Source of the DNA: Candidatus Woesearchaeota archaeon
GTDB taxonomy: Archaea > Nanobdellota > Nanobdellia > SCGC-AAA011-G17 > JACPIM01
Length of the DNA stretch: 53,974 bases
Assembly: GCA_018302125.1 (NCBI GenBank)
Contig: JAGWAC010000004.1
Coordinates: 1-53,974, forward strand
Reading direction: 5' to 3'
Shown in pieces: positions 1 to 53,974 of the stretch. Both the position numbers and the translations under genes were made by a program. How positions within the stretch are numbered: position 1 is the stretch's first letter; every line of letters starts with the position of its first letter. Under the pieces are notes generated by a model, which saw only the letters and a program-made list of their open reading frames with translations, made no database searches and had not been told where the DNA came from.

Positions 1-34
1 ATTGGTTTAAGTTTTTAAGAATTTGCATATTTAA

Positions 35-1225
35 TTATAACTTCTTCAGATATTTATCATATCTTTTTAATTGGCCTTTCAAAAATCCTAATTCTCCCTC
101 ATGCTTGATATTCTTGTCAATCATAAAGCAATAAAGGCAGTTGATGCATTTCTGGTCAGAAGGATTGCTTAATTCAAGAGGGCAGAACTCCTCGCATTTT
201 TCAGACTTGCTTCCATTTTCTAAATATAATCTTGTAATGTTGTCGTCTTTAAAATCATAAACATCCTGCCTTACTCCCAAAAGTGTAAAAAATCCTGGTA
301 CTGGGCCTTTCTTAAATAAAGGATCAATAAATCTATTATACCTTAGTCTGACAAAAAAATTATTCAAAAATATCCTTACAAAGATATTCTCTTTAGCTCT
401 TTTTAATTTTGTAATTTCTTTTATACTTTCTAAATAATCTAAATCTTCTTTTTTAATATGTCCTTTTTCAATGCTTAATTTTAAATAAGGAACATAATTT
501 AAATCAAAACCAAATAATTTCATACATAATAAATCAGTAATAAACGAATTCTCTCCAACAAGTACAAAATTTAATTTTTTTGGAATTCCGGCTGCAGGCC
601 CGTTTCCTTCCATTGCAATTAATCCATCAACAATATTTAAATCTGGTTTCTTTATTTCATTCATCCTTACTATATTTTCAACAAGACTGTCATGAATATT
701 TCTTTTGTCAAGTGCTTGATAGCATCCAACAAAATTCTTCATGCAAATAGTCATTCCTACCTCAATATGTGTCTTAACTTTGGGCAGATTAATCAAGAAA
801 TCATTTTCAAGAATTATTTTTCCTGTCTTGGCTTTTCCAGTTTTTAAATCAACAATATTATAATCTGACTTGTTTAAATTCACTAGTTTTACATTAAACA
901 TTTCTGCAATTTTATCTATTTTTAGTCTCTTGAATACATCAATATTCATATGGTCAATCCCGCAATTAGGGCCGTCGGCAATAGTAATGTCTTTGTATTC
1001 TCTTTTCTGCAAAGCTTTTATCACACCAACTATGACTCTTAAATCAGTAGAATTTCCTATTAGAGCATTCATGTCATTATTCAAATTAGGCTTTAAAACT
1101 ATTCTTGCATTTTTATTTTTAGGTAATTCATAATTATCCAGAGTTTTGTCTATAAAATTAAATACTTCTCCAGCATTATTGCACTTTTCCAGAAATACTT
1201 TGTCCCTAAACTTGTAAGTTTCCAT
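35..1225 (-). CDS. DUF362-domain protein with C-terminal ferredoxin-like Cys cluster
   Basis: LKPNL, INLPKVKTH, KNFVG, IVDGLIAMEGNGP motifs typical of DUF362; C-terminal CEEFCP...CINCLYC. Confidence 0.85.
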   Translation of the reverse strand: METYKFRDKVFLEKCNNAGEVFNFIDKTLDNYELPKNKNARIVLKPNLNNDMNALIGNSTDLRVIVGVIKALQKREYKDITIADGPNCGIDHMNIDVFKRLKIDKIAEMFNVKLVNLNKSDYNIVDLKTGKAKTGKIILENDFLINLPKVKTHIEVGMTICMKNFVGCYQALDKRNIHDSLVENIVRMNEIKKPDLNIVDGLIAMEGNGPAAGIPKKLNFVLVGENSFITDLLCMKLFGFDLNYVPYLKLSIEKGHIKKEDLDYLESIKEITKLKRAKENIFVRIFLNNFFVRLRYNRFIDPLFKKGPVPGFFTLLGVRQDVYDFKDDNITRLYLENGSKSEKCEEFCPLELSNPSDQKCINCLYCFMIDKNIKHEGELGFLKGQLKRYDKYLKKL

Positions 1226-2327
1226 ATTCTATTAAGCCAAGAACCTCATTCAATTCTATTTCTTTTTTATTTATTTCCTTGTTTATAATAAAAATACCGT
1301 CTAAATCAGCTTTATCAGGCATGTAGCCATGCATTCCCCTGCACCCAATTTTTCCCTGATGAAAGTTTGGCACAAATAAATATCCTGGTTCTAAAACAAA
1401 TATTACTTCTCCAAATTCCTTTCCAAGAGGGATATTATATTTATCCTTGTCTTTTAAATCTAGAATCTTTCCATGCCTGATTCTACTTAAAATTCTAATA
1501 ATCTCTTCTCTGTCTTTTTCACTTTTGAACCAGAACCTTGCTATTGTTGAGTCTAAAAAATAGTCAATATTCTTAAAATTCTTGATCTTTTCCCCTATAT
1601 TTATCTCTTCTTTTATATCTATAAAACCATGGTCGCTCCATATAATTACTCTTGAATCCGGAAACTTAGCCTTAAATTCATTTACAATTATAGAAGCATA
1701 AGAATCTTGCCTTCTCAATTCTTTAATAGTATCCTCATTAACAGTCCCAAATTCATGCATTGTTTTGTCTAGATCTACTAATTGTATAAAATAAATGTCA
1801 GTATTATCATTGAAACTCTTTATGAATTTTTTAACTTTGTATTCGTCATTTCTTTTTATAAAATCTAGCTTAACTTTATTATTTTGGACAAAAAAAGGCC
1901 AGCCATAATAAACAAAGCTTCTCTTCTGGAAGAAATCTTTTTTCCATATTTTATGTTTTGTTCCAGAATTAAATTTTCCGAAAAATTTTCTGGGAATATG
2001 ATATAACTTTGATAAGTAGGTATTCCCGCTTAGATAATAATTCATCAGTGCATAAGGATAAGATAATATGGAATTGGGTAATGGAATAAATCTTAATATT
2101 TTTCCAATATAATTTTTTTTGTAGACAAATCCAGTCCAGATGCCACTCTCGCTTGGGAGCTCTCCCGTAATAAATGTATGCTCTATTCCAGTGTATGCCA
2201 GCAAAGTTTTTAATCTTAATAAAGAATTTTCCTTTCCGTAATTATATAAAAAAGGAGTATTTTCCTTACTAATAAATCTATATCCAAGGGCATCCAGATA
2301 CAAAATTAAAGTTTTCATCTTAAACAA
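1206..2327 (-). CDS. Alkaline phosphatase superfamily protein (type I phosphodiesterase/nucleotide pyrophosphatase-like)
   Basis: LYLDALG, TG-ELPSESG, DLDKTMHEFG, WSDHGF, GMHGY metal-binding motifs. Confidence 0.85.
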   Translation of the reverse strand: MFKMKTLILYLDALGYRFISKENTPFLYNYGKENSLLRLKTLLAYTGIEHTFITGELPSESGIWTGFVYKKNYIGKILRFIPLPNSILSYPYALMNYYLSGNTYLSKLYHIPRKFFGKFNSGTKHKIWKKDFFQKRSFVYYGWPFFVQNNKVKLDFIKRNDEYKVKKFIKSFNDNTDIYFIQLVDLDKTMHEFGTVNEDTIKELRRQDSYASIIVNEFKAKFPDSRVIIWSDHGFIDIKEEINIGEKIKNFKNIDYFLDSTIARFWFKSEKDREEIIRILSRIRHGKILDLKDKDKYNIPLGKEFGEVIFVLEPGYLFVPNFHQGKIGCRGMHGYMPDKADLDGIFIINKEINKKEIELNEVLGLIEYGNLQV

Positions 2328-3597
2328 TCTTCATTAAATAAAATAATATATAAGCATTAGCATAATCTTGGCTTAACTCTTCCCATGTTTTAGCTTTAGT
2401 TGGGTATACTTTTCTCAGTGTTTTTAGTCCATTCATAAAATTTTCCTTGTCCAATGTTAAGTCTTCATTTAATCCGAATAAAATATGTGGTGCTGCCCCA
2501 AAAATAACAACATCCGGGCTTCTTTTATTTATCAATATTCTTGGATAAATTTTCTTTTCCTTCAATAATCTTGAGAAATATAATTGCTTGAATCTGAAAG
2601 GAATTAATTTAGAAGTAATAAAAGCTAATGCTCTTGAATTTATATTAAAGGAATTTTTTAAAAAATGCCTGCTATAAGGAAGATAATGTTCTTTTCCTAA
2701 ATTTATTATTGCATCACTTAAGTCGCCTATATTTTTAATCTCTTTATTTGTAAATTCAGACATAAAGTATTTAACAACCTCTAGAAAGTCTTTCCTAGTC
2801 TGCATCCAAAATTTAATTACATCTTTTTCAGGCAAACCATTGTAATTTAATTTCCATAGGGTATATTTTTTCACTTTCTCATGTAAGTCAGGCAATTTCT
2901 TGTATAAATCTGGAAAGTCATTTTCATAGCATTCATAAAATTCTTCCATCCTTTTTTTATAGAAGGGAGAATATTTTTTGTTTAAAAGCAGTAGTGCAGT
3001 ACAGCTGTCAATATAAGCCTTGGCGCAAAAAAAGCTTAAAACAGCGTCATTGTACTTTCCTTCTGTAGAAAAATACTCTATCAAGTGAGTCATCCTGTTC
3101 AATAAAACCCTGAAGCCTTCACCTAAAGGAATGTCGTTTAATTTATAATCTGGAATTAAGTTTCTTACTTCTTCCCCATAAAAAATATTTGAGGAATTTC
3201 TTAATTCATAATACCTTATCATTGGCACTAGTTTTTTTAATTCATCTAAAGTTAAGCACTTTAAATCAAGATAAAAATTATCTTCAAAGCTCCAATTCTT
3301 GTCAAATTTGTTAAATTCTATTCCCTTGCTTCCTAGTCTCTTTGCAACATTTCTCGCAATATTGTCTAATAACTCACCATCTACCTTTTTTTCAGTAATT
3401 ACATAAACATCAAAATCATTTGCAGGATAATATTTATTGTTTGTTTTTTTTACGCTTCCCTCTCCCCTTCCAAAGCCCCCGTAAACAATCATGCTTTTTA
3501 CATTCTTGATTTCTTTGTTTATTTCTTCAGCAACAATATCTAGTTGTTTCTGTACTTCCTTGTCTACTTCTATGCCTAAAGCAGTATATTTGTTCAT
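2320..3597 (-). CDS. Pol-beta-like nucleotidyltransferase domain protein with helical C-terminal region
   Basis: YGGFGRGEG followed by NDFDVYV (G-G/S...DxD). Confidence 0.7.
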   Translation of the reverse strand: MNKYTALGIEVDKEVQKQLDIVAEEINKEIKNVKSMIVYGGFGRGEGSVKKTNNKYYPANDFDVYVITEKKVDGELLDNIARNVAKRLGSKGIEFNKFDKNWSFEDNFYLDLKCLTLDELKKLVPMIRYYELRNSSNIFYGEEVRNLIPDYKLNDIPLGEGFRVLLNRMTHLIEYFSTEGKYNDAVLSFFCAKAYIDSCTALLLLNKKYSPFYKKRMEEFYECYENDFPDLYKKLPDLHEKVKKYTLWKLNYNGLPEKDVIKFWMQTRKDFLEVVKYFMSEFTNKEIKNIGDLSDAIINLGKEHYLPYSRHFLKNSFNINSRALAFITSKLIPFRFKQLYFSRLLKEKKIYPRILINKRSPDVVIFGAAPHILFGLNEDLTLDKENFMNGLKTLRKVYPTKAKTWEELSQDYANAYILFYLMKIV

Positions 3598-3631
3598 TTT
3601 GTCTTTTAGTCTTATCAGAATCTTTATAAAT

Positions 3632-3931
3632 ATGTATTTTATATTATCGAGAACTGTTCCTATAAATCCAAAAAAAGCAAAGGCAATTTACGATTTTTTT
3701 CAAAATCCTAAGAAACTTGACTTTTTAGATAGATATATTTCTGGCAAATACATAGATCTTGAGGATCAGTGTTTACTTCAGTATTATGAAACCGCTTATT
3801 GAAAGGAAAGATTTCAAAAAGCTAGTACTGACTTATATGCTGCTTATAAAAAGGTTCGTTCTCCAAAAAGAGAAATGATTATTAGAGGTCTTGAAAGACT
3901 AACCAAAACTAGTCCTAAGGAAATAATTTAG
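3632..3931 (+). pseudogene. Small hypothetical ORF interrupted by an in-frame TGA (3800-3802)
   Basis: Frame reads MYFILSR...YYETAY*KERFQKASTDLYAAYKK...KEII*; protein-like on both sides of the stop and fills an otherwise empty gap. Confidence 0.35.
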
Positions 3932-4030
3932 GAACAAGAACAATGGAAAGAACCCGGAGATTAGAATCAAAAATAACTTTAAAAATCTTTTAATTGATGA
4001 TAAAAAAAATTAAATAAGAAATAATTATTT

Positions 4031-6028
4031 TTATCTAATTGGTGCTTCTTCAATTTTTGGTGCTGTAGAGGAATTAAAATCCATTAAATGTCCAACTACT
4101 GCTTTAGCACCCCTTATTGTATAAAGGACATCATCAAAATTTTTTATTTTTTTCAAATGCTTAAGAACATATCTTGGATCTAAAAATATGTGATAGATTT
4201 TATTATTTAATTTTATAACTTCTTGTGGAGTCATATCAGGTGTCTTAAATACAGGCTCTCTCATATCAAATCTTTCATAATTTCTTGGATCAAATAAGAA
4301 CCAATTTTTTTCCATACCCTCTTTGTATAATGGGGTTCCTGGATATGGAATAATTACTGTACTTTGTAAAACATCAACGAATCCTTTTAACATCAATTTT
4401 TTTGCTAATTTGTAAGTTTCTAAACCATCTGCCTTAGTTTCCCATGGCGCCCCACACATCATAGTCAGATGTACAGTTAATCCTGCTGCCTTCGCTTCTC
4501 GACAACTTTTTTCTACTTCTTCTATTTTAGTTCCTTTGTCTAATTTATTTATCGTGCTCTGGACTCCAGACTCTAATCCATATTTTAATAATCTGAAACC
4601 AGCTTCTTTCATTAATTTGTAATCTTCTGCTGTCACTGCACCAAATCTCATGTTGCCAGAGTAAATAACTTTTTTATTATAACCTGATTCAATCATTAAA
4701 TTACAGAATTTTTTTAACCAAGGACCAACAATAATTGTTCCAGCATCATCAAAAATTTCTTTTACACCAATTTCATCAACTAAATACTTTACTTCTTTCA
4801 TAACATTTTCAGGAGATCTTCCCCTAAATTGCCCTTTAGGATACAGATTAGTGTCCCAAACACAATTAGCAGCACCAATTAAATTGGCAGTATAAGAATG
4901 TATATTTTCAACTGATAAATTATAAACATCTCCGTAATATTCTTCTTTTTTAATTTCTTTTATTGGAAAAGTTGAAAATTCATTTGCTTTATTTAATTCG
5001 ATTTTAGTTTCTAAAAATAAAACATTAGATTTAATTTGAAGATTAAAAATACACTCTTTTTTTACATGAGAAGTCAATAAATCCCCAATTTCTAATTCTT
5101 GAGATTCAATAAATTTAGGTTTATTTTCTCCTTTTTTAATTACAAAAAGTTTATGGTTCGGAGTGCAGTTAATATCATTTAATTCTGACTTTATTACTAT
5201 TAAATCTCCAGAATAATATCTCTGAAAAATAAAATTATTTTTATGATATTGGCCATTATGGGTTAAAATTTCTTCACCTAATTTTATATCTTTAATCTCT
5301 TTAATACCACTTTTAGTCATAATATTAGTTTCTGGGTGGAAACAGAATGTGCATTTTCCGTACCAGCAATCTCTTCCAGCCATTATATAAGCTAAAGGCC
5401 TTCCAATTAAATTAAATTCATGTTGATACAAATGATTTTTAGTAAATACTCTGTCAATAATTGGGGCATCATCTAAATTTCCAGTAAAATTATATCTTCC
5501 ATTCTCAACAACTTTTCCATTTTCTTTATACCAAATTCCTTGTGGTATTTTATTTCCTTTTTCCAATGCTTCAACTAATTCACAAAATGCAAAATCAAAA
5601 TAACCGCCATTAATTATAAAATCAACTTTGCAGTTTTCCATAAACTCTTTTTGCAGTTCTAATTCTAAATCTAAAGCAGAAACATGATCGCCCATCACGC
5701 ATATTTTCATATCAGGAAATTTTTCTTTTAATCTGTTAATAGTATCCCAATGAATCTTTACAACTGGTGCCTTGGTTTCAAAAAATAGAATTTCTGGTTT
5801 TTTCTCTTCTAGCAATTTGTCAAAATCAGAAGGACTTAATTTTTCAGCTATAGAGTCAACCCAAGTAACTTCATGCCCCTTGTCTCTCAACATTGTGGCT
5901 CCAGTAGCTAAAACAACAGGAAATAAAGTAGTATGAACATGGAAAACTTGATATTGTCTGTTCTGGCTTAATAAGGGAGTGCCTTTAAACCTGGTTACAG
6001 TGGGAGGATAGCCTATAAAAATTCTCAT
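4031..6028 (-). CDS. B12-binding radical SAM protein (HpnJ/BchE-like superfamily) containing a mini-intein
   Basis: N-terminal cobalamin-binding-like domain; GRDCWYGKCTF[intein]C; FDDAG, YGLESG, IPYPGTPLY. Confidence 0.9.
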   Translation of the reverse strand: MRIFIGYPPTVTRFKGTPLLSQNRQYQVFHVHTTLFPVVLATGATMLRDKGHEVTWVDSIAEKLSPSDFDKLLEEKKPEILFFETKAPVVKIHWDTINRLKEKFPDMKICVMGDHVSALDLELELQKEFMENCKVDFIINGGYFDFAFCELVEALEKGNKIPQGIWYKENGKVVENGRYNFTGNLDDAPIIDRVFTKNHLYQHEFNLIGRPLAYIMAGRDCWYGKCTFCFHPETNIMTKSGIKEIKDIKLGEEILTHNGQYHKNNFIFQRYYSGDLIVIKSELNDINCTPNHKLFVIKKGENKPKFIESQELEIGDLLTSHVKKECIFNLQIKSNVLFLETKIELNKANEFSTFPIKEIKKEEYYGDVYNLSVENIHSYTANLIGAANCVWDTNLYPKGQFRGRSPENVMKEVKYLVDEIGVKEIFDDAGTIIVGPWLKKFCNLMIESGYNKKVIYSGNMRFGAVTAEDYKLMKEAGFRLLKYGLESGVQSTINKLDKGTKIEEVEKSCREAKAAGLTVHLTMMCGAPWETKADGLETYKLAKKLMLKGFVDVLQSTVIIPYPGTPLYKEGMEKNWFLFDPRNYERFDMREPVFKTPDMTPQEVIKLNNKIYHIFLDPRYVLKHLKKIKNFDDVLYTIRGAKAVVGHLMDFNSSTAPKIEEAPIR
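4865..5344 (-). mobile_element. Mini-intein (160 aa, no homing endonuclease)
   Basis: Block A CFHPETNI, block B CTPNHKLF, block F VYNLSVENIHSY, terminal AAN followed by Cys+1. Confidence 0.92.
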
Positions 6029-6069
6029 TTAATCACCTTAAAATTAACTATATTTAAGTTGGGTAGTAT

Positions 6070-6972
6070 TTAAGCTTTTTTACTTTTCATCAATCCTTTA
6101 ATTAACCCAATCCCATAGCTTAAATGAATTAAAGGATAAATAAAAGGCAGAATGATAAGAGCTTCTAGATCTCTGAATTTAATTGCTTGTTTTACACTAG
6201 AAAATAAAACCAGTATAATATAAATTTGTAAAGGTATTAAAAATAATCCAGCACTAATTAAGCTTAACGGCAGTAATAAAATTAAATAAATAATAAATAA
6301 TGAAGGTAACAAATAAAGCAGATTAATTTTATTACCTAATGCTCTTTCTTTCTTAACTCTTGTTAACCCATAATTAAAAAACTGTTTCATTAATCCCTGT
6401 ATATTTGGTCTTCTTCTATGGTAAATAAAAACCTCAGGATAGTAAGCAATTTTATATCCTTCTTTTTTAGCCCTGTAAAAAAACTCAGGATCTTCTCCAG
6501 GAAACAAATCTAAATTAAATCCTTTTAATTTTTCAAAAACATCTTTTTTTACAAAACAAATAGCAGAAGTTAAGTCATTTTCAGAAGCCTCTAAATTTAG
6601 TTTTCCTTTTTTATACCTGTTTGACATGAACGAAGTTCCAAAAAAATCAGCCATAGCATATCCAGATGTCTTTGCAAAATACTTGTCATCTCTGGGTGTT
6701 AATTGTGGCCCGCCCAAAATATCAGCATCATGTTTCTTAAAAAACTCATCAGCTTTTTTTAAAATGTTTTTTTCAATCTTTGCATCATCATCTAAAAAAC
6801 AAAGTATTTCTCCCCTTGCCTTTTCAGCCCCAGTGTTTCTGTTTAAAGATGGATTTTTTCCAGAGATTATAATAACCTCATATTCCTTTTTATTAAAATC
6901 CAAATTCTCTGCACTCTCCTTAACCTCGCATTTACGTTCAGGAGCTAATGGTATTATAATCGAGAACCTCAT
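6070..6972 (-). CDS. Glycosyltransferase family 2 with C-terminal TM helices
   Basis: FSIIIP, RNTGA..ARGEILCFLDDD, GEDPEF. Confidence 0.9.
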   Translation of the reverse strand: MRFSIIIPLAPERKCEVKESAENLDFNKKEYEVIIISGKNPSLNRNTGAEKARGEILCFLDDDAKIEKNILKKADEFFKKHDADILGGPQLTPRDDKYFAKTSGYAMADFFGTSFMSNRYKKGKLNLEASENDLTSAICFVKKDVFEKLKGFNLDLFPGEDPEFFYRAKKEGYKIAYYPEVFIYHRRRPNIQGLMKQFFNYGLTRVKKERALGNKINLLYLLPSLFIIYLILLLPLSLISAGLFLIPLQIYIILVLFSSVKQAIKFRDLEALIILPFIYPLIHLSYGIGLIKGLMKSKKA

Positions 6973-7891
6973 CTTCTTTAAAAATAAAAACTAATCCTAT
7001 TAATCCTTCAATTAATCCAATTAAAAAAAACGAACTTAATGACATTGAAACAACAGCTTCTGGCCTAATATTATATAATGAAAATAATGTAATTAATGTT
7101 AATTCCCTTGTTCCTAAACCAGAAACAGAAATTGGTATTGTGGCAATTATTGTTCCTATGGCTGCAAAAGCAACAAAAACATAAAATGGAATATCAATAG
7201 CAAAAGCCCAGGCAAATATATAAGTCTGGAAATAAATCAAAGCCCAAGTTATTAATGAAACAAATAAAACAGGAATTAATTTTCTTAATTTGGGCAGGCT
7301 GTTGTAAAAAATATTTAATGAATTGTCTGTCTTCTCTTTAATGCTTTTGGGCAGTAAATAATTATAAATTAAGCCTAATGCATACATTCCTCTTGATTTC
7401 CTCATAAAAATAAAAATTATTCCTGAAAATACCAGAAAAGAAAAAATTAGAACATAGCGCAAATCAACATTGTTCCTTAAGAAAATTAAGGCCCCTATAA
7501 AGGCAAAAATAAAAATTGCAAACAAGTCCATTATTCTTTCAAGAACAATGCTCGAAGCGCATTCAACCAGCCCTCTTTTAGTTTTCTTCTTTAAGTAAGT
7601 TGCCCGCATTAAACTTCCAACCCTTGATGGAGTTATAAAACCATAAAATGCGCCCATATAATATAATTTCAAAACATAAGGAAAGCTCAAAACAAATTTT
7701 TGTCTTTTCAAGATCATGTGCCACTTAAAAGCTAATGGCAGAATAAAAATTGGTGTGGTTAAAACGCCAATTAGTAAATAAGTTATTTTTGCTCCTTTTA
7801 ATGTTGTAATTAAATCATAAATCCCAATTCTGTATATAAGATAAACAAACAAAACCAACCCTATTAATGGTAAAATATTTTTTATTTTCAT
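6938..7891 (-). CDS. Lysylphosphatidylglycerol synthase TM / UPF0104 flippase-like membrane protein
   Basis: FITPSRVG, ERIMD, IPISVSGLGTRE motifs; multi-TM. Confidence 0.85.
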   Translation of the reverse strand: MKIKNILPLIGLVLFVYLIYRIGIYDLITTLKGAKITYLLIGVLTTPIFILPLAFKWHMILKRQKFVLSFPYVLKLYYMGAFYGFITPSRVGSLMRATYLKKKTKRGLVECASSIVLERIMDLFAIFIFAFIGALIFLRNNVDLRYVLIFSFLVFSGIIFIFMRKSRGMYALGLIYNYLLPKSIKEKTDNSLNIFYNSLPKLRKLIPVLFVSLITWALIYFQTYIFAWAFAIDIPFYVFVAFAAIGTIIATIPISVSGLGTRELTLITLFSLYNIRPEAVVSMSLSSFFLIGLIEGLIGLVFIFKEDEVLDYNTISS

Positions 7892-8589
7892 TTCTTTAAC
7901 CTTGTTTTTACTAAAGTCATAAACATATTAGGAATAACTTTTCTTATTCTTAAAGTTGAAAATTCCTTGTCTTCCCATGTGATTGGCTCTTCTTTTATTT
8001 TAAAACCTTCTTTTTTTATATGATATAGCAAAACAGCATCAATAGCAAAATTAGTTGACTCAACTTTATTTTTTATTTTATCAATAACATTTTTCTTAAA
8101 AACCTTGGCAGCACATTGTGTGTCTTTATAATTTAATCCTAAAATAATTCTTACCAGCAAATTAAATCCCCTGCTTGCAATTCTTCTTGATAATGGCTGT
8201 TTTTTTAATATATTTGCTCCTTTAATCCATCTCGATCCTATAATGCCGTCATAATCAGAAATTTTTTTACTTAATTCAAATAAAGTTTCAGGCAAAGTAG
8301 CACCATCAGCATCTGTATATGTAACTAAATCGCCATTTACCAATTTAAAACCCTCTAATAAAGCTCCGCCCTTCCCAATAGCCCCATCAAAATTTACATG
8401 CTTGATTTCTTTATGTTTGTTTTCCAATTCTTTTACAATACTAATTGTATTGTCTTTGCATCCATTTAAAACAACTAAAATCTCAAAATCTTTTCCAGTG
8501 TTTCTGAAAAAATTTACATAATTAATTAAAGTATTTTTAATTCTCTTTTCTTCATTATGGGCTGGTATTATTATTGAATAATCTGTCAT
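7888..8589 (-). CDS. Dolichyl-phosphate beta-glucosyltransferase-like GT2 (ALG5-like)
   Basis: IIPAHNEEKRI, GKGGA, TDADGAT, GSR, DTQCAAKVF. Confidence 0.85.
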   Translation of the reverse strand: MTDYSIIIPAHNEEKRIKNTLINYVNFFRNTGKDFEILVVLNGCKDNTISIVKELENKHKEIKHVNFDGAIGKGGALLEGFKLVNGDLVTYTDADGATLPETLFELSKKISDYDGIIGSRWIKGANILKKQPLSRRIASRGFNLLVRIILGLNYKDTQCAAKVFKKNVIDKIKNKVESTNFAIDAVLLYHIKKEGFKIKEEPITWEDKEFSTLRIRKVIPNMFMTLVKTRLKK

Positions 8590-9576
8590 TTAAATCAACC
8601 ATATCAAACTTGAAAATATTACTTGTACAAATATCATGAAATAAACAACTTGTTTTTCAGTATATTTTCCAGTTCTTGTTAAAATATGTGGTATAGAATA
8701 AATTTTATTACCATAAAGAGATTTTATTTTTCCATTTTCAATTGTTCCAATAGTTTTTTTCTTTAATTTCCCTCTTGCTTTTAATATAAACTCAATAAAA
8801 AATGGTATTGAAACAATTAAAGCGGCCCTTTCAATATTTCCAAGAACTGCAACAGTGACTAAAACCCCGCCTAATAAATATGTTAAACTGTCTCCACCTA
8901 ATATTTTTGCAGGAACTTTATTATAATAATAAAAAGCTAATAAGGCAAATACTGTTATTCCTGCTATTGCAGCAGCGCTATATCTTTGATTAATATAAGC
9001 ATACAGCCCTAAATTTCCTAAATAAATTATACCCATTCCAGCCTCGCTTCCATTAAATCCAGCTAATATATTCACCATATTAGATGCTCCTATAATCCCA
9101 ATAGGAACAAATAACAAAGGATAAAGTAGCCCAACATCAACTCTTCCTAAAAAAGGAATAAGCATTGTGCTTGTTCCTGCTTGAACAACCATTAATGGAA
9201 CAGCAGCAAATAAAGCTAGAACTGGTTTTTGCCACTGCTTTAATCCAGAAGTTTCATTTTTATTCTTTTCAATTATTAAGTCATCTATAAAGCCAATAAA
9301 TGTAATTAACAAAATAGTTGTAATGGCGCTAAATAATAAAAGAAGATTTTTCGGGCTTTCATAATAAAAGGTCTGTATAAATATATACCACATTAACCCC
9401 CCCATTAATCCGCTCAAAACAGCCAAACCGCCAGAAACAGGAATTAAAGGTTTTTCTTCTTTATGAACATCTTTGACAATTAAATCAATTTTTCTTAAAT
9501 ACCTTATCAAATAAGGAGTTGAGATAAATGTAACTAAAAAGCCAAACAATAAACTAATGTATAATAGCCATCTCAT
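8590..9576 (-). CDS. aglH: UDP-GlcNAc:polyprenol-phosphate GlcNAc-1-P transferase (AglH/GPT, MraY-like)
   Basis: GFIDD, NMVNILAGFNGSE, NKVPAKILGGDS; directly downstream of aglB. Confidence 0.85.
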   Translation of the reverse strand: MRWLLYISLLFGFLVTFISTPYLIRYLRKIDLIVKDVHKEEKPLIPVSGGLAVLSGLMGGLMWYIFIQTFYYESPKNLLLLFSAITTILLITFIGFIDDLIIEKNKNETSGLKQWQKPVLALFAAVPLMVVQAGTSTMLIPFLGRVDVGLLYPLLFVPIGIIGASNMVNILAGFNGSEAGMGIIYLGNLGLYAYINQRYSAAAIAGITVFALLAFYYYNKVPAKILGGDSLTYLLGGVLVTVAVLGNIERAALIVSIPFFIEFILKARGKLKKKTIGTIENGKIKSLYGNKIYSIPHILTRTGKYTEKQVVYFMIFVQVIFSSLIWLI

Positions 9577-9612
9577 GAGCCTTTTCCTTAAAATTCAAAT
9601 TTAAAAACTTAC

Positions 9613-12282
9613 CTAAACTCTTTCTACAGCTGGATTCGGTGGTTCAGTGCTTAAATAAATTGGATTTTCTTTTATATCTTCACCATAATAAATTTTCCAT
9701 ATCTTTATTGGTCCAATTAATCTATTTGCACCAACATGATATAATAAGGAAGCACCAGAATTAGAATCATCATAAATTTTTTCAAAGCCTTCCCATTCTT
9801 TGTGTGTTTTTCCATCCTTATCAAATAAATAAATCTGTGTAAATAATGTGTTTCTCGTATTTGGGCTTAAAAATAATCCAGCCCCAAAATAATTTGCTTT
9901 TCCGTCGTTGTTGATTACCGGAATAATTCTTAAGCATCCATTATAGCCTTCGGGTTTATCAAATACAAATTCTTGCTCATTAAAAAAAATGCAATTTAAA
10001 GGAACATCAAATCTATTATTATTGTAAAACATTATTGCTGTCGGTTGCTTAAATTCCATCTGGCCATCTTCAGTTTGTCTAATAGCTAAAATTACCCCAG
10101 CAACTAATGAATTTGATTTTGGTAATAATTGGTCTTTATAGATAAAGTCTTGGTCCAAAACAAAATTTCCCTTAAATAAATAGGATATAATTTCTTTCCC
10201 ATTTTCATCTCTTTCTTCTAAACTTTCTTCAGGATTCATAAAAAAAGTTGGAATATAGGAATATCTATCATAATTTTCATCAGCACCTATGGATGAAAAA
10301 GCAGTATATTTTCCAATCTCATCAGAGCTAATTAATACATGTGTCGCATTATGTGTTTTTAATAATTCTAAAGCCTCTATTCTGTCTCTCCCTGTTAACA
10401 AATACCTCCCAATAAAATGATTAATTGCCCCCCTGGCATTTCCCCCGTCACTTAATGTAGCTCTTTCACCAAAAGTTTGCACCCAATAGCCATAATCCCA
10501 CCAATGTGCAAAAACGCTATCTTTAGATGTATTTTCTCTTACCCAATTCATTGCAATTTGCCATTGTTGGTCAAAACTAGGCCCAGAATATTTTGCAGTA
10601 TTAAATGTGATTTTTCCCCTTTCAACTAAACTTCCTTCAATAAATGGCGCAAAAATTAAAATACCAACTATAAATGCAGAAGTGACTTTTATTAAATTAT
10701 TTTTATTATAAAGTCCAAAATCCAGTCCTTTTATTAAAATATAAGCAACAAGTACAATTGTTGCTGGAACAAACATAAAAAATAATCTTATAGCGCTTCT
10801 TGCACCAATTGCAGTAATTAGGAACCATATTAAAATAAAAATATATGTCTTGTCTATTTTTTTAAAAGCTTCATAAATTTCTTTATTTTTATAAAATCCA
10901 TAGATAAAATATCCTAAAATAAATAAAGTAAAAAAGATTAAAGATCCAATATAAAGACTTAATGAAAATGTACTCCGTCCATCTAAAAATGAATTACTAG
11001 AATATCTGCTAAATATAAAAGATAGGATAAATAAGCTGAAAAAAGAAGATAAAATCCATTTATCTCTTTTTAAATTCTTGAAACATTCATAAAATAAAAA
11101 AACTGCCCCAATTAAAGTTAAGTAAATGAAATAATCTCCGAATTGCCCAAACCAGGAATTTACATAAGGCTGCTGGCTTTCAGCAACTGTCAAAGCCCAT
11201 CTGTTTCTGCTGAAAGGTCTTGTTAAATCAATATAAACATTTAATATCTTGTCATAAATAAATATTGGTTTATAAATTATAATTAAAATTATTAAACTAA
11301 ACATGCTGACAGCTAAAAAACTTATTAATCCCAGAGGATATTTGTTTGGATCTATTCTGTTTCTTAAATAAAAGATATTTTTTTCTTTAATCATATAATA
11401 AATAAAACCGCTTATGAGTGCAAGAGTAGTTATTTGTGCAGTTGTAGCGACTAAAATGCTCTGAAAACCGTAATAATAATTATAAAATCTGTTTAATAAA
11501 ATAAAGCTGGTAAACCACCATAGAGCATATGAATAAAAATAATTTTTTTCTAAATTGTCTGTAATTATTTTTACAATGACTGTTCCGCCAATTATTAAAA
11601 ATACAAAATTTACTCCGCCCCAGACGCTCCCTAATAAAGCAGTGAAAAATCCAGAAGTTATTCCATGTAAATATCCATATTTATATTCGGATTTAATAGA
11701 AAGAATATAAAAATATAATGCTGCAAAAAATAAAACTATACCTAATGCTTCTTTGTCTCCAACACCAGAAATTGTTCTATATAAAAATGGAGGCATAAAA
11801 GTTAGGAAAGCAGAAGCTAGCAGCGCAACCCTAAAATCAAATAACTTTCTTATAAGAAGATAAAAAAATATTAATGCTGCGCCAAATGTAATTGCAGGAA
11901 AAATAACATCAACATATTCTAAAGTTATATTATTATTAAAAAAATGTAAAAATTTATACAGATAAACAATAAAATGCGATAAAAAATTAAATTCATCTAA
12001 GTTGCTGTATCCTAATGGGTAATATCTCATCATGTCTATGTCCATTAATTTTCCATGTTCTAAAATATATTTTGCATATCTTAGGAAAGCCGCAGCATCA
12101 GGATCCCCGGGAATAAATTTTCCTGTTGTAATATCTTTTAAATGTACTAAATTGCTGATTCTTATCTTAAATCCAATAAAAATTAATAAAATTAATCCGA
12201 GAAATCCAAAATCATCTTTATAATTTCTGATAAAATTAAAAATTTTCTCCTTTCTTTTTTCTAATGGATTGGATTCAGACAT
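9613..12282 (-). CDS. aglB: Oligosaccharyltransferase AglB (STT3 family)
   Basis: HWWDYG, TVAE, DKE, DGGN motifs; multi-TM N-terminal region. Start moved to ATG 12282 because the longer ORF overlaps the divergent ferredoxin. Confidence 0.95.
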   Translation of the reverse strand: MSESNPLEKRKEKIFNFIRNYKDDFGFLGLILLIFIGFKIRISNLVHLKDITTGKFIPGDPDAAAFLRYAKYILEHGKLMDIDMMRYYPLGYSNLDEFNFLSHFIVYLYKFLHFFNNNITLEYVDVIFPAITFGAALIFFYLLIRKLFDFRVALLASAFLTFMPPFLYRTISGVGDKEALGIVLFFAALYFYILSIKSEYKYGYLHGITSGFFTALLGSVWGGVNFVFLIIGGTVIVKIITDNLEKNYFYSYALWWFTSFILLNRFYNYYYGFQSILVATTAQITTLALISGFIYYMIKEKNIFYLRNRIDPNKYPLGLISFLAVSMFSLIILIIIYKPIFIYDKILNVYIDLTRPFSRNRWALTVAESQQPYVNSWFGQFGDYFIYLTLIGAVFLFYECFKNLKRDKWILSSFFSLFILSFIFSRYSSNSFLDGRSTFSLSLYIGSLIFFTLFILGYFIYGFYKNKEIYEAFKKIDKTYIFILIWFLITAIGARSAIRLFFMFVPATIVLVAYILIKGLDFGLYNKNNLIKVTSAFIVGILIFAPFIEGSLVERGKITFNTAKYSGPSFDQQWQIAMNWVRENTSKDSVFAHWWDYGYWVQTFGERATLSDGGNARGAINHFIGRYLLTGRDRIEALELLKTHNATHVLISSDEIGKYTAFSSIGADENYDRYSYIPTFFMNPEESLEERDENGKEIISYLFKGNFVLDQDFIYKDQLLPKSNSLVAGVILAIRQTEDGQMEFKQPTAIMFYNNNRFDVPLNCIFFNEQEFVFDKPEGYNGCLRIIPVINNDGKANYFGAGLFLSPNTRNTLFTQIYLFDKDGKTHKEWEGFEKIYDDSNSGASLLYHVGANRLIGPIKIWKIYYGEDIKENPIYLSTEPPNPAVERV

Positions 12283-12366
12283 TTCATTTACAAAAAAATC
12301 TTTACTTTTAAGCTTTTGTATTGAAAAACAATAATATATAAATATAAGATATTTTTCCAAATCTTT

Positions 12367-12630
12367 ATGGCAAAGAAGTACAAGGTGGTTTATGATAGGA
12401 AAGATTGCATTGGTGCAGCTGCATGTACAGCAGTTAGTAAAATGTGGGTTATAAAAGATGGTGGGGATGGAAAAGCAGATCTTGAAAACTCCGAAAGCAA
12501 ACAAAATAATGATGTGCAGGAAAGAATAATAGGCGAGATTCAGTTAGAAGAAATGATGGAAACTGCCCGTGTTTGCCCTGTAAATATTATACATATTTAT
12601 GATCTTGAAACAGGAGAAAAAATAATATGA
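12367..12630 (+). CDS. Monocluster ferredoxin, probably 3Fe-4S type
   Basis: DRKDCIGAAAC...ARVCPVNII (CxxAxxC...CP). Confidence 0.85.
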   Translation: MAKKYKVVYDRKDCIGAAACTAVSKMWVIKDGGDGKADLENSESKQNNDVQERIIGEIQLEEMMETARVCPVNIIHIYDLETGEKII

Positions 12631-12974
12631 TCGACTATAATTACCCAATAATTGCAGAGATGAAAAAACTTTATAGACATTCTCGTTATTTGCAAGAAAT
12701 GGCTTGGCAAGATACTAGAAGTAGGGGATTTACTAATCAAGATTTAGCAGATATATTTGAAAGGGCTTTATCGAAAATGGATGATTTTAAATTGCAAATA
12801 TCTGGATTAAGGAAAAAAATAAAAGAAGCTCCAGACATTTCTGAAGAAGATAAAAATTCTTATGAGGTCTGTATTAATAATCATATTGAAAATATTAAAA
12901 ATTGGATGAAAAGAGCAGCCGAAGGCAGAGAGCAAAATAGACTTTTGGCAGAAAATGTGGCTAAAAGAAAATAG
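12627..12974 (+). CDS. Hypothetical helical protein
   Basis: ATGA overlap with ferredoxin stop; no recognisable motif. Confidence 0.6.
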   Translation: MIDYNYPIIAEMKKLYRHSRYLQEMAWQDTRSRGFTNQDLADIFERALSKMDDFKLQISGLRKKIKEAPDISEEDKNSYEVCINNHIENIKNWMKRAAEGREQNRLLAENVAKRK

Positions 12975-13833
12975 GGGTAACATAAACTTCTAATAAAGCA
13001 GCAACAATTAACAAACCAACAGCAATAACAATTAAATCCAAAGAATCTAAAAGAACCTTTCTAAATTCTTTTGTACCCACATCATGTCTTGTAATTGCAA
13101 TTGAAATAATTCCTCCAGCCAAGCCACCAATAAAATAAGCTAAAATTTCTGGTAAACCATGTATAAAATATCTCATCAAGCTTAAGGAATAAATATGAAA
13201 ATATCCGCCAATTTTTATTAAGCCAAAGCTTGCAGCATACTCAGCTATATTTACTCTGAAAAAATTTCCAATTGCTGCGCTTATTACAGATGCATTCCAG
13301 ATTAAAATAAATAATGCTCCAGCACCAAAGAAAAAACTGAAAAACAATGAAAAAATTAAAACTTTTAAATTATTTGATAAAATCTGTCCAAATAATTTTA
13401 TTCCTGTTACAGAACCTGTTGTCAAAAAAGAATCTACGCCAAAAATATTGCTGTTGATATTTTTAATAGTGCTGATTTGTGTATTGAAAACATTTCCAAC
13501 AATATCTTCTGGCAAGAGAATATACCATAATGAATAAGAAACTACAGCACCCAAAAACAAATACATAAAAAAAGTCAGAGCCTTGCTATGTTCTTTCAAA
13601 ATCTTGCTTTCTTTTTCAAATTGAATGTCCTTTTTCTCTTCAAATTTGATTGTATCATAAACTAATGGTAAAGCAGCCATAACAGTTAGAAAAACCATTA
13701 CTAAACTTGTCTGGTCTCTAAAAATCCATAAACTTAGGAACATTGCAACAGAAGCATACAAAAAACCAAGGAAAAACATGCTTAATGGTCTTTTTTCAGC
13801 TCTTTTTGGTCTTACTAAACTTTCCAACACCAT
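12961..13833 (-). CDS. SpoIIM/DUF95 family membrane protein
   Basis: ILSNN, NASVI, HGLPE, AALLEVYVTP motifs. Confidence 0.85.
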   Translation of the reverse strand: MVLESLVRPKRAEKRPLSMFFLGFLYASVAMFLSLWIFRDQTSLVMVFLTVMAALPLVYDTIKFEEKKDIQFEKESKILKEHSKALTFFMYLFLGAVVSYSLWYILLPEDIVGNVFNTQISTIKNINSNIFGVDSFLTTGSVTGIKLFGQILSNNLKVLIFSLFFSFFFGAGALFILIWNASVISAAIGNFFRVNIAEYAASFGLIKIGGYFHIYSLSLMRYFIHGLPEILAYFIGGLAGGIISIAITRHDVGTKEFRKVLLDSLDLIVIAVGLLIVAALLEVYVTPIFF

Positions 13834-13892
13834 TAATATTCTAATTATATTTTTATTTATATATCTTTCTTACCAATTATTAAGAAGTATTT

Positions 13893-14576
13893 TTAGTCGA
13901 AAAACCTGTATTTTAATAAATAATAAAAATGCATAACTCCATCTTTCCATGTAATCTTTTTACCTTGTTCAAAATCTCTTGGATTTTTGAAATCAATTGG
14001 AACTTCCTTTATTTTATATCCTTTTTTTAATATTTTTGCAGTTATTTCTGGTTCAAAATCAAATTTTTCAGATTTTAAGCTAATCCCTTCAAGAACTTCT
14101 TTTTTAAAAACCTTATAACAAGTTTCCATGTCACTGATCTTACAATTAAATAAAAAATTAGTAGCTATTGTTAAGAAATTATTTCCAAAATAATGCAAAG
14201 AATACATATCTTTATGTTCTCCCAACATTCTAGATCCATAAACAACCTTTGTTTCATTATTTAAGATTGGTTTTAATAAATCATTGTAAAATTTAGGATC
14301 ATATTCTAAATCAGCATCTTGAAATAAAACTATATCACCAGTAAAATACTTTAATCCAGTTCTTATTGCACCACCCTTTCCAATGTTTTTTTCATGAAAA
14401 AAAATTTTATGCTTCTCTAAACTTTTTAAAATATCCCTTGTTCCATCAGTGGAAAAATCATCAACAATTATGATTTCTTTTTCAATATATTTTAGTTCTA
14501 TATCCTCAACTTTTTTCAGAATTTTCAAAATAGTCTCTTTTTCATTGTAAACTGGAATAATAATGGATAATTTCAT
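13893..14576 (-). CDS. GT2, polyprenol-phosphate glycosyltransferase (DPM1-like)
   Basis: IIPVYNE, VDDFSTDGT, QDADLEYDP, DMETCYK, FEPEIT. Confidence 0.9.
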   Translation of the reverse strand: MKLSIIIPVYNEKETILKILKKVEDIELKYIEKEIIIVDDFSTDGTRDILKSLEKHKIFFHEKNIGKGGAIRTGLKYFTGDIVLFQDADLEYDPKFYNDLLKPILNNETKVVYGSRMLGEHKDMYSLHYFGNNFLTIATNFLFNCKISDMETCYKVFKKEVLEGISLKSEKFDFEPEITAKILKKGYKIKEVPIDFKNPRDFEQGKKITWKDGVMHFYYLLKYRFFD

Positions 14577-14603
14577 AAAAACCTAAGCCATAATAAAAAT
14601 ATA

Positions 14604-15236
14604 TTAAGCTTTCCATTCCATCATAACCCCATAATTTCTGCTTTCAGCATCATCCATAGTATTAGGACAGATTTTTACTTGTTTTAATCCAGCTCTTTCA
14701 TAGAATCTTAATTCAATGTCTTCTGGCAATCCATCATTTCTTCTTAAATTTACATAAACTTCAATAGGGATATTTCCTCTTGTTTTACAAAAACTATCAT
14801 AACTAGGAACTCTCGCACTTAAAACCAGATACTCTTTTCCTAATTCTTTCGTTAATTGTTTTTGCCTTTCTAATAAAGCTGTTCCCACCCCAATTCCTTT
14901 TCCTTCTGGTCTTCCTTTCGGACTAACACCCAAAGAAACAACATAAACTGCCTTTCCATTTGGATTATGGCTTTCTGAAATATGCCCATCACCAGTTATT
15001 TCTGTCCAGGAATTTGGTGGGTTTTTAGGATTATATTTTATTATTTGGGATGTTGTTACTCCAACTATTTCATCATTTAAAACAGCAATAAAAAAGCCAT
15101 TTGGAAAAACTTTTAATCTTTCTTCAAATTTTTCTTTTGGAGCCCTAGCTTCTATGGGCCAGGCTTCATTTTCAACCCGCATAATAGCATCCAAATCATT
15201 TGATTTCACATTCCTTATTTCTAATCCATATATCAT
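14604..15236 (-). CDS. GNAT family acetyltransferase
   Basis: IRN..NDLDAIM.VE.EAWP, VSLGVSP..R...GIGVGTALL, FYERAG. Confidence 0.85.
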   Translation of the reverse strand: MIYGLEIRNVKSNDLDAIMRVENEAWPIEARAPKEKFEERLKVFPNGFFIAVLNDEIVGVTTSQIIKYNPKNPPNSWTEITGDGHISESHNPNGKAVYVVSLGVSPKGRPEGKGIGVGTALLERQKQLTKELGKEYLVLSARVPSYDSFCKTRGNIPIEVYVNLRRNDGLPEDIELRFYERAGLKQVKICPNTMDDAESRNYGVMMEWKA

Positions 15237-15572
15237 ACAATTTTAAAATTTTTAACTCTTTTTAATCCTTTCCACCACAACCAACCTTTAAGGTAGCAAA
15301 GAACCTATTCAAGCCCTGCATGAAAATTAAGCTTATTTCCTAATTATCACATAAACTTCTTTTCCCAAAAATTATTTTGGGCATCTATTTTCGCCCCATT
15401 CCCAAATTATTCCTAGTTCAAAGCTTTATGAATTAAGGAAAAAGCTTGAAGATTCCAAGGGTAATTTTAACTCTGAAACTCCAGACAGAAGATCTGAAGG
15501 GGGGGTTTTAGAAGAGTATATTGCGAGAAAAAGATTTGAAAATGCTTCTATATTAAGAGCAAGAGATAATGA

Positions 15573-16700
15573 TTAATTTCTCATTGAATTAAGAACTAGT
15601 TTCGCAGTGTGCATTCCATTGATATAAGCATCTTCCATTCCTGGAACGTCATGATCTGTCGCTAAAAATATATTCTTCTCTGGATTTAACTTAACATATT
15701 CATCTCCGATGAAGTAAAATGCCGGTTTCCAAGTGTCATGGGTTATAACCTCATACTTTTTAAAATACTTTTTTATCTTATCCTTGCCGTTATAAAAATA
15801 AAGATACGTTCCATCTCTCTCACAAGAGATAGCAGTAGCTTCTTTTATTGAAAAGAAATTATACCACTTCTTATCATAGGTTTTTTTTATTTCTCCGCGA
15901 AGGTGATAATAATAGACGTTTATTTCTCCTTTGATCTTTTGAGGCTTGATCAGTTTATTAGTAATTTTCATTGGGGTGGCTAGAACGAGTTTTTTGCAAT
16001 TGTAACTTCTGCCTGACTTCGTTTTTAGGGTAAAATGGTTGCCTTCGCTCTTAATCTTTATTATAGAATCATAAAATATGCTATTTTCAAATCCTTTTAT
16101 CATCTCATTGAATTTCATTTTGAAAGTGTAACTTGAAACTAACAATGGTTGTAAAGATCCTAAAAATAGAGCTGTCGAGACTTTTCTTGGGTCTATAAAG
16201 AATGAAGCCCAAAGGAATTCTTCAAGATATTCTTTGTTTAATTTTTCCAAACCTCTTTTTTTGATATATTTCCCTGCTTTTTGGTGATAATATTTTTTGA
16301 GCAAAGGATCAGCTTCTATTAATTCTTCTCTTGAAAATTCTATTGACCTTCTTCTTAGTTTTAGCAAATGTCTTCGGAATATAATTAAATCTTTTATTAA
16401 TCTTAGTCCTGCAGGAATATGTTTTAGCAATCGCGGCGAAAAAACATGATAATGCTCATTTCCTTTATGGAGGTGTGAATGACTGAATCTCATTTTTCCA
16501 GTAATCTCAGCATATGGTAAAACGTTTTTGCAATCTGCAGTGATATAATAAGCTCCGTAATTAACTTCTCCATCAGGGGAAGTTCTTACTCTCCCCCCGA
16601 TATCTTCTGTAATAATCTTAAACTTTTTCTTATTTTTATATAGGTGTCTAGCGCAGCCTAATCCGGACATTCCAGCACCAATGATGATTATTTCTTCCAT
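15573..16700 (-). CDS. FAD-dependent oxidoreductase (amine oxidase/protoporphyrinogen oxidase-like fold)
   Basis: IIIIGAGMSGL Rossmann motif, IGGRVRT, GMEDAYING. Confidence 0.8.
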   Translation of the reverse strand: MEEIIIIGAGMSGLGCARHLYKNKKKFKIITEDIGGRVRTSPDGEVNYGAYYITADCKNVLPYAEITGKMRFSHSHLHKGNEHYHVFSPRLLKHIPAGLRLIKDLIIFRRHLLKLRRRSIEFSREELIEADPLLKKYYHQKAGKYIKKRGLEKLNKEYLEEFLWASFFIDPRKVSTALFLGSLQPLLVSSYTFKMKFNEMIKGFENSIFYDSIIKIKSEGNHFTLKTKSGRSYNCKKLVLATPMKITNKLIKPQKIKGEINVYYYHLRGEIKKTYDKKWYNFFSIKEATAISCERDGTYLYFYNGKDKIKKYFKKYEVITHDTWKPAFYFIGDEYVKLNPEKNIFLATDHDVPGMEDAYINGMHTAKLVLNSMRN

Positions 16701-16706
16701 TTTATT

Positions 16707-17180
16707 TCAAGTGAACTTATCAATGAGTTTGAAGAAGCTTATAATTTTGAATATGAATAAAGGCAGTACGAGCATTTGAAGAATTGGCGTAAGACCCACG
16801 TTAAGCCAAGGTATTATCGGCATAAAGTCTGTGTAGGACCATCTTCCTAGTAATTGGACATTTAATTTTTCTATTAGTACTGAGATTATCAATCCCAAAA
16901 ATATTATCAGTAAATAATCGCTTATTTTAATTTTTGAGATCCAGTTTATTTTCCTGTTTTTTAGTATTCCAAGACCATAGATTCCTATCATTATCAGTCC
17001 GTCTCCAGCTGAAGCTCGTAATATTTTTGGTACGTAAAAGAAGATATCGTTTTGTAGGGGAAAAGCGCTCCAATCGTAAAGGGCGCTATGAGCTACTTCC
17101 CAGAATAAGTTTATTAGGAAACTGACTGCGAAAATAAGAAAAACTATTTGCAAAAACCTTGCTATTTTGGATTTAACCAT
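16707..17180 (-). CDS. Conserved-type hypothetical membrane protein
   Basis: NLFWEVAH, ASAGD, RWSYT.FMP, VGLTPILQ; about 4 TM segments. Confidence 0.7.
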   Translation of the reverse strand: MVKSKIARFLQIVFLIFAVSFLINLFWEVAHSALYDWSAFPLQNDIFFYVPKILRASAGDGLIMIGIYGLGILKNRKINWISKIKISDYLLIIFLGLIISVLIEKLNVQLLGRWSYTDFMPIIPWLNVGLTPILQMLVLPLFIFKIISFFKLIDKFT

Positions 17181-17381
17181 CTTTTATTTTTGTTCTAGGA
17201 CTGCATAGCTGAAAAGTTCTTTAAATGTTCTAGACATACTAAAATGTGGTTGTATTTAAAAGTGTCTAGTCATGCACGACAACACAACACATATCCTGCT
17301 TTGCACAATAAGTACTAATCTGCACAAAAAGTCCTAACTATCTTTTTTTCGCAATCTTCAAAATTAATAATAGTCTTAGTC

Positions 17382-17519
17382 TCAAAAAACTCTTGATCTT
17401 TCTCCAAATTTGTCTTTTGGAGCCCTAGTTTCAGCTGGCCAAGCTTTTTCTTCAACTTGCATAATTGCATCTAAATCTGCAGAATTTACATTTCTTATTT
17501 TCAAATCATAGATTAACAC
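17382..17519 (-). pseudogene. Truncated paralog of the GNAT gene at 14604-15236 (first ~45 codons)
   Basis: Translates LIYDLKIRNVNSADLDAIMQVEEKAWPAETRAPKDKFGERSRVF* versus MIYGLEIRNVKSNDLDAIMRVENEAWPIEARAPKEKFEERLKVF. Confidence 0.88.
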
Positions 17520-17595
17520 AAAAACTCACATCAAAAATCTCTTTTTAAATCTTTCCAGAAAAACTTTAAAAAGCAAATAATAACAAAAAAAGAAA

Positions 17596-19095
17596 ATGAA
17601 CTTTCTTCAAAATAATAAATTAAAGACTTCTTTAATAATTAGCAATATAATTTTATTTGTCTATTTAATTTATAGATTAATAAATCAGTCAAAAATATTA
17701 ACTTTTTTCCCCTTGGATATTACAAATGATATTAGTTCCCACATAGCACAATTATATTTTTTAAAAGTTTGTGGTTTTCATAATTTATGTCAGTATTGGT
17801 ATAATGGTTATGAATTATTCAAATTCTACCCGCCAGGATGGTTTTTCTTTTCTTATCCAATATTATTAATATTCAAAAAACCAGAATTAGCATCTTATAT
17901 TTCAATAATTTTAATGTTATTATTATCATTTATAGCAATTTATAAGATAATAAGTCTAAAAGAAAAGTCTTGGTTATTATCTGTTTCATTTTTTCTATTT
18001 TTATTTGCCTCACCTGCATCAATTAGTGGTTTCTTTAGATTAGGAAGAGTAACGGAATTATTTGCTTGGGTAATTTTTCTTTTTTTAACTTATTTAATCT
18101 TAAAATATAAGGATAAAAAATTTGATTTTAATTTTATTTATTTTATCCCGCTCTATACAATTTTAATCTTCTCTCATCCAACAGTAACTATAATCTTTCA
18201 TTTTTTCTTATTATCATTATTTTTAGTTAAGTTCAAAGATACAAAACAATTGCTGGCATTAACGATTTATGTATTATTGGGAATTTTATTTTCAGCCTTC
18301 TGGTGGTACCCATTTGTAACAGATCTAGGAGAAAGCAGAACAGAAGAATTCTTGCCAGAATTAAGAAACAGGTTTTTTGACATTCAGGGCCAATGGACAT
18401 CAACAGTAATTCTAATCACAATTCTTCCATTATTAACTTTGATTTTATTTTATTTGTATTATAATTCAAAAAATAAAGATAAAGAAGAGCTTCTGTTTTA
18501 TTCTCCAATTTTATTATTGGCTGTTTTAGTTATAACAAGAATAGTAACTTTTATTCCTTATTTAAATTTTGTATATCCAGAGCCTTATTTCACTTTTTTC
18601 CTAATTTTCTCATTAATTTTATTTTTCAACACAAATTATTCAGAAAAAATCCAGAAAATTCTCCCATCTATATTGGTTTTTTTAATAGTAATTTCAACTT
18701 TAGTATCAATAAATGAAACATCTCTTTATCCAAATCATACAGAACTAGAAATCACAACTCTTGAATTATTGTCAAAAACACAAGGATCATTCATAATTAT
18801 AGATCCCCCAAACCCAACATCTTACGTCAAAGCATATTATTCCTATGCACCAATTTACCTAAACCTGACAACCCCTAGTGGCTGGTCAACATCAGAATTA
18901 TCAGAAGCCCATAATAAATTATTAATTAAAATAACAGATGAATTTAAAAATAGAAAATGTGCAGATTTTAAGCAGACTTCAGAAATTTTAGAATTAAAGA
19001 ATATAATTGCTTATAATGGGTTTTGTAGTATAAAAGAAAAGTGTAATTTAAAAGAAATAATAATAAAGAATAATGCTTGTTTGATAAAAATATGA
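17596..19095 (+). CDS. Polytopic membrane protein, GT-C-like (PTPS-related membrane domain)
   Basis: D..SH, WYNGY.LFKFYPPG, FSAFWWYP; many TM segments. Confidence 0.65.
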   Translation: MNFLQNNKLKTSLIISNIILFVYLIYRLINQSKILTFFPLDITNDISSHIAQLYFLKVCGFHNLCQYWYNGYELFKFYPPGWFFFSYPILLIFKKPELASYISIILMLLLSFIAIYKIISLKEKSWLLSVSFFLFLFASPASISGFFRLGRVTELFAWVIFLFLTYLILKYKDKKFDFNFIYFIPLYTILIFSHPTVTIIFHFFLLSLFLVKFKDTKQLLALTIYVLLGILFSAFWWYPFVTDLGESRTEEFLPELRNRFFDIQGQWTSTVILITILPLLTLILFYLYYNSKNKDKEELLFYSPILLLAVLVITRIVTFIPYLNFVYPEPYFTFFLIFSLILFFNTNYSEKIQKILPSILVFLIVISTLVSINETSLYPNHTELEITTLELLSKTQGSFIIIDPPNPTSYVKAYYSYAPIYLNLTTPSGWSTSELSEAHNKLLIKITDEFKNRKCADFKQTSEILELKNIIAYNGFCSIKEKCNLKEIIIKNNACLIKI

Positions 19096-20708
19096 TAAGA
19101 AAAATATTTATTGAAGATATTGATGATGAAAGAACAAATGCTATAAAACTAATATTAGATACAGAAAAAATTCCTTATTCTTTTACAAAAAATGCAACTG
19201 ACAGGGATTTTAAAGAATCTTTATTCTTGTTTACAAACACATTTAATTCAAAAGCTAGTTTTTACTTAATTTTAAATCCCGAAATGCTCGAGAGACCATT
19301 GCAAGTTAATCAATCAGAGCCATTAAAGTTAAAAACAAATATCGAAAAAATTTCAGAAGTTCTGAAAGAGTTTAATCTGCCTGAAGAAATAGGCATTCCA
19401 AGTATACCAGTATTCAAGTTATTGGATTATCAAGGAGCTCAAATGGCAAAAATATTTGTTGATAATGTTGAATATCCAGCAGTTATAAAGCAGGAAAATG
19501 CAATTATTTTCCTATTTGACATATTGACTCTATTCATTAGTTTAATTTCAGAGAATTATTTCGAAAAAACAAAAGAAAAAAATGTTCTTTCTAATTCTTT
19601 AATAGAAAAAATCTACAAAAAAATACCATACTCATTAAGAATACCAATATATAGAAAATATTATAAAAAAGTTCATAAAAATCTAAATAAATTAAATGAA
19701 TTTAAAACAAATTTTCCAATAGAACCAGCAGGTTATGTTCTATTTGAATTAATAAAAAATTCAATTCTTCATTTTACTAATATAATTAGAATCAGCAGAT
19801 GGCCGACAAATTATAATTATTCAGTTTTAATAACCCATGATACAGAGCCAACAAAATACGCTTATAAAAAAGGTTTAAAATTATTGTTAAATAAATTGGC
19901 AGAAAACAATCTAAAGTCAACAATAACTCTGGTAAGCAATTATGTAAGATATATTCCTAAGCAGGAAATTGAAAGAATAAAAATTCATGAATTAGGGTGC
20001 CATGATTTATATCATGATAGAAAATTCTTGTTAATCCCTCCTTATGAGAGAAAAGAAAGGTTAAAAACAGCTAAAGAAATTTTGGAAAAAACATTTGATA
20101 GGGAAATTACATTTTTTCGGGCTCCAACCTTGCAAAGACCCCCTGATTTATTAGATTCTTTAGAAGAAACAGGCTATAAATACGATTCTTCAATAATAGA
20201 TTCTCAAAGAGAACAGCCATATTGTGGAAAAGGAAATTCCTTTTTCCTTCCTTTTTATCCAATTATAAACAATAAAAAATCAAATATTCTTGAATTGCCT
20301 ATTTCAGCGCCAGATTGTATTTCACCTTACTTTTTCGGGTATTCTATGCAGGAGACACTAAATTTATTTGAAACCAAGATAAAATTTATTGAAAAAGTGA
20401 ATGGTCTTGCTGTATTTATAGTTCACACGCCAGCATGGGGAAAAAAAGACGCACAAAACAGGTTGTTGTTATTAGATACAATTTTAGAAAGCTCAAAAAA
20501 TTCTTTTCTTACAAACATAAAGGAATTAACAGATTGGTGGGAGAGCAGGAGCAATTTGTTTTTGGAAATAACAGGCAATAAAATAATATTAAACAACAAC
20601 AATAAAAAAGAAATCCATAATATTTCAGTAAAAATAGAAACAATAGAAAAAATAGCAGAAATAAAAGTGCCAAAAATAACGCCTGAAGAAAAGTTAATTA
20701 TAGCATGA
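19092..20708 (+). CDS. Polysaccharide deacetylase (CE4/NodB-like) domain protein
   Basis: WP....ITHDTE, ELGCHDLYH, FRAP, YDSS, LELP; ATG at 19092. Confidence 0.8.
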   Translation: MIRKIFIEDIDDERTNAIKLILDTEKIPYSFTKNATDRDFKESLFLFTNTFNSKASFYLILNPEMLERPLQVNQSEPLKLKTNIEKISEVLKEFNLPEEIGIPSIPVFKLLDYQGAQMAKIFVDNVEYPAVIKQENAIIFLFDILTLFISLISENYFEKTKEKNVLSNSLIEKIYKKIPYSLRIPIYRKYYKKVHKNLNKLNEFKTNFPIEPAGYVLFELIKNSILHFTNIIRISRWPTNYNYSVLITHDTEPTKYAYKKGLKLLLNKLAENNLKSTITLVSNYVRYIPKQEIERIKIHELGCHDLYHDRKFLLIPPYERKERLKTAKEILEKTFDREITFFRAPTLQRPPDLLDSLEETGYKYDSSIIDSQREQPYCGKGNSFFLPFYPIINNKKSNILELPISAPDCISPYFFGYSMQETLNLFETKIKFIEKVNGLAVFIVHTPAWGKKDAQNRLLLLDTILESSKNSFLTNIKELTDWWESRSNLFLEITGNKIILNNNNKKEIHNISVKIETIEKIAEIKVPKITPEEKLIIA

Positions 20709-21322
20709 TCCAGTATAAAGAAAAAGTAAAGGAAAGATTTGATGAATTATCAGATTCTTACTCAAATAATGCAGTTTCTTATATAAGAAACAAAAGATTA
20801 AAATCTATAAATAAATATATAAAAAAAGAAGATAAAATTCTAGAAATTGGTTGTGGTTCTGGTAATATTCTAAAATTTGTTAATTCAAAAAATATTTATG
20901 GCCTTGATATTAGCCCAAAAATGATTGAATTTTGCAAAAAAACAATTCCAAATGGAGATTTTACAACAGGAGATGCTGAAAACCTTCCGTATGAAGATAA
21001 TTTCTTTGATAAAGTAATTATTAGTGAAGTTCTTTATTATTTGCCAAATATAGAAAAAGCATTAAAAGAAGCCCATAGAGTATTAAAAAAAGACGGGTTA
21101 TTGTTGATCACCTCTTTAAATAAAAGATATAATTTTGTTAAATCAGTTGTAAATACTCTAAAAATAGGTGTTCATGACAATGTTTCAATGTCTTACTTGT
21201 CATTGAAAAATCTGAAAAATCTTCTAGAGAAAGACTTTAAAATAAAAGAAATCTCCTCAATTCCGTTAAAAATAATACCATCAGATTATTCATTGATATT
21301 TTTCATATCAGCTGAAAAATGA
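20705..21322 (+). CDS. Class I SAM-dependent methyltransferase
   Basis: ILEIGCGSG, GLDIS, GDAENLPY. Confidence 0.9.
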   Translation: MIQYKEKVKERFDELSDSYSNNAVSYIRNKRLKSINKYIKKEDKILEIGCGSGNILKFVNSKNIYGLDISPKMIEFCKKTIPNGDFTTGDAENLPYEDNFFDKVIISEVLYYLPNIEKALKEAHRVLKKDGLLLITSLNKRYNFVKSVVNTLKIGVHDNVSMSYLSLKNLKNLLEKDFKIKEISSIPLKIIPSDYSLIFFISAEK

Positions 21323-22284
21323 GTCCGAAACTATCAGTAATAATTCCAATGTATAATGAGCAGGAAAATGTAGTTAATACTTTAAAAAAAGTTTCAGATG
21401 TTTTGTATTCAATGAATATTGATTATGAACTAATTATAGTTAATGACGGATCTACTGATAATACATTAGATTTGTTAAAAAAAGAGGCTGAAAAATACAA
21501 GAGATTAAGAATTATTACTTATGAAAAAAATAGAAATCTGGGCGGTGCCTTAAAGATAGGATTTGAAAAAGCAAAAGGAGATCACATAATTACAATAGAT
21601 TCTGATCTAAGTTATGATGCAAAATTTATAGCTGATTTATATCATGAAGCAGAAAGATCAAATTACGATATTATTCAGGGTTCTCCATATATGAAAGGAG
21701 GGAGTGCTTTAGGGATTCCCCCATTAAGATTAATTATAAGTAAAGCATCAAACAGATTTTTTAGTTACCTTATTGGTGTAAATATCCACACAGTAACAGG
21801 AATGCTAAGATGTTATAAAAAAGAAGTAATTGATTCTTTAGTTTTGGAATCAAATGGCCCGGAAATTATGTTTGAAATCTTGTCAAAATCAGTTTTATTA
21901 GGATTTAAAATAAAAGAAATTCCAGCCATATTAAAAGGAAGAGAAAGAGGAATATCAAAATTTCAGCATCAGTTAAAAAAAGTATTTTCAGAATATTTCT
22001 CTTTATTATATTCAGAAAAACCAATTGTATTTTTCAAAATGCTTGGTATTTTTTTAATTATTTTAGCTTTGATTTATTCAGGAATTAAAATATCTTGGTA
22101 TGCTCTAGGTCGTGTTTCTTTATCAGAACCAGTAATAACTAACCCAGTTATAATTCTAGTATTATTAGGTTTTCTAATATTCTTTTTTGCAATAATAATA
22201 AACCAGTTCACTCAATTACAAAAAAATTTACTGATTATTCAAAAACAAAATAAGGAATTGCAGATCAAATTAAAAGAAAAATAA
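21319..22284 (+). CDS. GT2 (ArnC/GtrB/DPM-like) with two C-terminal TM helices
   Basis: IIPMYNE, VNDGSTD, IDSDLSY, RERGISK. Confidence 0.88.
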   Translation: MSPKLSVIIPMYNEQENVVNTLKKVSDVLYSMNIDYELIIVNDGSTDNTLDLLKKEAEKYKRLRIITYEKNRNLGGALKIGFEKAKGDHIITIDSDLSYDAKFIADLYHEAERSNYDIIQGSPYMKGGSALGIPPLRLIISKASNRFFSYLIGVNIHTVTGMLRCYKKEVIDSLVLESNGPEIMFEILSKSVLLGFKIKEIPAILKGRERGISKFQHQLKKVFSEYFSLLYSEKPIVFFKMLGIFLIILALIYSGIKISWYALGRVSLSEPVITNPVIILVLLGFLIFFFAIIINQFTQLQKNLLIIQKQNKELQIKLKEK

Positions 22285-22470
22285 AGATGAAAATGGGTTG
22301 GTTTTTATATGTTTTTTTTGGGATGGTTCTTTTCTCAGATATGGTTTAATTTTCAAAAAGCTAACTTCGGACTTAAGGCCAAACATTCTTCTGTTGTTTA
22401 TATTTAGTTTTGGAATGATTTTTTATTTAATTTTAATAAAATATTTATATCCTTGAAAATTAATAAAATT

Positions 22471-22608
22471 ATGATCAAAAAAATAAGGGGTGGATATAAG
22501 GTGCTTTCTGAATCTGGCAGAAATATGGGTACTTATAAGACCTTAAAAGAAGCAAAAAACAGGCTAAGGCAAATTGAATATTTTAAACATGAAAATAAAA
22601 ACAAATAA
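22471..22608 (+). CDS. Small basic protein (45 aa), absent from the ORF track
   Basis: MIKKIRGGYKVLSESGRNMGTYKTLKEAKNRLRQIEYFKHENKNK*; TATA-like TTTATAT about 25 nt upstream. Confidence 0.7.
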   Translation: MIKKIRGGYKVLSESGRNMGTYKTLKEAKNRLRQIEYFKHENKNK

Positions 22609-22636
22609 AAACCCTTTCTAATTGAATTTGGCTAAT

Positions 22637-23728
22637 ATGAAAAAAGTAGTAACTGTTTGTGGTACTAGGCCAGAATGGACTAAATTGTCTGCTCTAATTC
22701 CAATGCTAGACAAAGAATTTAATCATATTTTAGTTCATACAGGACAGCATTATTCTTACAATATGGACAAAATCTTCTTTGAAGAACTTCAGTTAAGACA
22801 GCCAAATTACACATTAGAAGTTGGCTCAGGAACTCAGGCAGAGCAAGTGGGAAAAGGAATGATTGAATTTGAGAAAATATTGTTAAAAGAAAAGCCGGAT
22901 GTGGTAATTACTTTTGCAGATACAAATGCCCCGATTACTGGTTCTTTAGTAGCATCTAAGTTGCACATTCCTGTTGTACACATTGAAGCTGGCGCACGAT
23001 CTTTTAATAGAATAATGCCAGAAGAAATAAACAGAATAGTAACAGATCATTGTTCAGATTTATTGTTTCCAGCAGATAAATCAGCATATAAAAATCTAGT
23101 AAAAGAAAATATTCCGAAAAATAAAATATTTTTAGTGGGGAGAACAGTTTATGAAGCCTGTTTGAGAACAAAAAAATTAGCCTTAAAATTAAATTTGCCT
23201 GAAAAATACAATCTGCAAAAAGAAAATTATGTTCTCTTAACAATGCATAGGGCAGAAAATACAAATGATTTGGAAAGACTAAAAGGTTTGATTTATGCAA
23301 TTAATGAAATCTCAAATTTGGTAAAGATAGTTTACCCAATGCATCCAAGAACCAAGAGAATAATAGGAGAAAATAATCTAAAGATAAACGATAATGTAAT
23401 AATTATAGAGCCACAGGGTTATTTGGAATTTACAAGTTTGTTAATTAATTCAAAGTTTGTAATGTCAGATTCAGGGACAGTTCAGGAAGAAGCTGTAATT
23501 TATAATATTCCTTGCGTAATTTTAAGAAATGAAACAGAATGGACAGAATTTGTTGAAAAGGGAAAGAATATACTTGCAACAACAGACCCCAATAAAATAA
23601 TCCCAATAGCAAAAGAATTATTAATTAATCCAAATAAAATTTCAGAGTTAAAATCAATAAAAATCAATCAAAAAAAGAACACATGTAAAAAAATAATTGA
23701 AATAATAAAAAATGAGCTTATCAAATAA
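22637..23728 (+). CDS. wecB: Non-hydrolysing UDP-N-acetylglucosamine 2-epimerase family (WecB/WbpI-like)
   Basis: GTRPE, HTGQHY, HIEAGARS, MPEEINR, DSGTVQEEA. Confidence 0.92.
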   Translation: MKKVVTVCGTRPEWTKLSALIPMLDKEFNHILVHTGQHYSYNMDKIFFEELQLRQPNYTLEVGSGTQAEQVGKGMIEFEKILLKEKPDVVITFADTNAPITGSLVASKLHIPVVHIEAGARSFNRIMPEEINRIVTDHCSDLLFPADKSAYKNLVKENIPKNKIFLVGRTVYEACLRTKKLALKLNLPEKYNLQKENYVLLTMHRAENTNDLERLKGLIYAINEISNLVKIVYPMHPRTKRIIGENNLKINDNVIIIEPQGYLEFTSLLINSKFVMSDSGTVQEEAVIYNIPCVILRNETEWTEFVEKGKNILATTDPNKIIPIAKELLINPNKISELKSIKINQKKNTCKKIIEIIKNELIK

Positions 23729-24686
23729 ATCAATTTTAGTGACAGGCGGAGCCGGCTTTATAGGAAGTCATTTAGTTGATGCTTTAACAGAAGAAAATCC
23801 CGAAAATTTAGTTTTATTGTCAAATTTCTTTTTGGGAAAAGAAGAAAATATTAAAGAAGCAAAAGAAAAATTCCCCAAACTAAAAGTTTGCAATGGCAGT
23901 GCTGCTGATTATAATGTAGTCAGAAAGATTTTGGAAGATAATAAAATTGACATTGTTTATAATTTGGCTGTTATTCCATTGCCAGCATCTTTGAAAGACC
24001 CCTTATGGAGCACTTTAGAAAACATAAACATTGCATTAAATATCTGTGAATTATTAAGAATAGATTGTTTTAAAAAATTGATTCATTTTTCCTCTTCAGA
24101 AGCATATGGAAGTGCATTAAAAGTCCCGATGAATGAAAAGCACGAATTAAATCCTGAAACTCCTTATGCAGCAAGCAAAGCCTCTGGAGATTTGATTGTT
24201 GATTCTTATTATAGGACTTTTAAATTAGACACTTCAATCTTAAGGCCATTTAATAACTATGGCCCTAGGCAAAATGCAGGCAAATTTGCAGCTATAATAC
24301 CTCTTTTTATCAAGAAAATGATGAATAAAGAAAATACATTGACAATAAATGGTGATGGTGAGCAGACAAGGGATTTTATTTATGTAACAGACACAGCTAA
24401 CGCTGCTGTTGAGTTTTCTAAAAACAAAAATGTAGTAGGCAAGACAATAAATATTGCTAGCGGAAGAGAAATTTCCATGAATTATTTGGCTGAATTGCTC
24501 TGCAGGGAAATGGATTTTAAAGGAAAAATAAACCACGGTCCTGGAAGGCCTGGTGATGTCAGAAGGCATTTTGCTGATATATCATTGGCTAAAAAATTAC
24601 TAAATTTTGAGCCAAAAGTTAAATTTGAAGAGGGTATAAAATTAACCTGTGATTGGTATAAAAAAAATTTAAATAAGAATAAATAG
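23712..24686 (+). CDS. NAD-dependent nucleotide-sugar epimerase/dehydratase (SDR)
   Basis: VTGGAGFIGSH, SSSEAYG, PYAASK, RPFNNYGPRQ. Confidence 0.92.
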   Translation: MSLSNKSILVTGGAGFIGSHLVDALTEENPENLVLLSNFFLGKEENIKEAKEKFPKLKVCNGSAADYNVVRKILEDNKIDIVYNLAVIPLPASLKDPLWSTLENINIALNICELLRIDCFKKLIHFSSSEAYGSALKVPMNEKHELNPETPYAASKASGDLIVDSYYRTFKLDTSILRPFNNYGPRQNAGKFAAIIPLFIKKMMNKENTLTINGDGEQTRDFIYVTDTANAAVEFSKNKNVVGKTINIASGREISMNYLAELLCREMDFKGKINHGPGRPGDVRRHFADISLAKKLLNFEPKVKFEEGIKLTCDWYKKNLNKNK

Positions 24687-24698
24687 CGCTTTTAAACA

Positions 24699-25013
24699 AT
24701 GAAACTTGAGTATAGGGTAAGAATAAACGCAGAAAATCTAACTAGTAAGGCTCTTAAAGAAATAGAAAAAAACATTAAAAAGATACTAGAACTTCCAAAG
24801 GTTTTTTCTAATGAAGAAGAATATGAAGAAAATTTATTGCTTTTTAGTTTTAAAAAACCTGCAAGAAGAGATATCAACATATCAGGAAAATATCCTGATT
24901 TAGATTATTTGGTAAAAGATCTGGTAAAGCCATTTGGCCAAGAGCGATTTGTTGATATTGGTTATGAAATCTTTAAGCATAATCAATTAAGTTTTTCTAA
25001 AATAAATTATTAA
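24699..25013 (+). CDS. Hypothetical protein
   Basis: ATG-initiated ORF filling the gap, host-like composition. Confidence 0.55.
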   Translation: MKLEYRVRINAENLTSKALKEIEKNIKKILELPKVFSNEEEYEENLLLFSFKKPARRDINISGKYPDLDYLVKDLVKPFGQERFVDIGYEIFKHNQLSFSKINY

Positions 25014-25576
25014 ATAATTATTTCGCTTTTGCAAAAACCACATTTAACTTTTCCTTTTAAATAAATGTCGCCCAATTTCTTGCCGCATTTGCAGACATAA
25101 CCAATTAACTTTGCAGGTACACCATAAACTAAACCATATGCAGGAACTTCTTTGGTAACTACGCTACCAGCTCCAACCATAGCAAATTCTCCTATTGTTA
25201 AATTACATAATACGACAGAACCCGCCCCAATTGAAGCTCCTTTTTTTACTAAAGTTTTGCTTAACTTCCAGTCTAAACCTTTCTTTAAAGATCCGTCGAT
25301 ATTTATTGCCCTGGGTTGAACATCATTTGTAAAAGTAGTATGAGGGCCGACAAAAACGCCGTCTTCTAAAGTTACTCCCTCGTAAACAGAAACATTATTC
25401 TGGATTTTTACATTATTTCCTAAAATTGCCCCAGAATCAACAAAAACATTTTTTCCTAAAATACAATTTTCCCCTATTTTAGCTCCCTTTCTAACATGGC
25501 ACTGGTGCCAAATATTTGTATTATTCCCAATAGAGGCTCCTTCTTCCACATCAGCTGTTTTATGTATCATCCCCAA
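25010..25576 (-). CDS. Hexapeptide-repeat N-acetyltransferase (WbpD-like)
   Basis: IWHQCHV, VKIQNNVSVYEGV, FTND..PR, GVPAKLIGYVCKCG. Confidence 0.9.
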   Translation of the reverse strand: MGMIHKTADVEEGASIGNNTNIWHQCHVRKGAKIGENCILGKNVFVDSGAILGNNVKIQNNVSVYEGVTLEDGVFVGPHTTFTNDVQPRAINIDGSLKKGLDWKLSKTLVKKGASIGAGSVVLCNLTIGEFAMVGAGSVVTKEVPAYGLVYGVPAKLIGYVCKCGKKLGDIYLKGKVKCGFCKSEIII

Positions 25577-25657
25577 GAATTATAGGAAAAAACTTATAAA
25601 ACTTTTTAATTATCAAAAAACTTAAATATATTTAATTTTAAAGAAAAGGTAAAGACT

Positions 25658-27064
25658 ATGTTTGATGTTTTGTTGATTAATCCTCCTTATTTTAAAAAGG
25701 GAGGTAACATATGGAAGACTGTTTCTAGTTGCATGCCCCCATACGGTTTAGCTGTTTTAGCAGCTTGTATAGAGCAAGCAGGATTTAAAGTAAAAATTTT
25801 AGATACTTACGCAGAACAATTGGCAGTAGATGATGTTGAAGAATATCTAAAAAATAATTATGATGAACCCAGGTTTATTGGATTGACATCTAGTACAGTA
25901 AATGTAAAACAAGCTTATGCAGTATCTGATATTTGCAAAAAACTTTGGCCAAATGCAAAAATGATTTTTGGTGGTGTCCATGCAACATCAAAACCAGAAG
26001 AACCATTAAAAAACAATGCAGCACATTTTGTAGTTCGGGGTGAAGCAGAATACACTTTTGTAGATTTAATTAAAGGTCATTCATTAAAAGAAATTAAAGG
26101 CCTGACTTACTTTAATGAAAATAAAGAAATTGTTCATAATCAAGAAGGGGAATTTGTTGATTTGGATAAATTGCCAATGCCAGCATATCATTTGATTCCA
26201 ATGCATAAATATTTTCCTGCAGTTGGTTCTTACAAAAGGCTTCCTGCAATGAATGTTGTTACATCAAGAGGCTGTCCAGGTAAATGCACATTTTGTTATC
26301 AGCCTTTTGGAAATGCATTAAGGCAAAGGTCCCCAAGAAAAATAGTTGATGAAATAAAAATATTAGTTGAAAAATATGGAACAAAAGAAATCTGTTTTTA
26401 TGATGATAATTTTACTACTTTTAAGCACAAAACAAGAGAATTCTGTAATATATTATTAGAGGAAAAAATTGATATAAGTTGGATATGTTTTGCAAGGGTA
26501 GATTGGATAGATATTGATTTATTAAAATTAATGAAAAAAGCTGGATGTCACCAGATATTGTTTGGGGCAGAATCAGGAAATCAGCAGATATTAAACAATA
26601 TAAGAAAAAATATTACTCCCGAAAAAATAAAGAATGCAGTCAGGGCTGCTCAAGAAGCAGATATTGATTGTAGGGTTACTTTCTTATTTGGTTGTCCAGG
26701 TGAAACAGAAGAAACAATGGAAGAAACAATAAAATTCGCTTTGGAATTAAATCCAGATATTGCTTTATTTAACATAGTCTCTCCTAATCCCGGAACTCAA
26801 ATGTATGATTGGGCAGTTAAAAATAATTATTTAAAAACAGAACAATGGGATGAATATGATTGGGGGGAAGTTCTTCTTAACTTGCCAACAGTATCTCCAG
26901 ATAAAGTAAAACATTATTATAAAATGGCTTATAGAAGATTCTACTTAAGGCCAAGATATATTGTCAGAAGATTGATGAAAATTAGGGATAAAAATGATAT
27001 TGTAAATATTATGTATGGCGCAAAGGCAATTTTGAATGTTTTAAGAATGTACAACAGCCATTAG
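25658..27064 (+). CDS. B12-binding radical SAM protein
   Basis: GGVHAT, RGEAE, SRGCPGKCTFC, DDNF, GAESG. Confidence 0.92.
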   Translation: MFDVLLINPPYFKKGGNIWKTVSSCMPPYGLAVLAACIEQAGFKVKILDTYAEQLAVDDVEEYLKNNYDEPRFIGLTSSTVNVKQAYAVSDICKKLWPNAKMIFGGVHATSKPEEPLKNNAAHFVVRGEAEYTFVDLIKGHSLKEIKGLTYFNENKEIVHNQEGEFVDLDKLPMPAYHLIPMHKYFPAVGSYKRLPAMNVVTSRGCPGKCTFCYQPFGNALRQRSPRKIVDEIKILVEKYGTKEICFYDDNFTTFKHKTREFCNILLEEKIDISWICFARVDWIDIDLLKLMKKAGCHQILFGAESGNQQILNNIRKNITPEKIKNAVRAAQEADIDCRVTFLFGCPGETEETMEETIKFALELNPDIALFNIVSPNPGTQMYDWAVKNNYLKTEQWDEYDWGEVLLNLPTVSPDKVKHYYKMAYRRFYLRPRYIVRRLMKIRDKNDIVNIMYGAKAILNVLRMYNSH

Positions 27065-27095
27065 TTTTTTAAATCTAATTCTTTAAACAAAAACA

Positions 27096-28535
27096 ATGAA
27101 ATTAAGAAATCTTTTGGAAAAAAGAGAAGCAAAAATATTTCTTACAATTTACATAGTTTACCTGATTTTTATGACAAATTTTGGTGGGAATTTTATGGCT
27201 GATTCTATGTTATCAGCAACAATCTCATTGGTAGAAAAGCAAACATTTGTAATTAATGACTATGTTTCTGAAGTATGTAAAGAAACTGGTTGTGATCATG
27301 CCGTTTACAATGGAAATTATTATTCCGGATTTGCTCCAGGATTAAGTATAATAGCAATTCCTCTCTACTTAATATCATTTCCATTCTTAAATTATTTCTT
27401 GGAAGACGGATTATTTAGAAATACAAAAACAGAATTAAAGTTAATAGCCATTAATATCATAGTAACAATTTTTATTTCTTCACTGTTATCAGCATTAACT
27501 TCTGTTTTAATTTATAAGATATCTTCAAATTTTACAAACAATGAGAAAACAAGATTGTTAGTTACATTTTTGCTAGCTTTTTCAACAATTTATTTTTTAT
27601 ATTCAACAGGTTATTATGCTAGGATAATAGCTGGTTTTTTCAGCATTTTTGCTTTTTACAAATTAATTAATATTAAAAAAGAACTTTTAGAGAATAAAAA
27701 ACCAAAAACCAAAAACCTGCTCATTGCTGGTTTGTCTTCTTCAATAGCTATAACAATGGATTATCCTCATGTCCTGATTTCTTTTGTCTTATTTATATAT
27801 TTGCTGAGTTTTTTAAGAGAAAAAAGAATTTTATATTATATTATAGCCTCAATAATTCCAGTTGCTTTAATTTTATTATACCATTATACTATTTTTGAAA
27901 ATCCGTTTGCAACACCAGAACATTTGAGAGCAAATCAAGCAAATTACGAAGCCCTGGTAAAAGGGATAGGTGGTTTTTCCTATCCTTCCTTAGAGAAATT
28001 ATATTTATACTCATTTAGCCCAGAAAGAGGAATCTTCTTTTATGCACCAATTTTTCTATTGTCTTTATATGGGATTTATTTAGGTTTTAAAAAACATAAA
28101 GCAGAATTTTTAACAATAATATTTATATTTCTATCAACTTATTTGCTATATTCATCAAATATTTGGCCGTGGTTTTTCGATGGTAGCTTCGGCCCGAGAT
28201 ATTTGTTAGTGGCTTTTCCTTATTTAATCCTGCCATTAAGCATAGTACTGGAAAAATCGAAAAATATATTGGCTTATTTTTTAATATTGGTTTCTTCTAT
28301 TATAAGTTTGTTAGGAGCTATGTTTGATAGGACAGCTTTATGGACATATTCTTATGACATTAAAAATCCGTTGGTAAATTCTTACATTCCTTTATTTTTA
28401 GAAAGAGGTTTTTCAAATTACACCTTAAATATAATTAACTACAAGATATTTAACATTCCAGTCTATTTAATTAACATAATATTCTTTGCAGAGCTGATAG
28501 TTTTGTTCTTAATAATTAAGAAAATCTGGAAATAA
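27096..28535 (+). CDS. Polytopic membrane protein, GT-C-like glycosyltransferase
   Basis: DHAVYNGNYYSGFAPG, SPERGIFFYAP, GSFGPRYL. Confidence 0.65.
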   Translation: MKLRNLLEKREAKIFLTIYIVYLIFMTNFGGNFMADSMLSATISLVEKQTFVINDYVSEVCKETGCDHAVYNGNYYSGFAPGLSIIAIPLYLISFPFLNYFLEDGLFRNTKTELKLIAINIIVTIFISSLLSALTSVLIYKISSNFTNNEKTRLLVTFLLAFSTIYFLYSTGYYARIIAGFFSIFAFYKLINIKKELLENKKPKTKNLLIAGLSSSIAITMDYPHVLISFVLFIYLLSFLREKRILYYIIASIIPVALILLYHYTIFENPFATPEHLRANQANYEALVKGIGGFSYPSLEKLYLYSFSPERGIFFYAPIFLLSLYGIYLGFKKHKAEFLTIIFIFLSTYLLYSSNIWPWFFDGSFGPRYLLVAFPYLILPLSIVLEKSKNILAYFLILVSSIISLLGAMFDRTALWTYSYDIKNPLVNSYIPLFLERGFSNYTLNIINYKIFNIPVYLINIIFFAELIVLFLIIKKIWK

Positions 28536-28537
28536 TA

Positions 28538-29938
28538 TTAAAAGAGCCATTTTATTTTCAATTTTAACATGCTTAAAAAATAACTTGGTCTAAAATAATA
28601 TTTTCTAAGTGCCTCTTCAAGTAAGTCCTTTACTTCTTCCTGGCTCAAATTCTTATGCCTGTAAACCAAATTAAACTGGGTGTATTTTTCATAATCATCA
28701 GTCAATATTCTTCCTTCTTTTTTTAATTGTTCATAAAAGCCAGTTCCAGGATATGGGGTGGAAATGGCAAATCTAGCCAAAGGAGTGTTTAATTTTATAG
28801 CATAATTTATTGTGTTTCTTACAGTTTCTTTTGTATCTCCTTCGTAGCCTAGTATATAAAAAGCGCTGACTTTAATGCCTAATTCTTTGCAGATTTTTAT
28901 TATTTTTTCCTGATGGTTTTCTTCTATTAATCCTCTTTTGTTTAATTTTGCAATTTCAGGATCAGATGTTTCTATTCCGACATTAATATTTCTTAATCCT
29001 GCATCAAACATCTTTTTTAAGTTATTTTCATTCAATAAATCAAGCCTTGTTTCCATTCCCCAGACAATGTTCACATTTCTTTTTTTTAATTCCTCACAAA
29101 ATTCATCTATAAATTTAGGAAATAAACCAAAAACAGGATCTCTAAACTGTATTCCTTTAACTCCATATTTTTGTTGTAAATTTAAAATATCATCCACAAC
29201 CTTTTTTGCGCTTCTCTGCCTTATTTTAGGTCCTTGGTATTCTCCGTAAGTGCAGTAAAACCTGCAGCTATATGGGCATCCTTTGCTAGCCTGTAAAACC
29301 AAAAATGGTTTCTCAGAAATAGCTGGGCTATATCCATATTTTTTCAGTGGAAAGCTAGTAAAGTCAGGACTTGGTAATTTTTCCATGTCTGTTAAAGAAC
29401 TTACAAAGACATTGCCTTTTAGTTGTTCCAAATTTTTAAAATCGTTCATGAAAAAGCTTTCAGATTCCCCAAGCAAGACAAAATCTCCTGAATTGAATAT
29501 CTCGGGATTTCTGGAAGGAAAAGGCCCGAAAAATCCTACTTTTGCTTTTGGGAATTTTTCTTTTAACAATTTACAGATTTTGTTTTCATTTTTAAAATCA
29601 ACAACAGTTCCATAAACTAAAATTAAATCATAATACCAATTCTCATCAGGCAAATTTTCTTCAAAATATTTTACATAATGTCCTTGTTCTTTAAACAAAC
29701 CTTGTAAAAAAGCGAAGCTAATTATTGGTAGTCTGATTGATCTCTTTTTGATCAATCTTATAATTCTAGATGTAAAAGAATTTCCATAATCATCAGCAGT
29801 TCCAAAGCCGCCATTAAGATCCTTGTTCATTGCATAATTTTTCTCTTTGTTTACTGGATGAACTAATGCAATGTTTAATTTTTTAGTAATAAAATTATCT
29901 TTTTTTCCTATTGTCATATTTGAAACTAATTGCTCCAT
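28538..29938 (-). CDS. B12-binding radical SAM protein (Cx3Cx3C variant)
   Basis: SKGCPYSCRFYC, FRDPVF, ETRLD, GIET, TPYPGT. Confidence 0.9.
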   Translation of the reverse strand: MEQLVSNMTIGKKDNFITKKLNIALVHPVNKEKNYAMNKDLNGGFGTADDYGNSFTSRIIRLIKKRSIRLPIISFAFLQGLFKEQGHYVKYFEENLPDENWYYDLILVYGTVVDFKNENKICKLLKEKFPKAKVGFFGPFPSRNPEIFNSGDFVLLGESESFFMNDFKNLEQLKGNVFVSSLTDMEKLPSPDFTSFPLKKYGYSPAISEKPFLVLQASKGCPYSCRFYCTYGEYQGPKIRQRSAKKVVDDILNLQQKYGVKGIQFRDPVFGLFPKFIDEFCEELKKRNVNIVWGMETRLDLLNENNLKKMFDAGLRNINVGIETSDPEIAKLNKRGLIEENHQEKIIKICKELGIKVSAFYILGYEGDTKETVRNTINYAIKLNTPLARFAISTPYPGTGFYEQLKKEGRILTDDYEKYTQFNLVYRHKNLSQEEVKDLLEEALRKYYFRPSYFLSMLKLKIKWLF

Positions 29939-29983
29939 TTTATCACGTTTTTAGATAAACTTTCTATTTAAATTTTTTCTTGC

Positions 29984-30322
29984 TTAATTATCCTTGGGAT
30001 TATAAGGGTCTTTATTATCTATAAGTTCTAAAGTATATTTTAAAATAGCAACTATCTCAGATTTGCTATATTTATCAACATTTCTTTCAAATTCTTCTCT
30101 TGCAAATTTTAATGGGTTTTTGCCTGTAGTTCTTACTTTATCTTCTTTTGTTGTGTTCGGTTTACCAATTCTATTTTTATTCCCATTAAATAATAAATTG
30201 CTTATTAAAAAATCCATTTGCTTTTCAATATCTATTGAAACACTAATTGCATTTCCTCTAATTGCTCTTAAAATACTTTCTTGTCTATCCTTTTCTAATA
30301 GGTCTTTTTCATCATAATCCAA
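29984..30322 (-). CDS. Hypothetical protein, possibly a degraded gene
   Basis: TTG start; frame stays open upstream to about 30388 without an ATG. Confidence 0.35.
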   Translation of the reverse strand: MDYDEKDLLEKDRQESILRAIRGNAISVSIDIEKQMDFLISNLLFNGNKNRIGKPNTTKEDKVRTTGKNPLKFAREEFERNVDKYSKSEIVAILKYTLELIDNKDPYNPKDN

Positions 30323-30388
30323 ATATTTCCTTATTTCTTCCAGAACTTTTGCATCACATTCAAATATTTTCGCGTGCTTGTCTATAAT

Positions 30389-31342
30389 TTATTTATTATT
30401 TGAAAACTCCAATGCAATTCTTAAAGCTTCAAAAGCATCTTCTCCCTTTATTGGAAATTCTTTGCCTTCTTTAATGCAATTCAAAAAAGATTGTAACTCT
30501 ACTTTTAACGGCTCTTCTTTTTTGATTTCCATATTAACCTTTGTTGGTTTTCCAAATTTAATTATAAAATCTCCAAAGTCATCATAATCTTTTGCATAAT
30601 TGCTTTTGTAAACATCTAATTCTTGAGTAATATAATTTAGTTCAGCATATCCTCTTGAGCCAGTAACATTAAGCAATCTTATTTTAATTGGTGTTACCCA
30701 ATTTACTTGAATAAATGCATTTGTGTTTCCATATTTTAGCAACAAATCAGCATAATCCCCATTTGATATCAAGGAATTTCCTAGTAACCCGAACAATTTT
30801 GATGGTTTTTTATTCAATAAGTAATTAAAAATATCAATATCATGCACAGCCAAGTCAATTATGACATTTGTGTCTTTAACTTTTGGGGGAATAACGCCGA
30901 CTCTTCTACACATAATAGAATTAATTTCACCTAATTCAAAATTATCTAGTAACTCTTTTAGTTTTATTATTGCTGGATTAAATCTTTCAATATGCCCGAC
31001 CATGAATTTTATATTTTTTTCTCTTGCTTTTCTTATAATTTCATTTGCATTTTCCAATGTATCAGCTATTGGTTTTTCAAGCAGAAAAGGAACTCTATTT
31101 TCAATAACGTCCAGAGCTACCATCTTGTGAAAAGAAGTTGGAACAACAATAGAAACAGCATCTAACTTTTCTTTAGAAAGCATTTCTTTGTAATCTTTAT
31201 AATAATTGCATCTGAATTTTTCGCTGACTTTTTTTCCTAGTTCCTTATTAATGTCGCTGACAGCAGCAAGGCAACCAGCCTCACAATAGACTCTGGCATG
31301 ATTGCTTCCCATGTTTCCAATACCAATAACGCCTACCTTCAT
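30389..31342 (-). CDS. Gfo/Idh/MocA oxidoreductase (WbpB-like UDP-sugar 3-dehydrogenase)
   Basis: GIGNMG, EKPIA, GHIERFNP, DLAVHDID; coupled to DegT gene. Confidence 0.88.
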   Translation of the reverse strand: MKVGVIGIGNMGSNHARVYCEAGCLAAVSDINKELGKKVSEKFRCNYYKDYKEMLSKEKLDAVSIVVPTSFHKMVALDVIENRVPFLLEKPIADTLENANEIIRKAREKNIKFMVGHIERFNPAIIKLKELLDNFELGEINSIMCRRVGVIPPKVKDTNVIIDLAVHDIDIFNYLLNKKPSKLFGLLGNSLISNGDYADLLLKYGNTNAFIQVNWVTPIKIRLLNVTGSRGYAELNYITQELDVYKSNYAKDYDDFGDFIIKFGKPTKVNMEIKKEEPLKVELQSFLNCIKEGKEFPIKGEDAFEALRIALEFSNNK

Positions 31343-32412
31343 GTTATTTCCTTTAATATTTTTATTATATAATCTAGTTCATCTCTAGTCAAGCTTGGAT
31401 GAACGGGCAAAGATAAAACTTTCTTGCATAATTCATTAACAACTTTAAATTCTTTTCCATCATACCCCAATTTCTTGTATATTGGCTGCTCAAAAACAGG
31501 TTTGGGATAAAATATGTCTCCTTTAATTCCATTGTCAAGCAATTTCTTCAATACTTCATCCCTGTTCTCAGTCAAAATAGTAAACTGGTGAAATACATGT
31601 TTATATCCTTCTTTTACTTTTGGAAGAACTATATTAGAATCTTTTAAATTTTTTATTAAGTAATTAGCATTCTCAATTCTTTTATTATTAAAAAAATCCA
31701 ATTTCTTTAATTGTTCTATACCAATTGCTCCGGCAATATTAGTCATTCTAAAATTTAATCCAAATATTTCATGATAATATCTTGTTTTGCTTCCATGATT
31801 TATTATCATCCTACATTTCTCGGCAAATTGTTCATCATTGGTTGTAATTAATCCGCCTTCTGAAGTTGTCATGTTCTTTGTTGGATAAAAAGAAAAGCAC
31901 CCAGCCCCAAAACTTCCTGCTTTTCTTTGTTTAAATTCTGCACCATGTGCTTGTGCAGCATCCTCAATTAAAATTAAATTATTATTTTTGCAAATCTCAG
32001 AAATCTTGTCCATATCAGGCATCAATCCAAAAAGAGAAACTGCAATTATTGCTTTTGTTTTTTTGGTAATTTTTTCTTGAATTAAATCTGGATTTATATT
32101 AAAATTGTCTTCATGAATATCAACAAAAACAGGTTTTGCATTTACGCTTAAAATAGAGTTTGCAGTTGCGGCAAAAGTAAAAGAAGTTGTAATTACTTCA
32201 TCTCCTTCCTTGATATCGTATCCCATTAAAGCAGTTTGCAAAGCAGTTGTTCCAGAAGAAGTGGCAATTCCGTATTTAACTCCAATATATTTTGCAAAAT
32301 TTTTCTCAAACTCCCTGACTTTTTCACCCTGAGCCAAAATACCCGACTTTAGAACATCTGAAACAGCCTTAATTTCCTCTTCCCCAATTACTGGTTTTGC
32401 AATATTTATCAT
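31339..32412 (-). CDS. DegT/DnrJ/EryC1/StrS aminotransferase (WbpE-like)
   Basis: SGTTAL, EDAAQAHGA, SFYPTKN, SLPVHP. Confidence 0.93.
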   Translation of the reverse strand: MINIAKPVIGEEEIKAVSDVLKSGILAQGEKVREFEKNFAKYIGVKYGIATSSGTTALQTALMGYDIKEGDEVITTSFTFAATANSILSVNAKPVFVDIHEDNFNINPDLIQEKITKKTKAIIAVSLFGLMPDMDKISEICKNNNLILIEDAAQAHGAEFKQRKAGSFGAGCFSFYPTKNMTTSEGGLITTNDEQFAEKCRMIINHGSKTRYYHEIFGLNFRMTNIAGAIGIEQLKKLDFFNNKRIENANYLIKNLKDSNIVLPKVKEGYKHVFHQFTILTENRDEVLKKLLDNGIKGDIFYPKPVFEQPIYKKLGYDGKEFKVVNELCKKVLSLPVHPSLTRDELDYIIKILKEIT

Positions 32413-32464
32413 CTTTTTTCTACCATAAAAATGTATTTAAAGTTATTTATTAACTAAATTTCTA

Positions 32465-33097
32465 ATGGATCTAATATGCATAGATATGGATAATACCTTG
32501 ATAGATTCTGATAAAACCCATATCATAGGTTATCTTTACGCTTTTAAAAAGAACAAGCTTCCAAAAGTTTCTATAAAAAAAATAAAAAAATACTTCGGAC
32601 TGGTAAGTTCTGAAATTGTAAAAAATTTATTTCCAGAAATATCTGGGCAAAAACTTCAGAAAATATTGGAAGATAATTATAAATACTTTTTTAAGCAAAG
32701 GCACCACCTAAAAGCTTTCAGAGGAATAAAAAAAACATTATCAATCTTAAACAAAAAATATAATTTGGTTTTAATTTCAAATTGCTCAAAAAAAGAAGTT
32801 ATAGCTTCTATTAAAAAAACAAAAATTAATCCTAAATTATTTAAATTAATGATAGGAAGTAATGAAGTAAAAAGGCCAAAACCATACCCAGATGAAATTT
32901 TGTTGGCTGAAAAAAAATTAAGGCAAAAAGTAAAGTTTGTAATTGGTGATTCTCCTTATGATATAATAGCTGGAAAAAAGGCAAAGGCAAAAACAATAGC
33001 TGTGTTAACAGGCAATCACTCAAAAAAAGATTTAGAAAAAGAACACCCAGATTTTATCTTAAAGGATTTTAATAAAATCTTAAAAATTCTAAAATAA
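32465..33097 (+). CDS. HAD family hydrolase
   Basis: DMDNTL, KPYPD, IGDSPYD. Confidence 0.9.
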   Translation: MDLICIDMDNTLIDSDKTHIIGYLYAFKKNKLPKVSIKKIKKYFGLVSSEIVKNLFPEISGQKLQKILEDNYKYFFKQRHHLKAFRGIKKTLSILNKKYNLVLISNCSKKEVIASIKKTKINPKLFKLMIGSNEVKRPKPYPDEILLAEKKLRQKVKFVIGDSPYDIIAGKKAKAKTIAVLTGNHSKKDLEKEHPDFILKDFNKILKILK

Positions 33098-33163
33098 AAT
33101 TATATACTCTAATATAAGAATATTTAAAAAGAAACTATTATTCTACAGTGATAAGAGGGGGAA

Positions 33164-33370
33164 TTGTTAATGCAATATGCTTTACATAATAAAAAAACAG
33201 GTGAAGTAAAAACTTATGAAGTATCTTACTCACAAGTACTTCAGGAAAAAACAAACAGACTATTGACAACATTAATTATTCTTATATTCGTTCTATTATT
33301 GGTAATTGGATATACCTTAATTAAAGTTGACACCCTGAATATACCAACTAGATTAATCTATGGCTGGTAA
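33164..33370 (+). CDS. Small single-TM hypothetical protein
   Basis: One hydrophobic helix; purine-rich GAGGGGG upstream. Confidence 0.55.
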   Translation: MLMQYALHNKKTGEVKTYEVSYSQVLQEKTNRLLTTLIILIFVLLLVIGYTLIKVDTLNIPTRLIYGW

Positions 33371-33395
33371 ATTCAGAGATAAAAAATAAAAAGAA

Positions 33396-33617
33396 TTAAT
33401 TGTAACTATTAAGATACAAAGCTAATATCTGGATATTAAGGTTTTTATATTGTCTCTTAAAGTGATTATATCTGATTTTTCTCTCTTTTAATGCCCAGAT
33501 CTTCACCCACAAGTCTTTCTGAGATTTTAATGGTAACTCCTTATTCTCAGAAATCATGTAAATATGGTTGTATGCTAATAGCTGTTTATGCACCTTTAAA
33601 AGCTGTTCTTGTAACAT
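33396..33617 (-). CDS. Small hypothetical protein
   Basis: ATG ORF with TATA-like element upstream. Confidence 0.45.
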   Translation of the reverse strand: MLQEQLLKVHKQLLAYNHIYMISENKELPLKSQKDLWVKIWALKERKIRYNHFKRQYKNLNIQILALYLNSYN

Positions 33618-33736
33618 TTTTATTCTTTTTCCTATAAGATATTTATAGTAGTAGTCCTAACTACTATATAAACATTAGCTAATTAAAAATAGCAAAAACT
33701 TATATAATTCTCTTAAACCAGTTTAATAAGCCAAAA

Positions 33737-34099
33737 ATGTACCATATAATACTTGATACTGATTTTATTCTGCATTCAATAGAAAATAAAGTAGATTTTT
33801 TTGAAGAAATAAAACGAATATCTCAGTTTAAATATAAAATTTGTATAATAGACAGAACTTTAGAAGAATTAAAAAATAAAAAAAATGAAAAATTAGCTCT
33901 AAGTCTATTAAAAAATAAAGTTGATATAATACAAACCAAAAAAGACAAGCCTGTAGATGACCTTATTTTAAGCCTGGGGAGTAAGAATATTGTGGTTTGT
34001 ACTTCTGACAAAGAACTTAAGGAAAAGCTTAAAAAGAGGAATATTCCGGTTATTCATTTAAGAAAAAGAAAATATCTTGTGATAGAGAATGTATTATAA
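33737..34099 (+). CDS. PIN-domain protein (Fcf1/Utp24-like)
   Basis: ILDTDF, VDD, TSDKEL; conserved position upstream of rpoE1 in archaea. Confidence 0.88.
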   Translation: MYHIILDTDFILHSIENKVDFFEEIKRISQFKYKICIIDRTLEELKNKKNEKLALSLLKNKVDIIQTKKDKPVDDLILSLGSKNIVVCTSDKELKEKLKKRNIPVIHLRKRKYLVIENVL

Positions 34100-34664
34100 A
34101 ATTAATGTCAAAACCTTCATCAGAGTACCGCCTTCAAATTTTGGAAAGGACACTAGAAATATAATTTTAAATATATTAAATGAACAATTTCAAAACTATA
34201 TCTCAGAAAGATTAGGCATAGTTATTGGTGTTCTTGATGTTCAAGAGACAGGCGAAGGAGTAATAATTCCTGGTGATGGAGCAGCATATCATGAAACCAA
34301 ATTTACCTTGCTTACATTCAAGCCAGAAGTTCAGGAGATTGTTCTTGGAAATGTATCAGAAATCACAGATTTTGGTGCATTCTTGGATTTAGGTGCTATC
34401 GAAGGTATGATTCATGTTTCACAAACAATGGATGATTTCGTAAGCTTCTCTAAATCAAATGTTTTGACAGGAAAAGAATCGAAAAAAGTTTTAAAAGTTA
34501 ATGATAAATGCAGAGCAAGAATAATTGCAGTTTCATTCAAAGATTTAGCCAATCCAAAAGTTGGTCTTACAATGAGGCAGCCTTTTTTAGGGGCAATCAA
34601 TTGGATTGAAGAGGAAATTAAATCAAATTCAAAAGTAATTGAAGAGAAACAAAGTAAAAAATAA
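34089..34664 (+). CDS. rpoE1: DNA-directed RNA polymerase subunit E' (Rpo7)
   Basis: IPGDGAAY, S1 domain FGAF..HVSQ..DD, GLTMRQPFLG. Confidence 0.97.
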   Translation: MYYKINVKTFIRVPPSNFGKDTRNIILNILNEQFQNYISERLGIVIGVLDVQETGEGVIIPGDGAAYHETKFTLLTFKPEVQEIVLGNVSEITDFGAFLDLGAIEGMIHVSQTMDDFVSFSKSNVLTGKESKKVLKVNDKCRARIIAVSFKDLANPKVGLTMRQPFLGAINWIEEEIKSNSKVIEEKQSKK

Positions 34665-34711
34665 TTAAGCTTCCAGTTTTTTGATGAAGCTTTTTTCAAA
34701 AAATTAGAAAA

Positions 34712-34897
34712 ATGGTAAAAAAAGTTTGTAGAAAAGACAAATTATTGTTCGAAGGATCAGTATGCCCATTATGCAAGTCAGATTCATTTGGTCAGAACTG
34801 GAAAGGAAGAATATTCATAATAGATGCAAATAAATCAGAAATAGCAAAAAAAATAGGTATAACGGCAAAAGGCGAGTACGCAATTAAGGTAAAATAA
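34712..34897 (+). CDS. spt4: Transcription elongation factor Spt4 (RpoE'')
   Basis: CPLC, WKG, SEIAKK, GEYAIKV; follows rpoE1. Confidence 0.95.
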   Translation: MVKKVCRKDKLLFEGSVCPLCKSDSFGQNWKGRIFIIDANKSEIAKKIGITAKGEYAIKVK

Positions 34898-34899
34898 AA

Positions 34900-35184
34900 A
34901 TGCAAATTCTAGAACAAAAAGAAGAAAAATTATTGCATAGAAAAGAAATTAAATTTAAAGTAAATTTTGAAAAAGTTACTCCAACTAAAGAAACCTTAAA
35001 AAAACAAATTTCTGAAAAATTAAAAGTAGAGCCCGAATTAATTGTAATTGAAAAAGCCAGCCAATGTTTTGGAGAAAGAACAGTAGAAGTTTCTGTATTA
35101 ATTTATTCTGACAAAGATTCAATGAAAAAAGTAGAAGTAAGGAATAAAAAAATAAAGAAAAAGCAGGAAGCTAAAAAAGAATAA
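34900..35184 (+). CDS. rps24e: 30S ribosomal protein eS24
   Basis: LLHRKEI, TP, FG; synteny with spt4 and rps27ae. Confidence 0.92.
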
Positions 35185-35369
35185 TGGCAAAACAAAAAGT
35201 AAAAAATAAAAAACCAAGTGAAAGATGGAAAAAATACAAAGTAGATCCATCAGGCAAATTAATTAAATCAAAATCCTGCCCTAAATGTAGTGAAGGAATT
35301 TTCATGGCAGAGCACAAGGACAGATCTTATTGTGGTAACTGCAAATATACAGAATTCAAAGCTAAATAA
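35184..35369 (+). CDS. rps27ae: 30S ribosomal protein eS31 (S27ae)
   Basis: [19 protein letters not shown]. Confidence 0.96.
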
Positions 35370-35624
35370 AAAATTTTTAAATACTTTTATCCCATTTATA
35401 ATCAGTATAAAGGATAAATATTTAAAATTAATTTAGAACCATCTGGTAAAGTTCTAAAGTTCTTTCCTCTTTTTCAGTTTTTTCCTCTAAATTTTCACCC
35501 ATATTAAAAAATTCTAAAAAAACAGATTTTAATAAACTAATATATTCATTATTAGGTAGTAACAAATAGAAAGATTTATAAATTAAAAAAATCAAAAAAT
35601 AATAAGGAAAAACCATAAAAAAAT

Positions 35625-35915
35625 ATGGAAATACATTCAAGCAACTATAGCGCAAGAGCAGAAAGTATTGTTGAAAGAGCTAAAAAAAGTGGAGTAGCTT
35701 CATTTTTTAAGAACTCATCTAGTCGTGATAAATTAGATATCTCTCTTGAAGATCTTTGTGCTTTAATTGGAGTTGGTGCCAGGATAATTAATTTAAATGA
35801 TAGCTACAAAAGCGAAGAATTTTCATATAAACATGAAGTAGAATATGAATATTTCAGATTTATTGCATTTAGCGAAGAATTAATTTCCCCAGTTATTATG
35901 CAAGCTCACCGCTAA
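35625..35915 (+). CDS. Hypothetical protein
   Basis: ATG ORF in gap, no recognisable motif. Confidence 0.5.
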   Translation: MEIHSSNYSARAESIVERAKKSGVASFFKNSSSRDKLDISLEDLCALIGVGARIINLNDSYKSEEFSYKHEVEYEYFRFIAFSEELISPVIMQAHR

Positions 35916-35976
35916 AAAAACATAACCTTTATAAATAAATATTTTAATCAAAAAAGAACAGGAGTTAAGATCAAAT

Positions 35977-37263
35977 ATGGCAAAACAAAAACCCCACTTA
36001 AATGTTATCTTTGTAGGTCATGTAGACCATGGTAAAAGTACAACTGTAGGTAGATTATTCTATGATGCTGGTGTTGTAGATGAACAAACTATGAGAAAGT
36101 TAAAAGAGAAAGCCCAGGAATTAGGTAAAGTTGGATTTGAATTTGCTTTTATTATGGATACTTTAAAAGAAGAAAGAGAAAGAGGAGTTACAATTGATTT
36201 AAACTATAAAAAATTTATAACTGATAAAAGAGAAATTACAATTATTGACGCTCCAGGTCACAGGGATTTTGTTAAAAATATGATTACTGGTTCTTCACAA
36301 GCAGATGTAGCTTTCTTAGTTGTTTCTGCTGTTGATGGAATTCAAGCACAAACAAAAGAGCACGCTTTATTGACAAAAACATTAGGAGTTGGTCAAATAG
36401 CAGTAGCTGTAAATAAAATGGATGTAGCTAATTTTGATGAAGCTAAATATAAGAAAATTAAAGATGAAGTTACTGTTTTATTAAAACAGTCTGGTTATAA
36501 AACAGAAGGTGTTGCTTTTATACCAATATCAGCATTTAAAGGAGATAATGTAGCAAAGAAATCTGAAAATATGTCTTGGTATAAAGGACCAACAATAAAA
36601 GAACAATTAGATTTATTCAAGGAACCTGAGAAACCAACAAACTTACCATTAAGACTTCCAATTCAGGATGTTTACAACATTACTGGTATTGGTGTAGTTC
36701 CAGTTGGTAAAGTTGAAACAGGAGTTATGAAAATTGGGGACAAAGTAATTATTGTTCCAGCAAGAGAAGGCAAAGGTATTTCTGGCGAAGTAAAAACAAT
36801 CGAAATGCATCATGAACAAGTTCAAGTAGCAGAGCCCGGTGACAACATTGGTTTTAACATAAGAGGTGTTGCTAAAAAAGATATTGCAAGAGGAGATGTT
36901 CTTGGTCATTTAGACAAACCACCTCACGTCTTGCCTAAAGACGCAGAATTCACTGCCCAAATTATTGTAATAAATCATCCCACAGTTATGACAGCAGGAT
37001 ATACACCAGTATTCCACATACATACAGCACAAGTTGCTTGTCAAATAGTGAAAATTGAAAAGAAATTAGACCCAGCAACAGGTGTAGTAATTCAGGAAAA
37101 TCCTGATTTTTTGAAAAATGGGGAAGCTGCAATTGTAAAGGTTAAACCAACAAAACCTTTGGTAATTGAAAAACAGAAAGATATTCCTCATATGGCGAAA
37201 TTTGCTATAAGAGATGCAGGATCAACAGTAGCAGTTGGTATATGCACTGACTACTCCCAATAA
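35977..37263 (+). CDS. tuf: Translation elongation factor EF-1alpha
   Basis: [37 protein letters not shown]. Confidence 0.99.
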
Positions 37264-37343
37264 TTTTTTATTAAACTTTTTCAGATTTACCTTGTTCACT
37301 TTCCTATAATTAATTTACTTTCGGATCTACTTCTTTTAAGAAA

Positions 37344-38057
37344 TCACTTTTGTGCTGTTATAATAGCTTCTAAATGTTTACGGAAAATTCTTTTTATTTT
37401 TTTAAAACCTATTTCCTGCATTAATTTCTTTTGTTCAGGTTCTGTCATTTTTCTATAGGGCTTTTCATCCTCTAAATAATGATTAACCCATTCTTTCTTT
37501 AAATCTGGACGTCCAATTTCTTCAAATTTATCAAATTGCTTTAATTGCCAGTCTGAATGAATTTTATCTTTCTTTTCATTTCCGAAATAATATTTATCTG
37601 AATTAATAAAAAATCCTCTGTTTTTCAAACACCTGTAAATTTCTCTTAAAACTTCTTCTCTATAATTTCTTTCAAAATTATGTAAAGTAAAAGCAGAAGC
37701 AAAAGCATCAAAAGTTTCATCCTCTACAGATTTAAGATATTTTATAGCATTATTTAGAACAAATTTAACTCTCGGGCTTTCAAAATTAAATAATCCTAAA
37801 GAAATTCTTGCTTGTTCTATCATTATTTTTTCATTATCTACTGCAGTAACTGAAATTTTCTGACTTGCTCTTAAAATTCTGCCAGTTGTATGGCCTGTTC
37901 CACAGCCTATTTCTAAAACTTCAATTATCCCATTATTTTTTATAGAATACTCAAATAATTTTTGTTCAATTATGTTTTGTAAATCTTCATAATAGGGACA
38001 AATTGATTTAAACAAGTCATAATCTTCTCCGATTCTTCCTGAAAATCTTTTATTCAT
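37344..38057 (-). CDS. Class I SAM-dependent methyltransferase (CmoA-like fold)
   Basis: VLEIGCGTG, FTLHN, GFFINSD. Confidence 0.88.
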   Translation of the reverse strand: MNKRFSGRIGEDYDLFKSICPYYEDLQNIIEQKLFEYSIKNNGIIEVLEIGCGTGHTTGRILRASQKISVTAVDNEKIMIEQARISLGLFNFESPRVKFVLNNAIKYLKSVEDETFDAFASAFTLHNFERNYREEVLREIYRCLKNRGFFINSDKYYFGNEKKDKIHSDWQLKQFDKFEEIGRPDLKKEWVNHYLEDEKPYRKMTEPEQKKLMQEIGFKKIKRIFRKHLEAIITAQK

Positions 38058-38225
38058 TCTTCTTGGAATACTTAATTTTTCTAAAACACACTAGTCATCA
38101 AATTTCTTGATCAATTTTTTGTTATTAATAGAAATTTCAGACCTTTCTAATCTGGCTACTATTCCTTTGTAACTTGTTTCATAACTATGAATATCCAGTT
38201 TGTCTTTTTTTATTTTCTGAACCAT
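38058..38225 (-). pseudogene. Probable N-terminal remnant of an archaeal tyrosine integrase, with internal TAG
   Basis: MVQKIKKDKLDIHSYETSYKGIVARLERSEISINNKKLIKKFDD*CVLEKLSIPRR; recalled resemblance to N-termini of tRNA-adjacent archaeal integrases; starts about 60 nt after the tRNA 3' end. Confidence 0.6.
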
Positions 38226-38283
38226 ACAATATGCATAGTTCTTCCTTCTATTTAAATAAAATGGAACTACGCAAGTAGTATAA

Positions 38284-38402
38284 CGCCGCGACCCGGATTT
38301 GAACCGGGATGCCTTTGCAGGCCAGGCTAACTAGATTTTTTTCCAGGCCTGTGCAATCTCCTGAATTTTTTCAAAGAGTTTACCAGGTTATGCGATCGCG
38401 GC
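38284..38402 (-). tRNA. tRNA-Ser(GGA) with two introns (D-loop 38358-38381; 37/38 at 38329-38340), no encoded CCA
   Basis: Acceptor GCCGCGA/TCGCGGC + G73; T-arm CCCGG-TTCAAAT-CCGGG; anticodon stem CAGGC/GCCTG with CT-GGA-AA after splicing; long variable arm CCT-GCAA-AGG; both introns form BHB-like motifs. Confidence 0.93.
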
Positions 38403-38441
38403 ATAATAAAAATTTTAAAAAAATATTACTTATAAAGATAG

Positions 38442-39044
38442 CTATTTTTCTCCTAAAGTTAAAATGGCAAATAAGCCAATTCTTTTTTGTTTTATCACTT
38501 TTAATTTGTTTTTCTCAAAAGCTTTTTGAAATTCTTTTTCATTATAGATTTTTACATGTCCTGGCTCTATTTTTTTAAATAACCAATGAATAAAATTAGA
38601 GTAAAAATTTATGTCTGTAATAATTAATTTTCCTTTCTTTTTTAAAACTCTTGACATCTCTTTTATAGCTTTATTGGGATTTGGAAAATGGTGGAAAGCT
38701 TCTGTATTTATTACATAATCAAAAAAGTTATTCTCAAATTGGATTTTTTCAACATCACTGAATTTTAATATTGCTTTATTTCCTAGCTTTTTCCTAGCTA
38801 TTTTTAACATATTTTTAGAAATATCTATGCCAAATAATTTCAATTTTTGATTTTTATTATATAAATAAATTAAGCTGTCACCAGTTCCACAACCAACATC
38901 TAAGATTTTAATATTATCTTTTAATTTTATCTCAACAACAGTTTTCTTCTGTATATATAATAGCCAGGGCTTTACAAAAAAAGAATAATCATAGAATCTA
39001 GCCCATAAATCAAAAAATCTTCTATTGATCTCTTTTATTTCCAT
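38442..39044 (-). CDS. Class I SAM-dependent methyltransferase (UbiE-like)
   Basis: ILDVGCGTG, GIDIS, AFHHFP. Confidence 0.9.
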   Translation of the reverse strand: MEIKEINRRFFDLWARFYDYSFFVKPWLLYIQKKTVVEIKLKDNIKILDVGCGTGDSLIYLYNKNQKLKLFGIDISKNMLKIARKKLGNKAILKFSDVEKIQFENNFFDYVINTEAFHHFPNPNKAIKEMSRVLKKKGKLIITDINFYSNFIHWLFKKIEPGHVKIYNEKEFQKAFEKNKLKVIKQKRIGLFAILTLGEK

Positions 39045-39613
39045 TATTCTCTTAAATCTTTCTTCATTTGCTCAAACTCTTTTTTTGTTATTTCTCCTTT
39101 AGCATATCTTTTTTTTAAAATTTCTAAAGAATCTGAACCTAAATTCAGATTTCCATCTTTGAAATATTTAATAAAGAAATATGCCAAAATTAAAATAACT
39201 ATTATCCAGAACAAAATATTCCACCCTCCGAATGGCCAATAAGACATCATTCCAAAACCAGGACCATAAGAACCCATCATGCCTTGAAAACCTCCACGAT
39301 TCATCATATTTTGGGATATTGCATTTCTATTTCCACAATACATCATTTGCGCGATATTTATATGGGTTTGCTTCAAAGATTCTGAGCCTTCTCCACCCAT
39401 TCTTTGATCCATTATTTCATGAATTTCTCCTGGATGCATCAGCTCCATGTAATACTCTCCAATACTTTCCAATTGATCTTCAGTTAAAAGGGAACAAGAA
39501 GTTTTGCTTTGAACAAGTTTTTCGCCTTCAATTATTTTCTCCTCATCTGCGTAAACAATGCCAGACAGCAAAAGTATTAACAAAATAAACATAAGCTTTT
39601 TCATATTTTTCAC
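39044..39613 (-). CDS. SHOCT-domain membrane protein with Met/His/Gly-rich extracellular region
   Basis: Signal/TM, MHPGEIHEIMDQRMGG, GMMG, TM, LEILKKRYAKGEITKKEFEQMKK. Confidence 0.85.
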   Translation of the reverse strand: MKNMKKLMFILLILLLSGIVYADEEKIIEGEKLVQSKTSCSLLTEDQLESIGEYYMELMHPGEIHEIMDQRMGGEGSESLKQTHINIAQMMYCGNRNAISQNMMNRGGFQGMMGSYGPGFGMMSYWPFGGWNILFWIIVILILAYFFIKYFKDGNLNLGSDSLEILKKRYAKGEITKKEFEQMKKDLRE

Positions 39614-39617
39614 TAAG

Positions 39618-39636
39618 TATATCTATTTTTGATATA
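39618..39636. promoter_or_regulatory. Inverted repeat TATATC-N7-GATATA, candidate operator
   Basis: Perfect 6-bp IR between divergent SHOCT and PadR genes; degenerate copy TATGTC-N7-GATAGG at 42502-42520 at the copA start. Confidence 0.4.
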
Positions 39637-39682
39637 TCAGAACAAAGGAAAGTATATAAATATTTCCAATATTAATTTTAAG

Positions 39683-40090
39683 ATGAAGAAAATAAAAATA
39701 ATAAATTTAGTAAAATTTTACACTCTTTTGTTTTTATACAAGCAGCCAATGTGCGGCTATGAACTAATTAAACAGCTTGAGAAATGCACTGGAAAGAAAA
39801 TAAGCGCTAGCCATGTTTATCCATTTTTAAGTCTTTTAAAGAAAAACAAGATAATCTTGATTAAGAAAAAAGGAGAAAGGGGGAAAAAAGACTATGCTTT
39901 AACAAAAGAAGGAAGGTACTTTACCAAAAGATTGATTGACAAATTTGCACAATTAATTGAGTTTGACAAAAAAATCAAAATATGTGTAAGCTGCGGATGT
40001 AAATTACTCAATGGGGAATACAAAGAGAAAATTGGAAATAAAATTTTGTGTTTTTGCTGCAAATACTGCGCCAAAAATTATAGACATTAA
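39683..40090 (+). CDS. PadR-family regulator with C-terminal TRASH-like metal-binding domain
   Basis: GYELIK, VYPFL, KKDYALTKEG; CVSCGC...FCCKYC. Confidence 0.88.
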   Translation: MKKIKIINLVKFYTLLFLYKQPMCGYELIKQLEKCTGKKISASHVYPFLSLLKKNKIILIKKKGERGKKDYALTKEGRYFTKRLIDKFAQLIEFDKKIKICVSCGCKLLNGEYKEKIGNKILCFCCKYCAKNYRH

Positions 40091-40096
40091 TATATT

Positions 40097-42502
40097 TTAT
40101 GGCTTATAGAACTTCATCAATAAGGAATTAGAGACCACTGATACTGAGGAAAAGGCCATTGCAGCTGCGGCTATCATTGGATTTAATAAAAATCCTGAAA
40201 AAGGGTATAAAACTCCGGCAGCTATTGGAATTCCCGCTGTATTATAGAAAAATGCCCAAAATAAATTTTGCTTAATTTTCCTTAGTGTTTTCTCTGATAT
40301 TTTAATTGCTATTGCAACGTCTCTTAAATCGTTCTTCATCAAAACTATGGTGCCTGTCTCCAGTGCAACATCTGTTCCAGAACCTATTGCAACTCCAACA
40401 TCTGCTTGGGCTAACATTGGTGCATCATTTATACCATCACCGACTGTGATTACCTTTCTACCAATGCTTTGCAGTTTTTTAACTTCCAATGCTTTGTTTT
40501 CAGGAAGAACTCCTGCAAGAACCTTGTCTATTCCTGCAATTGAAGCAATTGCTCTTGCTGTTCTTTCATTGTCGCCAGTAATCATTATAACTTCTTTGCC
40601 TAATTTCTTGAATATTTCAACTGCTTCTGTTGAATGTTCTTTTAATGTATCTGCCACAGCAATTATGCCGGCAATTCTTTTGTTTATTGCCAATATCATT
40701 ACAGTCTTTCCATGATCTTCCAGCCCAATAATAATTTCTTCTTCTTTTTTAAAAGAAATATTATTTTCCTCCATTAGTTTTCTGTTTCCCAGGTGAATTT
40801 TTCTAATACCAATATTTCCAATAACACCAAGGCCAGGAACTGCCTTGAAACTTTTGGCATCTTCCAAACTTATTTTCTTTAGCTCGGCTTTATTTAAAAT
40901 AGCTTCTGCAAGCGGGTGTTCTGATTTTTTTTCTAGTGAAGCTGCAGATTTCAACACATCTTCTTCTGAATAATTATTTAACGGAAATACATCTGTTACT
41001 TCTGGATGACCTTTTGTCAGAGTTCCTGTTTTATCCAAAACAATTGTATCTGCTTTATGGACTATCTCCAATACTTCGGCATTTTTAATTAAAATCCCAT
41101 TCTCAGCTCCTTTTCCTGTTCCAACAATGATTGCTGTTGGTGTTGCCAACCCCAATGCACAAGGGCAAGCTATGATTAATACAGCTATGAAATTGGCAAG
41201 AGCAAATGTAAACTCTTTTTCAAATATAAAATACCAAGTGAAAAATGTCAAAAATCCAATAATTAAAACGCCGACTACAAAATATTTGGAGATTATATCA
41301 GCCAACCTCTGGATTGGGGCTTTGCTTCCCTGGGCTTCTTCAACAAAATTAATTATCTGGCTTAAAACTGTATCTTTACCTATCTTAGTCGCCTTAAAAA
41401 CAAAATGGCCGTGCTTATTTATAGTTCCGCCTATAACTTGGGATTTAACTCTTTTTTCCACTGGAATACTCTCTCCAGTGATCATTGACTCATCAACAGA
41501 AGAATCCCCTTTTACTATAACTCCGTCAACAGGAATTTTCTCTCCTGGTTTAATAGAAATTAAATCATTTATTTCAACTTCTTCTATTGATATTGTAATT
41601 TCTTTATTGTTCCTTATTACAGTTGCTGTTTTGGGCTGCAAACCAATTAACTTTTTTATTGCTTCTGATGCTTTCCCCTTTGCTTTTGCTTCAAGCCATT
41701 TACCAAGCATAATAAATGTAATTATAACTGCAGCAATGTCAAAATAAAGATCAGAACCAAATGTTTCTGGTGAGAAAACACCAAGAACACTATAAAAATA
41801 AGCTGCGCTAGTTCCAAGAACTATTAGGGTATCCATGTTTGCGCTTTTTACTTTTAATGTAGTAAATGCACTTTTATAAAATCTGTAACCAATAACAAAT
41901 TGAATTGGCGTTGCCAATATGAAAAGGGCTATTTCTCTATATAAAAAATCTATTTTAAAAAATTCATAGAAAGCAAGGATAGACAAAGGTATTGTCAAGA
42001 TCAAGGAAAATATGAATAGATTTTTCAATTTTCTTATTTCAGCTGCCCTAACTTCCTTTTCTCTGTCCAAAGATGTTTCTTCTACAGCCTCATAACCAGC
42101 TGATTTTATTGTCTTGATTATATCTAAAGAGGACATTTTTTCTGGATTATATCTTATAACTGCTTTTTCATTCTGGCTTAAGTTTGCTTCAATAATTGAA
42201 TCTTTGAATTTTGCCAAAGAATTGCGGACAGACATAATGCAGTGCTCATTATCCATTCCAATTACCTTTAAATGAAGAACCCCCTGCTTGTCTTCAGAAT
42301 CAAGAACTTCATATCCTGCCCGGTTTACTGCCTGGACAAACAAATTTTCATCAGCATTTTCATATTCTATAGATGCTTTTTCTGTTGCAAAGTTAACATT
42401 AGCATTAATTACACCAGAAACTTTTTTAAGCTTTTTTTCTATAATGGTTGCACAACTTGCGCAATGCATTCCCTTTATTTTGAGGACTTTTTTCCTAACC
42501 AT
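40097..42502 (-). CDS. copA: Cu(I)-translocating P1B-type ATPase
   Basis: GMHCASC HMA, TGES, CPCALG, DKTGT, SEHP, GDGIND, YN, MAFSS. Confidence 0.97.
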
Positions 42503-42619
42503 ATGTCAAAATCTGATAGGTCTTATATATAAATATATCTTTTGCCTTTAATTAACTAATGTTAAGAATTTTTAAATAGATTTATATAAATAAAGCTTTT
42601 TATATTTTTTGGTGAAATC

Positions 42620-43968
42620 ATAAAAAAGAAGAGTTATCATCTTAAAAAAGAACTAGGTTTATTTGAACTTTGTCTTTATGGGGTTGGAATTATTTTAGGC
42701 GCTGGAATTTATTCTTTGATTGGGGTTGGCGCGGGAATTGCAGGAAATGCGATCTGGCTTTCCTTCATTATGGCTGCGGTAAGCTTTCCTTCATTATGGC
42801 TGCGGTAATTGCTTCTTTTTCTGGATTAAGCTATGCTGAATTAAGCTCAATGTATCCGAAAGAGGCTGCAGAATATAATTATGTAAAAAACTCATTTAAG
42901 AGAAGATATTTCTCCTTTATAATAGGATGGCTGATGATTTTTGCAAGCATTGTTGCTGCAGTTACTGTCATCTTTGGTTTCTCAGGTTATTTTACACATA
43001 TTTTTGGCGGCAATTTAACTTTTGTTGCTTTGATTACAGTGCTAGTTCTTTCATTAATAAATTATGTTGGTATAAAAGAGTCTTCAACATTTAATATTAT
43101 TTCAACTATAATAGAAACCATAGGACTATTAATTGTTATTGGCGTCGGAATTTATTTTTATTTAAAAAACGGGCTTGGAATTGATATCTTTGAAACTCCA
43201 GGAAATTCTTTTTTCACCCCGATACTGACTGCAACATCAGTTATATTTTTTGCATATCTTGGCTTTGAGGATATTGTGAATGTTTCTGAGGAAACAAAAA
43301 ATGCAAAAAAAGTTGTGCCAAAAGCATTAGTGTTTGCAATAATAATTTCAACAATACTTTATATCTTGGTTTCTTTTGCTGCTGTCAGCATTGTCGGCTG
43401 GGAAAAACTGGCACAAAGCAAAGCCCCATTAACAGAAGCTGTTGCAGAGGTAATTCCTAATTCTGATTTTCTTTTTTCATTAATAGCAATGTTTGCAACA
43501 GCAAATACAGCCTTGATATTATTAATTGTCGGTTCAAGAATAATGTATGGCATGGCATCTGACAACAGCCTGCCAAAAATATTTTCAAAAGTTGGAGAAA
43601 GAGGAACACCTTATTTTTCTGTTATTTTTATAACAATAGTCTCTCTAATTATAGCTTTAATAGGAAATATAAAATCAGTGGCAATGCTGACTGACATAAG
43701 CCTGTTTATAGTTTATGCATTTGTCAACTCTTCATTAATTTTATTAAGATATAAAAAACCAAACATGAAAAGGAGTTTTATGACTCCGCTTAACATAGGG
43801 AAGTTCCCAATGTTGGCTCTTTTCGGATTATTGTCTTCAATATTCATGCTCTTCTTTTTTGAGAAATCAATCATATTTATAGAATTGGGCTTGATTTTGG
43901 CAGGATATTTATTATATAAAATATTTGTAAAGGAGAAAAACCAAAATAAAAAAAGGAGGAAAAAATGA
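42620..43968 (+). pseudogene. APC amino acid permease, frameshifted by a 26-bp tandem duplication
   Basis: Upstream frame encodes LKKELGLFELCLYGVGIILGAGIYSLIG; downstream frame has SYAELSS, FFAYLGFE, SEE; GGTGA is followed by ATA rather than ATG. Confidence 0.85.
42757..42808 (+). repeat. Perfect 26-bp tandem duplication
   Basis: GCTTTCCTTCATTATGGCTGCGGTAA at 42757-42782 and 42783-42808. Confidence 0.97.
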
Positions 43969-44231
43969 AATTAAAAAAACAAAATTTTGCGCTTGCAGCT
44001 GGTGCAACAATGGGAATAATATATGTTGTTTGTGCTATATTTGTTACTTTATGGCCTGATTTTGCGCTTAGGTTATTTGGCTGGCTAGTGCATTTAGTAA
44101 ATCTGGATAAATTTGCAGGTGATGTAAGAATAACATTAACAGGGTTTGTTATTGGGCTTTTGCAGGCAGTGATTTATACTTATGTTGGAGCTCTATTATT
44201 TGGTTGGCTACACAACAAATTTTTAAAGTAA
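43965..44231 (+). CDS. Small 2-TM membrane protein (DUF5676-like)
   Basis: YVVCAIFV..P...GWLVH, C-terminal HNKF pattern. Confidence 0.65.
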   Translation: MKLKKQNFALAAGATMGIIYVVCAIFVTLWPDFALRLFGWLVHLVNLDKFAGDVRITLTGFVIGLLQAVIYTYVGALLFGWLHNKFLK

Positions 44232-44294
44232 ATTTATTTTTATTTAATTTTAGACTGATTTAGATAGTCTTTTTTATGCAAAAATAATTTTTAT

Positions 44295-45665
44295 TCATAT
44301 TACTTTAATTATACCTGGACCAGCCATGCCCATTGAGCAACTGAATTTTATCGAGCCTTCTTTTTCAGGAACAAAATTTATTGTTTTTATCTGGTTTCTT
44401 GGCAAGTAGTCATTTATTCCTAAACTAGGCACTAAAAAAGTCTGTGCACATCCTGTTGCCCTCCTTCCATCAATACGCCATTCAACTGGAATTCCCTTTT
44501 TAACTGTAAATTTGGAGGGATAATAATCTAGACCTTCTACTTTCATTTCTATAACTTGTTTTCCTTCAACAAGTTTTGCGCTTGAATCTGTTGTTGGCGA
44601 CTGTGCATTTGCTGAAGGCAGAAATGAATCAAAATTAAACGGGCTGCCAGTTAATGTAAGACCATAACTCATATTTGTAAAACCAAGAATTATTATTAAT
44701 ACAGCAACAAATTTTGTAAAATATCTCTTGAATGTTCCTTGGGAATAGCTTGTTAAATAACCAGTTGACAATAAAGCTGGCAAGGTTCCCAGAGAAAAGG
44801 CAAACATGCTTAAAGAACCAACTAAAAAACTTCCTGTACTTAAAACATATAATTGCAAGGCCTGAGTAAAACCACAAGGTAGAAAAAATGTTGAAGAGCC
44901 AAAAAAGAATGGAGCTGATTTAGAATTTGATACTGACAAATTATGGATTTTGTGCACTACTAATTTGGGCATCTTTATTTTTAATCTATTTGTAAAAGAG
45001 AAAATATTCAGAATCTGAAAACCTAAACTAAGCATGATTATGCTTACAAATATTGTTATGAATCCTGATGCTTTTGGTGATATTTTGAATATTGATCCTA
45101 CTGCCCCCAAAAGCCCGCCTAATAATGTATATGAAAATATTCTTCCAACATTAAAATAAATGTGCGGCTTGAATTTTTGTTTTGGTGTTAAATCCGGATG
45201 TGCTTCATTATATTTTGTTGCTATTCCAAGCAACAGGCCGCCTGAAACTGCCATGCATGTTGAAAAAGCAGCAACCAATCCTATTAAAAAAATAAATCCA
45301 TAACTCATATTTTCAGAAATTCCCAGATTTGGAAGTATATCAAACTGCTTAAACAACAAATAAATTCCAAGAAGAATCAGAAAAATAGCACCAATTTCAA
45401 GATGATCTTTTTTTATTTTTATTATGCTTTTATTTTTATCTTCTACATTCTGTTTTTTTTCAGTAACCATGTATTTTGTATCTTTTAGTGCTTCTTGTAT
45501 CTGTGTTATTGATGGTACTTCAGTACAAGTTAATATTGCTTTTCCAGCTGAGTGATTTACTTCTGCTTTTAAGATTCCATTTATTGTTTTTAATTTTCTT
45601 TCTAAAAGAACTTCGCAACTAGAACAGGTCATACCAGAAATTTTTAATTCTATTTTTTCTGTCAT
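44295..45665 (-). CDS. HMA + DsbD_2 (TauE/SafE-like) + cupredoxin-domain membrane protein
   Basis: GMTCSSC; STCMAVSGG, GRIFSY, LPCGFTQ; C-terminal GCA...FSCSMGM. Confidence 0.9.
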   Translation of the reverse strand: MTEKIELKISGMTCSSCEVLLERKLKTINGILKAEVNHSAGKAILTCTEVPSITQIQEALKDTKYMVTEKKQNVEDKNKSIIKIKKDHLEIGAIFLILLGIYLLFKQFDILPNLGISENMSYGFIFLIGLVAAFSTCMAVSGGLLLGIATKYNEAHPDLTPKQKFKPHIYFNVGRIFSYTLLGGLLGAVGSIFKISPKASGFITIFVSIIMLSLGFQILNIFSFTNRLKIKMPKLVVHKIHNLSVSNSKSAPFFFGSSTFFLPCGFTQALQLYVLSTGSFLVGSLSMFAFSLGTLPALLSTGYLTSYSQGTFKRYFTKFVAVLIIILGFTNMSYGLTLTGSPFNFDSFLPSANAQSPTTDSSAKLVEGKQVIEMKVEGLDYYPSKFTVKKGIPVEWRIDGRRATGCAQTFLVPSLGINDYLPRNQIKTINFVPEKEGSIKFSCSMGMAGPGIIKVI

Positions 45666-45859
45666 TCTAATTTATATCCTAGTTTTTCTATTACTTCCTT
45701 TATTTTATTTAGATTAGTTTGTTTTTCATCAAATTCAATATTTAGTATTCCTGTTCTATAGCTTACTTCTGCTTTTACATTTATGTCCTGAAGGTCTTCT
45801 TTAATTAGTTCTTCACAGCTTTTACAGTGCATTCCTTTTACATTTAATTTTAATTTCAT
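45662..45859 (-). CDS. copZ: CopZ-like HMA copper chaperone
   Basis: VKGMHCKSC...LGY; ATG at 45859. Confidence 0.88.
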   Translation of the reverse strand: MKLKLNVKGMHCKSCEELIKEDLQDINVKAEVSYRTGILNIEFDEKQTNLNKIKEVIEKLGYKLE

Positions 45860-45978
45860 AATTCTCAGTGAAATATCAAAATTGGATATATAATCTTTTT
45901 GGTTGTTGTAAGGGTTACGAGAGAAAAGCATTTAAACTGACATCTATATTAGAAAATAAATTTTATACAAAAAAAACA

Positions 45979-46521
45979 ATGGCAAAAAACATAGCACTTG
46001 GATTAATTTTGGTTGGCATTGCTATAATTTTTTTAATATCAATTTCAATATTTAAATTACAAATAAATAGTTTGACTAATGCATTAATGGTAGAAAGCGG
46101 GGGAACATGCATAATAGAAGGAAAATGTCTTCATGAAAAAAGCAACACACCAGTTTATATTGGGGTTGCCATAACTTTTGTTACTTTATCCCTGGGATTA
46201 TATCTTATCTTTTTTGAAAAAGGCCAAAAATATACTGAAGAAGCTTACAAAGAAATTGCAAATTCTCTGAAAGAATCAAAGAAAAAAGAAAATAAAGACG
46301 AGAAATTTAATTTTTTATTAAAGGCTCTTAATGATGATGAAAAAAATATTATGACTGCAATCAGAGACCAGAATGGAATAGAACAGGCTACTTTAAGAAT
46401 AAGAACTGATTTAAGCAAAACCAAGCTCAGCGTTCTTCTTAGTGAACTTGAGAAAAAAGGCCTTTTAAAGAAAGTAGCTGAAGGCAAAAAGAACAAAGTT
46501 TACCTTAAAATGTATATTTGA
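45979..46521 (+). CDS. Membrane-anchored winged-HTH transcription regulator
   Basis: Two TM helices flanking CIIEGKCLH; C-terminal GIEQATLRIRTDLSKTKLS.LL.ELEKKG...GKKNKV. Confidence 0.8.
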   Translation: MAKNIALGLILVGIAIIFLISISIFKLQINSLTNALMVESGGTCIIEGKCLHEKSNTPVYIGVAITFVTLSLGLYLIFFEKGQKYTEEAYKEIANSLKESKKKENKDEKFNFLLKALNDDEKNIMTAIRDQNGIEQATLRIRTDLSKTKLSVLLSELEKKGLLKKVAEGKKNKVYLKMYI

Positions 46522-46638
46522 ACGATTTGGAACAAGAATTCTGCATTTTTGAACAAAAACTGGGTGTTTGTTCTGGAAGTAAGATATTTATATTTACTTA
46601 GTTGAATTTTGTTTAAGATTTTATGAGGTGAAATTAAA

Positions 46639-47403
46639 TTGGAAAAAATGGAAGAAAAGCAAAATAAAATAAAATTTGTTAAAATTATGAATATTTTATT
46701 GGTTTTTGGCTTAATTTTTGCTCTTTACAGCCAATTTCAATTACTTTCTATAAGAGCTGTAAATTCAGATGGTTTGGAAAATGCCAATGGCGCAGTTTTT
46801 GCTTCTAGCGAGGTATTACCTGTTGGCGTGCCAAGGATATATGGCCAGAAACTTGGGATTAAATATGATTTTGTAAGCTCAAATAATCAGCAGCTGGCTG
46901 ATCAGACAATAGAAGTCTTAGGAAATCTTGACAGAACTATAAATTTAGAAGGGAAGAACTTAGAAAGATATGTTGATATTGTTTCTGAAATAAGCTGTGA
47001 ATATTGCTGCGGCGCCAAGTCAATAATTGTAAGAAAAGAGGATGTTGCAGAAATGGAGAAGAATATACAAAACGCAATAACTACAGGACAAATAACTGAG
47101 GAAGAAGCAGTCAAGTTCAGAAGAACTGCTGGCGAAGCTGCATGTGGTTGTGCACATTCTTTTGCAATGAGAGGATTAGCAAAATACCTTATTCTAAACA
47201 ATGGAGCTGAATTTACAAATGAAGAGATTTTAAATGAGTTAGGAAAATGGAAGACTTTGTTCTTTCCTGAACAAATGAGTGCCAAAGCAGCAGTAATGAA
47301 AGAAAAGAACATAGAATTTAGTTATGCTAATTTGGGAAGCAACAGATACAGGGGAATAGAACAAGGAGCTACAGCAAGCGGACAAATGGTAGGAGGATGC
47401 TGA
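46639..47403 (+). CDS. Membrane-anchored Cys-rich protein ending in QMVGGC
   Basis: N-terminal TM; CEYCC and ACGCAH motifs; GAGGTG RBS. Confidence 0.8.
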   Translation: MEKMEEKQNKIKFVKIMNILLVFGLIFALYSQFQLLSIRAVNSDGLENANGAVFASSEVLPVGVPRIYGQKLGIKYDFVSSNNQQLADQTIEVLGNLDRTINLEGKNLERYVDIVSEISCEYCCGAKSIIVRKEDVAEMEKNIQNAITTGQITEEEAVKFRRTAGEAACGCAHSFAMRGLAKYLILNNGAEFTNEEILNELGKWKTLFFPEQMSAKAAVMKEKNIEFSYANLGSNRYRGIEQGATASGQMVGGC

Positions 47404-47404
47404 A

Positions 47405-47599
47405 ATGAACAAAAAAATGATAATGCTGATTTTAGCAGTTGTTTTAGTTTTGCTGATTGGAGTACAGGCTTATGAGCTTAATGTACTGAAGAAGAACATT
47501 AATGGCGACTTTGGTTTAGAAACTGGAACATTTTCAAGTGCTACAACAGCAAAACAAAGCAGTCCAGCAGCTGCCTCACAAATGGTAGGGGGATGCTGA
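47405..47599 (+). CDS. Small membrane-anchored protein ending in QMVGGC
   Basis: TM helix, Ser/Thr/Ala linker, same C-terminal motif as the upstream gene. Confidence 0.8.
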   Translation: MNKKMIMLILAVVLVLLIGVQAYELNVLKKNINGDFGLETGTFSSATTAKQSSPAAASQMVGGC

Positions 47600-47600
47600 A

Positions 47601-48068
47601 ATGAAAAATGCTTATATTTTTTCTTTTTTTATTTTGAGCCTTTTAGGTGTATCTATTTATCTTTTGTCTGATAACCAAAATAAAATAGATGGAAATGTTG
47701 GCGAAGTTATTTTATATAAATCAAATACATGTGGTTGTTGCGGAATTTATTATAATTATCTTAGAAACAATATTGGTAATTCTATAAAGGCAGTGAATTT
47801 AGAAGATATGAATGCAATAAAAGAAAAATATACTATACCATTATTTCTCCAGAGCTGTCATACAACAATAATCAGTGGGTATTTTGTTGAGGGGCATATT
47901 CCTATTGAGGCTATTAACAAATTAATTTCAGAAAAACCAAATATAAAAGGAATAGCAATGCCTGGAATGCCTTCAGGTTCACCTGGAATGCCTGGAAAAA
48001 AGATCGGGTCTTTTGATGTTTTTGCTGTTTCAAATGATGGAAAAAGCGAATTATTTATGAGTTTGTGA
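47601..48068 (+). CDS. DUF411 (CopG-like) metal-binding protein
   Basis: YKS.TCGCC, SCHT, GYFVEGHIP, PGMPSGSPGM. Confidence 0.92.
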   Translation: MKNAYIFSFFILSLLGVSIYLLSDNQNKIDGNVGEVILYKSNTCGCCGIYYNYLRNNIGNSIKAVNLEDMNAIKEKYTIPLFLQSCHTTIISGYFVEGHIPIEAINKLISEKPNIKGIAMPGMPSGSPGMPGKKIGSFDVFAVSNDGKSELFMSL

Positions 48069-48075
48069 GGAGAAA

Positions 48076-48594
48076 ATGAAAAAATTTTTTATTTTTACTT
48101 TTTTATTAATATATTTGGATAAAGCGTATGCTCATTGTCCTCTATGCACTGTCGGCGCTGTTGCAGCTGCTGGCGGAGCTGCCTGGTTGGGATTAAGCCA
48201 AATTGTAATTGGCTTATTTATTGGGGCTTTTGCAATTTCTCTTGGATTATGGAGCTCTAGATATCTGAAGAAAAAATATGTTCCAATTCAAAATTTTTTA
48301 ATCGCTCTTTTTTTATTTTTGACAATAGTCTTGCCAGTTTTACCTCTAATGAAAGAGCTTTATCCTTTTTATATAAATATTTCTGGAGATTATGGTTCTT
48401 TGCTAAACAGGACTTATATTATAAATTCTTTTTTAGGTGGGGGCATTATAGGTGGAATTATTGTCTTTTTGTCGCCTTTTGTAAGCATGAAAATTATGAA
48501 ACTGAGAAATAATAAGCTGATCCCTTACCAGGGTGTATTAATCACTTTATTACTCTTAATAATAGCTGGGGTTATATTTCAACTGACATTATGA
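48076..48594 (+). CDS. Membrane protein with AHCPLC motif
   Basis: Signal-like N-terminus then HCPLCT; about 4 TM segments. Confidence 0.75.
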   Translation: MKKFFIFTFLLIYLDKAYAHCPLCTVGAVAAAGGAAWLGLSQIVIGLFIGAFAISLGLWSSRYLKKKYVPIQNFLIALFLFLTIVLPVLPLMKELYPFYINISGDYGSLLNRTYIINSFLGGGIIGGIIVFLSPFVSMKIMKLRNNKLIPYQGVLITLLLLIIAGVIFQLTL

Positions 48595-49016
48595 GCTTTT
48601 TTTATGTCCTTGGGATTATTTCTGTTTTGTTTTTTGTACTACTTTTTATAAAATCTTTTTTCAGACTAAATAATTTCTGTGTTATCTGCGGATCAGTAAG
48701 CTTGACATGGATATTGCTTTTAATTTTATACTGGTCTGGATATTTTAAAAATACATTAATTATTGCCTTACTTGCTGGACAGAGCATTCTTGGATTATTT
48801 TATTTATTTGAAAAAAAACTAGAGATGTTTCGCCTACCTTTTCTGCTTACTTTAACTTTTTTTGGATATTCTTTGTTTGGCGTTTATGATGGAATAAAAG
48901 AAAGTGTAATTTTCCTGCTTATTTTGTGGTTATTGTTTTTTGTTTTATACTATTATCAAGACAAAAATATGAAGTCATTTGTCAAAAAAATAATAGAGTG
49001 CTGCAGAAATTGGTAA
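48591..49016 (+). CDS. Membrane protein with CVIC and C-terminal ECCRNW
   Basis: ATGA overlap with upstream gene; about 5 TM segments. Confidence 0.75.
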   Translation: MSFFYVLGIISVLFFVLLFIKSFFRLNNFCVICGSVSLTWILLLILYWSGYFKNTLIIALLAGQSILGLFYLFEKKLEMFRLPFLLTLTFFGYSLFGVYDGIKESVIFLLILWLLFFVLYYYQDKNMKSFVKKIIECCRNW

Positions 49017-49591
49017 ACAGTAGGAATGAAAAAAACAGCAGAAGCAAGGAGAGAAAACCATTAATTTATGGTTTTCTTGGCGGAATTCTCTTAATTAGTT
49101 TTTATTTTTTTGTACTTAGTTTTGCAAACAGTTTCCAGCATGCTATGCAGGAATTTCTAAAATTATGGTATTTTATACTTCCAATTGTAGCTGGATTTGG
49201 AACCCAGGTTGGATTGTATTTTTATATAAGATCTTTTACAAATAGGATAAACTTAAATGGGGAAGTTATGGCTACTGGGGGGGTTTCTGGTGGCTCAATG
49301 ATTATCTGCTGTGTTCACCATCTTTTTGATATTCTTCCAATTATTGGGCTAAGTGCATTTTCGTTATTTTTAGTAAATTATCAGACAAGTTTTCTTTTGT
49401 TTGGAATCTTGTCCAATTTTGTTGGATTAAGCATGATTCTAGGAATTATACAAAGAAATAATCTTTATACTAAAAATAATGGCTTCTTAAGAAAGCTGAT
49501 GTTTTTAAATTATGACAGAACAGTTTATTATGTACTAGGAATTTCTGCTCTGATTTTTTTAACTAAATTAATTTCAACGAGGTGGTTTTAA
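48926..49591 (+). CDS. Membrane protein with CCVHH motif (true start probably near 49010)
   Basis: GFGTQVGLY, SMIICCVHHL.D.LP; several TM segments. Confidence 0.75.
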   Translation: MVIVFCFILLSRQKYEVICQKNNRVLQKLVNSRNEKNSRSKERKPLIYGFLGGILLISFYFFVLSFANSFQHAMQEFLKLWYFILPIVAGFGTQVGLYFYIRSFTNRINLNGEVMATGGVSGGSMIICCVHHLFDILPIIGLSAFSLFLVNYQTSFLLFGILSNFVGLSMILGIIQRNNLYTKNNGFLRKLMFLNYDRTVYYVLGISALIFLTKLISTRWF

Positions 49592-49999
49592 ATGTTTAAA
49601 GAAATATCTTTTGTATTTTTTGTAATTGTTTTAATCAGCGGGTTTTTCTTTATTTTTCTGGATTCTGGTGAAACAGAACTTAATTCATCTTCGAATTTAC
49701 AGACCAAAACAAGTCAAAGCACAGTCAGCATTGATCTTACTCCACAATCATTTAATGGAAAAGAATTTGTTGTCAACATCGGTGTGAATACACATATAAC
49801 TGATTTAAGCAGATTTGATTTAAAAGAACTTGCTGTTTTGGAAATTAATGGAAAGTCTATAAAACCAAAATCTGCACCAAAGCTTAGCGGGCATCATAAC
49901 AAAGGTGCCTTGATTTTTGATGTAAATAAAAAACCAGAAGACTTTAAGATTATAGTAAAAAGTTTTCCAGATTTAGAATTAAGAGAATTTAAATGGTAA
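49592..49999 (+). CDS. Membrane-anchored beta-rich protein with NTH and GHH motifs
   Basis: N-terminal TM; VNTHITDL, LSGHHNKG.L.F. Confidence 0.75.
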   Translation: MFKEISFVFFVIVLISGFFFIFLDSGETELNSSSNLQTKTSQSTVSIDLTPQSFNGKEFVVNIGVNTHITDLSRFDLKELAVLEINGKSIKPKSAPKLSGHHNKGALIFDVNKKPEDFKIIVKSFPDLELREFKW

Positions 50000-50007
50000 A
50001 AAATTAA

Positions 50008-50316
50008 TTATTCCAACATTTCAATCTGAATCTGGACATCTTCAGGAATATGAACTCTCATTACCAATCTTAAAGCTCTTTCATTTACACCCAAGTCAAT
50101 AACTCTTTTATGGATCCTCATCTCAAAATTATCAAACGAGGCTTTACCGCTGCCACATGGTGTTTTTCTTACTGTATGTTTTAATCTTCTTGTTGGCAAA
50201 GGCACTGGACCAGAAATGTTTACTTTTGTTTTTTCTGCTATGTCTTTAATAGATTCACATATCTGATTAAGTTGATCAATATCAGTACTTGCCAAATTTA
50301 TTCTTGCTTTTGCCAT
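50008..50316 (-). CDS. rpsJ: 30S ribosomal protein uS10
   Basis: SGPVPLPT, RKTPCGSG, FEMRIHKRVID. Confidence 0.98.
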   Translation of the reverse strand: MAKARINLASTDIDQLNQICESIKDIAEKTKVNISGPVPLPTRRLKHTVRKTPCGSGKASFDNFEMRIHKRVIDLGVNERALRLVMRVHIPEDVQIQIEMLE

Positions 50317-50449
50317 AGAAATGATGGAAAATAAGAAATTTATAAATCTTTGGTTTAATCAGGCTTTGCACAAAAACTCCGGAAATTTTCCGAAAAATTC
50401 CTTGGCTGCTTTTAAGTTAAAATAAAAAAGAAAAGGTAGACTATTCTGA

Positions 50450-50797
50450 ATGCCCCACGCAATTTTTACAAATCCACAAATTGCTTCTGTAGGATACACA
50501 GAACAGGAATTAAAAGATAAAAAAATAAATTATGCAGTTGGAAAATACAATTATATTGATACTGGAATGGGTCAAGCAATAGAAGAAAAAGAAGGCTTTG
50601 TAAAAATATTAGTTGAAAAATCAACAGGAAAAATTCTAGGCTGTCATATTATTGGTCATGAAGCAAGTACACTAATCCATGAAGTGATCATAGCAATAAA
50701 GTCAGGTTCTGGAACAATAGACAACATTACAAATTCTGTTCATATTCATCCATCTTTGTCAGAAGTAGTTCAAAGAGCAGCAAATAGCAGCATCTAA
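50450..50797 (+). pseudogene. Isolated C-terminal dimerisation domain of a pyridine nucleotide-disulfide oxidoreductase (Lpd/Mtr-like)
   Basis: PHAIFTNPQIASVG, ILGCHIIG, HIHPSLSE; FAD/NAD domains absent upstream. Confidence 0.8.
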
Positions 50798-50868
50798 ATA
50801 CATATACTAGGACATATACTTTAAATCTATAAGAAACTTTATAAATAAAAGATAGCAAAAAAAAAACA

Positions 50869-51606
50869 ATGGAAGAACAGAAAGAAGAAACTATAACATT
50901 AAAGAAAACAACAATATGGAAAATTTCAGCTGTTGTATTAGGTATTCTTTTCATAATATCAATTTTTACAGGCGGCTTTGGTTTTAGAGATAACGCTCCT
51001 ACTGGAGGTACAGTATTAGATGACACTGGAAATAATGAACCAACAATAATAGCAAAAGTAAGTGTTGATGACGATCCAGTTTTAGGTAATAAAAATGCGC
51101 CTGTAACAATAATTGAATTTTCAGATTATCAATGTCCTTTCTGTAGAAGATCTTATACCCAAGTTTATTCTTTATTAAAAGAAAATTTCATAAATACAGA
51201 TAAAGCAAAATTAGTTTTTAGAGATTTTCCATTGACAAGCATACATCCAGGAGCATTGCCAGCAGCAGAAGCAGCTGAATGTGCAGATGAACAAGGAAAA
51301 TATTGGGAAATGCATGATAAAATATTCGATGAACAAAATAAATTTGGTCAAGGAACAGTTCCTTTTACAAATGACGATTTAAAAAAATGGGCTTCTGAAA
51401 TAGGATTAAGCACAGGAGACTTTAATTCATGCTTGGATTCTGGAAAATACAAAAGCGAAGTTGAAAAAGATTTTAGCGACGGAAATGCATACGGAGTTTC
51501 AGGAACCCCAACTTACTTTATTGGCAATGATAAAGATGGTTATGTAATAGTTGGTGGAGCTCAGCCTTATCAAGTATTTGAACAAGCAATTAACCAATAT
51601 TTATAA
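50869..51606 (+). CDS. Membrane-anchored DsbA-family thioredoxin-fold protein
   Basis: APVTIIEFSDYQCPFC, RDFPL, GVSGTPT, GAQPY. Confidence 0.93.
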   Translation: MEEQKEETITLKKTTIWKISAVVLGILFIISIFTGGFGFRDNAPTGGTVLDDTGNNEPTIIAKVSVDDDPVLGNKNAPVTIIEFSDYQCPFCRRSYTQVYSLLKENFINTDKAKLVFRDFPLTSIHPGALPAAEAAECADEQGKYWEMHDKIFDEQNKFGQGTVPFTNDDLKKWASEIGLSTGDFNSCLDSGKYKSEVEKDFSDGNAYGVSGTPTYFIGNDKDGYVIVGGAQPYQVFEQAINQYL

Positions 51607-51625
51607 TTTTTCATTATTTTTTAAG

Positions 51626-51874
51626 ATGTTAACAAAAAACCTAAAGGAACTAGTCAGAGAAAAAGTTTTTCCAGCAGAGATAGGTGTTCCAGAAGATCTT
51701 TTAAATATAACAACTGATGAAATAGCATTAATTTTAAGAAGAAATATTAGACATAACCAGGTATATATTAGGGGTTTTTATGCAGAAAGCATGACAAGAA
51801 TGGGTCTTCTTATACCAGTGTCAGGTTCAGAAGATAAATATGTATTTACAGAACTTGCAAGGCAATATCCTTAA
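51626..51874 (+). CDS. Hypothetical protein (possibly winged-helix-like)
   Basis: ATG at 51626 after the DsbA stop. Confidence 0.5.
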   Translation: MLTKNLKELVREKVFPAEIGVPEDLLNITTDEIALILRRNIRHNQVYIRGFYAESMTRMGLLIPVSGSEDKYVFTELARQYP

Positions 51875-51880
51875 TAGACT

Positions 51881-52261
51881 CTAAATCTCTAAATCCACAT
51901 TTAAATCTTCTAATATATTTGATTTCCCGCAAAAAGGGCACATTCCTTTATATTCATAATTTCTAGAAAATTTATACTTGCAAGCTGAACATTGATAATT
52001 ATATCTTTTTAAGATTTCCCGCATTATTGGATCTTTCATTTGTTTTTCTGAATTTTGTGTTGCTGGTTGAATTTTTTGGACATTTCGAACTTGAACACTA
52101 ACTTGTTGCTGCATTGTCTGCTTCTTTATGTTTAGGTTTGGATGCTGCAGAAAATAACAAGAAATACAAACCCATCCCTTTCCAGTTTTATCAGCCCTTA
52201 GATCATTTAAAGGAACTTTACCCTTGCATTTAGAACATGCAATTAAATTTATATTTATCAT
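51881..52261 (-). CDS. Double zinc-ribbon hypothetical protein
   Basis: CSKC..CISC and CSAC..CPFC pairs separated by a Gln-rich linker. Confidence 0.7.
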   Translation of the reverse strand: MININLIACSKCKGKVPLNDLRADKTGKGWVCISCYFLQHPNLNIKKQTMQQQVSVQVRNVQKIQPATQNSEKQMKDPIMREILKRYNYQCSACKYKFSRNYEYKGMCPFCGKSNILEDLNVDLEI

Positions 52262-52345
52262 TAATATTAAATTAGTTTTTTGGATTTTTAAGCTTTTTTA
52301 TGATAAAAAATAAAGATTTAAATAAGTTCAATCATCCTCATTAAT

Positions 52346-53173
52346 ATGGACAAATTAAGATTCGGAACTTCTGGAATTCCTTTAAGTTCTTCTAAAAAAG
52401 GAACAGCTGCCGGCATAAAAAAAGTCCGCGAATTAAATTTAGATGCAATGGAATTGGAATTTGTTAGGGCAATTTATATTAAAAAAGATAAGACGCCAGA
52501 GATAAAACAGGTGGCTGAAAAAGAAGATATTGTATTGACTTGCCACGCTCCTTATTTTATTAATCTGAATTCAGAGGATAAAAAAAAGTTTTATGCTAGC
52601 ATTGGTTACATAAAAAACTCAGCAGCAATTACTTCTTTATGTGGCGGATATTCAGTTTGCTTTCATGCAGGTTATTACCAAAAACAAAATCCAAAAAAGG
52701 TTTACGACAAAATAAAGGAAGCAGTAAAGATAATTACAAAAGATGTTAAAGAATTTGATAAAAAAATATGGATAAGGCCTGAAACAACAGGAAAAATTGC
52801 TCAGTTTGGGACAATTCATGAAATTCTGGATCTAAGTGTTGAATTTGACAATGTTCTTCCTTGTATCGACTGGTCTCATCTGCATGCTTGGTCAAATGGA
52901 AAATATAATACAAAGGAGGAATTTACAGATGTTCTTACTTTAATGGAGTCTAAATTGGGAAGAAAAGCCTTGGATAATGTACATTTCCACTGCCAGGGTG
53001 TTGAGTATAGTGAAAGAGGAGAGAAATATCATACAAATTTGAAGGATTCAGATTTAAAATATCAGGAGCTTTTAAAAGTATGGAAAGATTTTAAATTAAA
53101 AGGCGTGGTAATAGCAGAAAGCCCGAATGTCGAAGATGACGCCCAGTTAATGAATAAATTTTATTGTAAGTAA
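52346..53173 (+). CDS. nfo: Endonuclease IV (AP endonuclease family 2)
   Basis: HAPYFINLNS, FHAG, ETTGK, DWSHLHA, HFH, ESP. Confidence 0.92.
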   Translation: MDKLRFGTSGIPLSSSKKGTAAGIKKVRELNLDAMELEFVRAIYIKKDKTPEIKQVAEKEDIVLTCHAPYFINLNSEDKKKFYASIGYIKNSAAITSLCGGYSVCFHAGYYQKQNPKKVYDKIKEAVKIITKDVKEFDKKIWIRPETTGKIAQFGTIHEILDLSVEFDNVLPCIDWSHLHAWSNGKYNTKEEFTDVLTLMESKLGRKALDNVHFHCQGVEYSERGEKYHTNLKDSDLKYQELLKVWKDFKLKGVVIAESPNVEDDAQLMNKFYCK

Positions 53174-53238
53174 AGTTTTTAAATCAGTTTTTGTTAAGAT
53201 TTTTAAGTTTCTCGGTTTTTCCGTGAATGCTTTTTTAA

Positions 53239-53529
53239 ATGGTTCAAATGACAATAAAAAAAGAAATTCAGCTTGACAGACCAAATTGTATTGGTTGTGC
53301 AGCTTGTGCAGCAATAGATCCAAAAACCTGGATAATGCATGAAGATGGCAAATCAGATATAATTAATGGTAAAAACATTGAAAACGGCTGGCAAAGAAAA
53401 GAAATAAAAGAAGATGAATTTAAGGATTCTATGGATTGTGCAGATGCCTGCCCTGTAAATGTTATTCACATCGTTGAAAAAGAAGTTGATGATTCTGGAA
53501 AAGTTGTTAATGAAAAGAAATTAAAGTGA
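53239..53529 (+). CDS. Monocluster 4Fe-4S ferredoxin
   Basis: CIGCAAC...CPVNVI. Confidence 0.88.
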   Translation: MVQMTIKKEIQLDRPNCIGCAACAAIDPKTWIMHEDGKSDIINGKNIENGWQRKEIKEDEFKDSMDCADACPVNVIHIVEKEVDDSGKVVNEKKLK

Positions 53530-53818
53530 AGCTCCCAATCGCAGCAAGCTGCGGGGCATCTAAGTTTTAAATACCCAAGATTTTTTGTTCATTGGGCCTG
53601 AATAAGTCTCGTTTTTTCTCGAGGCTTTTTCATAAAAAGGATCTTCCAAAGCGTTACTTCCTGTCCTTCCGACAGTAGCTTTTTCCGTGAACTCTTTTCG
53701 CAAAATGGTTCCAGTAGCTTTTTTTAATATTTTTAAAGCGGAATTATAATCTCTATTTACATGTAATCCACAATCACAATTGTAAACTACTCAGGTCTAA
53801 AGGCGCCTGAGCGTTGAC
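53526..53818 (-). mobile_element. tnpB: Non-autonomous IS200/IS605-family remnant (tnpB 3' end plus right end)
   Basis: Minus strand encodes YNCDCGLHVNRDYNSALKIL...ATVGRTGSNA; ends GATGCCCCGCAGCTTGCTGCG..GGGAGCTTCAC; second hairpin CTCAGG-N10-CCTGAG at 53790-53811. Confidence 0.85.
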
Positions 53819-53874
53819 GAACGGTGCTAGTTTTACTATTTAAGTAAAAATCTTATTCATAGAAATTTGGCGTC

Positions 53875-53974
53875 TTACTCTACATCTTCTTTGTCATCAG
53901 AACCAGATTTACTCTCTTTGCCAGATTTATCTTCATCTCCCTTCTCATCGTCTGAGTCTGGTTTGTCATCTTTA
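53875..53974 (-). CDS. 3' end of a gene entering from beyond the window (acidic, low-complexity tail)
   Basis: KDDKPDSDDEKGDEDKSGKESKSGSDDKEDVE*. Confidence 0.6.
   Translation of the reverse strand, partial: KDDKPDSDDEKGDEDKSGKESKSGSDDKEDVE

Follow-up and report, generated by a model that had tools for sequence, protein, structure and literature searches.

A probable cell-surface copper- or thiol-handling gene cassette beside copA in DPANN archaea

The question raised by the locus described here is what seven small, tightly packed genes for membrane-anchored proteins, each with cysteine and/or histidine motifs, might be doing behind a membrane-anchored regulator and next to copper genes, and whether they form a system at all. 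Between positions 45979 and 49999 of the window (the whole stretch of 53,974 nt analyzed, from a contig of a Candidatus Woesearchaeota archaeon), all on the forward strand, a winged-helix regulator with two transmembrane (TM) segments (reg) is followed, after a gap of 117 nt, by genes o1 to o7, which are spaced by 1, 1, 7, −4, −19 and 0 nt from o1 onward. The hydropathy scan revealed one N-terminal hydrophobic segment in each of o1, o2, o3 and o7, several in each of o4–o6 and two in reg. Gene calls and a motif check bore out the tight coupling of seven genes with a Cys/His motif of their own each, as proposed by the first-pass annotation, and recovered all of the motifs it had named: CEYCC, CGCAH and MVGGC in o1, a C-terminal MVGGC in o2, CGCC, CH and GH in o3, HCPLC in o4, CVIC and ECC in o5, CCVHH in o6, and TH and GHH in o7. 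Its statement that DUF411 (o3) is the only assignable family held as well, as the other six proteins had no match among Pfam, NCBIfam or PDB sequences; each of the six, nevertheless, belongs to a real family with homologues in other genomes.

The neighbours are copper genes on the reverse strand: copZ (45662–45859; HMA metallochaperone, Pfam HMA E 1.6e-13), which is divergent from reg and lies outside the operon; a gene for an HMA-DsbD_2-cupredoxin membrane protein (44295–45665; Pfam DsbD_2 2.2e-37, HMA 7.6e-10, Cupredoxin_1 1.2e-9), likewise divergent from reg; and the gene for the Cu(I) P-type ATPase CopA (40097–42502; TIGR01511 E 5.9e-193, over the cut-off; Pfam E1-E2_ATPase and two HMA domains). 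The HMM-based survey of co-occurrence and synteny with copA that had been suggested as a check was run, and the linkage was confirmed in other DPANN genomes. The o1 family comprises 1679 relatives at E ≤ 1e-3, with loci in 365 reference genomes; among 1.84 billion representative clusters, 300 matched it at the same threshold. In the best 80 of these 365 loci, all from DPANN and, being from related genomes, not independent of each other, o2-like genes were found in 65, reg in 65, o4 in 51, o3 in 38, o6 in 27, o5 in 24 and o7 in 21; where at least 4 kb were available downstream of o1 (54 loci), at least one of o3–o7 was present in 51 and at least three in 22. A strictly defined CopA (CPC motif and ≥40% identity across ≥300 aa) lay within 10 kb in 32 of the 80 loci (median distance 3.9 kb); of the 25 loci that extend for ≥9 kb on each side, 15 have it. 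By our estimate, a gene present once per ~1 Mb genome would fall within ±10 kb by chance in roughly 2% of cases. No such CopA was seen in the other 48 loci, many of which are short. In a phylum sample of 301 genomes, independent of the 80 loci, o1 was present in 76 and TIGR01511 in 204, with CopA in 69/76 o1-positive versus 135/225 o1-negative genomes (a hand tally of two lists), and many o1–CopA pairs share a contig at a distance of no more than 10 kb (e.g., in G283, G273, G023, G096 and G111). CopA is common regardless, being carried by 60% of the o1-negative genomes. A Cu-ATPase at E ≤ 1e-60 was missing from seven of the 76 o1-positive genomes (G086, G234, G001, G138, G188, G198 and G255), which are 93–100% complete.

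The cysteines and histidines concerned are invariant or nearly so among homologues, and because they are so in other genomes, and because the gene order recurs there, the cluster lies far beyond chance. The same-genus genome G098 carries S10-reg-copZ-HMADsbD2-copA, with exactly o1–o7 missing between copZ and S10; this, the o6–o7 fusions and the CopG-like/membrane-domain fusions described below indicate that reg and o1–o7 form one accessory cassette on the cop locus (CopA, CopZ and HMA-DsbD_2-cupredoxin). The three outcomes that had been named in advance as speaking against a copper function, i.e., homologues unlinked to copper genes, Cys/His motifs not conserved, or matches to characterized families with unrelated functions, were looked for and none was encountered.

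The regulator (45979–46521) was indeed found to have the two TM segments, the CIIEGKCLH stretch between them and the winged-helix domain ascribed to it at first sight (C44, C50 and H52 in the outside loop; C-terminal Pfam DUF7343, 37.9 bits versus a cut-off of 27.6), which makes it a membrane-anchored one-component regulator. As a metal sensor reg is a candidate: at least two cysteines are found among the first 100 residues in 63/74 of its relatives, but the spacing of the loop pair ranges from 5 to 13 and the loop histidine is present in only 18/62. A reg relative stands immediately 5′ of o1 in 37 of the 69 loci with at least 1.2 kb upstream, and in G098 and G044 (same genus, both without o1–o7) directly upstream of copZ, co-directionally. 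The intergenic region between reg and o1 (46519–46638, forward strand) holds conserved boxes: an alignment of 10 loci (65% mean column identity, 25 invariant columns) shows TGAACRAT-type repeats at columns 1–5, 11–15 and 32–36, GTT(T)C in inverted orientation around column 52, and then a GTAAGnTATAT TATA-like box. We infer that reg binds these boxes upstream of o1; the window's copA and copZ promoters lack the TGAACRAT box, none of its 7 matches (5.05 expected) lying there.

The first product, o1 (46639–47403; TTG start, with an alternative ATG possible at 46648), consists of an N-terminal TM anchor, an all-alpha ectodomain and a flexible tail (AlphaFold model pLDDT 89.6), and across 59 sequences C120-x2-C123-C124, C169-x-C171-x-H173 and the terminal M-V-G-G-C are invariant. 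The 64-aa o2 (47405–47599) presents the same terminal pentapeptide behind a TM anchor and a low-complexity linker; MVGGC ends 18/18 sequences of its alignment and 76 of the 81 matches of its HMM (six being o1 proteins), and o2-like ORFs lie 3′ of o1 in 65/80 DPANN loci. Downstream, o3 (47601–48068; Pfam DUF411 E 8.2e-25, 86.7 bits, over the cut-off; PDB 6wis_A E 9.2e-20, motifs aligned), with CGCC, SCH, EGH and MPGMPSGSPGM behind its hydrophobic segment, is, judged by its sequence, clearly a canonical CopG/DUF411 protein with the full set of copper-cluster motifs. PMC7558416 describes CopG as a thioredoxin-like protein that carries a Cu4 cluster on its CxCC motif and contributes to copper resistance under anaerobic conditions. 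In nine loci, o3 and o4 give way to a single protein that joins a CopG-like (CGHC) domain and a membrane domain, with o4 found in none of the nine; the membrane domain of these long forms bears a weak similarity to SfLAP (4.8e-5).

Of the three polytopic proteins, o4 (48076–48594) has a signal-like segment ending in A-x-A, followed by H20-C21-P-L-C24 and about four TM segments, with A19 invariant, C21 and C24 present in 51/51 sequences and H20 in 50/51 (536 matches, no Pfam domain among those listed). The second, o5 (48591–49016), has C30-x2-C33 at the start of TM2 (25/25) and a CC pair (18/25) in its basic tail KKIIECCRNW, a motif that recurs in c5, a family of soluble neighbours (hhalign 88%, 16 columns). 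The five-helix o6 (48998–49591; residues counted from window position 49046), whose GTG start agrees with the MLQK(M/L)V start of its homologues (the longest ORF starts at 48926), has GFGxQ in TM2 and S-M-x2-C-C-x-H in TM3, with C88, C89 and H91 in 28/28 sequences and M85 in 27/28 (188 matches, again no Pfam domain among those listed). Finally, o7 (49592–49999) is a TM-anchored beta-sandwich ectodomain with H68, H101 and H102 in 20/20 sequences; it is fused to the o6 C-terminus in 4 of 28 o6-family members (L064, L052, L039 and L054). The L064 fusion model (pLDDT 89.9) has a beta-sandwich similar to CrdA, MPT63 and 3fbq, and the second-best fold match of o7 is CrdA, a copper-resistance protein of Helicobacter pylori (Z 9.7, rmsd 2.9, 98 residues; Foldseek E 6e-4). 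These fold matches concern a very common beta-sandwich.

Taken together, reg and o1–o7 are probably a cell-surface copper- or thiol-handling system of many tiny DPANN archaea and, as no description was found in the literature searched, one that is probably undescribed as a system. As for the extracytoplasmic copper module of the first-pass annotation, we lean, if only slightly, towards a putative module on the outside of the membrane for Cu(I) capture and relay alongside CopA; it is supported in part, by the conserved syntenic genes, the motifs, the copA linkage and the DUF411 member, and two features count against it: the invariance of V-G-G within MVGGC exceeds what metal ligation needs, and a His3 site like that of o7 is more typical for Cu(II), Zn or Ni than for Cu(I). 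Under the Cu(I) relay proposal, reg, whose outside loop bears a cysteine pair, would turn on the promoter immediately 3′ of its own stop codon. The MVGGC tails of o1/o2, flexible and tethered to the membrane, would use Met and Cys ligands to capture Cu(I) that CopA has expelled or that comes from outside, and would hand it on to the Cys5-His site in the o1 ectodomain and to the CopG cluster. The mature N-terminal His-Cys-x2-Cys of o4 would be located at the membrane surface, and the CxxC and CC tail of o5 probably on the cytoplasmic face, and both would link the o1/CopG sites to the membrane or cytoplasm as thiol-redox or metal-transfer partners; o6, with its CC-x-H inside the membrane, and o7, with its His3 beta-sandwich, would form a CopD-CopC-like pair of membrane protein and ectodomain.

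The main rival, doubtful but deserving serious consideration, is a thiol-disulfide oxidoreductase relay (Dsb, Scs or CcdA-ResA-CcmH-like) that repairs or protects surface-protein cysteines under copper or oxidative stress, with copper as the trigger and not the cargo, o1 as a CcmH-like oxidoreductase, CopG as its thioredoxin-fold partner and o4/o5 as membrane electron conduits. Structurally, the o1 ectodomain comes closest to 2hl7_A, the periplasmic domain of CcmH (Z 6.4, rmsd 2.9 over 76/82 residues, o1 model residues 98–237), and an Atlas structure search lists a CcmH cluster too (TM 0.56 by that row). However, a Z of 6.4 is still in the range given as noise for helical models, and a search of this genome with the CcmH Pfam model (E ≤ 10) gave no match. 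The thioredoxin-type CGHC of the long forms replacing o3 and o4, the recurrence of DsbA-like (15–19) and triple-thioredoxin (11) genes in related loci, a fold match of o7 to the ScsB N-terminal domain (Z 8.1) and the variable loop-Cys spacing of reg, compatible with a disulfide switch, all point the same way, and all-Cys motifs suit thiol-disulfide chemistry as well as they do copper. Against such a relay stand the cysteine-free o7 with its three invariant histidines, the full copper-cluster motif set retained in o3, the lack of any match to the DsbB or VKOR models of Pfam (E ≤ 0.1) and the lack of profile similarity between o4, o5 or o6 and the adjacent DsbD_2 domain (hhalign probability ≤ 1.6%).

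It is improbable that the metal handled is a thiophilic one other than copper (Hg, Ag, Cd or Zn), in the style of MerT/MerP/MerC uptake: the vicinal CC motif inside a TM helix of o6 and the HMA proteins nearby do resemble Mer transport proteins, and related loci include 13 with ArsR-type regulators and 12 with DUF302, but neither a MerA or MerB nor any NCBIfam Mer match was obtained for o1–o7, the adjacent pump is an IB1 Cu-ATPase scoring well over the cut-off, and o3 is a CopG. Hardly any better is the prospect of a persulfide/polysulfide carrier, in which the terminal cysteine of MVGGC, in the manner of the SoxY GGCGG arm, would ferry sulfane sulfur from one partner's active site to another's, and which might detoxify copper as sulfide or handle environmental sulfur; the invariance of the pentapeptide, Gly-Gly before Cys included, and the rhodanese-DUF411 fusions in L019 (Pfam Rhodanese 2.8e-14, DUF411 3e-25) and L073 would suit it, whereas rhodanese is found on only 2/38 o3 homologues, the neighbour clusters showed no genes for Sox, Dsr or sulfide:quinone oxidoreductase, and metal genes are the consistent neighbours. 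An accidental side-by-side placement of unrelated small membrane ORFs is extremely improbable, contradicted as it is by the gene order recurring across DPANN lineages and the natural o6–o7 and o3-type fusions, with the overlapping or 0–7 nt junctions and the cassette-like presence/absence in G098 opposing it as well.

Compared with known systems, the cassette shares with Scs, Dsb and CcdA-ResA-CcmH envelope CxxC proteins with a membrane partner and a link to copper tolerance, yet the fold hints are weak (CcmH for o1, the ScsB N-domain for o7), sequence-level membership is lacking, the cysteine patterns are CxxCC, CxCxH, a terminal MVGGC and an N-terminal HCxxC, and the His3 beta-sandwich and CC-x-H membrane protein have no counterpart there. 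With carrier arms such as the C-terminal GGCGG of SoxY and the C-terminal Cys pair of MerA, o1 and o2 have in common, judged by sequence conservation, a flexible, invariant C-terminal tail with a Gly-flanked cysteine at its end, invariant presumably because such tails have to enter partner active sites; unlike those arms, MVGGC sits at the extreme C-terminus, on membrane-tethered proteins outside the cell and on two protein types in one operon. The o7–o6 pair resembles the CopC-CopD/YcnJ and CrdA type in that a beta-sandwich that binds metal, or in o7 putatively does, is paired, and sometimes fused, with a polytopic membrane protein, but no Pfam CopC or CopD match was obtained, the putative o7 ligands are three histidines instead of the N-terminal His brace of CopC or the Met sites of CrdA, and o6 is a five-helix protein whose CC-x-H lies inside the membrane. 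Like the membrane-anchored one-component regulators of the ToxR/CadC type, reg combines a tethered DNA-binding domain with a putative sensing part on the outside, but it is archaeal, its wHTH (DUF7343) is C-terminal, after two TM segments, and its putative sensor is just a ~30-residue loop with a cysteine pair. Pseudomonas aeruginosa CopG (PDB 6WIS) and o3 share CGCC, SCH, EGH and MPGMPxGSPGM as well as linkage to copA; o3, in contrast, is archaeal and shares its operon with six of the other proteins (o1, o2 and o4–o7), is anchored or secreted via its N-terminal hydrophobic segment, and in relatives is swapped for a CGHC-membrane fusion or fused to rhodanese.

At the level of sequence, the seven small membrane and surface protein genes o1-o7, lying 3' of a two-TM winged-helix regulator gene (reg), make up a conserved cassette which stands at the cop locus and includes a true CopG, and whose other members carry invariant cysteine, histidine and methionine residues. 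The source genome is 829 kb in 33 contigs (estimated completeness 96.9%, G+C ~30%), the window DNA is present in metagenome runs from groundwater and soil, and the host is a DPANN archaeon, going by the labels of its o1-encoding relatives (Woesearchaeota, Nanoarchaeota, Pacearchaeota, Aenigmatarchaeota and Micrarchaeota). As read from the ORF listing and the translations, reg (45979-46521), o1 (46639-47403), o2 (47405-47599), o3 (47601-48068), o4 (48076-48594), o5 (48591-49016) and o7 (49592-49999) all lie on the plus strand, and so does o6, whose start, to judge by the N-termini of homologues, is best put at the GTG at 48998, since the product then opens with MLQKLV (compare MLQKMV in the homologue), so that the gene overlaps o5 by 19 nt. 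From o1 through o7, the junctions measure 1, 1, 7, -4, -19 and 0 nt, so that the tight coupling claimed in the first-pass annotation holds throughout (+7 to -19 nt), and every Cys/His motif quoted there was found in the translated ORFs. Hydropathy gives a single N-terminal hydrophobic segment in o1, o2, o3 and o7, several segments in o4-o6 and two in reg. On the opposite strand upstream of reg lie copZ (HMA), the HMA-DsbD_2-cupredoxin gene, an amino-acid permease gene and the gene of the Cu(I) P-type ATPase CopA; a DUF5676 protein is likewise encoded upstream.

One member of the cassette, o3, scores 86.7 bits against Pfam DUF411 (cut-off 27, E 8.2e-25) and matches the solved CopG structure 6WIS (6wis_A, E 9.2e-20) with CGCC, SCH, EGH and MPGMPxGSPGM conserved, both its CxCC cluster motif (C44-G-C46-C47) and its MPGMPSGSPGM stretch aligning to 6wis_A. 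CopG is described in PMC7558416 as a periplasmic thioredoxin-like protein that coordinates a tetranuclear copper cluster by means of CxCC and two methionines, and the same source gives it a role in anaerobic copper resistance and a linkage to copA. By its sequence, o3 is thus a true member of this family and is predicted to bind a copper cluster. It is also the sole o1-o7 gene assignable to a known family, just as had been claimed on first reading, the other six being without any Pfam, NCBIfam or PDB-sequence match. Among 39 o3 homologues, C44 and C47 are found in all and C46 in 29, and the remaining 10 include 9 long forms in which the motif reads CGHC. These proteins of 392-398 aa take the place of o3 in nine of the 80 fetched DPANN o1 loci (L001, e.g., at 2352-3530, L003, L004, L011, L012, L013, L016, L017 and L021), all nine of which are without any o4 match; their N-terminal domain is DUF411-like (Pfam 7.8e-4, below the cut-off) but with CGHC, and their polytopic C-terminal half shows a weak similarity to SfLAP (4.8e-5, also below the cut-off) and has cysteines in two TM segments. 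Rhodanese-DUF411 fusions are encoded at L019:10837-11580 (Pfam Rhodanese 2.8e-14, DUF411 3e-25) and L073:10844-11617, and hint at sulfur-transfer chemistry around CopG. The main rival explanation, a thiol-disulfide repair relay for which copper would be the trigger, is in keeping with the cysteine chemistry of the cassette, with the CGHC fusion variant and with the thioredoxin and DsbA neighbours, yet the intact CopG cluster motifs of o3 fit it less well.

The families of o1 and o2 are the ones that share an MVGGC tail. At E<=1e-3, o1 has 1679 relatives (no Pfam domain in any of the 120 listed) and is encoded by 365 reference genomes; against 1.84 billion entries, it retrieved 300 representative clusters at E<=1e-3, 245 at 1e-10 and 118 at 1e-30. 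Invariant across 59 aligned o1 sequences are C120, C123, C124, C169, C171, H173 and the terminal M-V-G-G-C. In Pfam at E<=0.1, o1 gave nothing but one sub-threshold RNase_J match, and neither NCBIfam nor the PDB sequences gave any; the ESM Atlas lists unnamed clusters for o1 and o6, plus one CcmH cluster for o1, and gives a hint of bacterial (Chloroflexota) relatives. The o1 model built from the 59-sequence alignment (pLDDT 89.6) consists of a long N-terminal helix and an all-alpha ectodomain, with both Cys motifs in loops containing isolated bridge residues. Foldseek found no match to this model in the PDB at E<=1e-3, and an exhaustive aligner placed the CcmH periplasmic domain (2hl7_A) first, at a Z of 6.4, a value which for helical models is stated to lie within the noise (rmsd 2.9 over 76 residues, model residues 98-237). 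Because of this noise-range score, and because the Pfam CcmH model PF03918 has no match anywhere in the source genome at E<=10, the likeness to CcmH is to be taken as a lead only. As for o2, MVGGC is retained in 18/18 homologues from the fetched loci, and 76 of the 81 matches to the o2 HMM end in it (six of those being o1 proteins), with two small copies in several loci. Some o1 homologues (P0052, P0063, P0075 and P0081) have a charged N-terminal extension of 40-60 residues ahead of the TM segment, and the CC pair in it (e.g., SRCCS, DSCCH) could give the protein a cytoplasmic metal site as well. An o1 match at G070:C5:24426-24671, in one of the sampled genomes, has two in-frame TGA codons and could be either a broken copy or a sign of a recoded genome.

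The polytopic o4 and o5 are no less orphaned. The o4 profile retrieved 536 proteins, none of the listed ones with a Pfam domain; o2, o4 and o5 are without a Pfam or NCBIfam match, and the o4 and o5 profiles gave no meaningful match among the PDB sequences. Homologues from the fetched loci nevertheless retain H20 (50/51) and C21/C24 (51/51) in o4, and C30/C33 (25/25) and the CC tail (18/25) in o5, both cysteine groups of the latter being probably on the basic, cytoplasmic side, as read from the charge distribution rather than from a tool prediction. Against the DsbD_2 membrane domain, represented by an alignment of the window's own domain and five relatives, hhalign gave o4, o5 and o6 probabilities of 0.4%, 0.3% and 1.6%, and there was no Pfam match. 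The candidate identity of o5 as a VKOR/DsbB protein was dropped, no Pfam or NCBIfam family being found at E<=0.1; a protein of that kind would also be expected to turn two cysteine pairs outward. When all family pairs were compared with hhalign, only two relationships emerged, both involving families absent from the o1-o7 series: one between the C-terminal tails of o5 and c5 (88%, 16 columns), and a weak one between o6 and c13 (36.6%). The c5 family, which is absent from the window, is soluble-looking, ~160 aa long and encoded directly after o4 in 35/80 loci (e.g., L023:3102-3575, L024:11941-12426, L025:6261-6764), with DLSIxLMNLxSLEEH, WCISKH and a C-terminal ...KKxxDCCKE(W) as its features and no Pfam match. 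The c13 family, found in 16 loci (e.g., L003:5527-6027, L002:7656-8141), comprises membrane proteins of ~166 aa that have GCP(I/V)C inside a TM segment as well as the motif LPFKGLE(I/F)Q, again with no Pfam match.

A profile of o6 retrieved 188 proteins, no Pfam domain being present among those listed, and a Pfam scan of 28 members gave scattered single matches only, including one to DUF5643 at 5.2e-5; o6 itself has no Pfam or NCBIfam match, and its profile no meaningful match among the PDB sequences. With residues numbered from window position 49046, M85 is kept in 27/28 homologues from the fetched loci and C88, C89 and H91 in 28/28, and the o7 histidines H68, H101 and H102 are kept in 20/20, so that, together with the invariant o1 residues, the motifs singled out in the first-pass annotation are indeed conserved in homologues. 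Two candidate identities were rejected: o6 as MerT/MerF/MerC, there being no Pfam/NCBIfam match for o6 and no Mer family in the 28 members scanned, and o7 as CopC/CrdA/PCuAC by sequence, there being no Pfam/NCBIfam match and nothing among the PDB sequences for its profile at E<=10. In four loci (L064, L052, L039 and L054), o6 and o7 are a single polypeptide, and they were modelled via the natural L064 fusion, which is 41% (o6) and 23% (o7) identical to the window proteins. The model (pLDDT 89.9) has five long helices plus short ones, without a clear structural match for this membrane part, followed by a beta-sandwich that spans residues 181-290. Structural matches of this sandwich include 3fbq (Z 10.9), CrdA (9ll2_A, Z 9.7, Foldseek 6e-4), the ScsB N-domain (Z 8.1) and MPT63 (Foldseek 5e-5); PMC9182242 calls H. 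pylori CrdA a putative copper-binding protein, but the non-metal sandwiches 3fbq and MPT63 match as well as or better than CrdA, and, the fold being common, the CrdA match is only suggestive. The three-histidine o7 is, at any rate, a further member that a thiol-disulfide repair relay would accommodate less well.

How constant the cassette is, and how tightly it is bound to copper genes, was assessed in the 80 loci, which are the closest of 365, many of them short contigs, and whose members are not independent of each other; ORFs were called by a custom crude procedure (first ATG/GTG/TTG after a stop, >=35 aa) and searched by blastp with the window proteins and by family HMMs. By HMM, reg was found in 65 loci, o2-like proteins in 65, o4 in 51, o3 in 38, o6 in 27, o5 in 24 and o7 in 21, which indicates a core of o1 and one or two small proteins with an MVGGC tail, mostly accompanied by o4, and a variable complement of CopG, o5 and o6/o7. 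Counting only genes on the o1 strand within 7 kb, at least one of o3-o7 is present in 51 of the 54 loci that extend 4 kb or more downstream of o1, at least two in 37 and at least three in 22; the three exceptions are L005, L029 and L058, the last of which has such genes upstream on the opposite strand. CopA by a strict definition (>=40% identity across >=300 residues plus the CPC motif) occurs in 32/80 loci, at a median of 3.9 kb from o1, and in 15/25 loci in which o1 is flanked by 9 kb or more on each side, a looser blast criterion raising the count to 41/80. In an evenly drawn 301-genome sample of the phylum, the o1 profile was found in 76 genomes and 70/225 genera, and the Cu-ATPase model TIGR01511 in 204 genomes; CopA accompanies o1 in 69/76 o1-positive genomes, as against 135/225 o1-negative ones (a hand tally over related genomes), and the two lie on one contig within a few kb in many, such as G283 (0.1 kb), G273 (1.6 kb), G023, G096 and G111. 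The synteny and copper linkage anticipated on first reading, which the HMM search was to probe, are thus borne out, although the link has exceptions and CopA is widespread in any case: seven o1-positive genomes lack a Cu-ATPase match (G086, G234, G001, G138, G188, G198 and G255), and two genomes of the same genus as the source genome have CopA and no o1.

Several other genes recur in this neighbourhood. A SHOCT-domain family (signal peptide, MEQMHPGxxHExMD, a Met/Gly-rich stretch, one TM segment, C-terminal SHOCT at Pfam 9.6e-7) is present in 26/80 loci and often adjoins copA (e.g., L002:13985-14539, L001:5719-6288). The two-TM DUF5676 protein of the window (43965-44231, plus strand, Pfam 7.5e-16), whose gene shares 4 nt with the end of the permease gene, has relatives in 23-25/80 loci, often adjoining copA or directly 3' of o1. 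A PadR-family regulator gene (39629-40090, plus strand, Pfam 4.4e-11) is arranged tail-to-tail with copA, and its homologue adjoins copA in 3/3 relatives checked (L081, L082 and L083). Downstream, between the gene that follows the cassette (S10) and a DsbA-like gene, a stand-alone 115-aa ORF (50450-50797, plus strand) consists only of a pyridine nucleotide-disulphide oxidoreductase dimerisation domain (Pfam 4.6e-33) and resembles a gene remnant or one part of a split gene; the DsbA/Thioredoxin_4 protein beyond it (50869-51606, plus strand), which has CPFC and a hydrophobic segment at its N-terminus, has relatives in 15-19/80 loci.

The winged-helix regulator proposed earlier, a candidate membrane-anchored one-component sensor, stands as well: residues 119-176 of reg score 37.9 bits against the winged-helix DUF7343 (cut-off 27.6), MarR models scoring below their own cut-offs, and reg precedes o1 directly in 37/69 loci with enough upstream DNA. 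Its homologues from the fetched loci retain C44 in 45/62, C50 in 53/62 and H52 in 18/62, and at least two cysteines, at spacings of 5 to 13, occur within the first 100 residues of 63/74 reg-family ORFs; an exact C-x5-C sensor motif as a family feature was dropped, being found in only 26/74. In G098 and G044, two of the sampled genomes, reg has relatives of 173 aa (48% identity, two hydrophobic segments, loops GGICVVDGVCIHE and NNNCFINGECTHQ) whose genes immediately precede copZ and run the same way, which ties the family to cop genes independently of o1-o7; in the 80 loci, only 9/74 reg-family ORFs are no farther than 500 nt from an ORF for copA, copZ or HMA-DsbD_2. In ten loci, the spacer between reg and o1 is conserved although the proteins are only 50-65% identical. 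It carries boxes of the TGAAC(G/A)AT type (alignment columns 1-5, 11-15 and 32-36), an inverted GTT(T)C close to column 52 and, ~50 nt upstream of the start codon, a GTAAGnTATAT box. We read it as a putative promoter-operator region for the o1 operon and infer that reg may bind its boxes; as TGAACRAT is not enriched elsewhere in the window, a wider regulon with copA and copZ is not supported.

The arrangement in G098 also bears on how the cassette travels. There, S10, the reg-like gene, copZ, the HMA-DsbD_2-cupredoxin gene and copA are co-directional, with nothing between reg/copZ and S10, and o1-o7 occupies exactly this position in the window, so the cassette comes and goes as one block at this locus. 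This block gain or loss, the o6-o7 fusions, the long o3 forms and the rhodanese-DUF411 fusions are evidence for one functional unit. DPANN genomes are below about 1.5 Mb, and a cassette of ~4 kb amounts to 0.5% of 829 kb; this cost, along with the presence of the core gene in a quarter of the phylum sample, speaks for a genuine selective role.

That role is probably envelope copper/thiol homeostasis, carried out almost wholly by undescribed families, a prior description being possible: within the open full-text literature covered, there was no paper on MVGGC-tailed proteins of this kind and no mention of DUF7343, and none of the listed papers on DPANN and copper or DUF411 describes such an operon. 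From the charge distribution and the o6-o7 fusion, the domains of o1, o2, o3 and o7 and the HCPLC of o4 would face outside, and the o5 cysteine groups and the start of o6 TM3 would be nearer the cytoplasmic face. In such a layout, the MVGGC tails would catch Cu(I) and pass it to the Cys5-His site of o1 and the CopG cluster, o4 and o5 would provide the connection to the membrane or cytoplasm, and o6/o7 might act as a CopD/CopC-like pair. That V-G-G does not vary suggests a tail which has to enter the active sites of partners, and this is the basis for reading MVGGC, tentatively, as a carrier arm, that is, a membrane-tethered terminal Cys and Met that might shuttle Cu(I) or sulfane sulfur among o1, CopG, o4 and o6/o7, in a system of six protein families without described relatives which a membrane-embedded archaeal transcription factor would turn on; the predicted complex of the commonest pair, o1 and o4, scored 0.01 in a run without controls and supports neither binding nor its absence. 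With such a role for the cassette, six families of unannotated proteins would gain a testable function, the poorly understood CopG would gain a defined partner set, reg would be a rare archaeal membrane-anchored one-component transcription factor, and it would become clearer how anaerobes without multicopper oxidases handle Cu(I) outside the membrane; the MVGGC tail is, moreover, a simple, searchable signature for further members. Such an arm would be comparable to that of SoxY, whose swinging-arm logic might then have a counterpart here in metal homeostasis at the archaeal cell surface.

Follow-up and report, generated by a model that had tools for sequence, protein, structure and literature searches.

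A conserved C-terminal [MQ]VGGC tail on small and large membrane-anchored proteins encoded among copper genes in DPANN archaea

Two adjacent genes of a Candidatus Woesearchaeota archaeon encode proteins with the same C-terminal ending, QMVGGC, on nearly identical DNA segments that also carry the start of the next gene. The question raised by this locus is whether the shared ending serves the proteins or only the gene that follows. The window, which is the whole stretch of DNA analysed, comprises 53,974 nucleotides (assembly GCA_018302125.1, contig JAGWAC010000004.1). The features at its centre are listed below.

46639..47403, plus strand: large tail protein, 254 aa, with an N-terminal membrane anchor, a predicted extracytoplasmic Cys-rich domain, a Gly/Ser linker and terminal QMVGGC
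47382..47409, plus strand: cassette 1, consisting of the Q-M-V-G-G-C codons, TGA, one base and the ATG of the small gene, with GGAGG within the Gly-Gly codons
47405..47599, plus strand: small tail protein, 64 aa, with an anchor ending in VQAYEL, a Ser/Ala/Thr-rich tether and terminal QMVGGC
47578..47605, plus strand: cassette 2, the same 28 nt with GGG replacing GGA, then the ATG of the DUF411 gene
47601..48068, plus strand: DUF411/CopG-like protein, 155 aa (PF04214, E 8.2e-25, 86.7 bits against a cut-off of 27)

The first-pass annotation reported that two adjacent proteins share this ending on a near-identical 28-nt cassette, and the reading frames bear this out. The ORFs at 46639–47403 and 47405–47599 both finish with QMVGGC and TGA, and ACAAATGGTAGGAGGATGCTGAAATGAA (47382–47409) and ACAAATGGTAGGGGGATGCTGAAATGAA (47578–47605) match at 27/28 bases, the sole difference being GGA versus GGG. 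Of the 4695 ORFs of at least 30 aa in the entire 829-kb genome, these two alone end in GGC. A single base separates each TGA from the next ATG (47405 and 47601), GGAGG or GGGGG sits 8 nt 5′ of it at both cassettes, and the DUF411 gene is translationally coupled to the small tail gene. Identity of this degree is unusual, being at least 27 nt in only 2 of 107 within-locus tail pairs. The further remark that the two proteins are otherwise dissimilar needs one qualification: each has an N-terminal membrane anchor and, beyond it, Q-x-x-[QE]-[IL]. A profile of the large-protein N-terminus scores 10/92 small proteins at 10 bits or more, against 0/460 shuffles. The small protein in the window reaches 5.2 bits with a shuffle maximum of 6.2, so that its resemblance is not significant.

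The tail is conserved far beyond this locus. An MVGGC end is present in 117/120 large-protein homologues among the matches listed, and in 71/80 related loci a large protein is accompanied by one to three small anchored ones that also have it. The tail peptide is conserved over 303 clusters at 50% identity. The pattern ATGGTNGGNGGNTGYTRR gave 189 matches in 87/401 genomes of the phylum, compared with one match for the reversed pattern used as a control. The Cys-rich domain was found in 85 of the 87 pattern-positive genomes and the matches in the other two are not ORFs; the tail therefore accompanies the domain in all 85 genuine tail-positive genomes. The motif of the wider family is LPx[MQ]VGGC-COOH, which takes the form QMVGGC in the window. 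Judged by titles and abstracts, nothing relevant was found in the literature on MVGGC, nor was any paper found on DPANN archaea with DUF411, or on archaeal C-terminal Cys copper tails.

At the DNA level, tail cassettes are hardly more alike within loci (19.06/28 nt, 107 pairs) than between loci (18.82/28 nt, 13,921 pairs), and the same applies to synonymous matches (1.52/4 versus 1.44/4). The tail also persists where no gene follows: in 40/160 evaluable tails the peptide is retained although no start codon lies 8 nt or less from the stop. The tail is thus under selection at the protein level. The Gly-Gly codons nevertheless double as a Shine-Dalgarno sequence, as had been noted in the first annotation: GGAGG occurs in 73/120 tails that have a start codon no more than 8 nt from the stop versus 13/40 without one (Fisher p 0.003), and the next start is exactly one base past the stop in 70 of the 120 coupled tails. 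In this genome, GGAG or GAGG is found upstream of 9.5% of long ORFs versus 3% of random positions, a modest enrichment. The overlap is real but secondary, since the tail is conserved, is present without a following gene, and is no more alike in DNA within loci than between them; the Gly-Gly sequence is fixed for another reason. Here, a coding sequence that is fixed at the protein level also serves the next gene for ribosome binding. A scan for promoters and terminators showed nothing beyond shuffles that bears on the cassette.

Within the tail, Gly(-3) and Cys(-1) are fixed in 124 Cys-ending family representatives, and position -5 is Met in 86, Gln in 32 and Trp in 3. The proposal that Met-x-x-x-Cys acts as a functional unit is not supported, given the 32/124 representatives with Gln at this position, which lack the soft ligand on which it relied. 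An obligatory Met-Cys chelate is unsupported because Gln replaces Met in about a quarter of the representatives, and the M/Q/W variation beside the fixed Gly and Cys therefore points to a shape or recognition residue, rather than an obligatory copper ligand. The large and small proteins of one locus agree in their M or Q state (large/small pairs: M/M 133, Q/Q 14, Q/M 2, M/Q 0). On the domain tree there are four supported independent contrasts, of which 3.7 on average run in the same direction and never in the opposite one (p about 0.125). Among 12 Q loci, between 0 and 5 of 5 synonymous sites are identical in the two tails, with 5/5 in one locus only. A search for columns of the domain alignment that follow the tail's M/Q state found none.

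The large protein carries the motifs SCEYCCG (residues 119–125), CGCAHS (169–174) and KWKTLFFP (203–210), and the signature of its domain is CxxCC plus CxC-H. It has six cysteines, as do 88/110 aligned relatives. No Pfam, NCBIfam or PDB sequence match was found for it, and the best hit of the PDB sequence profile search is a chance match (E 0.87). Its structure neighbours in the Atlas are unnamed clusters (TM 0.5–0.65), with CcmH at 0.36/0.51 falling under the tool's bar, and the named Atlas clusters yielded nothing usable for the tail proteins. A complex prediction for the large and small proteins scored 0.08 and 0.03 relative to a mark of 0.32, which gives no verdict. The search for longer fused forms (446 aa or more) gave nothing usable, and a Pfam scan of 11 long representatives showed one FKBP domain, one sub-threshold match and nothing else. 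In relatives of about 400 aa (loci L082–L085 and L087), the Cys-rich domain has no tail, and a single small protein with an LPSMVGGC end comes next; the tail is portable relative to the domain.

The small proteins consist of little besides an anchor and the tail. A membrane segment was detected in all but one of the set of 92, and the terminal Cys is the only Cys beyond the anchor in 91/91 of those with a segment. The tethers span 10–73 residues and have a high content of S, A, G, Q and T, in agreement with the flexible linker described in the annotation. M-x-x-M-H is present in 16/92 and M-x-x-x-M-H in 24/92. The small protein in the window has its last residue as its only Cys and is of the kind termed type C, without a Met/His motif. 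It has no Pfam match passing threshold (hmmscan of Pfam-A, E up to 10) and no NCBIfam match. With the small-protein profile, which itself includes the tail, 89/90 matches end in MVGGC.

The genes around the tail genes in the window are as follows.

40097..42502, minus strand: P1B-type ATPase with two HMA domains and the motifs CPC, NX6YNX4P and PX6MXXSSX5[NS], which we take to mark the Cu(I)/Ag(I) subtype
44295–45665, minus strand: HMA-DsbD_2-cupredoxin fusion, divergent from the cassette; relatives in 14/75 loci
45662–45931, minus strand: single HMA protein, divergent from the cassette; relatives in 9/75 loci
45868..46521, plus strand: DUF7343 membrane-bound winged-helix regulator (PF24034, E 2.3e-9), directly 5′ of the cassette
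48076..48594, plus strand: HCPLC membrane protein, 172 aa, with HCPLC just past a signal-like N-terminus
48591–49016, plus strand: ORF of 141 aa with CxxC plus a C-terminal CC; relatives in 23/75 loci
48926–49591, plus strand: ORF of 221 aa, start uncertain, with CC in a membrane segment; relatives in 23/75 loci
49592–49999, plus strand: ORF of 135 aa without Cys; relatives in 16/75 loci
50869..51606, plus strand: membrane-anchored DsbA-like thioredoxin-fold protein with CPFC (Thioredoxin_4, E 4.4e-31); relatives in 9/75 loci

The placement of the tail among copper genes is supported by the DUF411/CopG, Cu(I)-type ATPase, HMA and DsbD-like neighbours, and related loci also hold HMA, cupredoxin, YHS, CsoR-like and CopY-like genes. 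The association is closest for DUF411, which is the gene directly after the last tail gene in 32/37 loci that hold it and which occurs in 43/401 genomes, i.e. 38/85 tail-positive versus 5/316 tail-negative ones. The CxCC motif of the protein in the window is formed by C44, C46 and C47; CopG is described as holding a tetranuclear Cu cluster via CxCC (review PMC7558416). The HCPLC membrane protein is a conserved downstream partner, with BLAST relatives within 5 kb in 45/75 loci, and none of the four downstream ORFs (48076..49999) has a Pfam family or a usable NCBIfam match. Relatives of the DUF7343 regulator were found in 45/75 loci by BLAST, in 59/76 by clustering and in 7/12 metagenome loci. 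The loop that joins the two membrane segments of this regulator contains C81, C87 and then a His, and the regulator's true start is probably 3′ of the GTG at 45868. The P1B ATPase lies within 5 kb in only 18/75 loci. In this conserved accessory cassette of DPANN archaea, the membrane-bound regulator comes first, followed by the large tail protein, between one and three small tail proteins, DUF411/CopG and the HCPLC membrane protein. The cassette, set among copper-defence genes, is tagged by the MVGGC ending, which is conserved and so far undescribed. The cassette is unlikely to be idle, because DPANN genomes are tiny and these five to eight genes are conserved, with a horizontally patchy distribution.

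Several known identities were considered for the tail proteins and rejected. Neither matches PF04214, which their neighbour at 47601–48068 does. CopG and the tail proteins are alike in being cysteine-based, located in copper islands and, by prediction for the tail proteins, extracytoplasmic, and they share a vicinal-Cys motif, which is CxCC in CopG and CxxCC plus CxC-H here; the DUF411 proteins have no MVGGC tail. PCYCGC-motif proteins (PF13798) gave no match by hmmscan at E up to 10, nor any in the genome of the window at E up to 10. CopZ-type metallochaperones are HMA domains with MxCxxC; neither tail protein matches PF00403, and the HMA domains are in separate genes (44295–45931 and 40097–42502). 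In sortase and archaeosortase signals of the PGF-CTERM type, a membrane helix and then a basic tail come after a short motif, whereas the stop codon here directly follows the Cys, and there is no NCBIfam match. Ubiquitin-like sulfur carriers (ThiS/MoaD/SAMP), which are cytoplasmic beta-grasp domains with a C-terminal Gly-Gly, were discarded on sequence grounds given the lack of Pfam or NCBIfam matches and an N-terminal anchor preceded by basic residues. The lipobox, [LVI][ASTVI][GAS]C, ends an N-terminal signal peptide, while VGGC is C-terminal, 10–73 residues past the hydrophobic segment. A class III (pilin-like) signal peptide was ruled out on sequence grounds.

A close likeness is to SoxY, whose Cys is described as lying on a strongly conserved, extracytoplasmic C-terminal swinging-arm peptide (PMC5336275). 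Both SoxY and the tail proteins have a Cys beside glycines at the end of a mobile C-terminal peptide outside the cytoplasm, and in both the strong conservation of this peptide would be expected if it has to fit into partner sites. The two are not related in sequence, and hmmscan of both tail proteins against Pfam-A (E up to 10) gave no match to a SoxY profile, strong or weak. The SoxY C-terminus is GGCGG; here the Cys is the last residue, after [MQ]VGG, in 124/124 Cys-ending representatives. Moreover, the arm is found on membrane-anchored proteins, including mini-proteins that are just anchor and arm, and is surrounded by copper genes rather than Sox genes, with no SoxZ or Sox enzymes among 12 window proteins, 20 locus proteins and 145 metagenome ORFs. 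Flexible C-terminal thiols that reach a buried site in cis or across subunits, as proposed here, are known from systems that move metal or electrons: the Cys-Cys of MerA, domain 3 (CxC) of the SOD1 copper chaperone, the HCH of human CTR1 and the GCUG of mammalian thioredoxin reductase. Those tails are part of an enzyme or transporter and offer two ligand residues, whereas the tail proteins have one Cys on an invariant eight-residue peptide and include separate mini-proteins acting in trans. Scs (suppressor of copper sensitivity) and DsbD/CcdA-fed systems combine membrane electron conduits and thioredoxin-fold proteins encoded with copper-tolerance genes, as in these loci; to our knowledge, they use CxxC thioredoxin folds, and no member has a terminal-Cys tag or a CxxCC / CxC-H domain.

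The best reading of these data, to which we assign a probability of about 50%, is that the tail is a tethered cysteine arm handling copper outside the cell. The tail would function as a peptide held outside the membrane by its flexible tether, with the terminal Cys as its working group, and each tail would dock as a peptide in one common receptor. Candidates for this receptor are the CxxCC / CxC-H domain, acting in cis or in trans, and the neighbouring CopG-like protein, alone or together. The terminal thiolate would then pass Cu(I) between the receptor and capture sites, which might be the Met/His motifs present in many of the small proteins and the site where Cu(I) leaves the ATPase. Reduction of the thiols would fall to the DsbD-like and thioredoxin-like neighbours. 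The outside topology, the docking, the copper cargo and the direction of transfer are what we infer here. Of the swinging Cu(I)-delivery arm put forward in the first-pass annotation, the conserved tail, the flexible tether and the copper neighbours are retained, and the Met-x-x-x-Cys unit is not.

A broader version of the arm reading is offered more tentatively and is possible rather than probable. Here, [MQ]VGGC-COOH would be a new portable carrier tag, with mini-proteins tethering one reactive Cys on the outer membrane face, docking to the Cys-cluster domain and CopG and replacing a diffusible low-molecular-weight thiol; it would buffer or pass Cu(I), and perhaps electrons. The system would then operate in cells with neither a periplasm nor low-molecular-weight thiols outside.

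The cargo could differ from copper, since redox or sulfur cargo fits the DsbD-like/thioredoxin-like, rhodanese and desulfurase neighbours as well as copper does. In a thiol-disulfide relay, which we consider rather unlikely, the terminal Cys would carry reducing equivalents instead of metal, with a DsbD/CcdA-like membrane protein and thioredoxin-like partners supplying electrons for the CxxCC / CxC domain or for CopG, as in extracytoplasmic redox systems that guard against copper-driven mis-oxidation. A lone Cys is capable only of intermolecular disulfides, and vicinal CC and CxC are typical redox motifs. The window contains the HMA-DsbD_2-cupredoxin fusion and the DsbA-like protein; DsbD_TM, DsbD_2, SfLAP or thioredoxin-like membrane proteins adjoin the tail genes in 8/12 metagenome loci, and at least 14 genomes have, no more than a few kb from the tails, a divergent DsbD_2-like ORF of about 330 aa. 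However, DsbD_2 is widespread and weakly enriched (52/85 tail-positive versus 137/316 tail-negative genomes) compared with DUF411 (38/85 versus 5/316), and the Met/His motifs on 40/92 small proteins would be left unexplained. The relay modules known to us use CxxC pairs in thioredoxin folds, and we know of none with a single terminal Cys.

The tail might instead be a sorting, processing or lipidation signal that an enzyme modifies or cleaves once, for example with a thioether lipid or as an envelope cross-link, with no carrier role. An eight-residue C-terminal peptide with fixed Gly and Cys, matched within a locus, would also be expected from a shared processing enzyme, and V-G-G-C, in our view, resembles a lipobox. 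We regard this as improbable, as the tail proteins are already anchored N-terminally and the motif is at the very end, with no membrane helix or basic tail beyond it as in sortase/archaeosortase signals. No conserved candidate processing enzyme is found in the cassette; M48/M56 peptidases occur in 3/12 loci, where they are paired with BlaI/CopY-like repressors. The constant company of the Cys-rich domain (85/85 genuine tail-positive genomes) also argues against a signal of this kind.

A role as a sulfur carrier, in which enzymes at the outer membrane face would exchange a persulfide or another sulfur adduct by way of the terminal Cys, is similarly remote. The Gly-Gly-Cys end on a mobile peptide recalls the Cys swinging arm of SoxY (PMC5336275). 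A rhodanese-DUF411 fusion is found in one locus (L074), L129 has a rhodanese immediately upstream, and L105 and L148 each have a cysteine desulfurase on the downstream side. These four loci are the only ones with a rhodanese or desulfurase, L105 and L148 belong to one lineage, and cysteine desulfurases are cytoplasmic enzymes. No Sox or other sulfur-oxidation family was found among the neighbours scanned, and neither tail protein matches any Pfam family above threshold, hence no SoxY family.

Local duplication or gene conversion kept only for the ribosome-binding site and start of the next gene, the outcome that the annotation had named as its refutation, can be dismissed with near certainty: the window cassettes (27/28) are an outlier, and the enrichment of GGAGG in coupled tails and the one-base spacing in 70/120 of them suit this explanation, but the tail is kept in 117/120 listed homologues, over the 303 clusters and in the 40/160 tails with no following gene, its codons vary freely between and within loci, and Shine-Dalgarno-like motifs are modestly used here (9.5% versus 3%).

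If the reading as a tethered copper-handling arm is true, the system would represent a new extracytoplasmic copper mechanism, in which mini-proteins are just an anchor and a Cys arm, and would provide a working partner for the little-understood CopG/DUF411 family. LPx[MQ]VGGC and its docking site would form a compact peptide-receptor pair that is testable with synthetic peptides.

The large protein starts with TTG at 46639, and database copies begin at an ATG three codons later. The sequencing runs listed for the window sequence are 20 DNA runs, with no RNA among them, from groundwater and soil metagenomes. A few contigs carrying the system bear bacterial bin labels.

The two 28-nt segments singled out in the first-pass annotation (47382–47409 and 47578–47605) differ by a single mismatch, GGA versus GGG. 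The adjacent ORFs 46639–47403 and 47405–47599, which encode a large (254 residues) and a small (64 residues) protein, both terminate in QMVGGC-TGA, and one base separates each TGA from the next ATG, as had been described. In the window's own genome (829 kb, 29% GC), 2 of 4695 ORFs of at least 30 residues have a GGC end, and both are these tail genes.

At the protein level, the tail is a conserved feature of the large protein. A word-indexed search yielded 1679 relatives at E ≤ 0.001 out of 2154 candidates; among the matches listed, 117 of 120 relatives have an MVGGC terminus, and the remaining three end before the tail position and look truncated. The aligned family (alignments A1 and A2, with 35 and 110 rows) contains the invariant motifs SCEYCC, C-x-C-x-HS, MRG, K..L.FP and MVGGC. 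HMMER, run exhaustively against 1.84 billion representatives, identified 303 family clusters at E ≤ 0.001 (245 at 1e-10 and 116 at 1e-30), and 124 among the best 150 of the 303 cluster representatives are Cys-terminal. Their tails are MVGGC (70), QVGGC (27) or other variants (27, e.g. MVGSC, MVGDC and WVGEC). Counting from the C-terminus, the residues are L in 72 (−8), P in 88 (−7), M in 86, Q in 32 and W in 3 (−5), V in 112 (−4), G in 123 (−3), G in 106 (−2) and C in 124 (−1). Given these counts, the general motif is LPx[MQ]VGGC-COOH and the Met, which had been proposed as part of a Met-x-x-x-Cys unit, is not obligatory. The large-protein family has no match in Pfam, NCBIfam or PDB sequences, and our literature search found nothing on the motif or the family. 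One small protein (P0160) continues with WWWKK after MVGGC, which may reflect read-through or a lost stop codon.

One genome per species was scanned, giving 383 stretches that code for a relative, of which 80 loci were kept. By our own count, the large gene is followed by one to three small same-strand ORFs also ending in [MQ]VGGC in 71 of the 80; of the other nine, some lie at contig ends, some have no detectable tail ORF and some encode small proteins only. The 92 small tail proteins are of three kinds:
Kind 1 (16 of 92): anchor, tether and ..YEQMMARMHP..
Kind 2 (24 of 92, plus one missed by the regular expression): anchor and ..GWTE.EKMNYEMHG..PAR
Kind 3 (about 51 of 92, including the small protein of the window): anchor and tether only
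The tether spans 10–73 residues (median 43), compared with 6–18 for the Gly/Ser linker of the large protein. The terminal Cys is the sole Cys after the membrane segment in all 91 small proteins with a recognisable segment, and 13 of the 92 have a Cys-Cys ahead of the anchor. The Met/His motifs ..ETYEQMMARMHPDQ.. and ..GWTE.EKMNYEMHG.[IL]PAR.. recur in L004 7037–7267, L027 6629–6877 and 38 other small ORFs of the related loci L001–L080. A similar sequence, YMEQMHPG, is found in separate SHOCT-domain proteins in the same neighbourhoods.

In some loci, proteins of ~400 residues combine a polytopic membrane domain (CPVCQS) with a Cys-rich domain that lacks the tail:
L082 2507–3745 (minus strand), tail-less fusion, with no Pfam family found
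L083 1540–2745, tail-less fusion
L084 1502–2719, tail-less fusion
L085 2684–3895 (minus strand), tail-less fusion
L087 924–2150 (minus strand), tail-less fusion
Each fusion precedes a single small protein with a ..LPSMVGGC terminus, a pairing which indicates that the tail can probably act in trans. The residue at −5 is also matched between partners: among 160 genome and metagenome loci, large/small pairs are M/M in 133, Q/Q in 14, Q/M in 2 (a single lineage seen twice) and M/Q in none. On a quick maximum-likelihood tree of the Cys-rich domain, built with the tail excluded from 116 distinct rows of 128, the large proteins show eight changes of state and the small ones nine. Supported branches provide four independent contrasts; the change is in the same direction in 3.7 on average and never opposite, with significance out of reach at this number (median p 0.125). 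The synonymous third positions common to both tails range from 0 to 5 of 5 in 12 Q loci, with all five shared in one locus; therefore, the match is not due to ongoing conversion. No column of the Cys-rich domain alignment tracks the M/Q state. The matched state fits one common reader of large and small tails.

Among 401 genomes of the phylum (completeness of 90% or more), 87 contain the tail pattern, with 189 occurrences in total, versus one for the reversed control. By our own tally, the pattern is present at least twice in 76 of the 87, the copies clustering on the same strand within about 1 kb. The Cys-rich domain profile matches 90 genomes, 85 of which have domain and tail together (also our own tally). 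Two tail-only genomes were rejected as carriers, since their matches are chance occurrences outside ORFs; one of the five domain-only genomes has QVGGC on both large and small proteins (L090). The system is absent from the two other genomes of the window's genus. One same-genus genome (G098) carries the ATPase, the HMA-DsbD_2 gene, the regulator and ribosomal protein S10 on one contig (C30), with about 276 bp at the position of the window's 3.4-kb cassette (46639–49999). This distribution indicates a discrete accessory unit, apparently inserted or deleted whole. Bacterial bin labels (Bacteroidetes, Gammaproteobacteria, Bacteroidia) are attached to a few carriers (L010, L049, P0031 and P0166); L010 is likely mis-binned, because it is nearly the same as a Woesearchaeota locus (L009). 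Adjoining the S10 gene of the window (50008–50316, minus strand) is a stand-alone 115-residue ORF (50450–50797, plus strand) consisting solely of a pyridine nucleotide-disulfide oxidoreductase dimerisation domain (PF02852, E 4.6e-33) and no FAD/NAD part before it, which looks like a gene remnant.

The neighbourhood of the tail genes in the window comprises:
P1B ATPase with motifs CPC, NX6YNX4P and PX6MXXSS, which we take to be of the Cu(I) type
DUF5676; HMA-DsbD_2-cupredoxin; HMA; membrane-bound DUF7343 regulator; the two tail genes
DUF411 with CxCC; three Cys-motif membrane proteins; a 135-residue protein; a DsbA-like protein
BLAST relatives were sought up to 5 kb from the large gene in 75 loci (flanks of at least 3 kb present in just 55 and 56 loci on the two sides); those of the regulator were found in 45, of the HCPLC membrane protein in 45, of DUF411 in 37, of the ATPase in 18, of HMA-DsbD_2 in 14 and of the DsbA-like protein in 9. 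In the 37 loci with DUF411, its gene comes directly after the final tail gene in 32. Of all 401 genomes, 43 contain DUF411, and 38 of these 43 are tail-positive (38/85 versus 5/316 by our own tally, in which related genomes are not independent). Twelve metagenome loci from more divergent branches contain DUF7343 (7), DsbD-like, SfLAP or thioredoxin-like membrane proteins (8), DUF411 (2), DUF2933 (2), M48/M56 peptidases (3, one beside a BlaI/CopY-like repressor), cysteine desulfurase (two loci of one lineage) and, once each, a CsoR-like repressor, HMA-DsbD_2-cupredoxin, YHS, a P-type ATPase, ZIP and rhodanese. The DUF7343 winged-helix regulator (45868–46521, plus strand) and its relatives have two membrane segments, and the loop between them contains C-x5-C followed by His (GGTCIIEGKCLHE), an arrangement that would suit sensing outside the cell.

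We favour, with a probability of about 0.5, a copper-passing arm, whose topology, docking and cargo we infer, because copper has the strongest specific connection with the tail, by way of DUF411, the Cu(I)-type ATPase and the Met/His motifs. The tail would be a tethered, functional C-terminal peptide with the terminal Cys as working group, and both tails would be read by one common partner. According to a review (PMC7558416), CopG (DUF411) binds a tetranuclear copper cluster via CxCC and is proposed to oxidise copper or pass it on. In mechanism, the swinging arm of SoxY, which carries a cysteine (PMC5336275), is the closest analogue. A redox relay through the terminal Cys is rather unlikely; DsbD_2 is widespread (189 of 401 genomes; 52/85 tail-positive versus 137/316 tail-negative by our own tally). 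A processing signal is improbable. The tail proteins, tested against the SoxY, DUF411, PF13798, HMA and sorting-signal families, belong to none of them. A sulfur carrier is likewise improbable. A rhodanese-DUF411 fusion (L074 6844–7617), a rhodanese gene immediately upstream of the large gene (L129 4264–4686) and cysteine desulfurases immediately downstream of the tail genes (L105 6241–7407, L148 6123–7289) point to a possible sulfur link, for which the copper-passing arm does not account.

That the tail is a remnant kept only as a ribosome-binding site has a negligible probability: a start codon lies within 8 nt of the stop in 120 of 160 tails (exactly one base after it in 70 of these), and the peptide is kept in all 40 tails without such a start. 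In total, the 80 loci and the window provided 168 tails; eight, with no start found and fewer than 200 nt following the stop, were dropped to leave these 160. The proposed double use of the Gly codons as a Shine-Dalgarno sequence was borne out, with GGAGG in 73 of 120 coupled versus 13 of 40 uncoupled tails (Fisher p 0.003); the overlap is real but secondary. Long ORFs of the window's genome show only a modest enrichment of Shine-Dalgarno-like motifs in their upstream regions. Similarity between 28-nt cassettes is no higher within loci (mean 19.06/28, 107 pairs) than between them (18.82/28, 13,921 pairs); therefore, the motif is not maintained by gene conversion. The 27/28 match in the window is an outlier, at least 27 being reached in just 2 of the 107 within-locus pairs, and may stem from recent local conversion. 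At the only other such locus (L063, 6857 and 7209), the two cassettes match at all 28 positions and at the 14 nt downstream, which suggests a recent tandem duplication of a small tail gene.
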